Assembly (NCBI GenBank): GCA_036507075.1
Contig: DASXQR010000039.1
Span: forward strand, 1 to 27,561
Reading direction: 5' to 3'
Origin: Acidobacteriota bacterium
GTDB lineage: Bacteria; Acidobacteriota; UBA6911; JACQSX01
Length of the DNA: 27,561 nucleotides
Each line of letters opens with the position of its first letter. The stretch's first letter is position 1. Shown here one piece after another: positions 1-27,561 of the stretch. The position numbers and the translations under genes were made by a program. The notes under the pieces were generated by a model. That model saw nothing but the letters and a program-made list of their open reading frames with translations, was not told the DNA's origin and made no database searches.

Positions 1-30
1 AACTGGGTTTTTAACTGCAGTACCTCCTTG

Positions 31-76
31 TGTTTCATTGATAAAGATGAAACAATAAATTCCCCCCCCTTGTCAA
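31..76 (-). promoter_or_regulatory. Putative leftward promoter/operator: TTGACA on the - strand (71-76) plus palindrome TGTTTCAT-N8-ATGAAACA (31-54), followed by AAGGAGG
   Basis: Seen in sequence within an AT-rich segment. No clean -10 at 17 bp spacing and no clear start codon inside the window. Confidence 0.3.
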
Positions 77-88
77 TACAAAACTTCC

Positions 89-141
89 CTTAGCTGTCCA
101 TGGACCGTCAGGTTAGGATGGATAAATGTAGAAACTCCAGG
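89..141 (+). repeat. 53-bp repeat, copy 1 (inverted relative to 27509-27561)
   Basis: CTTAGCTGTCCATGGACCGTCAGGTTAGGATGGATAAATGTAGAAACTCCAGG is the exact reverse complement of the last 53 nt of the window. Confidence 0.95.
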
Positions 142-162
142 AGACGGCCCTCAGGCCGTCTC
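141..162 (-). terminator. GC-rich hairpin downstream of the nucleotide-sugar dehydrogenase; possible terminator
   Basis: GAGACGGCC-CTCA-GGCCGTCTC, a 9-bp stem about 30 nt after the stop codon. The U-tract is weak. Confidence 0.4.
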
Positions 163-192
163 TCCGCTAATCGAGCGGTATGAACTCGCTCG

Positions 193-1479
193 CTACAGTT
201 TATAGACCTTCGGATCCGAGATCTTCAGAGCGTTGCGCGTGTCCATGATCAAAGACGCGTTCTTGAATATCATCTTGTAATCAAAGGATGAGTGGTTTGT
301 CACGATCACAGTGATATCGGCAGACTTCAAGGCCCGTCTATCCAGCGCAATGGACTTGAATTTCTTTCCATCCATGCGAACAAAAGGGACGTATGGATCG
401 GAATAAGAGACCCGCGCGCCTTCCTGTTCCAGCAGGCGCATGATGTCCAGCGCCGGCGATTCGCGAACGTCTTCCACGTCCTTCTTGTAGGCCACGCCCA
501 CAATCAAAACGGAAGAACCGTTGAGGCACTTCTGAACATGGTTGAGCGCCTTGCTGATCTTGGTGACCACGTAATCGGGCATGTGGGTGTTCACTTCACT
601 GGCCAGCTCGATGAAGCGAGCCGTGTAGTTCAGCGATTTCAGCTTCCAGGACAAGTAAAGAGGGTCAATGGGAATGCAATGTCCTCCCAGGCCGGGGCCG
701 GGGAAAAAGGGCATGAAACCGAAGGGCTTTGTAGCGGCCGCCTCAATCACCTCCCATACCGGCACGTTGAGCTTGTCACACATGATTGCAAGTTCATTGA
801 CCAGCCCGATGTTTACCGCGCGGAAGGTGTTTTCGAGCAGCTTGACCATCTCCGCGCAGGCCGTCGAGGAGACGGGAATCACCTCGTCGACAGCTTGGGA
901 ATAAAGAGCGCAGGCGACCTCTGTGCATCGAGGCGTCGATCCTCCGATGATCTTGGGAGTGTTGCGCGTTTTGTACTTGGGATTTCCCGGATCTACGCGC
1001 TCGGGAGAAAATGCCACAAAAATCTCCTGGCCCACCACGTAGTCGCGAAAAGCCGGCAGCAGGATTTCGTCGGTCGTTCCGGGGTAAGTGGTGCTTTCCA
1101 GAACAACCAGCATATCGCGATGGAGATGTTCGCTGATCTTGTTGGTCGCTTCCAGGACATACGAAATATCCGGGTCCTTGGTCTTTCGCAGCGGCGTGGG
1201 CACGCAGATGCTCACAGTATCGAGATCCTGCACAGCCGAGTAATCGTTGGTCACCTCGAACTTTCGGCGGCCAACGGCCCTTTTCAGTACCTTGTCGGAA
1301 ACGTCCTGAATGTAGGACTTCCCTTTTCGGATCGCCTCCAGTTTGCGCGCGTCCGGATCGATGCCGACTACGTCAAACCCTGCGCGCACAAATTCCATGG
1401 CCAGCGGCAGGCCCACGTACCCCAGACCCGCGATGCCCACGCGGGCCTTGTGCTCCTTGATCTTAGTCAAGAGTTCCAA
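193..1479 (-). CDS. Nucleotide-sugar 6-dehydrogenase (UDP-GlcNAc/ManNAc dehydrogenase, WbpA/WecC/TviB family)
   Basis: Motifs GLGYVG, ICVPTP, ESTTYPGTT, FSPERVDPG, KLLENTFR, catalytic GGHC, and GVAYKKDVEDVRESP. TTG start with GGGGGA RBS. Confidence 0.93.
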   Translation of the reverse strand: MELLTKIKEHKARVGIAGLGYVGLPLAMEFVRAGFDVVGIDPDARKLEAIRKGKSYIQDVSDKVLKRAVGRRKFEVTNDYSAVQDLDTVSICVPTPLRKTKDPDISYVLEATNKISEHLHRDMLVVLESTTYPGTTDEILLPAFRDYVVGQEIFVAFSPERVDPGNPKYKTRNTPKIIGGSTPRCTEVACALYSQAVDEVIPVSSTACAEMVKLLENTFRAVNIGLVNELAIMCDKLNVPVWEVIEAAATKPFGFMPFFPGPGLGGHCIPIDPLYLSWKLKSLNYTARFIELASEVNTHMPDYVVTKISKALNHVQKCLNGSSVLIVGVAYKKDVEDVRESPALDIMRLLEQEGARVSYSDPYVPFVRMDGKKFKSIALDRRALKSADITVIVTNHSSFDYKMIFKNASLIMDTRNALKISDPKVYKL

Positions 1480-1532
1480 ACATCCCCCTGTAAAGATTCA
1501 CAACCTCACAAAAAGTGGCGTGTCATTCTGGC

Positions 1533-1588
1533 TGCCACGAAGCCACGAAGACACAAAGATCGTCATTTAGTTTGAAAGTGATCACTTC
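1533..1588 (+). repeat. Partial (left-arm) copy of MITE-like family A
   Basis: TGCCACGAAGCCACGAAGACACAAAG followed by TTTGAAAGTGATCACTTC, matching the left part of 5771-5908. Confidence 0.65.
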
Positions 1589-2529
1589 GAGACTCGCTCC
1601 CGGTACCATGCTACGGTAAGCTGCAGGCCGTCGCGAAAGCTAATTCGAGGTTTGAACCCGATCAACTGCTGCGCCCGTTCTATGGACGCCTGGCTGTGCC
1701 GCACGTCGCCGCTGCGTGCCGCCTCGTAAACGGGCCGGATCGAAGTTCCCAATGTTTCGTTGAGCATGCCGATAATCTGGTTGAGCGAAATCCGGTCGCC
1801 CAGGCCGATGTTCATCACCGCTCCGGCCGCCTTCGGAGAGCGAGCCGCCATGATATTCGCTTCAACGACGTTTTCCACGTAAGTAAAATCTCTGGATTGT
1901 TCGCCGTCGCCGTAAATCGTGGGAGACTTACCCTGCAGCATGGCAGTCACAAACCGGGGAATCACAGCGGCGTATTCGGACCGGGGATCCTGTCGCGGCC
2001 CGAACACATTGAAGTAGCGCAAAGCGGTCCACTCGACGCCGAACAGGTTGAAGAAAATCTTTCCGTACAGCTCGCCCACATACTTCTGCAGAGCGTAAGG
2101 GGAAAGCGGTTGGGGAGCAAAGTCTTCTTTTTTTGGAAGAACCTCCGTGTCTCCATATACGGAAGAAGAAGCCGCGTACACCACGCGCCTGACGCCTGCC
2201 GAACGGGCGGCGAGCAGAACGTTCAGCGTCCCGCTGATATTTACGTCATTGCTCTGCTTTGGCCGCTCCAGCGATTTCTGCACGCTGGGAATAGCCGCCT
2301 GGTGAAACACATGCTCCGCACCCCTGAAAAGACCGGGGAGCGCATCAGCATCCAGAATGCTGACGTTCTCAACGCGCAACCGAGGGTGCGAGCGAAACTC
2401 TTCGATGTTGGCCTCTTTGCCGGTGGAAAAATCGTCGATCAGCAGAACCTCGGCGCCTTCCCGCAGCAGGCGCTCAGAGATGTGCGAGCCGATAAATCCA
2501 GCGCCTCCTGTTACGATCTGAAAGGCCAT
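1582..2529 (-). CDS. NAD-dependent nucleotide-sugar epimerase (extended SDR, WbpP/UDP-GlcNAc 4-epimerase-like)
   Basis: Motifs TGGAGFIG, AASSSVYG, YALQK (YxxxK), LRYFNVFGPRQD and GDGEQSRDF. Start placed at ATG 2529 because the upstream ORF extension is repeat-derived. Confidence 0.92.
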   Translation of the reverse strand: MAFQIVTGGAGFIGSHISERLLREGAEVLLIDDFSTGKEANIEEFRSHPRLRVENVSILDADALPGLFRGAEHVFHQAAIPSVQKSLERPKQSNDVNISGTLNVLLAARSAGVRRVVYAASSSVYGDTEVLPKKEDFAPQPLSPYALQKYVGELYGKIFFNLFGVEWTALRYFNVFGPRQDPRSEYAAVIPRFVTAMLQGKSPTIYGDGEQSRDFTYVENVVEANIMAARSPKAAGAVMNIGLGDRISLNQIIGMLNETLGTSIRPVYEAARSGDVRHSQASIERAQQLIGFKPRISFRDGLQLTVAWYRERVSK

Positions 2530-2530
2530 A

Positions 2531-4441
2531 TCAACTACTTTCAAATGCGGAATAGGGAATGCGGAATGCGGAATAGGGAAATGACGCAAATGCGGAGTGC
2601 GGAATGCGGAATGTGGAATGAAAAGCTGTCAGTTGTGCGTTGTCCGTGGTCAGTTGCGCGCCGTCTTCTGACACTTCACCGCGGACCCACGAAGCGATCA
2701 ACTGACCGCTGACAACTGACCTCTGACCACCACCTAAAACCACTGCTGACTGCCACTGACAACTGACCACGGACAACGGACAGTTCTTTATTCCGCATTC
2801 CGCATTCCGCATTCCGCACTCCGCATTCCGCGTCATTGCCCTATTCCGCATTCCGCATTCGCCATTCCGCATTCGCCATTCCGCATTTGGTAGTATGTTA
2901 GAAAAATCTTGCCAAACATTGCGGTTGACTGAACCACTGGCTGGTTTTGAAACACGCGAGAAGTTCGCCAGATACTCAAGCACGCTGTCCTGGACATAAT
3001 CTGCCAGCCGGCTGGATTGTGTGAAATTATTCGCGATCATGCTGAATGCAACCAACTCCCCGTCCCGCGTACGCACGTAGCCTGAGAGCGAGCGCACATT
3101 GCCGATGGAGCCGGTCTTGGCATGCACATTATTTTCAGCAGCGGTTCCCTTCAGGCGAGCCTTGATGCTGCCATCGCGGCCCGCGACGGGAAGAAATTCA
3201 GAAAACTCGCTCCGGTAAGGTCGATGGTATGCAAAACGCAGCAGGCGAACCAGCATATCCGCGGTGAGGAAATTGTATCGGGACAAACCCGAACCATCCG
3301 CCAGGACATAGGCATCCTCCGGGATGCCGGCGCGGCCAAGCACCGCTTTGACCTGCTTGCTTCCCGCCTCAAAGCTTTTGAGTTTTTCCGTCGGGGCGAT
3401 CACCCGCACCAGCGTCTCAGCGTAAAGATTCTGGCTGATTTTCAGCATTACCCGCAGCACGTAGCGAAGATCCGGCGACTCATAAACAAACAGAGCCCGA
3501 GGGTTGTTTACATCCCCCGGCTGTAAGACTGCAAGCTCGCGCGGCCGGCCTTCAATCTTAATTCCCCTGGATTCCAGCACTTCCTTCAAAACAGTGACAA
3601 AATAGAGCGTGGGATTGGCGACGGCAACACTGCGCGCAAACGGCTTCTCACCCACGGGGACCGTGCCGCTCAGTACCACCAGATTCCCCGCGGAAGGGCG
3701 ATCGACGGCAACATCAAAGTCTTCCCCTTTGGCCACCGTGCGAATGCGATTCTCAAACTGAATATAGGAAGTATTGGGAATCAGTTGAACAGAGGCAGCC
3801 GCGCCGGCCTCGGCTGCCGGAGCGATTTTCACCAAAATAGTGTTTTCATTGAACGTCAACCCGCCGACGGGCGCCGCATAGCCATAGGCAAGATAATCCC
3901 ACGCCCAACCCTGTCCGAGATGCTTATCGTCGAAAATACGGGCATCACCGACTATGTCTCCCGATATGCGCCGGATACCCAAACCTTTCAATTTTTCGGC
4001 CCACTCCGAAAACGTTGCCAGCGGATCTCCCTGCTCGATATCTTCCGGATCCGGACTGGCGATGCGGGCGCCCAGAGTCGGATCCGCCCCACCGATGACA
4101 ACCAGGTCTCCTCCGAGCACACCTCCCGAGATGGTACCGGCTGATGCGATCGTGGTTTTGAACTTGTAATCAAGTCCCAGTCGCTCGATTGCTGCCACGG
4201 CAGTAACGAGCTTCATGTTGGATGCGGGCATCAGCCGCTTATCCGCGTTGCGGCGATACAGAATTTCGCCTGAATCCATGGACTGCAGCGAGACTCCCCA
4301 GAATCCGCGGTCGAAGGACGGATCATCGAAGAATGCATCCAGTTGCTGCTGCAGCCGGCTGACTGAGGTGTCGGTATTTTGAGCCGGGGCAGCCACTGCC
4401 GACGCCAGCACCAGCAGAACAAGGAATCTTTTCGGGCGCAT
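2531..4441 (-). CDS. dacB: D-alanyl-D-alanine carboxypeptidase/endopeptidase (PBP4, peptidase S13) with a repeat-encoded C-terminal extension
   Basis: Signal peptide from ATG 4441 (MRPKRFLVLLVLASAVAAPA). Motifs SxxK (PASNMK), SxN (SQN), DGSGLSR and KTGS. The homologous region appears to end near 2960 but the frame stays open to 2531. Confidence 0.88.
   Translation of the reverse strand: MRPKRFLVLLVLASAVAAPAQNTDTSVSRLQQQLDAFFDDPSFDRGFWGVSLQSMDSGEILYRRNADKRLMPASNMKLVTAVAAIERLGLDYKFKTTIASAGTISGGVLGGDLVVIGGADPTLGARIASPDPEDIEQGDPLATFSEWAEKLKGLGIRRISGDIVGDARIFDDKHLGQGWAWDYLAYGYAAPVGGLTFNENTILVKIAPAAEAGAAASVQLIPNTSYIQFENRIRTVAKGEDFDVAVDRPSAGNLVVLSGTVPVGEKPFARSVAVANPTLYFVTVLKEVLESRGIKIEGRPRELAVLQPGDVNNPRALFVYESPDLRYVLRVMLKISQNLYAETLVRVIAPTEKLKSFEAGSKQVKAVLGRAGIPEDAYVLADGSGLSRYNFLTADMLVRLLRFAYHRPYRSEFSEFLPVAGRDGSIKARLKGTAAENNVHAKTGSIGNVRSLSGYVRTRDGELVAFSMIANNFTQSSRLADYVQDSVLEYLANFSRVSKPASGSVNRNVWQDFSNILPNAEWRMRNGECGMRNRAMTRNAECGMRNAECGIKNCPLSVVSCQWQSAVVLGGGQRSVVSGQLIASWVRGEVSEDGAQLTTDNAQLTAFHSTFRIPHSAFASFPYSAFRIPYSAFESS
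2542..2889. repeat. 348-bp nested heptamer inverted-repeat element: outer (AATGCGG)n/(CCGCATT)n, inner TCAGTTG/CAACTGA-type units
   Basis: Arms 2542-2656 and 2760-2889 are imperfect reverse complements, including a perfect 19-bp pair (2638-2656 and 2760-2778). Confidence 0.9.
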
Positions 4442-4515
4442 AAAAAACGACCAATTTAGCACACAGCCATTTGAAAATTGAAAAATTCCCGGCGAGCCGG
4501 TAGTGTTGGCCACAA

Positions 4516-5757
4516 ATGGAAGCCTTCGAATACAAAAACGGCGAGCTGTGTTGCGACGGAGTGCCAGTGTCCTTCATTGCGCGGCAGTTAGGAACACCGT
4601 TCTATCTGTACAGCGCGGCCGCGATTGAATCCAACTATCTGGCCTTCGAGCACGCGCTGCGCGGCGTTCCCCATATGACCTGCTTTGCCGTAAAAGCAAA
4701 CTCCAACCTGGCGGTGTTGAATCTTCTCAAAGATCTTGGCTCGGGTTTCGACATTGTCTCCCAGGGCGAGCTTTACCGGCTGCAGCAGATTGGAGCCGAC
4801 CCTGCACGGATCCTGTTTTCCGGCGTGGGAAAAACCGACGAGGAAATCGCGGCGGCGCTCGATGTTGGCGTACTGGAGCTAAACGCGGAATCCGAATTTG
4901 AATTGGCGCGCATCCAGCAATTGGCCGCGGCGCGCTCCGTTAAAACCGGCGTGGCTCTAAGGGTGAATCCCGACGTTGACCCGAAGACGCACCCTTATAT
5001 CGCCACCGGCCAGCAGGTTCATAAATTTGGAATTTCCATGCAGGCCGCCGCGCAGATTTACTCGAATCCGGAGAAATATCCGCAACTGATTTTTTCGGGA
5101 ATCAGTTGCCATATCGGTTCGCAGGTTACCGATCTGACGCCTTTCCGTGACGCGATTGCGAATCTGCGTCGTCTTGTCCTCGAACTGGGCGAGCGCGGTC
5201 GAGCGTTGAAGTACCTGGACGTCGGCGGCGGGCTCGGAATTCAATACGACAGCGAGCAGCCGCCGTCAATCCGGGAATACGTGGACGCCGTGGTAGGCGG
5301 AACCCGGGACCTGGCGATGACTCTGCTGCTGGAGCCCGGCAGGCGCATAGTGGGAGACGCGGGTATTCTGGTAAGCAGAGTGCTGCTGACAAAGGCAAAT
5401 GATTTGAAGAAATTTGTGGTGATTGACGCGGCAATGAACGATCTGATACGCCCGACGCTCTACGGCGCGTATCACCGTATCGACCCGGTTCAATCCACAG
5501 CAGGCGCGCGGGAAACGGTGGATGTGGTAGGGCCCGTCTGCGAAACGGGAGATTACCTGGCCAAAGATCGTCCGCTTCCCGCAGTCAAGGCGGGAGACCT
5601 GCTGGCAGTGCGAAGCGCCGGGGCCTATGGCTACTGTCAGGCCAGCAACTACAACTCGCGCCGGCGCATCCCCGAAGTGATGGTACAGAATGGCGAGTTT
5701 CGGGTGGTTCGCGAGCGGGAAAGTTTCCAGGATCTGATCCGCCTGGAGCGAATTTGA
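4516..5757 (+). CDS. lysA: Diaminopimelate decarboxylase
   Basis: Motifs TPFYLYS, FAVKAN (PLP lysine), HIGSQ, DVGGG, EPGR, GPVCETGD and GAYG..ASNYNSR. Confidence 0.96.
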   Translation: MEAFEYKNGELCCDGVPVSFIARQLGTPFYLYSAAAIESNYLAFEHALRGVPHMTCFAVKANSNLAVLNLLKDLGSGFDIVSQGELYRLQQIGADPARILFSGVGKTDEEIAAALDVGVLELNAESEFELARIQQLAAARSVKTGVALRVNPDVDPKTHPYIATGQQVHKFGISMQAAAQIYSNPEKYPQLIFSGISCHIGSQVTDLTPFRDAIANLRRLVLELGERGRALKYLDVGGGLGIQYDSEQPPSIREYVDAVVGGTRDLAMTLLLEPGRRIVGDAGILVSRVLLTKANDLKKFVVIDAAMNDLIRPTLYGAYHRIDPVQSTAGARETVDVVGPVCETGDYLAKDRPLPAVKAGDLLAVRSAGAYGYCQASNYNSRRRIPEVMVQNGEFRVVRERESFQDLIRLERI

Positions 5758-5770
5758 TCGGCATCCAAAC

Positions 5771-5908
5771 TTGCCACGAAGACACGAAGACACGAAGGCC
5801 TAATCTTTTCCTTTGAAGTGACACTTCTCAGCATCTCATCCTGAATGCTGCAGAAGTGGCACTTCTAACTGAATCATTGAACTTCGTGTCTTCGTGTCTT
5901 CGTGGCAA
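5771..5908. repeat. MITE/REP-like family A, full-length copy (138 bp)
   Basis: Terminal inverted repeats TTGCCACGAAGACACGAAGACACGAAG and two internal GAAGTGNCACTTC palindromes. Lies between convergent genes. Confidence 0.88.
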
Positions 5909-5936
5909 ACCCGGTCGCGGTTCTATGGGTGCGGGT

Positions 5937-6833
5937 TCACATCTGCTTCACATCATGGCTGCGGGACAGCAGCTTGATCAATCCGTCGTCGCCCACCAGG
6001 TGTCCGGCGCCCACGACAATAAAATAGGTGTGCTCTTTGTTGAGATATTCTTCAATCCGCGCGGCCATCGTGTGATTGCGGTCTGAGATCAGCTTCTTGT
6101 AAATAGAGGCTGATGCAGGGGTTTCTTTGACCGCCTGATTCAACAACGCAGTGAAGCTTCTCTCGTCGCCTCTGAGCCAGGCATTCATCATCGAATCGAG
6201 ATTCTTCCCCACGTTCTCCAGGTCCTTCAAGGTATACAGGAGGAAGGTTTCCTGCTCTCGATCCGAGAAGCTGTCGAGTAACTCCAGTTGTGCCGACACG
6301 CTTTCCAGTTCCAGGATTTGCTTTTCACCCCTGGCCCGCTCCAGGAAGTGGCTGTCGATTCCGTTTTCCGGCGTAATGCCGAGGTTCTTCAATTCCATCA
6401 ACGTGAGCATGCTGGCGATGAACCAGGGTTTGAATCTCAAAAAATAAGCGGCAGGAAGCCCGCTTTCTTCCAGCTTGGAGGTAACCAGCTTCACCATCTC
6501 TTCTGAAATATGGTTTTCCAGCTTGTCATCGCCCTGATACAGGGCACGCGGCAGCATTTGGGAGGCCATCGCCAGCGGCGATTCCGCGTTGATATCAGCT
6601 TCGACAACCAACACGTCGGAATTCTTGAAGGCCTTTTCAATGTTGTCGCCGAGAGGGTAAATGTCAGACTTTGCCACGTGGACTGAGCCAAGAAGGTAGG
6701 CGGTCGCCTTGTCAGACTTGACCTTCCAGATGAAAGCCCGCCTGGCGCTGCGGCTGACGTTCTGAGCCTGAAGGGGAAGCAGCAAGGCGCAGATGAGAGC
6801 CAGACTTGCAATTCGAAGTTTTCGTTGAGTCAT
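5937..6833 (-). CDS. TraB/GumN (TIKI superfamily) exported protein
   Basis: Signal peptide from ATG 6833. Motifs WKV..D...YLLGSVH, GID, LES...QL, RN..MA and VVGAGHLVG. Confidence 0.88.
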   Translation of the reverse strand: MTQRKLRIASLALICALLLPLQAQNVSRSARRAFIWKVKSDKATAYLLGSVHVAKSDIYPLGDNIEKAFKNSDVLVVEADINAESPLAMASQMLPRALYQGDDKLENHISEEMVKLVTSKLEESGLPAAYFLRFKPWFIASMLTLMELKNLGITPENGIDSHFLERARGEKQILELESVSAQLELLDSFSDREQETFLLYTLKDLENVGKNLDSMMNAWLRGDERSFTALLNQAVKETPASASIYKKLISDRNHTMAARIEEYLNKEHTYFIVVGAGHLVGDDGLIKLLSRSHDVKQM

Positions 6834-6856
6834 ATTTGTTTGTCCCTGCAGCGCGT

Positions 6857-6955
6857 TTGCCACGAAGCCACGAAGGCACGAAGGATCACTTTTTAATTTG
6901 AAGTGACACTTCCGACTGAATCATTGAACTTCGTGTCTTCGTGTCTTCGTGGCAA
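6857..6955. repeat. MITE/REP-like family A, internally deleted copy (99 bp)
   Basis: Same TIRs and same ACTGAATCATTGAAC segment as 5771-5908, but only one GAAGTGACACTTC palindrome. Confidence 0.88.
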
Positions 6956-6961
6956 AGTTTT

Positions 6962-7285
6962 TCACTTAAAGATTCCCAACGCTTTGAGAGCGTTTTCCAG
7001 AATTAGTATGTACCCTTCACCTACCGCCACCTCTCTTCTTAGATTATCAACCTGGTGTTCCAGTTTGCCGCTCTTCTCTTCCAGCAGCAACGCCTGACGG
7101 TTTTTTCCCTGGAGTTGTCCTGCAAAAACGAGGGCGCGCTCGTATCGTCCCAGCAGTTCTTCGTAAACGTCGGCCGGCACGGATTCGGACTGGGAAGGCA
7201 TGATTCGCATTTCCCTTACCTGCTCGGCAGATCCGAATGGAATTTCTGCATCGGGGCCCGGCTGCTCAAAATCGTCGTCTTTCAT
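6962..7285 (-). CDS. Hypothetical protein with a C-terminal coiled coil
   Basis: ATG 7285 lies 7 nt after the upstream stop, with a CAGGA RBS-like sequence. Heptad-like LLEEKSGKLEHQVDNLRREV. Confidence 0.6.
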   Translation of the reverse strand: MKDDDFEQPGPDAEIPFGSAEQVREMRIMPSQSESVPADVYEELLGRYERALVFAGQLQGKNRQALLLEEKSGKLEHQVDNLRREVAVGEGYILILENALKALGIFK

Positions 7286-7292
7286 TTCCTGA

Positions 7293-8183
7293 TTACTCGG
7301 TGATCCATTCATAGGGGAGTGGCACAACCTGGCCCGGCTCTTCAGCCGTCTCCAGCAGTTGAAGCGCGTCCTTCAGAATGCGCATTTGCATAATGTCATC
7401 GGCTGCGGGCCCAAAAGTGTGACCAAACGGGTATCGCACCGACACGCATCGGGGCACGCCGATATGCTCAGTAATGTCCCTGCACAGCGAAACCGAAACA
7501 GTAGATATCCCCTGCTTTTCAATCTCTCGCTGGATGACGGCATCGGTCTGATGTCCCAGGCAATCACCCGGCGTGATTAAAACAGCCGTGATCTTTTCCT
7601 GTTTGAGCTTTTGAATGATCTCAGGAATGGTTTTTTCAAACAGCCGCTTCGATTCTGGAACATGACCCATCAGGCCGAAGTGATCCGAGGACGTTTCGGC
7701 AATGTAGGCTTCGTCCACTAGCTCGCGGACACGATCAATCGGAAACACGCAATTTATGTCGCTCTCAACCCGCAGGCTGTCCAGATAGCTGTGGGCGACG
7801 CGAAGGTCTGAAGTAGGCACGTCGGCCGGAATCAATCGATATGACCAATCTCCCAGCTCTTTGAACTTCTGTTCCAGCAGGCGCTCTGGCAAAACACTTC
7901 CTGCCACGCTGAAGGGTTTCTGTCCTTTTCGGAACACGCCCGCCGTCGTGATCATTGCCAGCTTGCAATCCGCCAGCCCCGGTCTAAATTCCGTCCACGG
8001 AACCGAGTCAAACTTGGGAAAATCAAAGCCGGGATGTTCGGCACGGAAGTGGTTCAGCCATGAATAGTTTTCCGCCAGCGTCTCCATGGCCTGAACCAGG
8101 GCCGGCACACTCAGGTTCTCATCGGCGTCTCGGGGAACCGTTGATTTCTTAGCGGGGGAAGGTCGATCGTCCCAGTCTTTCAT
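7293..8183 (-). CDS. Glycine/sarcosine/betaine/proline reductase selenoprotein B (GrdB/PrdB)-like protein with a variant active site
   Basis: Motifs LAMITTAGV, D.SYR.IP, DINCVFPIDR, HQT....REIEKQGISTVS, and PR...V.YPFGHTFG. GAGGAG RBS. Confidence 0.8.
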   Translation of the reverse strand: MKDWDDRPSPAKKSTVPRDADENLSVPALVQAMETLAENYSWLNHFRAEHPGFDFPKFDSVPWTEFRPGLADCKLAMITTAGVFRKGQKPFSVAGSVLPERLLEQKFKELGDWSYRLIPADVPTSDLRVAHSYLDSLRVESDINCVFPIDRVRELVDEAYIAETSSDHFGLMGHVPESKRLFEKTIPEIIQKLKQEKITAVLITPGDCLGHQTDAVIQREIEKQGISTVSVSLCRDITEHIGVPRCVSVRYPFGHTFGPAADDIMQMRILKDALQLLETAEEPGQVVPLPYEWITE

Positions 8184-8204
8184 TGTGCTCCTCAGATCGA
8201 ATAT

Positions 8205-9131
8205 TCAGTGGCAACTTCCGACGTCGCAGCGCACCATGTCGGGCTCCTCGACCTGAATCGTGGTGTGCGAGATGCGAAACTTGTCCTGTGTGAGCCGGCT
8301 CAGGTCTTTCAGAACCCGGGTTGGGTTTTCATCTTTGTCGATGACGGCGTGGCAGCTCATCATGTGAACGCCTGAAGTCAGCGTCCATACGTGCAGATCG
8401 TGAATGGACTGCACTCCCTGCACCGTCGCCAGTTCCTGTCGCATGGCGGTGATGTTGATGTGGCTGGGCGTGCCTTCCAGCAGCACTTCCACGGCTTCCT
8501 TCACTAGATGCCAGGAGCTGTACAGAATCAGCAGGCTGACCAGCACGCTGAAAATCGGATCGGCCAGATACCATTGGAACTTCCACATGATCAATCCGGC
8601 CGTCAGCGCGCCGATGGAACCGAGCACGTCTCCCGCAACATGCAAAAATGCGGCCCTGACATTCAGATTATCGCTCTGAGAGCTGCGCAGCACCCACACA
8701 CAGACCATATTGGCCAGCAGCCCGACGGCTGCCACGATAATCATCAGGCCGCTTTTTACTTTGGGAGGAAAAAGAGCGCGCTGGTAGGCTTCATAGATGA
8801 TCCATAGCGAAATCACGATCAGGGTGGCGCCGTTCAAAAGCGCGGCCAGGATTTCTCCCCGAAAATAGCCGTACGTTCTTGCCGGCGTTGCCGGCCTCTG
8901 TGAAAACCGGACGGCAAACAGGCTCAAACCGAGAGCAGCCACATCGCTCAGCATGTGGCCCGCATCCGCCAACAGCGCAAGACTGTTGGATAGATACGCT
9001 CCAACAGCTTCCGCAATCATGAAAACGAGGGTGATAATCAAAGCCCACACCAGCACTTGCTGGCTGGAGCGGGCAGAAGAAGTGGATTGATGCGAATCCG
9101 AACGGCCGGCGTGAGAGTGGGTGTGAGGCAT
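8205..9131 (-). CDS. Cation diffusion facilitator family transporter (ZitB/CzcD-like)
   Basis: His-rich N-terminus. Motifs SLALLADAGHMLSD, TYGYFRGEIL, AAFLHVAGD, HDLHVW and HTTIQVE. Confidence 0.93.
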   Translation of the reverse strand: MPHTHSHAGRSDSHQSTSSARSSQQVLVWALIITLVFMIAEAVGAYLSNSLALLADAGHMLSDVAALGLSLFAVRFSQRPATPARTYGYFRGEILAALLNGATLIVISLWIIYEAYQRALFPPKVKSGLMIIVAAVGLLANMVCVWVLRSSQSDNLNVRAAFLHVAGDVLGSIGALTAGLIMWKFQWYLADPIFSVLVSLLILYSSWHLVKEAVEVLLEGTPSHINITAMRQELATVQGVQSIHDLHVWTLTSGVHMMSCHAVIDKDENPTRVLKDLSRLTQDKFRISHTTIQVEEPDMVRCDVGSCH

Positions 9132-9142
9132 GGATGAGGGCG

Positions 9143-10132
9143 TCAGACTGCAGCCTCGGGAAGAGCGTCGTGGTTCGTTTCCCGCCGGCTGTTCAGCAGT
9201 CTTCCCACCAGGTAGACCGCCACTCCGGTGGCCAGAATGGGAACGACAGCGCGACGGATTCCGGTTTTGGACAGCAACAGATGAAGGACCGACTCGATCG
9301 CTGTTACGCCTCCCAGCGCTCCGGCGGCCGCAATAATCGTATCCTTCTCCCAGCCGTCGGCGTAGATGTGGCTTAGTTTCAGGAACAAAGAAGCCTTCAT
9401 CAGAAGCGACAGGGCCCGCGCATTCCGATCTTTCCCCTTGGAGCTGAGGATTGCAGAAGCAATGCTGTTTTCTTCCAGGATTTCCTCGGCCAGTGTATCG
9501 CGGTACTCGGGATATTCGCGCGCCAGTGAAAACAGCAATTGGGGCTGCAATGCCAGAATCTCGCGCAAAAGACGGCGGATTCCCACCGGGCTCTTCAGTG
9601 AAATTCCGATCACATCTCTCGCCAGCAGCTTCCTGCTGTCGGAAACAACGCCCCGCGGGTCGACCACCTGGTCCAGTTTGTTCAACACTACGAGCGTTGG
9701 AATCCCCAGCTCGTCGATGGAATCAACCAGAGAAATGGTGCTGCGTGTGGGCTGCAACCTGGCATCCAGCACCAGCACAATCAGATCAGCGTGGGCCGCT
9801 GCGCGCAATGATCCGGCATCGCGGCCATACCCCACATACTCGTCAATACCGGGGAGGTCAATCACCGAAAAGATCCTGCTCATTCTGTGATTTCCGCCAA
9901 ACAACTGCCGCATCAAAGTTCGCTTGCCGGAATCCGCCACACCGAGAAAGACAACTTTAACGGAGCCTTTTTTCCAGAGATTCATTTCCTTTTGCAGCCA
10001 TTGCCAGGTGACATCCCAGCCAACCTCATTGCCCAGTTCGGAGAGCACCCGAACCATACGGCTGTGCAATTCCGGAGGCAAAACGGGCGCCAGCGCTTGC
10101 GTTAAACTCTGGATCTCAGACGTTGAGCTCAA
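9143..10132 (-). CDS. Era/HSR1-like P-loop GTPase-domain protein with a hydrophobic C-terminus
   Basis: G1-like GVADSGKRT, G3 DLPG, DLIVLVLDA and G4 NKLD, followed by two hydrophobic C-terminal segments. TTG start with GAGGGA RBS. Confidence 0.7.
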   Translation of the reverse strand: MSSTSEIQSLTQALAPVLPPELHSRMVRVLSELGNEVGWDVTWQWLQKEMNLWKKGSVKVVFLGVADSGKRTLMRQLFGGNHRMSRIFSVIDLPGIDEYVGYGRDAGSLRAAAHADLIVLVLDARLQPTRSTISLVDSIDELGIPTLVVLNKLDQVVDPRGVVSDSRKLLARDVIGISLKSPVGIRRLLREILALQPQLLFSLAREYPEYRDTLAEEILEENSIASAILSSKGKDRNARALSLLMKASLFLKLSHIYADGWEKDTIIAAAGALGGVTAIESVLHLLLSKTGIRRAVVPILATGVAVYLVGRLLNSRRETNHDALPEAAV

Positions 10133-10262
10133 TTCTTCCCTCTATGGATTCAGCGCTCTCACTCCATTTTCCACATTGAGGCGCATTTTGCAAATCATGC
10201 TGAGCTTTCCGCAGATGTGTGTCAAACTTCGCCCCCAGGGCCGCGACCGGAAAGGATCGGGA

Positions 10263-10400
10263 TTGCCACGAAGACACGAAGACACGAAGGTCAATAAATC
10301 AGTCAGGAGTTCCACTTCTGCGATATCCCGGATTGGGTTGCCAGGAGTGCCACTTCACAGCAGAACAACCATCCTTCGTGGCTTCGCGGCTTCGTGGCAA
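10263..10400. repeat. MITE/REP-like family A, full-length copy (138 bp) in reverse orientation
   Basis: Aligns over its whole length with the reverse complement of 5771-5908. Confidence 0.88.
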
Positions 10401-10470
10401 ATTGAAGATCGAAAGTCGAAAATCCCCGAGATGTCAGAATTCAGTAGTGGGTCAGTTTGAATTCCGAAGT

Positions 10471-10562
10471 CTCGGCGAAACCTCAGCGTTCTTTGCGACC
10501 TTGCGGTGAATTCCGACGCCTTTCGCCGCAGAGTCGCAGAAAAATGCTGAGCTTGCGCTGAG
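10471..10562. repeat. Repeat family B, two arms in back-to-back arrangement
   Basis: ...GCGTTCTTTGCGACCTTGCGGTGAA (to 10510) and TTCGCCGCAGAGTCGCAG... (from 10522) match the arms of 26109-26199. Confidence 0.65.
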
Positions 10563-10712
10563 AAGCCTGCTAGTGCTTATGCGCCACTACGCTCGAATCT
10601 GCTGCTGAAGCAGCCGGTGATAAGCAAGCCAAAAAAAGGATGTTACAATCGGCGATGCGTATTGTTTGAAATGTTGCGTCGTTAAACCTGTCCCGTTTTG
10701 AGGGTTTTCAGC

Positions 10713-11543
10713 ATGCGTGTTTCCCGGATCATTTTCACTTTGGTAGATTTGACTTTGTGCGTCAGCACGGGCCCACTTTTTGGCGAGGTTCGTGCGGTTC
10801 CGGTTGTAAACCTGACGAATTCGGAAGATGCATCGGCCCCGTCCGCGCCCGCTGCAACCGCCGATCCGACACAACCGACACCGCCCGTGGGATCCGAGCG
10901 GTTCACTCTCTGGAGCGCTGTCCGAAATATACCGTCCGATCAGGCCGCGATGTGGACAAGCCCGTTTCGCACTGGGCGAAAAGACCTGGTGTGGCTGCTG
11001 CCGATTGCGGCGGGAACCGCGGTGTTTAGAAGCACCGATAAAAAGGCTGCCAGAAAGTTGGGGAACTCCGATAGGGTTCTGGGAATCAGCACAGATGTTT
11101 CGCGGCTGGGATCTGGATACGCTGACATGGGAGCTGCCGCCGTGTTTTACGCCGTTGGGAAACTCACCGGAAATGAGCGCGCACGCGAAATCGGATTGCT
11201 CGCCGGCGAATCGATTATCAACGCCGTGCTGATCGTTGACGCGCTCAAATTAATGACGAATCGTCAGAGGCCTGATCATCGGTTACACGAAGGTCGTTTC
11301 TGGGGACGAGGAGAGTCGTTTCCCTCGGGTCACGCAGGGATGAGCTGGGCGCTCGCCGCGGTGCTGGCTGAACAATACCCCAGTCCCTGGGTCAGGGTAG
11401 GCGTGTACGGCTGGGCCTCGGCTGTCGCCCTCTCACGGTTTACCGACCAGAAACACTACCCCTCGGATATTGTCGTGGGCAGCGCGATCGGATACCTGGT
11501 CGGTCACTACGTAGTAAAACACCATCGCCGCTCGCGGCCTTAA
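10713..11543 (+). CDS. PAP2 superfamily membrane phosphatase
   Basis: All three PAP2 motifs are present: KLMTNRQRP, SFPSGH and SRFTDQKHYPSD. Start is uncertain (ATG 10713 chosen). Confidence 0.88.
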   Translation: MRVSRIIFTLVDLTLCVSTGPLFGEVRAVPVVNLTNSEDASAPSAPAATADPTQPTPPVGSERFTLWSAVRNIPSDQAAMWTSPFRTGRKDLVWLLPIAAGTAVFRSTDKKAARKLGNSDRVLGISTDVSRLGSGYADMGAAAVFYAVGKLTGNERAREIGLLAGESIINAVLIVDALKLMTNRQRPDHRLHEGRFWGRGESFPSGHAGMSWALAAVLAEQYPSPWVRVGVYGWASAVALSRFTDQKHYPSDIVVGSAIGYLVGHYVVKHHRRSRP

Positions 11544-11561
11544 CAGAAGTCGACTGGGAAC

Positions 11562-11873
11562 TCACTTTATCACTGCAATCTTTGCGATCAATCGCCCGCC
11601 GAGAAACGCGCTTGCGGTGCGCCTGAGATGCGGATTTCTGATTCTTCTTACCTTCGGGTGCAACCATTCCTCAAGTACTCCCAACCCAAATCCGGCAGTG
11701 GGAGTGACCAGCAAGTCTACCGGCGAGGTGCGCATGTTGCCGAGGGCCGCTTCCCCAAACGGTCCCAGCTCGTGCTGAGTGGAATAAAGGACGCCCCACC
11801 AAAATGCCTGTTTGCGGGAAGCGCCGTTGCGGCGAGCGATCCGGTAGGGCGGGATCCCTGAACTATTGTTCAA
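11562..11873 (-). CDS. Small hypothetical membrane protein, possibly a C-terminal fragment of a larger protein
   Basis: Protein-like hydrophobic sequence (FWWGVLYSTQHELGPFGEAALGN...VDLLVTPTAGFGLGVLEE). TTG start overlaps the end of the RND fragment. Confidence 0.4.
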   Translation of the reverse strand: MNNSSGIPPYRIARRNGASRKQAFWWGVLYSTQHELGPFGEAALGNMRTSPVDLLVTPTAGFGLGVLEEWLHPKVRRIRNPHLRRTASAFLGGRLIAKIAVIK

Positions 11874-12468
11874 GCCCCGTCACTGATTTCGCCTCACCAA
11901 TCTTATTGCTCTTACTGCCAAACCGAGCGTACACAGCCGGTACGACGATCATGTTCAGCGCGGTCGAAGAAAACAGTCCAAAGAGAATCACGATGGCCAT
12001 CGGCGCCTGGATTTCGCTGCCGGGCTTGCCGATTCCCATCGCCACGGGAACCAGCGCCAGCCCAGCGGCCATCGCGGTCATAAGAATCGGCGCCAAACGC
12101 TCGGAAGCACCTCTCACGACGGCTTCGTAAAAATCTGACACGCCTTCCACTTCTATCAAGTGCTTGATATGCGATACGAGCATGATGCCATTACGGGTCG
12201 CGATACCAAACAACGTAATAAAACCGATCAGTGAAGCGACTGAAAGCACGCCTCCCGCGGCGAAAACTCCGGCCACACCACCGATGAGGGCCAGCGGAAG
12301 ATTGAGCATGATGATGAGAGCGTCGCGAATCGAGCGAAACGCCGTCATCAGGATGTCAAGAATGCCCGCGGTAACGGCCATCCCGAGCCATAACAACCGT
12401 CTGGACGCGCTCGCCTCGGTTTCGAACTGCCCGCCGTATTCGATCCGGTATCCGTGAGGTAACTGCAC
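11863..12468 (-). pseudogene. 3' fragment of a CusA/CzcA heavy-metal RND efflux permease
   Basis: Only the last ~200 aa of a family normally >1000 aa: LP.GY.IEYGGQFE, NLPLALIGG, SVASLIGFITLFGIATRNGI, ERLAPILMTA and EIQAPMA. No upstream continuation. Confidence 0.88.
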
Positions 12469-12519
12469 AGATGTATGTGGCTGCCCGATCGAATAAGCTC
12501 TTTAATGAGGGAAACGGCT

Positions 12520-12582
12520 GTGCGGATACTGGTTGTAGAAGACGAGAAAAAAGTCGCCCGGGCTCTCCAGGAGGATGAGTGA
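12520..12582 (+). pseudogene. 5' remnant of an OmpR-family (CusR/CzcR-like) response regulator
   Basis: GTG start after a GAGGGA RBS, translating VRILVVEDEKKVARALQEDE*. This is a typical receiver-domain N-terminus cut off after ~18 residues. Confidence 0.75.
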
Positions 12583-12655
12583 AAATGTGACGGTTTCGGG
12601 CGTGCTCGTCAGCAAAGGTGGAACGCGGATGATTTACGTTAAGTCCGTGAAATAG
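12575..12655 (+). pseudogene. Probable 3' remnant of a small beta-rich protein
   Basis: Translates as MSENVTVSGVLVSKGGTRMIYVKSVK*, an alternating beta-strand pattern ending shortly before the DUF1259 RBS. Confidence 0.4.
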
Positions 12656-12712
12656 CTCTCGCCGGCCGCGAAGCTCATTTTCAATCGCTGCCGATAAGTT
12701 CAAGAGGTTTAT

Positions 12713-13648
12713 ATGAAAAGTCGATACCAAAACTGGAGGGGTGTCCAGATCTCTTCGTTCATATTCTTGCTGTTGCTTTCGTTTCTCAGCGCCCAGGATG
12801 TCACTCCGGCAGAATACCAACAGGTCTTCGGAATTCTCGGTAAACAGGGTGATTTCAAATCCAATGTTCTGAAGATCAACATTCCCAGAAACGATTTGAA
12901 GGTAACCGTTGCCGGCGTGGAAACTCCGACGCCCTTTGGTTTCGGCGGCTGGCTCGCCATGACCAAGGGCGACGGAGGACACGAAGTGATGATGGGCGAT
13001 CTCGTTCTCCTCGAAGATGAAGTGAATCCCGTGATGTCGGCGCTGCTTGACAACGGACTGCAGGTCACGGCATTGCACAATCATTTCTTCTTTGAACAGC
13101 CCCGGATCTTTTACATGCACGTGATGGGACACGGCACGGCAGCGGATCTGGCCCGAATGGCCAAACCGGCGTTGGATCTGATCGGTCGTGCCCCGAACAG
13201 TGGCGGCGCTTCCACGCCGAAAATAACTCTCAAGCCGGGAAAACTGGACACGGCCCGCATCGCTCAAATCGTCGGCCGCCAGGGCGAGCAAAACGGCGCA
13301 GTGTACAAGATAACCGTCGGACGCGACGATTTGAAGATCAGGGAGATGGGCGCCGCCATCAATGCACGGATGGGATTGAACACGTGGGCCGCCTTTGTCG
13401 GCACCGACGATGATGCGGCAATCGCCGGTGACGTGGCGATGCTGGAGAAGGAAGTCACGCCCGTGCTGAAGACGCTTCGCAGCAGCGGCATTGATGTCGT
13501 GGCCATCCACCATCACATGATCGAGTCTCGTCCCGTCGTCATATTCCTGCATTATTGGGGGCGAGGGCCGGTGGAGACGCTGGCCACGGCGTTTCGATCG
13601 GCACTCGATCAGCTCGGGAAACAAGCGCCTAAAGAGACGCGACGTTGA
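12713..13648 (+). CDS. DUF1259 (LppY/LpqO-like) exported protein with two tandem domains
   Basis: Signal peptide. Repeated GD...LE.EV.PV...L...G..V.A.H.H motif (ALHNHFF and AIHHHMI), then FYMH and FLHYWGRG. AGAGG RBS. Confidence 0.88.
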   Translation: MKSRYQNWRGVQISSFIFLLLLSFLSAQDVTPAEYQQVFGILGKQGDFKSNVLKINIPRNDLKVTVAGVETPTPFGFGGWLAMTKGDGGHEVMMGDLVLLEDEVNPVMSALLDNGLQVTALHNHFFFEQPRIFYMHVMGHGTAADLARMAKPALDLIGRAPNSGGASTPKITLKPGKLDTARIAQIVGRQGEQNGAVYKITVGRDDLKIREMGAAINARMGLNTWAAFVGTDDDAAIAGDVAMLEKEVTPVLKTLRSSGIDVVAIHHHMIESRPVVIFLHYWGRGPVETLATAFRSALDQLGKQAPKETRR

Positions 13649-15828
13649 TGCGCCAGACATATTGCTTCGGTTCCATGGCGCTGGTCGTGACACTGACCCT
13701 GACATCCGGGGATGCGTTTGCTGACGACGCGGCGCATAAAATCAATGCCGAACGAATCGCCAACAGCATGCATCTAGACGGACTACTGGACGAAGCGGAA
13801 TGGCGAACAGCATCGGTCGCGCGACTGGTGCAGCAATCCCCCAAGCCTGGAGAAGCGAGTCCGTACGACACGGAAGTGCGCGTGTTGCTCAAGGGCAGCG
13901 ACCTTTACTTCGGCTTCCGATGTGGCGATCCTGCGCCTGACCAGATCGCGGTCCATACATTGCAGCGCGACGGTAATGTCCGCGGGGACGATACCGTCGC
14001 CGTTGCGCTGGATACCTACGGCGACAAGCGCATGGGCTACTTTTTCCGTGTAAACGCCGCCGGGGCCCGAATCGATGGCCTCATCTCAGACCCGCAGCAT
14101 CCTTTCCTGGACTGGGACGGTATCTGGGACGCCCGCACGGCACGCTCACCGGGCGGCTGGTCTGCAGAAATTGTGATTCCATCGCGCACGTTGAACTTCA
14201 CCTCGGGCCTTGCCGCCTGGGGCGTCAATTTCGAACGCATCATTGCGCGCGATCGGACGACCCTGCGCTGGGCTGCTCCTGTGCTGGATGCATTTTTCTA
14301 TGACCTGAGCCGCGCCGGTACATTGAGCGGCATAGAGGAGCTAAAGCACGGGATCGGAATAGATTTCAGCCCTTACCTGATAGGCCGGACGAAGGAATTT
14401 TTCGGCGCGTCGCCGCGCGCGTGGCAGGGAACGGGCGGTATGGACTTCACCTGGCATACGACATCGCAGCTTGCCACAGTGTTGACGGTCAACACCGATT
14501 TTGCGGAGACCGAAGTTGATTCACGCCAGATCAATATCACCCGTTTTCCTTTATTCTTTCCGGAAAAGCGATCGTTTTTTCTGGAAGGATCCAACCAGTA
14601 TGTCTTCGGATTGAATCTCGGTTCGGCGTTCATTCCTTTCTTCACGCGCCGCGTCGGGTTGTATAACGGCCAGCAGGTTCCGATAAATGGCGGCATCAAA
14701 GTCAATGGACGGGTCGGCCGGTGGAATCTCGCATTGCTCGATGTTCAGACACGGGACAGCGATGTGGCTCCCGGCAGCAACCTTTTTGCTGGACGCGTCT
14801 CTTTCGATCTGACGCCGAAGCTTCGGGTCGGCTCCATTTTCACCAACGGCAGCCCGGACGGCGTGACAGATAACCGGCTTTCCGGTTTTGATGTGGTCTG
14901 GCGCACTTCCACTTTTGCCGGCAACAAGAACCTGCTTGTAGGCGGTTGGGCGGCTGTCGCAGCCGGAGACCTGCCAAGGGGCAATAGAGCCGGCATGGGT
15001 TTTGTCATTGATTATCCAAACGATCTGTTTGATTGCTCCGCTTTAATCAATGAATTCGGCGACGCCTTTCTTCCTGCCCTGGGCTTTCTGCCGCGGCCGG
15101 CAACGCGGCGTTATCGCATCGCATGTGATTATCGGCCCCGGCCGTCCAAAGAAGGTCCGTTTCGCTGGGTGCGCCAGCAATTCTTTGAGAATTCTTTTGA
15201 GCGGGTCGATAACCTGAAAGGCGTGACCGAGTCCTGGCGGTTCTTTATGGCCCCGGTGAACATTCGGACCGAATCGGGAGAGCATTTGGAATTCAACTGG
15301 GCTCCGCAGTACGAGTTTTTGCCGGAACCGTTTGATATCGGCGGTGTGACGCTTGCGCCAGGCGCATACCGGTTTACGCGTTGGCGGCTGGAAGCACAAA
15401 GCAGTGAGCATCGACGCATTCAGGCAGGGTCCACGACGTGGTTCGGATCTTTTTACGATGGAAATCTGACGCAGTGGGAAAATTACATCCGCTGGAATTC
15501 GCAAAGCGGTCAGTGGCAGATCGGGGTCAGCACGGAAAATAATTTCGGTCATTTGAAGCAGGGAAATTTCGCCCAACGATTATGGCAGCTCCAGTCGGCC
15601 TTCGCGCTTAATTCAAATCTGATGCTGACCAGTTTCATTCAGTACGACACTGAGTCGCAAAAAGTCGGCAGCAATACACGCCTTCGATGGACGCTCAAGC
15701 CCGGCAATGATCTCTTTATAATCTGGAATCGCGGCTGGCAAAGACTGATTACCAGTCGCGACGAACTGAGCCTGGTTCCCGATTCGGAGCTTTTGGCGAT
15801 CAAATTGAGATGGACCTTCAGAAGGTGA
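13648..15828 (+). CDS. CBM9-like plus DUF5916 outer-membrane beta-barrel protein
   Basis: Signal peptide. Motifs LDG.LDE.EW, WDGIWDA, GWSAEIVIP, NTDFAETEVD and FPLFFPEKRSFFLEG. TGATG overlap with the upstream gene. Confidence 0.85.
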   Translation: MRQTYCFGSMALVVTLTLTSGDAFADDAAHKINAERIANSMHLDGLLDEAEWRTASVARLVQQSPKPGEASPYDTEVRVLLKGSDLYFGFRCGDPAPDQIAVHTLQRDGNVRGDDTVAVALDTYGDKRMGYFFRVNAAGARIDGLISDPQHPFLDWDGIWDARTARSPGGWSAEIVIPSRTLNFTSGLAAWGVNFERIIARDRTTLRWAAPVLDAFFYDLSRAGTLSGIEELKHGIGIDFSPYLIGRTKEFFGASPRAWQGTGGMDFTWHTTSQLATVLTVNTDFAETEVDSRQINITRFPLFFPEKRSFFLEGSNQYVFGLNLGSAFIPFFTRRVGLYNGQQVPINGGIKVNGRVGRWNLALLDVQTRDSDVAPGSNLFAGRVSFDLTPKLRVGSIFTNGSPDGVTDNRLSGFDVVWRTSTFAGNKNLLVGGWAAVAAGDLPRGNRAGMGFVIDYPNDLFDCSALINEFGDAFLPALGFLPRPATRRYRIACDYRPRPSKEGPFRWVRQQFFENSFERVDNLKGVTESWRFFMAPVNIRTESGEHLEFNWAPQYEFLPEPFDIGGVTLAPGAYRFTRWRLEAQSSEHRRIQAGSTTWFGSFYDGNLTQWENYIRWNSQSGQWQIGVSTENNFGHLKQGNFAQRLWQLQSAFALNSNLMLTSFIQYDTESQKVGSNTRLRWTLKPGNDLFIIWNRGWQRLITSRDELSLVPDSELLAIKLRWTFRR

Positions 15829-15977
15829 CCATCGAGTCAAATACGATCGTTGAACCGACCGAAATTAAGGACCAACTTCCTTCGTCCCGTACGGCAATTG
15901 CGGCAATGGCGGGGGGTGTAATGTATGCGCTGATTCGACACGGCACTTGGTTCAAGTTTTGATAATGACATTTCTAC

Positions 15978-16005
15978 TTGCTATTCATTGCAAAATTGAT
16001 ATGCT
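15978..16005 (+). promoter_or_regulatory. Possible sigma70 promoter for the decaheme/porin operon
   Basis: TTGCTA-N16-TATGCT with an extended -10 TG, in an AT-rich intergenic region. Confidence 0.3.
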
Positions 16006-16068
16006 TCGCGTCAAATTTTGTGTGTTTAAGGTTTTTCCGGGCCACAAAGCATCTCGCAGTCTGAACGA

Positions 16069-17127
16069 ATGACGGGAAGCGAATTGCGTGGATGGGAATC
16101 TAAATCAACCGACACGACGGAGAGGGACGCTCTCCGATGCCTTGAGTGCGTCGTATTTCTTTTTTGCCGCTGTTTGAAACCGGGGCAGCGCCGTTACGGA
16201 AACGCTATTAAGTTTGTCTTCCAAACTTCGGTTCTCCTATCTTTATCTTTACTAGCAGGCTCTCATGCAGCCGCCTCGGCTGTTCAAGCAGTTTCCCAGG
16301 CAAAAACGTCGGATTATAAGGAAACCTGGGAGAAATGCGCCCAATGTCATGATGACACGGTGAAGGATTTTTCGCGCGACGTTCACGGCAAGAGCGCCAG
16401 ATTTCTTTCCGGATCACGAGCAGCCAACTGCGAAACGTGTCACGGCGATCCAACCAAGCACGTGGAAACTACGGAAGCCAAAGATATCCTCAATCCCGCC
16501 AAGATGAAGCCTTACGTGGCAAACGAGACTTGCCTGAGTTGCCACGCAAGGGACCAGCGACGAATGTTCTGGCACAGCAGCCAACATGAAAACAACAAAA
16601 TGAGTTGTTTGAGTTGTCACAGGATGCACCATTCCCCGTCTGAGGAAAAAAAGCTGGCGAAGCGTACCGAAGAAGAATTATGTCTCTCCTGCCATACCGA
16701 CAAACGAAAAGCGTTCTACCAGCGCTCCACCCACTTGTTTCGCACTGAGCACTGGAATATGAAGGTTGGGTGTGCATCCTGCCACAACCCCCACGGGGGT
16801 GAGGCGGGAAGGATGCTTGTGTCGCGCTCGGTCAATGATCTTTGTTATACCTGCCATGCCGAAAAACGCGGCCCCTTTCTCTGGGAACATGCGCCGGTTC
16901 GCGAAAACTGTCTCAACTGTCACTCGCCCCATGGAACGAGCAATCCCAAGCTGCTCACAAACCGAGTTCACCTGATATGCCAGCAGTGCCATATTCATAT
17001 GTTGCCGCGCCATCAGACCGCCGCCGGAAAACCTCTGGACATATGGTCCATAAATCGCGGCTGTGCCAATTGCCACTCCCAGGTCCATGGCTCAAATCAT
17101 CCGTCGGGCAGAACTTTTACGCGCTAA
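16069..17127 (+). CDS. Periplasmic decaheme c-type cytochrome, DmsE/MtrA/MtoA/PioA family
   Basis: Ten CXXCH motifs (CAQCH, CETCH, CLSCH x3, CASCH, CYTCH, CLNCH, CQQCH, CANCH). Family-typical HAEKRGPFLWEHAPV and HSQVHGSNHPSG. Signal-like segment present; true start may be TTG 16174. Confidence 0.95.
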   Translation: MTGSELRGWESKSTDTTERDALRCLECVVFLFCRCLKPGQRRYGNAIKFVFQTSVLLSLSLLAGSHAAASAVQAVSQAKTSDYKETWEKCAQCHDDTVKDFSRDVHGKSARFLSGSRAANCETCHGDPTKHVETTEAKDILNPAKMKPYVANETCLSCHARDQRRMFWHSSQHENNKMSCLSCHRMHHSPSEEKKLAKRTEEELCLSCHTDKRKAFYQRSTHLFRTEHWNMKVGCASCHNPHGGEAGRMLVSRSVNDLCYTCHAEKRGPFLWEHAPVRENCLNCHSPHGTSNPKLLTNRVHLICQQCHIHMLPRHQTAAGKPLDIWSINRGCANCHSQVHGSNHPSGRTFTR

Positions 17128-17136
17128 GAGGACCAG

Positions 17137-19668
17137 ATGAGATCCGACCAGACAGACAGACCCACACCGATTCTTCGCGTCGATCTCGCTTTCTTGGCTT
17201 GCGTCGTCTCAGCGCTCATGTTTACTCACGTTTGGTGCCAGACGCAACAGAACGACACGACGCAAACACAGCAAAAGAACGCCGAGGCAAAAAAACCGCC
17301 CCTCCTGCTGCAGAGAATTCAGGCAAGCTTTGAAATCGGCGGCCAGACTCGTGATACCCAGGGAGGCCATCCCGCTAAGTTCCAGGAAGCGCGAGATGTT
17401 CCAAAAGGATTGTATGTCCAGAAATTGAGCCTGGACTTCCGCTCAGACGATTCTCCTTACTTTGTCTCATTGAGAGGATTTGAGATTCGCGAGCTTGACC
17501 AGCGTTTCAAGGTGGACGTAGGGAGGTTTGGAAAATATCGAACTCAATTTGTCTGGGACCAGGTCCCTCATTCCTTCGGCAGCGGAAGATACTTTTTTCA
17601 GAGGACGGCGCCGGGGATCTATCAAGTCAGCCCGACGCTGCGAGCGCGCCTGCAGGCCGCCACAACACCAGACACGGCGCCAATCGCTCCAAACGCCGAA
17701 TTGCCCACGATAGTTCGCCAGGAGCTGCAGACTGCAGCAATCACCGATGTGCGGCTCCGCCGGGATCAAGCCCTGTTAAAGCAGGACTACTGGGCCTCGG
17801 ATAATGTGGAATTACATTTTCAGTTGAGCCGGCTGCGCAATCGTGGATCGCGGCCCATCTCCGCGGGCACATTTGTCCGGCGACCCGGCCCTGCTCCCGC
17901 TCGGGACGGTTTGTGGGAGGGGCTGGGCCAGGAGCTGCCGGAGCCTATCGACCATCGGACGACGGATTTAAATTTGGGCACGCAGTTTTCGGGCAAACAA
18001 TGGAACGCCGGCGTGGATTACGACCTTTCTCTATTCCGCAACCATATCGGGACGCTGCTTTGGGAAAACCCGTTTCGGATCACCGACGAGCAAGGAATTG
18101 GAGCCACGAATAGATTCCGCATGGTTCGATGGCAGACCGATCTCGCTCCAAACAATAATTCTCACAGCGTCAGTTTTCGTGGAAATGTGGACCTGACGCG
18201 CCAAACGCAATTGCGCGGGCTGCTCTCGCTGGCGTACTGGACACAGAATGACGATTTCCTCCCTTGGACGCTAAACACAGCCATTGTGCCAAAAAGTTGG
18301 AATGCGGCTACTCCAATTGACAAGCCCACCGATGTAAACTCCCTTCCGGCGCGCAGTCTGAACGGGAAGATGCGAAACGTCAATCAGGACTATGCCCTCG
18401 TCAACCGCGCGAAGAACTTCCGCTTCCAACTCCAGTACCGTTCGCAGGACCTGAACAATCAAACACGCACCATTGAGTTTCCTGGATATGGCGCATTTGG
18501 CGATTCAACATGGCGCACGGCCGCCACCGATTTCTTCGGATTGCCGATAGAGAACCCCGATCAGTCCTTTACCCGGCAGAATACCACGGCGGGATTTCAG
18601 TGGGATATTCTGCCGCGGCTCACCTGGAAACTTGATTATGGGTGGGAGATTTGGAACCGTAATTTACGGGATGCGAACCGTACCAACGAACACAGCATCC
18701 GCGGCCGGTTGGATCTAACTCCCGGCGCAGGCATCCAGCTTAAAGCAGACTACCGTTACTCGGACCGACGCCCGCGATCCTACAACACCCAGCCATTGTC
18801 TTTTAATCCCGCTTTCGCCGGGTCCCCCGCGAATGGTCCCCAAGGGGCCTGGGAAGTAACTCCAAACACCCGTTTCGAGAGAGGCGTTCCAACTGAGTTC
18901 AACCTCCTTCGCCGGTTTGATGAGTCAGGTCGCATCCGAAACGATGGAAGCCTTTCGATCGATGTGGTGAAGGGCGACAAAACGAATTTCTCAGCTTCCT
19001 ATCGATATCTGCGGGATGACCATGACAAGAATTTTTACGGACGCCACTATACCGTCCTCTCTTTCATCGACGCCCAGTTCTCGTACGCATCCGAGGGTGG
19101 AAGTTTCTTTTATGCGAACTATTCACGGGAGATGAACCGCCTTGGGTATCGGGGGCTTGCGCACTTGCTGATAGCCGCCGCCGCCCCTCCAGGCGTTATC
19201 GTTCAAGGCACTACTGCTCAATTCCCCATCGCCAACACTTGGGATCGCAGCAGCCGAAGTAACCTGGACAGTTTTCAATTCGGCATTAATTCGGCGGCAC
19301 AGGAAGGAAAGCTACAAGTGGATCTTTCCTACGCGCTCTCGTTTGCTCGCGACCGAATCGATACCGTAAATCCGTTCCCCATTCGGGCAGATTCAGTCCT
19401 TAATGCACAGGCGTTTCCTTATCCGGACACTCTGGTGCGGCGCCAGGACGTGAATATCGTCATTACGCGTCAGCTACACGAAGGGCTTGAGGTGGGCGCG
19501 CGTTACTGGTATGAACCATACACGCAGGATGACTTCAGCTTCAACGTTCTCCAACCCTACGTGCACGGAAATATCACAAGCGATGCTCCGAAATATCTCT
19601 TCCTGGATTCGCGTTATGCCAGCTACCACGCCAACGTGGCGACGGTGTTTCTGCGATACTCCTTTTAA
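17137..19668 (+). CDS. MtrB/PioB-family outer-membrane beta-barrel porin
   Basis: 843 aa, 9 nt downstream of the decaheme gene. Signal peptide, EPID..T, S.F.N...L.WENPF, amphipathic strands and C-terminal YSF. Confidence 0.9.
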   Translation: MRSDQTDRPTPILRVDLAFLACVVSALMFTHVWCQTQQNDTTQTQQKNAEAKKPPLLLQRIQASFEIGGQTRDTQGGHPAKFQEARDVPKGLYVQKLSLDFRSDDSPYFVSLRGFEIRELDQRFKVDVGRFGKYRTQFVWDQVPHSFGSGRYFFQRTAPGIYQVSPTLRARLQAATTPDTAPIAPNAELPTIVRQELQTAAITDVRLRRDQALLKQDYWASDNVELHFQLSRLRNRGSRPISAGTFVRRPGPAPARDGLWEGLGQELPEPIDHRTTDLNLGTQFSGKQWNAGVDYDLSLFRNHIGTLLWENPFRITDEQGIGATNRFRMVRWQTDLAPNNNSHSVSFRGNVDLTRQTQLRGLLSLAYWTQNDDFLPWTLNTAIVPKSWNAATPIDKPTDVNSLPARSLNGKMRNVNQDYALVNRAKNFRFQLQYRSQDLNNQTRTIEFPGYGAFGDSTWRTAATDFFGLPIENPDQSFTRQNTTAGFQWDILPRLTWKLDYGWEIWNRNLRDANRTNEHSIRGRLDLTPGAGIQLKADYRYSDRRPRSYNTQPLSFNPAFAGSPANGPQGAWEVTPNTRFERGVPTEFNLLRRFDESGRIRNDGSLSIDVVKGDKTNFSASYRYLRDDHDKNFYGRHYTVLSFIDAQFSYASEGGSFFYANYSREMNRLGYRGLAHLLIAAAAPPGVIVQGTTAQFPIANTWDRSSRSNLDSFQFGINSAAQEGKLQVDLSYALSFARDRIDTVNPFPIRADSVLNAQAFPYPDTLVRRQDVNIVITRQLHEGLEVGARYWYEPYTQDDFSFNVLQPYVHGNITSDAPKYLFLDSRYASYHANVATVFLRYSF

Positions 19669-19705
19669 CCCGAATTCGGAAATTCGATAGCTTCTGGAAG
19701 AATTG

Positions 19706-19846
19706 GCCGCTGATCTGCACGGAAAACACGGATTAGTATCGGGGTCGAGGGATGGGCTCCATAACTGCAGGGTGTCAGCTTCGCCGGGCATCGACGCCCA
19801 TCCCTCGACCCCGATACCATCAGCGTTGTCCGCGTAAATCGGCGGC
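19706..19846. repeat. Nested inverted repeat (family C) between convergent genes; possible bidirectional terminator
   Basis: Perfect 22-bp inverted repeat 19736-19757/19796-19817, inside imperfect outer arms (GCCGCTGATCTGCACGGAAAACACGGAT/ATCAGCGTTGTCCGCGTAAATCGGCGGC). Confidence 0.8.
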
Positions 19847-19888
19847 TAGTTCCTGCAGTTTGTGAATAATCCGGACTAGGCCCGGCGC

Positions 19889-20245
19889 TTACTTCTTGAG
19901 CGTTCGCACGTAGCCGATGACATTGTCGACATCGGCTGCCGAAAGCTCCTTGATCGCTTTCATCTTGCCGACGCCGTCAACAATCGCCTTCTTCATATCA
20001 TCGTCTTTCTTATCCTGCACTTCCTTGGAACCGAGATGTTTGAATTCGGCCTTCATAACCTTTGCCATCTTTGGATTGCCTTCCCCGGCGGCGGCATGGC
20101 ATATTTTGCACTTCTTGTCGTAGACAACTTTGCCGGCCTGGGTGTCGGCGCCGGCCATGGCAGTAACCGGGATACGCAAAATGGTGATCAACAGCATGGC
20201 AACCACGAAAGTTGCGGCGAAAATTACGATGTTTTGACGGTACAT
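19889..20245 (-). CDS. Small periplasmic monoheme cytochrome c (class I)
   Basis: Signal peptide, G..VY...CKICH, candidate distal Met in GVGKM, and C-terminal LS..DV..V..YV..L. Lys-rich. GGGAG RBS. Confidence 0.92.
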   Translation of the reverse strand: MYRQNIVIFAATFVVAMLLITILRIPVTAMAGADTQAGKVVYDKKCKICHAAAGEGNPKMAKVMKAEFKHLGSKEVQDKKDDDMKKAIVDGVGKMKAIKELSAADVDNVIGYVRTLKK

Positions 20246-20399
20246 GGATACTCCCTTTCTAAGAACTCAATGCTATAGAGTTAAAACGCCGGCCATATGG
20301 CTAAAAAGCTGTAATGCGCTCGCTCCCCATAGACCGCTATCAGGAATCGCCGAGAAAAATGCCCGGGCAAGCGCGCGGGCTCTTCGGATCTAACCATAC

Positions 20400-20927
20400 T
20401 CACTTTGCCTTCTTCATCGCTCGCTGCCGGACGGTCTTAAGAATATCCTCCTGGGTAGCCGGCAGGACGCTTACGAGCGCCAGGAAGTTACGCTTTCCAA
20501 GGGCAGCAACTTCTGCCTCGGTCACGGCGCGAATCGTGGCATTTCGGGGCTCGTTAGTCAGCAATGCCGTCTCTCCGAAGTACTCCCCCTTGCCCAGTCG
20601 CGCCACCACTGCCTCATCGCTCTCTCCGTCGCGCTGGCGGACGACTTCAACTTCTCCGCTGCGGATGAAATAGGCGCAGTCGCCGAGGTCTCCCTGCCGG
20701 ACGATCACATCGCCAGGAGAATAACGTTCGTATTCGAAAAGCCGATGCTGCTGGCGAAATTCATGGAACAAAGCACCGGCGATAATAGCGATCGATAAGA
20801 TAACCAGCACCGGCGCGAATGTCGCGAAAACAAACAAGGTTCCACCGGTCGTGTTCAGCTCAAACTGAAGGCCCATGCCGAGCGCCAGCAGGGTCAAGAG
20901 TAAAGCCACTGTAAGCCATCGCTTCAT
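20400..20927 (-). CDS. Membrane-anchored cyclic-nucleotide-binding domain protein (2 TM + cNMP domain)
   Basis: Two hydrophobic helices, then GDVIVRQGD.GD..Y.I.SG.VEV and phosphate-binding cassette YFGETALL...PRNATIRA. No HTH or enzyme domain. Confidence 0.88.
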   Translation of the reverse strand: MKRWLTVALLLTLLALGMGLQFELNTTGGTLFVFATFAPVLVILSIAIIAGALFHEFRQQHRLFEYERYSPGDVIVRQGDLGDCAYFIRSGEVEVVRQRDGESDEAVVARLGKGEYFGETALLTNEPRNATIRAVTEAEVAALGKRNFLALVSVLPATQEDILKTVRQRAMKKAK

Positions 20928-20962
20928 GGACTACCTGCGGACTCGAACCTTCGAATAGGTGT

Positions 20963-21667
20963 TCATAGTTTTTGTTGAATCGGATGGGCCGGATTCGCGA
21001 TGCCATGGCAATCCTGGCAGCCCATGCGTCCCGAATAAATCTCCGCAAGAGCGTCCGTGTGTTCGCTCACCGATCGAAATTTTACCGATTGGGCGTGGCA
21101 TTTCAGGCAATCTCCGTTCTCGTAAGGATGGCGCATCTTGATCGGTAATTTGTAGGTGCGGGTATAGTATTTGTATACGTCGACCATCCCCGCAGTTTTT
21201 GCCTCAAAGGTGCCGAATAAGCCGTAAGAAGTATGGCACTCGTAGCACTGGTTGCTGTGAATGTATTGATTTCGATAATGCATGGCAGCGAGGCCTTCGC
21301 TCTTTGAGTTTTTCATATCCTCTACGTACGCCTTCATGGTCAGATGGCACGTTGCGCAAAACTCAACGCGCTCGGCGCGCGTAAAGACAAGAAGCATCCC
21401 GGTTGACACAGCCAACAACGGCACCATCACGACAGAAGTGATGACCAGGCTTTTAAAGAAAGGCCCAAAAAACCGCCCTCGGATGACCTGAAACAAAGAA
21501 AGAAGCACCAGACCCAGGCCGATCACCAGTACCCACACGAGAAACCGGGATGCGAGGTATTCGACAGGATCGTGCTGGAAAGATTCCTTCGGATCCTGGG
21601 CATATCCCGGAACTCCAGCAAGAATGGCGAACAGAGCTGCGCGCAGGGCGGACTTCAGCCCGGTCAT
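20963..21667 (-). CDS. NapC/NirT/CymA-like membrane tetraheme cytochrome c (putative quinol dehydrogenase)
   Basis: Four CXXCH (CATCH, CYECH, CLKCH, CQDCH). TM helix directly before EFCATCHLTM, as in NapC/NirT. ATG 21667 with GGGAGA RBS. Confidence 0.82.
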   Translation of the reverse strand: MTGLKSALRAALFAILAGVPGYAQDPKESFQHDPVEYLASRFLVWVLVIGLGLVLLSLFQVIRGRFFGPFFKSLVITSVVMVPLLAVSTGMLLVFTRAERVEFCATCHLTMKAYVEDMKNSKSEGLAAMHYRNQYIHSNQCYECHTSYGLFGTFEAKTAGMVDVYKYYTRTYKLPIKMRHPYENGDCLKCHAQSVKFRSVSEHTDALAEIYSGRMGCQDCHGIANPAHPIQQKL

Positions 21668-21875
21668 TGGTGTTCTCCCGTTAAGAATTGGGGCAATAAT
21701 CGTCTGTTTACGATTAAGAGTCAAGAGACGTTACGGGTACGCGATTTTGTATCGTAATTTTGCCTGGGCCGGTCATAAATGCCATTTGTTTTCATCTTGA
21801 GACGTGAGGCCGCGGAGGTTATTCTCATTAAACAGTCGTGTTCGAAGCGGACTTTGCTTAGCCTTCAGTTGAACG

Positions 21876-23525
21876 ATGCCGAAAAGACAAATAATCGTTA
21901 TCGGGGGCGGTTTTGCGGGAGTCTTCACCGCCATGGAGCTGGAGAAGCGCCTTGGGCCTGAGGAGGCAAACATTTGTCTTGTGAACCGGGAAAATTACTT
22001 CGTTTATCAACCCATGTTGCCCGAAATCATTTCAGGTTCCATCGGTTTGACCGACACCGTTGTGCCTATTCGCGCGCTTTGCCCGCGCACCAATCTGGTA
22101 ATGCGTGAGGTTGAAGAGATCGATCTAAAGGCAAGAACCGTCACCGTCAGCCCTGGATTCCATCCGAGAGCAATAGTCATTCACTACGATCACCTGATAA
22201 TTGCGATGGGCGCGGTTCCTGATTTCGGCGGCCTCCCGGGTTTTGTAGAGCATGTAATGCCGTTTCGCACGCTCACGGACGCGCTCAGGCTGAGAAATCG
22301 GGTTATCTCCGCTCTGGAAGAAGCGGACATTGAACGCGATCCTGATCTGCGCCGCAAATTGCTCACGTTTGTCGTTGCCGGGGCTGGCTTCTCGGGTGTC
22401 GAAGTTATCGCCGAGCTGAATGATTTTGTAACGGGTGTTACACGGCATTTTCGGAATATTATTCCCCACCAGGTCCATTGTGTACTGGTCCACTCAGGCA
22501 AGCGGATTTTGCCCGAGATGGTTGAAAGCCTTGGCGTCTTTGCTCAAGATCAGCTCATCCGTCGCGGCGTGGAGATTATCCTTAATGACCGCCTTATAGC
22601 TGTGACTTCGGAAAAGGCCATTCTGAAATCAGGGCTGGAGATTCCCGCAAAGACGATTGTCTCTACGGTGCCCTCCACGATTGATCCGGTGCTCAAAGAA
22701 CTTGACTGTCCCAAGGAAACGGGACGTTTGGCTGTGGACAAGTACCTGCAACTAAGAGGATATGAAGGAGAAGTTTGGGCATTGGGAGACTGTGCCTTGG
22801 TCCCAACTGCTTCGGGCGGCTCCGCACCTCCCACCGCGCAGCATGCGGTGCGGGAAGCGAGAACAGCCGCAGAAAACATCTGCGCGCACATCCGAGGCCG
22901 GCCTTCACAGCCATTTGATTTTGAGGAGCTGGGGCGGCTCGGCTCGCTTGGACACCACTCGGCAGTCGCGGAGGTAATGGGTGTCCGGATTTCCGGGCTT
23001 GTCGCGTGGCTGTTGTGGAGATTTGTTTACCTGGCTAAAATGCCCGGACTTAATAGAAAGGTCCGTGTAGCCGCCGATTGGCTGATAGGGTTGGTGTTCC
23101 CGCCGGACTTCGTTCAATTGAAGATTGGAAGACCTCCGGGCATTACCGAACAGCACGTCGAACCGGGAGAGATTGTTTTTTATCAGGGCGACGTTGGCGA
23201 CAGTGTCTATGTGATTCAACAAGGTCAATGCGAGGTCCTGCGCACCCGAAAAGGAGTCCAGCAAAGAGTCGCCGTTTTGGGAACGGGCGATTACTTTGGC
23301 GAGATGGCAGTGCTTCACGACGCTTCGCGAAACGCCACCATTCGCGCGCTCTCGCCGTTGGATCTTCTGGTAATCGCCAAGAGAGACTTTCAGAAGCTGA
23401 AATCAAATATTCCGGCTTTCGCGAAAATATTCGATGACGTCGCGACCAAGAGAGCCGTGGCGGACGAAGCCGAAAAAGCGATGGGTGCCGCCAGTCCGAA
23501 CTCACCAACCAGCTTGACACCATAG
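21876..23525 (+). CDS. Type II NADH:quinone oxidoreductase (NDH-2) fused to a C-terminal cNMP-binding domain
   Basis: IIVIGGGFAG, YQPMLPE, YDHLIIAMG, FVVAGAGFSGVE, WALGDCA, PPTAQHA and AWLLWRFVYL..MP. Then GEIVFYQGD.GD..YVI..G and YFGEMAVL...SRNATIRA. Confidence 0.92.
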   Translation: MPKRQIIVIGGGFAGVFTAMELEKRLGPEEANICLVNRENYFVYQPMLPEIISGSIGLTDTVVPIRALCPRTNLVMREVEEIDLKARTVTVSPGFHPRAIVIHYDHLIIAMGAVPDFGGLPGFVEHVMPFRTLTDALRLRNRVISALEEADIERDPDLRRKLLTFVVAGAGFSGVEVIAELNDFVTGVTRHFRNIIPHQVHCVLVHSGKRILPEMVESLGVFAQDQLIRRGVEIILNDRLIAVTSEKAILKSGLEIPAKTIVSTVPSTIDPVLKELDCPKETGRLAVDKYLQLRGYEGEVWALGDCALVPTASGGSAPPTAQHAVREARTAAENICAHIRGRPSQPFDFEELGRLGSLGHHSAVAEVMGVRISGLVAWLLWRFVYLAKMPGLNRKVRVAADWLIGLVFPPDFVQLKIGRPPGITEQHVEPGEIVFYQGDVGDSVYVIQQGQCEVLRTRKGVQQRVAVLGTGDYFGEMAVLHDASRNATIRALSPLDLLVIAKRDFQKLKSNIPAFAKIFDDVATKRAVADEAEKAMGAASPNSPTSLTP

Positions 23526-23546
23526 CAAAAGGCCAGAACACACAAT

Positions 23547-25943
23547 ATGAGCAATTCGAACTTACGCGGCCCTGCCTTCGGACATCCTGGAATACCTCCG
23601 CGATGGACCTCAAGCTCCAAAGACGCGGTGGCTACTGCCTATTCCAGCGCCAGCCGAATCTGGTTCACTCTTTCGCACGGCATTCTCAACGAGGTCTACT
23701 ATCCCACGATTGATCGACCTCAGATCCGTGATTTGCAATTCCTGATCACTGACGGTGAGACTTTCTTTCATGAAGAGAGACGGGACCTGGAGTATAAAGT
23801 GAACCGCATCGAGCGGGACACTCTCGGGTACCGTATTGTCAACGCCGATCCGCAGGGACGGTATCGCATTACAAAGGAAATAATCTGTGACCCGCATGAT
23901 CCCTGCATCTTGATCCGGGTGCGGCTTGACGCCGAGGAGGGTTGGCGGAATCGCATTCAGCTTTACGCTTTACTGGCGCCTCATCTGGAAGGAAGCGGGT
24001 GGGGCAACTCTGCGCGGAGGCTTCATGCTGCGGGGATGGATCTGCTTGCAATTTGGAAGGGACGCACCTGGGCGACGTTCGGCTGCAACGTTGGTTTTAT
24101 CAAAACCTCCTGCGGATATGTCGGTTCCAGCGACGGCTGGCAGGACCTAAGCAGCAACCTTCAACTGGACTGGCAATTCGACAGCGCCGAAGACGGAAAC
24201 ATTGCCGTTATCGGGCAGATCGACGTTGCCGCTCACCAGGACTTCACGGTTGGACTCTCGTTCGGTGATGGCCTGCACGCCGCCCTTACAACCCTGATGC
24301 AGTCTCTCAGCATGCCTTTCGCCGAGCACCGGCGTCGATACATTGAACAATGGCACCGCGTCTACACCCATCTCGAAAACCTGGACGATTGTTCCTGTGA
24401 TGGAGGACGCATTTACCGCATTAGCTACAGCCTTCTATTGGCCCATCAGGACAAAACCTTCTCCGGCGCGATGATCGCATCTGCCAGCATCCCCTGGGGA
24501 GACGCAAAGGGCGATGAGGACCTGGGCGGTTACCACCTTGTTTGGACACGCGACATGGTGCAAAGCGCTACCGCTCTTCTGGCTTGCGGCGATGCGGTCA
24601 CGGCGCGCCGGGCCTTGGTATATCTTGCCTGCTCTCAATCTCGCGACGGCGGTTTTCCCCAGAACTTCTGGCTTGACGGGACACCTTATTGGAGAGGAAT
24701 CCAGCTCGATGAGGTTGCGTTTCCCGTGATCCTTGCGTGGCGATTGTGGAAGGCCGATGCGCTGGCCGAATTTGACCCGTATAAAATGGTCAAATCGGCA
24801 GCGGCATACCTGATTCGCCATGGGCCTGTGACACAGCAGGAAAGATGGGAAGAAAACAGCGGTTACTCGCCTTCGACTCTGGCTGCAAATATCGCTGCGC
24901 TGGTATGCGCTGCTGACTTTGCTCGATCGCGGGATGAGCTGAGCACAGCGTCTTTCATTGAAGCATATGCGGACTTCCTGGAATCCCACATCGAGCCCTG
25001 GACGGTGACAACACAGGGACCCTTGTTGGAAGGCGTGTCCCGGCACTACATTCGCATCCATCCGACTGAAGTCGATGATCAAGAGCCGACCGAGGATCCA
25101 AATGCAGGCATTCTCGAAATTCGAAACCAAGCCCCGGGAGAACGCCGCCATTTTCCAGCCCGGGAGATAATCGACGCGGGGTTTCTGGAACTGGTGCGTT
25201 ACGGCATCCGTAGACCTGGAGATCCACTGATCGAAGATTCACTTCGGGTCGTCGACGCTGTTTTGAAAGTCGAGACTCCCTTTGGGCCATGCTGGAAGCG
25301 TTACAACCATGACGGTTATGGAACACGCGCCGACGGTGGACCTTTTCAGGGTTTTGGTCAGGGGCGGCCCTGGCCGCTGTTAACCGGCGAGCGCGCTCAC
25401 TATGAGCTGGCGGCAGGCCGGGATGTGATGCCGTACGTGCGGGCCCTCGAGAGCTTCGCTTCCAAAGGCGGCATGCTTCCCGAGCAGATATGGGATGAAC
25501 CGGATCGACGCGACGTTCGGATGCACCTGGGAAGACCGGCGGGCGCAGCCATGCCTCTGATGTGGGCACACGCGGAATACATCAAGCTGCTCCGGTCGAT
25601 GGCATGCGGCGAGATCTTTGATCTGATTCCGGCAGTGGCGCAGCGCTACCGCACGACGAAAGAGCGTCAAAAGTGGGAGGTCTGGAAATTCAATCGCAGG
25701 CCACGCCGGATTTTTCTCGGGCAGACTCTGCGAATCCAGGCGGATGCGCCCTTTCGGCTGCGGTGGACAGCGGACGACTGGCTGCATTTGCAGGATACGC
25801 CCTCAGAATCCAGCGGCCTGGGAATTCATTTTGGGGACCTGAGCACGTCGAAAGAACAAACCGCCCCGCTGCGTTTCACATTCTTTTGGACGGAACGCAA
25901 TCAGTGGGAGGGTCGCGATTACAAGATTGACGTCGTTAAGTAA
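23547..25943 (+). CDS. Glycoside hydrolase family 15 glucoamylase/glucodextranase-like protein
   Basis: Motifs WFTLSHGILNEVYYP, IASASIPWG, GGYHLVWTRD, QLDE, QERWEE, RYNHDGYG, PEQIWD and PLMWAHAEY. No signal peptide. Confidence 0.92.
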   Translation: MSNSNLRGPAFGHPGIPPRWTSSSKDAVATAYSSASRIWFTLSHGILNEVYYPTIDRPQIRDLQFLITDGETFFHEERRDLEYKVNRIERDTLGYRIVNADPQGRYRITKEIICDPHDPCILIRVRLDAEEGWRNRIQLYALLAPHLEGSGWGNSARRLHAAGMDLLAIWKGRTWATFGCNVGFIKTSCGYVGSSDGWQDLSSNLQLDWQFDSAEDGNIAVIGQIDVAAHQDFTVGLSFGDGLHAALTTLMQSLSMPFAEHRRRYIEQWHRVYTHLENLDDCSCDGGRIYRISYSLLLAHQDKTFSGAMIASASIPWGDAKGDEDLGGYHLVWTRDMVQSATALLACGDAVTARRALVYLACSQSRDGGFPQNFWLDGTPYWRGIQLDEVAFPVILAWRLWKADALAEFDPYKMVKSAAAYLIRHGPVTQQERWEENSGYSPSTLAANIAALVCAADFARSRDELSTASFIEAYADFLESHIEPWTVTTQGPLLEGVSRHYIRIHPTEVDDQEPTEDPNAGILEIRNQAPGERRHFPAREIIDAGFLELVRYGIRRPGDPLIEDSLRVVDAVLKVETPFGPCWKRYNHDGYGTRADGGPFQGFGQGRPWPLLTGERAHYELAAGRDVMPYVRALESFASKGGMLPEQIWDEPDRRDVRMHLGRPAGAAMPLMWAHAEYIKLLRSMACGEIFDLIPAVAQRYRTTKERQKWEVWKFNRRPRRIFLGQTLRIQADAPFRLRWTADDWLHLQDTPSESSGLGIHFGDLSTSKEQTAPLRFTFFWTERNQWEGRDYKIDVVK

Positions 25944-26108
25944 CAAGTTGGCAATTTCTTTCGATAAGATTTCAGAAAACATCCAATAACGTCAACGTCG
26001 ACATTTATCCGTCTACGACCACGTCACGCCTGTCCAAATTAGCTTCAGGATTACAAGAAGAAGGGCGTGTTGCCCAAATCGGAACAGAATGGAGGCGGCC
26101 ACATTCTG

Positions 26109-26199
26109 TTCACCGCAGAGGCGCCGAGAACGCCAAGTTTCGCTGAGGTTGTGATGCAACTCTGCGGAAACTCTGCGTTCTTTGCGGCTCTGCGGTGAA
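26109..26199. repeat. Repeat family B inverted-repeat element
   Basis: TTCACCGCAGAG...CTCTGCGGTGAA perfect 12-bp termini with imperfect inner arms. Confidence 0.75.
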
Positions 26200-26305
26200 T
26201 GCAACGTGGCCGTTCTCGGCTTTTTCTTTGGTTGCGACCTACGGTTTACCTGTGTCTTAGAATACGGGTATTGGGGGAAACGGTTATCAAAAGGAGGAAT
26301 TTCAA

Positions 26306-27382
26306 ATGAAGAAACTGCGCGACATGCAAGCCCGATTCCTTCAGGTATGTCTGGTGCTGGGATCTACGCTGCTCATCACCGGCCAGTCGGGTGAAAAAAA
26401 ATGGAATTTTGATGGCGATGTCGAGGGAAAGCCGCCGCTGGGTTTTAGCTTTGCCAGGACCGGACAAGGGAGCGATGGCCAGTGGATGGTGAAGAAAGAT
26501 GATTCTGCGCCGTCAAAACCGATGGTGCTGGCCCAGACGTCGCAGGACAAGACCGATTACCGCTTCCCGCTGGCCATCGCCGAAGGCGCAAGCTACAAGG
26601 ATCTTGCCCTTGGCGTGAAATTCAAGACCATTTCCGGGTCAGTGGACCAGGGCGCCGGACTGGTGTTTCGCTTGCGGGACAAGGACAACTACTATGTCGT
26701 GCGCGCTAATGCCCTGGAGGACAACTTCCGCTTATATCACGTCGTCAACGGCAAGCGCGTTCAGTTTGCAGGTGTAAATTTCAAGGTAACACCCCAGGTG
26801 TGGCATCAGATTCGCGTGGAGGTCCTTGGCAGCGGGTTCCGGTGCTATTACGACGACCAGTTGAAAATCACCGCCGAGGACAGTACCTTCAAGGACGCGG
26901 GAAAGATCGGCCTGTGGACAAAAGCGGATTCTGTGATCTACTTTGATGATCTCACAGTAAAAACACCGGGCGGCGCCAGTGCCCTTTCGGCCGGAAAGAC
27001 CCTGGCTCAACGGCTTGTGGATGACCTGGCTAAAAAACACCCGGAGTTGGTGCGCATCGGACTCCACGTGACTCCGCCAGGCGGTTCGGAAAATATCATC
27101 ATCGCTTCCAACGTTGCCGCAAGGATCGGCCAAAAGTCCGATCCTGAAGACTTGCGGGCTATGAAGACGGGCCGGCCGGTGGTACTCAAAGAGGGCGAGA
27201 ATTTCGATGTTACGCTGCCGCTGCACGATGCGACGGGCAAGATTATTGGCGCCATCGGCTTGACCTTCAAGCCAGCCAGTGGCGAACAGGAAGGCGCGGC
27301 CACACGTCGAGCGCGCGCTATAACTGGGGAGCTGGAAAAGCGTATTCCTTCAAGAGACAGCTTGTTCAACTCCAATGGATAG
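26306..27382 (+). CDS. Exported protein: DUF1080/concanavalin-A-like beta-sandwich fused to a C-terminal PDC/Cache-like domain
   Basis: AGGAGG RBS and signal peptide. FKTISG..DQGAGLVFR..D..NYYVVRANALEDN and GKIGLWTKADS...FDD, then a Gly/Ala/Ser linker, then AQRLVD...HPE...TPPG...LPLHDATGKIIGAIG. Confidence 0.75.
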   Translation: MKKLRDMQARFLQVCLVLGSTLLITGQSGEKKWNFDGDVEGKPPLGFSFARTGQGSDGQWMVKKDDSAPSKPMVLAQTSQDKTDYRFPLAIAEGASYKDLALGVKFKTISGSVDQGAGLVFRLRDKDNYYVVRANALEDNFRLYHVVNGKRVQFAGVNFKVTPQVWHQIRVEVLGSGFRCYYDDQLKITAEDSTFKDAGKIGLWTKADSVIYFDDLTVKTPGGASALSAGKTLAQRLVDDLAKKHPELVRIGLHVTPPGGSENIIIASNVAARIGQKSDPEDLRAMKTGRPVVLKEGENFDVTLPLHDATGKIIGAIGLTFKPASGEQEGAATRRARAITGELEKRIPSRDSLFNSNG

Positions 27383-27508
27383 CGGAGGGTGGCCCGTAAT
27401 TCTTAGCAGCCTGTCCGAGAAATCGACGCCATCGGGGCAAGAACATGAGAAAATTGGTGACTCGAGTTGCGGCTTTGCCGCCCATCGTGCGGAAAGGCTC
27501 TGCCTTTC

Positions 27509-27561
27509 CCTGGAGTTTCTACATTTATCCATCCTAACCTGACGGTCCATGGACAGCTAAG
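27509..27561 (-). repeat. 53-bp repeat, copy 2 (runs to the window end)
   Basis: Exact reverse complement of 89-141. Confidence 0.95.

Follow-up and report, generated by a model that had tools for sequence, protein, structure and literature searches.

A conserved inner-membrane module beside an MtrAB conduit in a soil acidobacterium: a possible path from NADH to the outside with cyclic-nucleotide switching

Acidobacteriota are among the most abundant bacteria of soil and peat. Recent work has proposed that they respire extracellular acceptors via porin-cytochrome conduits (bioRxiv 10.64898/2026.05.27.727921), and the published surveys, in the parts that treat this phylum, name no inner-membrane quinol oxidoreductase for its extracellular electron transfer (EET) (PMC6295460, PMC8805035, bioRxiv 10.64898/2026.05.27.727921). 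A table in the 2018 survey gives no CymA homologs for Acidobacteria (PMC6295460 Table 1), and Baker et al. describe the inner-membrane quinol oxidoreductase as absent near the Group 5 clusters (PMC8805035). Six genes at positions 16069-23525 of a stretch of DNA from a soil Acidobacteriota genome (27,561 nucleotides, hereafter the window) raise the question of whether such a step could be encoded next to an MtrAB conduit, and whether it could be under the control of a cyclic nucleotide. The answer that we put forward, and which we hold to be evenly poised between right and wrong, is that a conserved inner-membrane module next to the conduit would provide a path from NADH to the outside with cyclic-nucleotide switching. 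A search of the literature found no description of a cNMP-linked module of tetraheme, cytochrome c and NDH-2.

Identity of the six genes

The coordinates of the open reading frames, Table 1, agree with those of an initial annotation made from the sequence alone. All six gene identities that it had proposed were borne out by family profiles, CXXCH counts and matches to solved structures, and the positions of the reading frames reproduce the three transcription directions that it had stated.

Table 1 Features of the locus, in positions of the window
Feature	Position	Strand	Basis or remark
MtrA/DmsE-family periplasmic decaheme cytochrome c	16069..17127	+	10 CXXCH in 352 aa; TIGR03508
Tract of high nucleotide identity to G001	16880..19560		3' third of decaheme gene and whole porin gene
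MtrB/PioB-type outer-membrane porin, 843 aa	17137..19668	+	PF11854; 10 bp after decaheme gene
Hairpin-forming dispersed repeat, 106 nt	19720..19825		Convergent gap between porin and cytochrome c genes
Periplasmic monoheme class I cytochrome c	19889..20245	-	1 CXXCH; PF00034 and PF13442; N-terminal signal/anchor segment
2TM-cNMP protein: membrane hairpin, then CNB domain	20400..20927	-	PF00027 89 bits (cut-off 27.5); two TM windows
Divergent NapC/NirT-like membrane tetraheme, putative quinol dehydrogenase	20963..21724	-	4 CXXCH; PF03264
Divergent intergenic region, tetraheme/NDH-2	21725..21875		Presumed promoter-bearing, from reading the sequence
NDH-2 with C-terminal CNB domain (residues ~423-538)	21876..23525	+	PF07992 126.5 bits; PF22366 NDH2_C 39.5 bits; PF00027 80.4 bits (cut-off 27.5)

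The two conduit genes are readily placed. The decaheme scores 239.2 bits against TIGR03508 (DmsE family; cut-off 192.2) and matches the solved MtrA chain 6r2q_A over residues 87-350 (E 3e-57); a signal-like segment lies near residues 47-70, and the start codon is uncertain, since the alignment with the ortholog in G001, a genome of a different genus in the same family, begins at residue 31. The porin is covered by PF11854 (MtrB_PioB) from position 7 to 635 of 635, with 268.3 bits against a cut-off of 23 (E 2e-79), but stays below the curated cut-off of TIGR03509 (199.3 against 240.05 bits) and is thus a divergent member of the MtrB/PioB family; its match to MtrB, 6r2q_B, is weak (E 0.003).

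The initial annotation had called the tetraheme "NapC/NirT-type" and "CymA-like", of which a distant likeness to NapC/NirT stood. Its PF03264 score of 35.4 bits exceeds the cut-off of 24.1 and covers only profile positions 9-100 of 174, it reaches 35.3 bits against the NrfH model TIGR03153, where the cut-off is 134.2, and TIGR02161 (napC_nirT) was unmatched in the family-model search. As a rule, NapC and CymA proteins have a single N-terminal transmembrane helix, whereas here a signal-like N-terminus and two hydrophobic segments precede heme 1 and are kept in the family consensus. The Cys and His of all four CXXCH motifs are invariant in 32 homologs, and the database search returned 474 homologs altogether; an alternative start, ATG at 21667, is where the database copy of 234 aa begins. 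A profile of 32 homologs found no solved chain at E<=0.01. By its sequence the protein is a distant NapC/NirT relative only, and the family models together with this profile search led us to reject it as a CymA ortholog.

For the monoheme cytochrome c, seven solved sequences were found at E<=0.01, all of them CcoP, cytochrome cy, c6 or c552. None of the seven is named MtoD, a protein for which a solved structure exists, and an MtoD ortholog was rejected by sequence. Met95 is invariant in the 64 aligned homologs (64/64), and the cytochrome is probably His/Met-ligated. The NDH-2 carries the dinucleotide-binding motifs GGGFAG and GAGFSG, and its solved relatives (9mqy, 1.3e-42; 4nwz, 2.3e-42; also 5na1 and 4g6g) span E-values from 1e-42 to 2e-30. 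The AF2 model of the fusion has a pLDDT of 79.6, with low confidence in the linker at 416-421, and the same cNMP fusion is present in 120 of 120 NDH-2 homologs among the matches listed.

The conserved module and its two conduits

Scanning a genome collection with the tetraheme gave 162 relatives, of which the best 80 loci, mostly from Acidobacteriota, were kept for the counts that follow; members of the module are also found in Gemmatimonadota genomes. In 79 of these 80 loci the next gene downstream of the tetraheme gene is that for the 2TM-cNMP protein, and in the one exception the sequence ends 43 bp past the tetraheme gene. Of the 80, 63 also have a monoheme cytochrome c and 35 an NDH-2 (34 of the 67 with enough flank, none being nearby in the other 33), which without exception carries a fused cNMP domain. 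MtrAB, by comparison, stands beside the module in this genome and in a single one of the 80 related loci, that of G001. The conserved co-occurrence that the initial annotation had set as a check thus holds for the tetraheme with the 2TM-cNMP protein and, less widely, for the NDH-2-cNMP, but not for the dmsE/mtrB pair: the conserved unit is the inner-membrane module and not the six-gene set. The module is uncommon: among 401 sampled genomes of the phylum, with 7 candidates scored per genome, it was found in 5 at E<=1e-40.

It could be argued that the six genes are adjacent by chance or through mis-assembly, with no joint function, given that the contig is one of 233 in a metagenome bin, that a dispersed repeat sits at the junction of the porin and cytochrome c genes, and that the identity pattern of the mtrAB tract is unlike that of its neighbours. 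Against this, G001, which belongs to another genus, carries all six genes as a linked group on an independent contig, with 67-89% identity (71% for the decaheme and 89% for the porin), and the module recurs in all but one of the 80 loci. Of the words sampled from the stretch, 98% and 93% are contained in two soil runs that come from separate studies, one of the runs possibly being the source sample. Because the genes are found together again in further genomes, their arrangement far exceeds coincidence, and we regard a chance or artefactual origin as extremely improbable.

The comparison with G001 also bears on the history of the locus. In that genome the napC-like, 2TM-cNMP, cytochrome c, decaheme and porin genes follow one another in the same direction, with the NDH-2-cNMP gene divergent; the decaheme-porin block of the window is inverted relative to this order, and the linkage of the six genes is kept despite the inversion. 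Within the tract at 16880-19560, nucleotide identity is 86-97% per 150-column window, except for one at 75% (17177-17311), as opposed to 65-80% in the 5' windows of the decaheme gene and 31-43% in the windows upstream. Overall, the mtrAB tract is ~92% identical and the neighbouring sequence ~68%, which indicates a recent exchange, and in view of this difference and of the inversion, the adjacency of mtrAB to the module in the window may itself be recent. The repeat at 19720-19825 is located at one junction of the inversion; it folds with an MFE of -71.8 kcal/mol (z -6.4) and has 18 other copies in the genome, each of at least 98 nt and 91-96% identical. Between the divergent tetraheme and NDH-2 genes, the intergenic sequences of this genome and of G001 share no conserved block, and the scores of a promoter scan were not above those of shuffles.

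Other members of the family have a different partner. A conduit adjoins the module in 41 of the 65 loci with full flanks, mostly co-directionally, and in 40 of the 65 it is a four-gene porin/multiheme set, non-homologous to MtrAB, that encodes a 5-heme lipoprotein-like protein, a TPR protein, a 546-aa protein and a 15-heme cytochrome. The model of the 546-aa protein is a beta protein of ~22 strands, and its best structural matches are outer-membrane barrels, MtrB among them. Since this set takes the place of MtrAB and has no homologs in the present genome, the inner-membrane module is seen with either of two unrelated conduits, a swap that supports the link of the module to outer-membrane electron transfer. 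Likened by description, the set may be the "porin-scaffold-cytochrome" EET1 of peat. Acidobacteriota MtrCAB Group 5 and peat EET1/EET2 are described as porin-multiheme conduits in Terriglobia and Bryobacterales (PMC8805035; bioRxiv 10.64898/2026.05.27.727921), and according to the peat preprint such clusters are transcribed in deep, anoxic peat, where they are interpreted as outlets for respiration (bioRxiv 10.64898/2026.05.27.727921). Its main text has no mention of cyclic nucleotide, cNMP, NapC, NDH-2 or NADH dehydrogenase (bioRxiv 10.64898/2026.05.27.727921).

The 24 of 65 full-flank loci without a conduit nearby leave room for a different reading, in which NADH, NDH-2, quinone, tetraheme, cytochrome c and an oxidase form a bc1-independent quinol:cytochrome c branch of (micro)aerobic respiration, and the adjacency of a conduit is secondary. 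The cytochrome c does resemble oxidase-associated carriers (CcoP, cytochrome cy, c6), and this genome encodes two heme-copper oxidases. However, a COX1 homolog was found in none of the 80 loci, whereas the majority of the full-flank loci adjoin one of the two conduits, and, the conduit genes aside, gene families are shared by ~5 of the 80 loci at most; three larger clusters, of 7-11 loci, are opposite-strand ORFs that overlap the module genes. An aerobic branch of this kind is therefore very unlikely in our view, and a module that serves an outer-membrane conduit remains the preferred reading.

Putative sensor domains at the quinone pool

The initial annotation had associated cNMP sensors with both inner-membrane steps, and the phosphate-binding cassette proved to be intact in both cNMP domains. 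The roles of the Gly-Glu and the Arg of this cassette are known from PKA and CRP. Both cNMP proteins of the window carry FGE...RNAT, with RNAT read in both families; FGE is found in 80/80 2TM-cNMP sequences and the Arg in 65/80, and the NDH-2 fusions have both FGE and Arg in 36/36. The two domains are mutual best matches within this genome (38% profile identity, E 6e-31), a comparison that shows the two sensor domains to be close paralogs, and their best solved matches are the cAMP-/cGMP-binding domains of PKG, PKA and SthK. Genes for class III cyclases, of four different architectures, occur in 9 of the 80 loci (the best 80 of 162) and directly flank the module in 8 of them; in this genome there are three cyclases, all outside the locus.

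These observations have to be weighed against the view that the cNMP-type domains bind some other ligand, or serve as structural or dimerisation domains, with no second-messenger gating. It is general knowledge that CNB-fold domains of CRP/FNR-type proteins can bind other ligands, no cyclase gene is found in the window and few of the related loci contain one, and the cassette Arg is replaced by His or Gln in 15/79 2TM-cNMP proteins. Of the latter, however, 14 of 15 are confined to loci without conduit and without NDH-2, and thus form a separate context. The invariance of FGE and Arg in the NDH-2 fusions and of FGE in all the 2TM-cNMP proteins, the cAMP- or cGMP-binding nature of the top solved matches, and the variety of cyclases that adjoin the module likewise speak against a non-sensing role, which we judge decidedly unlikely. 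Cyclic-nucleotide binding by the cNMP domains, and with it allosteric gating, is what we infer.

How the sensor would reach the tetraheme is suggested by the 2TM-cNMP protein itself. Its cNMP domain lies on the cytoplasmic side, and we propose the protein as a regulatory partner of the tetraheme. The periplasmic loop of its hairpin, TTGGTLF, is nearly invariant across 40 sequences, which speaks for a specific contact more than for a plain anchor, and the two proteins are accordingly predicted, from sequence conservation, to touch.

Direction of electron flow and relation to known systems

In the proposed working, the NDH-2 would oxidise NADH and reduce the membrane quinone, and the tetraheme would oxidise quinol at the periplasmic face and pass the electrons to the cytochrome c, which would connect to the decaheme that sits in the periplasm within the porin, and through it to the extracellular acceptor, for instance Fe(III) or humic matter. 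The two cNMP domains would both bind a cyclic nucleotide from class III cyclases, and entry to and exit from the quinone pool would thereby be switched together at the protein level. The direction of flow, the acceptor and the sign of the regulation are those that we infer as fitting this scheme. NDH-2 enzymes are uncoupled from the proton gradient: they feed the quinone pool from NADH and cannot run uphill, which favours outward flow.

The Met ligand of the cytochrome c calls for some restraint. His/Met carriers usually have a high potential and are poor donors to low-potential decahemes, so that the invariant Met would fit a high-potential carrier and weaken a simple outward chain; together with the recently exchanged, inverted mtrAB block, it is a reason for caution. 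One could thus also imagine a reverse, Mto/Pio-like flow, in which extracellular Fe(II) or reduced humics would deliver electrons through MtrAB and the cytochrome c to a terminal oxidase, with the tetraheme as a branch into the quinone pool and the NDH-2-cNMP as a co-regulated redox balancer and not an electron source. A His/Met carrier suits uptake or the feeding of an oxidase better, the pair of heme-copper oxidases in the genome would provide the end point, no MtrC-type outer cytochrome was found in the window among its ORFs or with Pfam profiles, and the porin is long, like PioB and MtoB. The gene content also mirrors that described for the mtoA-mtoB-mtoD-cymA/imoA cluster of Sideroxydans (PMC4412085, PMC9600427, PMC6295460). 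On the other side, the commonest extra partner of the module is an NDH-2, an enzyme unable to drive NAD+ reduction, the monoheme is no MtoD relative by sequence, and the usual partner conduit holds 15-heme and 5-heme cytochromes. In addition, the peat preprint interprets Acidobacteriota porin-multiheme clusters, although perhaps other ones, as outlets (bioRxiv 10.64898/2026.05.27.727921). Taken together, uptake appears unlikely to us, and we continue to prefer outward flow.

Among known systems, the Mto cluster of Sideroxydans lithotrophicus ES-1 shares four gene kinds with the locus: it too is described as having a decaheme and an MtrB/PioB-type porin, along with a monoheme cytochrome c of the periplasm and a membrane tetraheme of the NapC/NirT family. 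It differs in its monoheme, the one here having the invariant Met and no kinship with MtoD, and in its tetraheme, which here belongs to a divergent subfamily with extra TM segments; furthermore, the Mto descriptions at hand mention neither a cNMP-domain protein nor an NDH-2, and the host is a member of the Betaproteobacteria and not of the Acidobacteriota. The CymA-MtrCAB system of Shewanella likewise combines a quinol-oxidising tetraheme, a periplasmic pool and an MtrA/MtrB conduit, but has the MtrC that is absent here and a tetraheme to which ours is not orthologous. A dedicated NDH-2 has a precedent in the flavin-based EET locus of Listeria and Lactiplantibacillus, which is described as having its own Ndh2 feeding the quinone pool, but these are Gram-positive systems based on the flavoproteins EetA/EetB/PplA, without porin, multiheme cytochromes or cNMP domain. 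A cNMP protein, without assigned function, is part of the ptdABCDEFG porin-cytochrome cluster of marine bacteria (bioRxiv 10.1101/2023.11.21.568154). Compared by description, the Ptd protein carries two 4Fe-4S clusters, unlike the cNMP proteins here, and is partnered by a ferric-reductase-like membrane protein and not by a NapC-like tetraheme or an NDH-2 (bioRxiv 10.1101/2023.11.21.568154).

The module is a concrete candidate for the missing inner-membrane quinol step of Acidobacteriota EET. A more far-reaching version, which we find possible but doubtful, would have the divergent NapC/NirT subfamily, with the 2TM-cNMP protein as an obligatory subunit, and the cNMP-fused NDH-2 as the missing inner-membrane entry point of EET in the phylum, with a nucleotide that directly switches the filling and draining of the quinone pool and with interchangeable conduits. 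The related sensor domains at either side of that pool point to second-messenger control of electron flux at the protein level, with the sensor on or next to the enzymes, in contrast to Shewanella, where anaerobic respiration depends on cAMP and the control is transcriptional, through the transcription factor cAMP-CRP. If true, this would be the first respiratory electron-transfer chain under allosteric control by a second messenger; it would matter for how redox shifts affect the turnover of soil carbon, and would offer a switchable part for engineered electroactive strains.

Gene content of the window

All six open reading frames that the initial annotation had taken for a cyclic-nucleotide-gated extracellular electron transfer (EET) path are present where it placed them (see table), in a soil Acidobacteriota bin of 6.1 Mb and 233 contigs, and the genes flanking them (DUF1259, DUF5916 and a GH15 glucoamylase) are unrelated. 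The decaheme passes the curated cut-off of TIGR03508, the DmsE/MtrA decaheme family (239.2 against 192.2 bits), and, among proteins of solved structure, aligns with MtrA in the Mtr complex of Shewanella (E-value 3e-57); the porin scores 199.3 bits with a stricter NCBIfam model, below its cut-off of 240.05. The NDH-2-cNMP fusion contains a bona fide NDH-2, and two relatives of known structure, 9mqy and 4nwz, align to it with E-values of about 1e-42. Rfam matched nothing anywhere in the window, a promoter and terminator scan gave counts that do not exceed those in shuffles, and no conserved block emerged when the divergent intergenic region was footprinted against that of the genome G001 (same family as the genome of the window, different genus). 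Elsewhere in the window, a short reading frame whose AcrB/AcrD/AcrF match covers no more than the final ~180 profile positions (840-1019 of 1021) may be a truncated or broken efflux pump gene.

Features of the window and of loci referred to in the text
Feature	Location	Strand	Length	Details
Partial AcrB/AcrD/AcrF match	11863-12468	-	201 aa	
MtrA/DmsE-type decaheme	16069-17127	+	352 aa	ten CXXCH sites
MtrB/PioB-type porin	starts ten bases 3' of decaheme gene	same as decaheme	843 aa	PF11854, 268.3 bits
Monoheme class I cytochrome c		opposite to decaheme/porin	118 aa	
2TM-cNMP protein		opposite to decaheme/porin	175 aa	two hydrophobic segments; PF00027, 89 bits
Tetraheme		opposite to decaheme/porin		modest N-terminal NapC/NirT match, PF03264, 35.4 bits (cut-off 24.1)
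NDH-2-cNMP		divergent from tetraheme, 2TM-cNMP and cytochrome c genes	549 aa	PF07992, NDH2 C-terminal domain, second cNMP domain
High-identity tract	window ~16880-19560; G001 contig (L024) ~10080-12860			3' third of decaheme gene and whole porin gene
Hairpin repeat	19720-19825		106 nt	22-bp stem; MFE -71.8 kcal/mol, z -6.4
Four-gene set, example	L046:3817-9869			
Locus L105, with the module run	G177:C1:45667-65666			
NDH-2-cNMP of L022	G037:C1, about 276648-277910			42% identity
Second decaheme and the 671-aa protein after it, G000 contig C83	L104: 3980-7033		342 aa (decaheme)	10 CXXCH; 31% identical to the window's
Second NapC-like tetraheme	L104 15900-16586			39% identical

A conserved inner-membrane module beside exchangeable conduits

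One genome per species was scanned for relatives of the tetraheme, for which we aligned 32 homologs chosen among 474 found; 162 relatives were obtained, the best 80 loci were kept with 10-kb flanks, and these were searched by tblastn with the proteins of the window. The 2TM-cNMP gene lies directly downstream of the tetraheme gene in 79 of the 80 loci, the one exception ending 43 bp past the gene, and the monoheme cytochrome c is found in 63/80. NDH-2 occurs in 35/80 (34 of the 67 with enough flank), carries the fused cNMP domain in every case (35/35), and is placed downstream and co-directional in 24, upstream and divergent in 10, and upstream and co-directional in one. MtrA together with MtrB is confined to a single locus (1/80), that of G001. 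Given these counts, the conserved unit is the inner-membrane module of tetraheme, 2TM-cNMP protein, cytochrome c and NDH-2-cNMP, and not the set of six genes: the synteny predicted at the outset is present and strong for this module, but there is no fixed six-gene system, and the outer-membrane porin and multiheme conduits are interchangeable. The module is uncommon in our sample of the phylum: at E<=1e-40, and with scoring limited to 7 candidates in each genome, 5 of the 401 genomes sampled have it. It recurs in Terriglobia, Bryobacterales, Holophagae and Gemmatimonadota genomes.

In G001 all six genes share one contig, with 67-89% protein identity to the window, and are ordered as a divergent NDH-2-cNMP followed by co-directional tetraheme, 2TM-cNMP, cytochrome c, decaheme and porin genes, so that inversion of the decaheme-porin block is the only difference from the window. 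This mtrAB block also stands out in its nucleotide identity to G001, which is 86-97% over the high-identity tract, save for one 150-column window at 75%, and 65-80% in windows of the 5' part of the decaheme gene, while the region upstream is essentially unalignable and the neighbouring genes show 67-72% identity at the protein level. The hairpin repeat sits where the porin and cytochrome c genes meet, at one of the junctions of the inversion; other contigs of the genome carry 18 more copies that are nearly full-length (91-96% identity), and the repeat looks like a MITE/REP-type element. The high-identity tract, together with an inversion that has a repeat at its junction, suggests that the conduit was exchanged or converted recently, in a recombination or transfer event that affected the conduit genes alone. 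Such an exchange fits modular swapping, and warns that the adjacency of mtrAB to the module in the window is young.

Four further families emerged when all reading frames of the 80 loci were clustered. They adjoin the module in 40/65 full-flank loci, as a complete set in 39, and comprise a protein of roughly 725 aa with five CXXCH and a lipoprotein-like N-terminus, a TPR protein of roughly 274 aa, a protein of roughly 546 aa without Pfam match whose last residue is aromatic in 39/40 members, and a cytochrome of roughly 452 aa with 15 CXXCH. The predicted fold of the 546-aa protein is all-beta with roughly 22 strands (pLDDT 69, pTM 0.60), and the structures most similar to it are without exception outer-membrane barrels, MtrB being at rank 36, at TM-scores that are low (0.3-0.44). 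This is a porin-cytochrome set; it is found in about 40 Acidobacteriota loci (within L025-L102), may correspond to the 'EET1' that a 2026 preprint on peat describes (bioRxiv 10.64898/2026.05.27.727921), and has no homologs in the genome of the window.

Counting both types, 41/65 full-flank loci have one of two non-homologous outer-membrane conduits beside the module. The other 24 have no conduit within 10 kb, and include a Gemmatimonadota/Holophagae group that is also without the cytochrome c. Since two unrelated conduits are found beside one and the same module, we take the module to serve trans-envelope electron transfer, this adjacency being the strongest evidence for such a role. In a tree of the tetraheme family, obtained by a quick method only, the window groups with G001 (SH-aLRT 99), the sister of this clade is the conduit-less group (96), and at least five changes of conduit label are needed; the tree shows only that the label changes several times, and we draw no order of events from it because its root lies on a very long paralog branch.

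Other arrangements were also encountered. In L105, which belongs to a further genome of the phylum, the run of tetraheme, 2TM-cNMP, cytochrome c and NDH-2-cNMP is complete, with an 11-heme 626-aa reading frame and large neighbouring ones upstream on the opposite strand, which may constitute a third conduit type. On contig C83 of genome G000, a second decaheme is followed by a 671-aa protein without Pfam match, possibly another porin, and about 9 kb from this decaheme there is a second NapC-like tetraheme without a 2TM-cNMP partner.

The cyclic nucleotide-binding domains

True cGMP-/cAMP-binding domains (PKG, PKA and the SthK channel) give the best alignments with both cNMP domains, and the phosphate-binding cassette is kept in both families: Phe-Gly-Glu is invariant (80/80 2TM-cNMP proteins and 36/36 NDH-2 fusions), and the phosphate-binding Arg is found in 65/80 and 36/36, respectively. 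The 15 2TM-cNMP proteins with His or Gln in place of this Arg include 14 from conduit-less loci, and none of the 15 is near an NDH-2. The two families have an unusual Arg-Asn-Ala-Thr in common, and within the genome the closest relative of each domain is the other one (38% identity, profile E 6e-31, over the cNMP domain only).

In the hairpin of the 2TM-cNMP protein the periplasmic loop, Thr-Thr-Gly-Gly-Thr-Leu-Phe, hardly varies, and the cNMP domain is probably cytoplasmic, because positive residues follow the second hydrophobic segment. The protein is a member of an Atlas cluster with 1150 unnamed members, and in an Atlas structure search its hairpin resembles the NDH2_C helices (TM-score 0.71); profile-profile alignment reaches the cNMP domain only, and we therefore retain homology of hairpin and helices as a lead, not a result. 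Natural fusions of tetraheme and cNMP domain were found neither in the 80 loci nor, on weak evidence, among longer proteins. Contact between the tetraheme and the 2TM-cNMP protein is what we infer.

AF2 modelling of the NDH-2 fusion (pLDDT 79.6) places the sensor domain after the two C-terminal membrane helices and a short low-confidence linker (416-421). The same fusion is present in 120/120 of the NDH-2 homologs listed, whose source names, where given, are NADH dehydrogenase, NADH:(ubi)quinone reductase or FAD-dependent oxidoreductase. It also exists outside the module, since an NDH-2-cNMP gene of a same-class genome (L022) has neither tetraheme nor decaheme nor porin genes near it in the 30 kb covered. 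Nine of the 80 loci contain class III nucleotide cyclase genes, which directly flank the module in eight and come in four architectures (FHA-GAF-cyclase, FHA-cyclase, cyclase-FHA and HAMP-cyclase); the genome of the window has three cyclases, on other contigs.

Direction of electron flow and relation to known systems

The best-supported reading is an outward chain in which NDH-2 would oxidise NADH and reduce quinone, the tetraheme would oxidise the quinol, and the cytochrome c would take the electrons and hand them to the decaheme in its porin, with an extracellular acceptor at the end and cyclic nucleotide acting on both membrane steps. Outward flow is favoured because NDH-2 is non-electrogenic and cannot run uphill, which speaks against an Mto-like uptake path carrying electrons inward, and because none of the 80 loci has a heme-copper oxidase gene, which speaks against a branch delivering electrons from the cytochrome c to an oxidase. 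Both rivals are nevertheless kept, since three points weaken an outward chain in its simple form. In the cytochrome c a Met is invariant (64/64), and the protein resembles CcoP, cytochrome cy and c6, traits that usually mean a high-potential carrier, one suited to delivery to an oxidase or, as in the Mto pathway, to electron uptake from Fe(II). The window is moreover without an MtrC-type outer cytochrome, and only two genomes have the MtrAB link.

The four cytochrome and porin genes of the window are like the mtoA-mtoB-mtoD-cymA/imoA cluster of Sideroxydans in kind. In the sequence tests run, neither the monoheme nor the tetraheme of the window comes out as an ortholog of MtoD, CymA or NrfH, and the tetraheme differs from the CymA/NrfH type by extra membrane segments. 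Table 1 of a 2018 survey lists no CymA homologs in Acidobacteria (PMC6295460), and near acidobacterial MtrCAB a 2022 study found no quinol oxidoreductase of the inner membrane (PMC8805035). The 2026 preprint reports conserved, transcribed porin-multiheme clusters in peat Acidobacteriota; cyclic nucleotide, cNMP, NapC, NDH-2 and NADH dehydrogenase are absent from its main text, and its supplements might show neighbouring genes. Gram-positive flavin-based EET loci have a dedicated Ndh2. Our literature searches found no paper joining NDH-2 or type II NADH dehydrogenase with cyclic nucleotide-binding, and NapC, cyclic nucleotide-binding and cytochrome together led only to the preprint on the marine ptd cluster (bioRxiv 10.1101/2023.11.21.568154), the nearest published parallel, which combines a porin and multihemes with an FAD/NAD(P) oxidoreductase and a cNMP-domain iron-sulfur protein. 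The module would represent a new, regulatory variation on known porin-cytochrome pathways, with both its regulation and its direction predicted.
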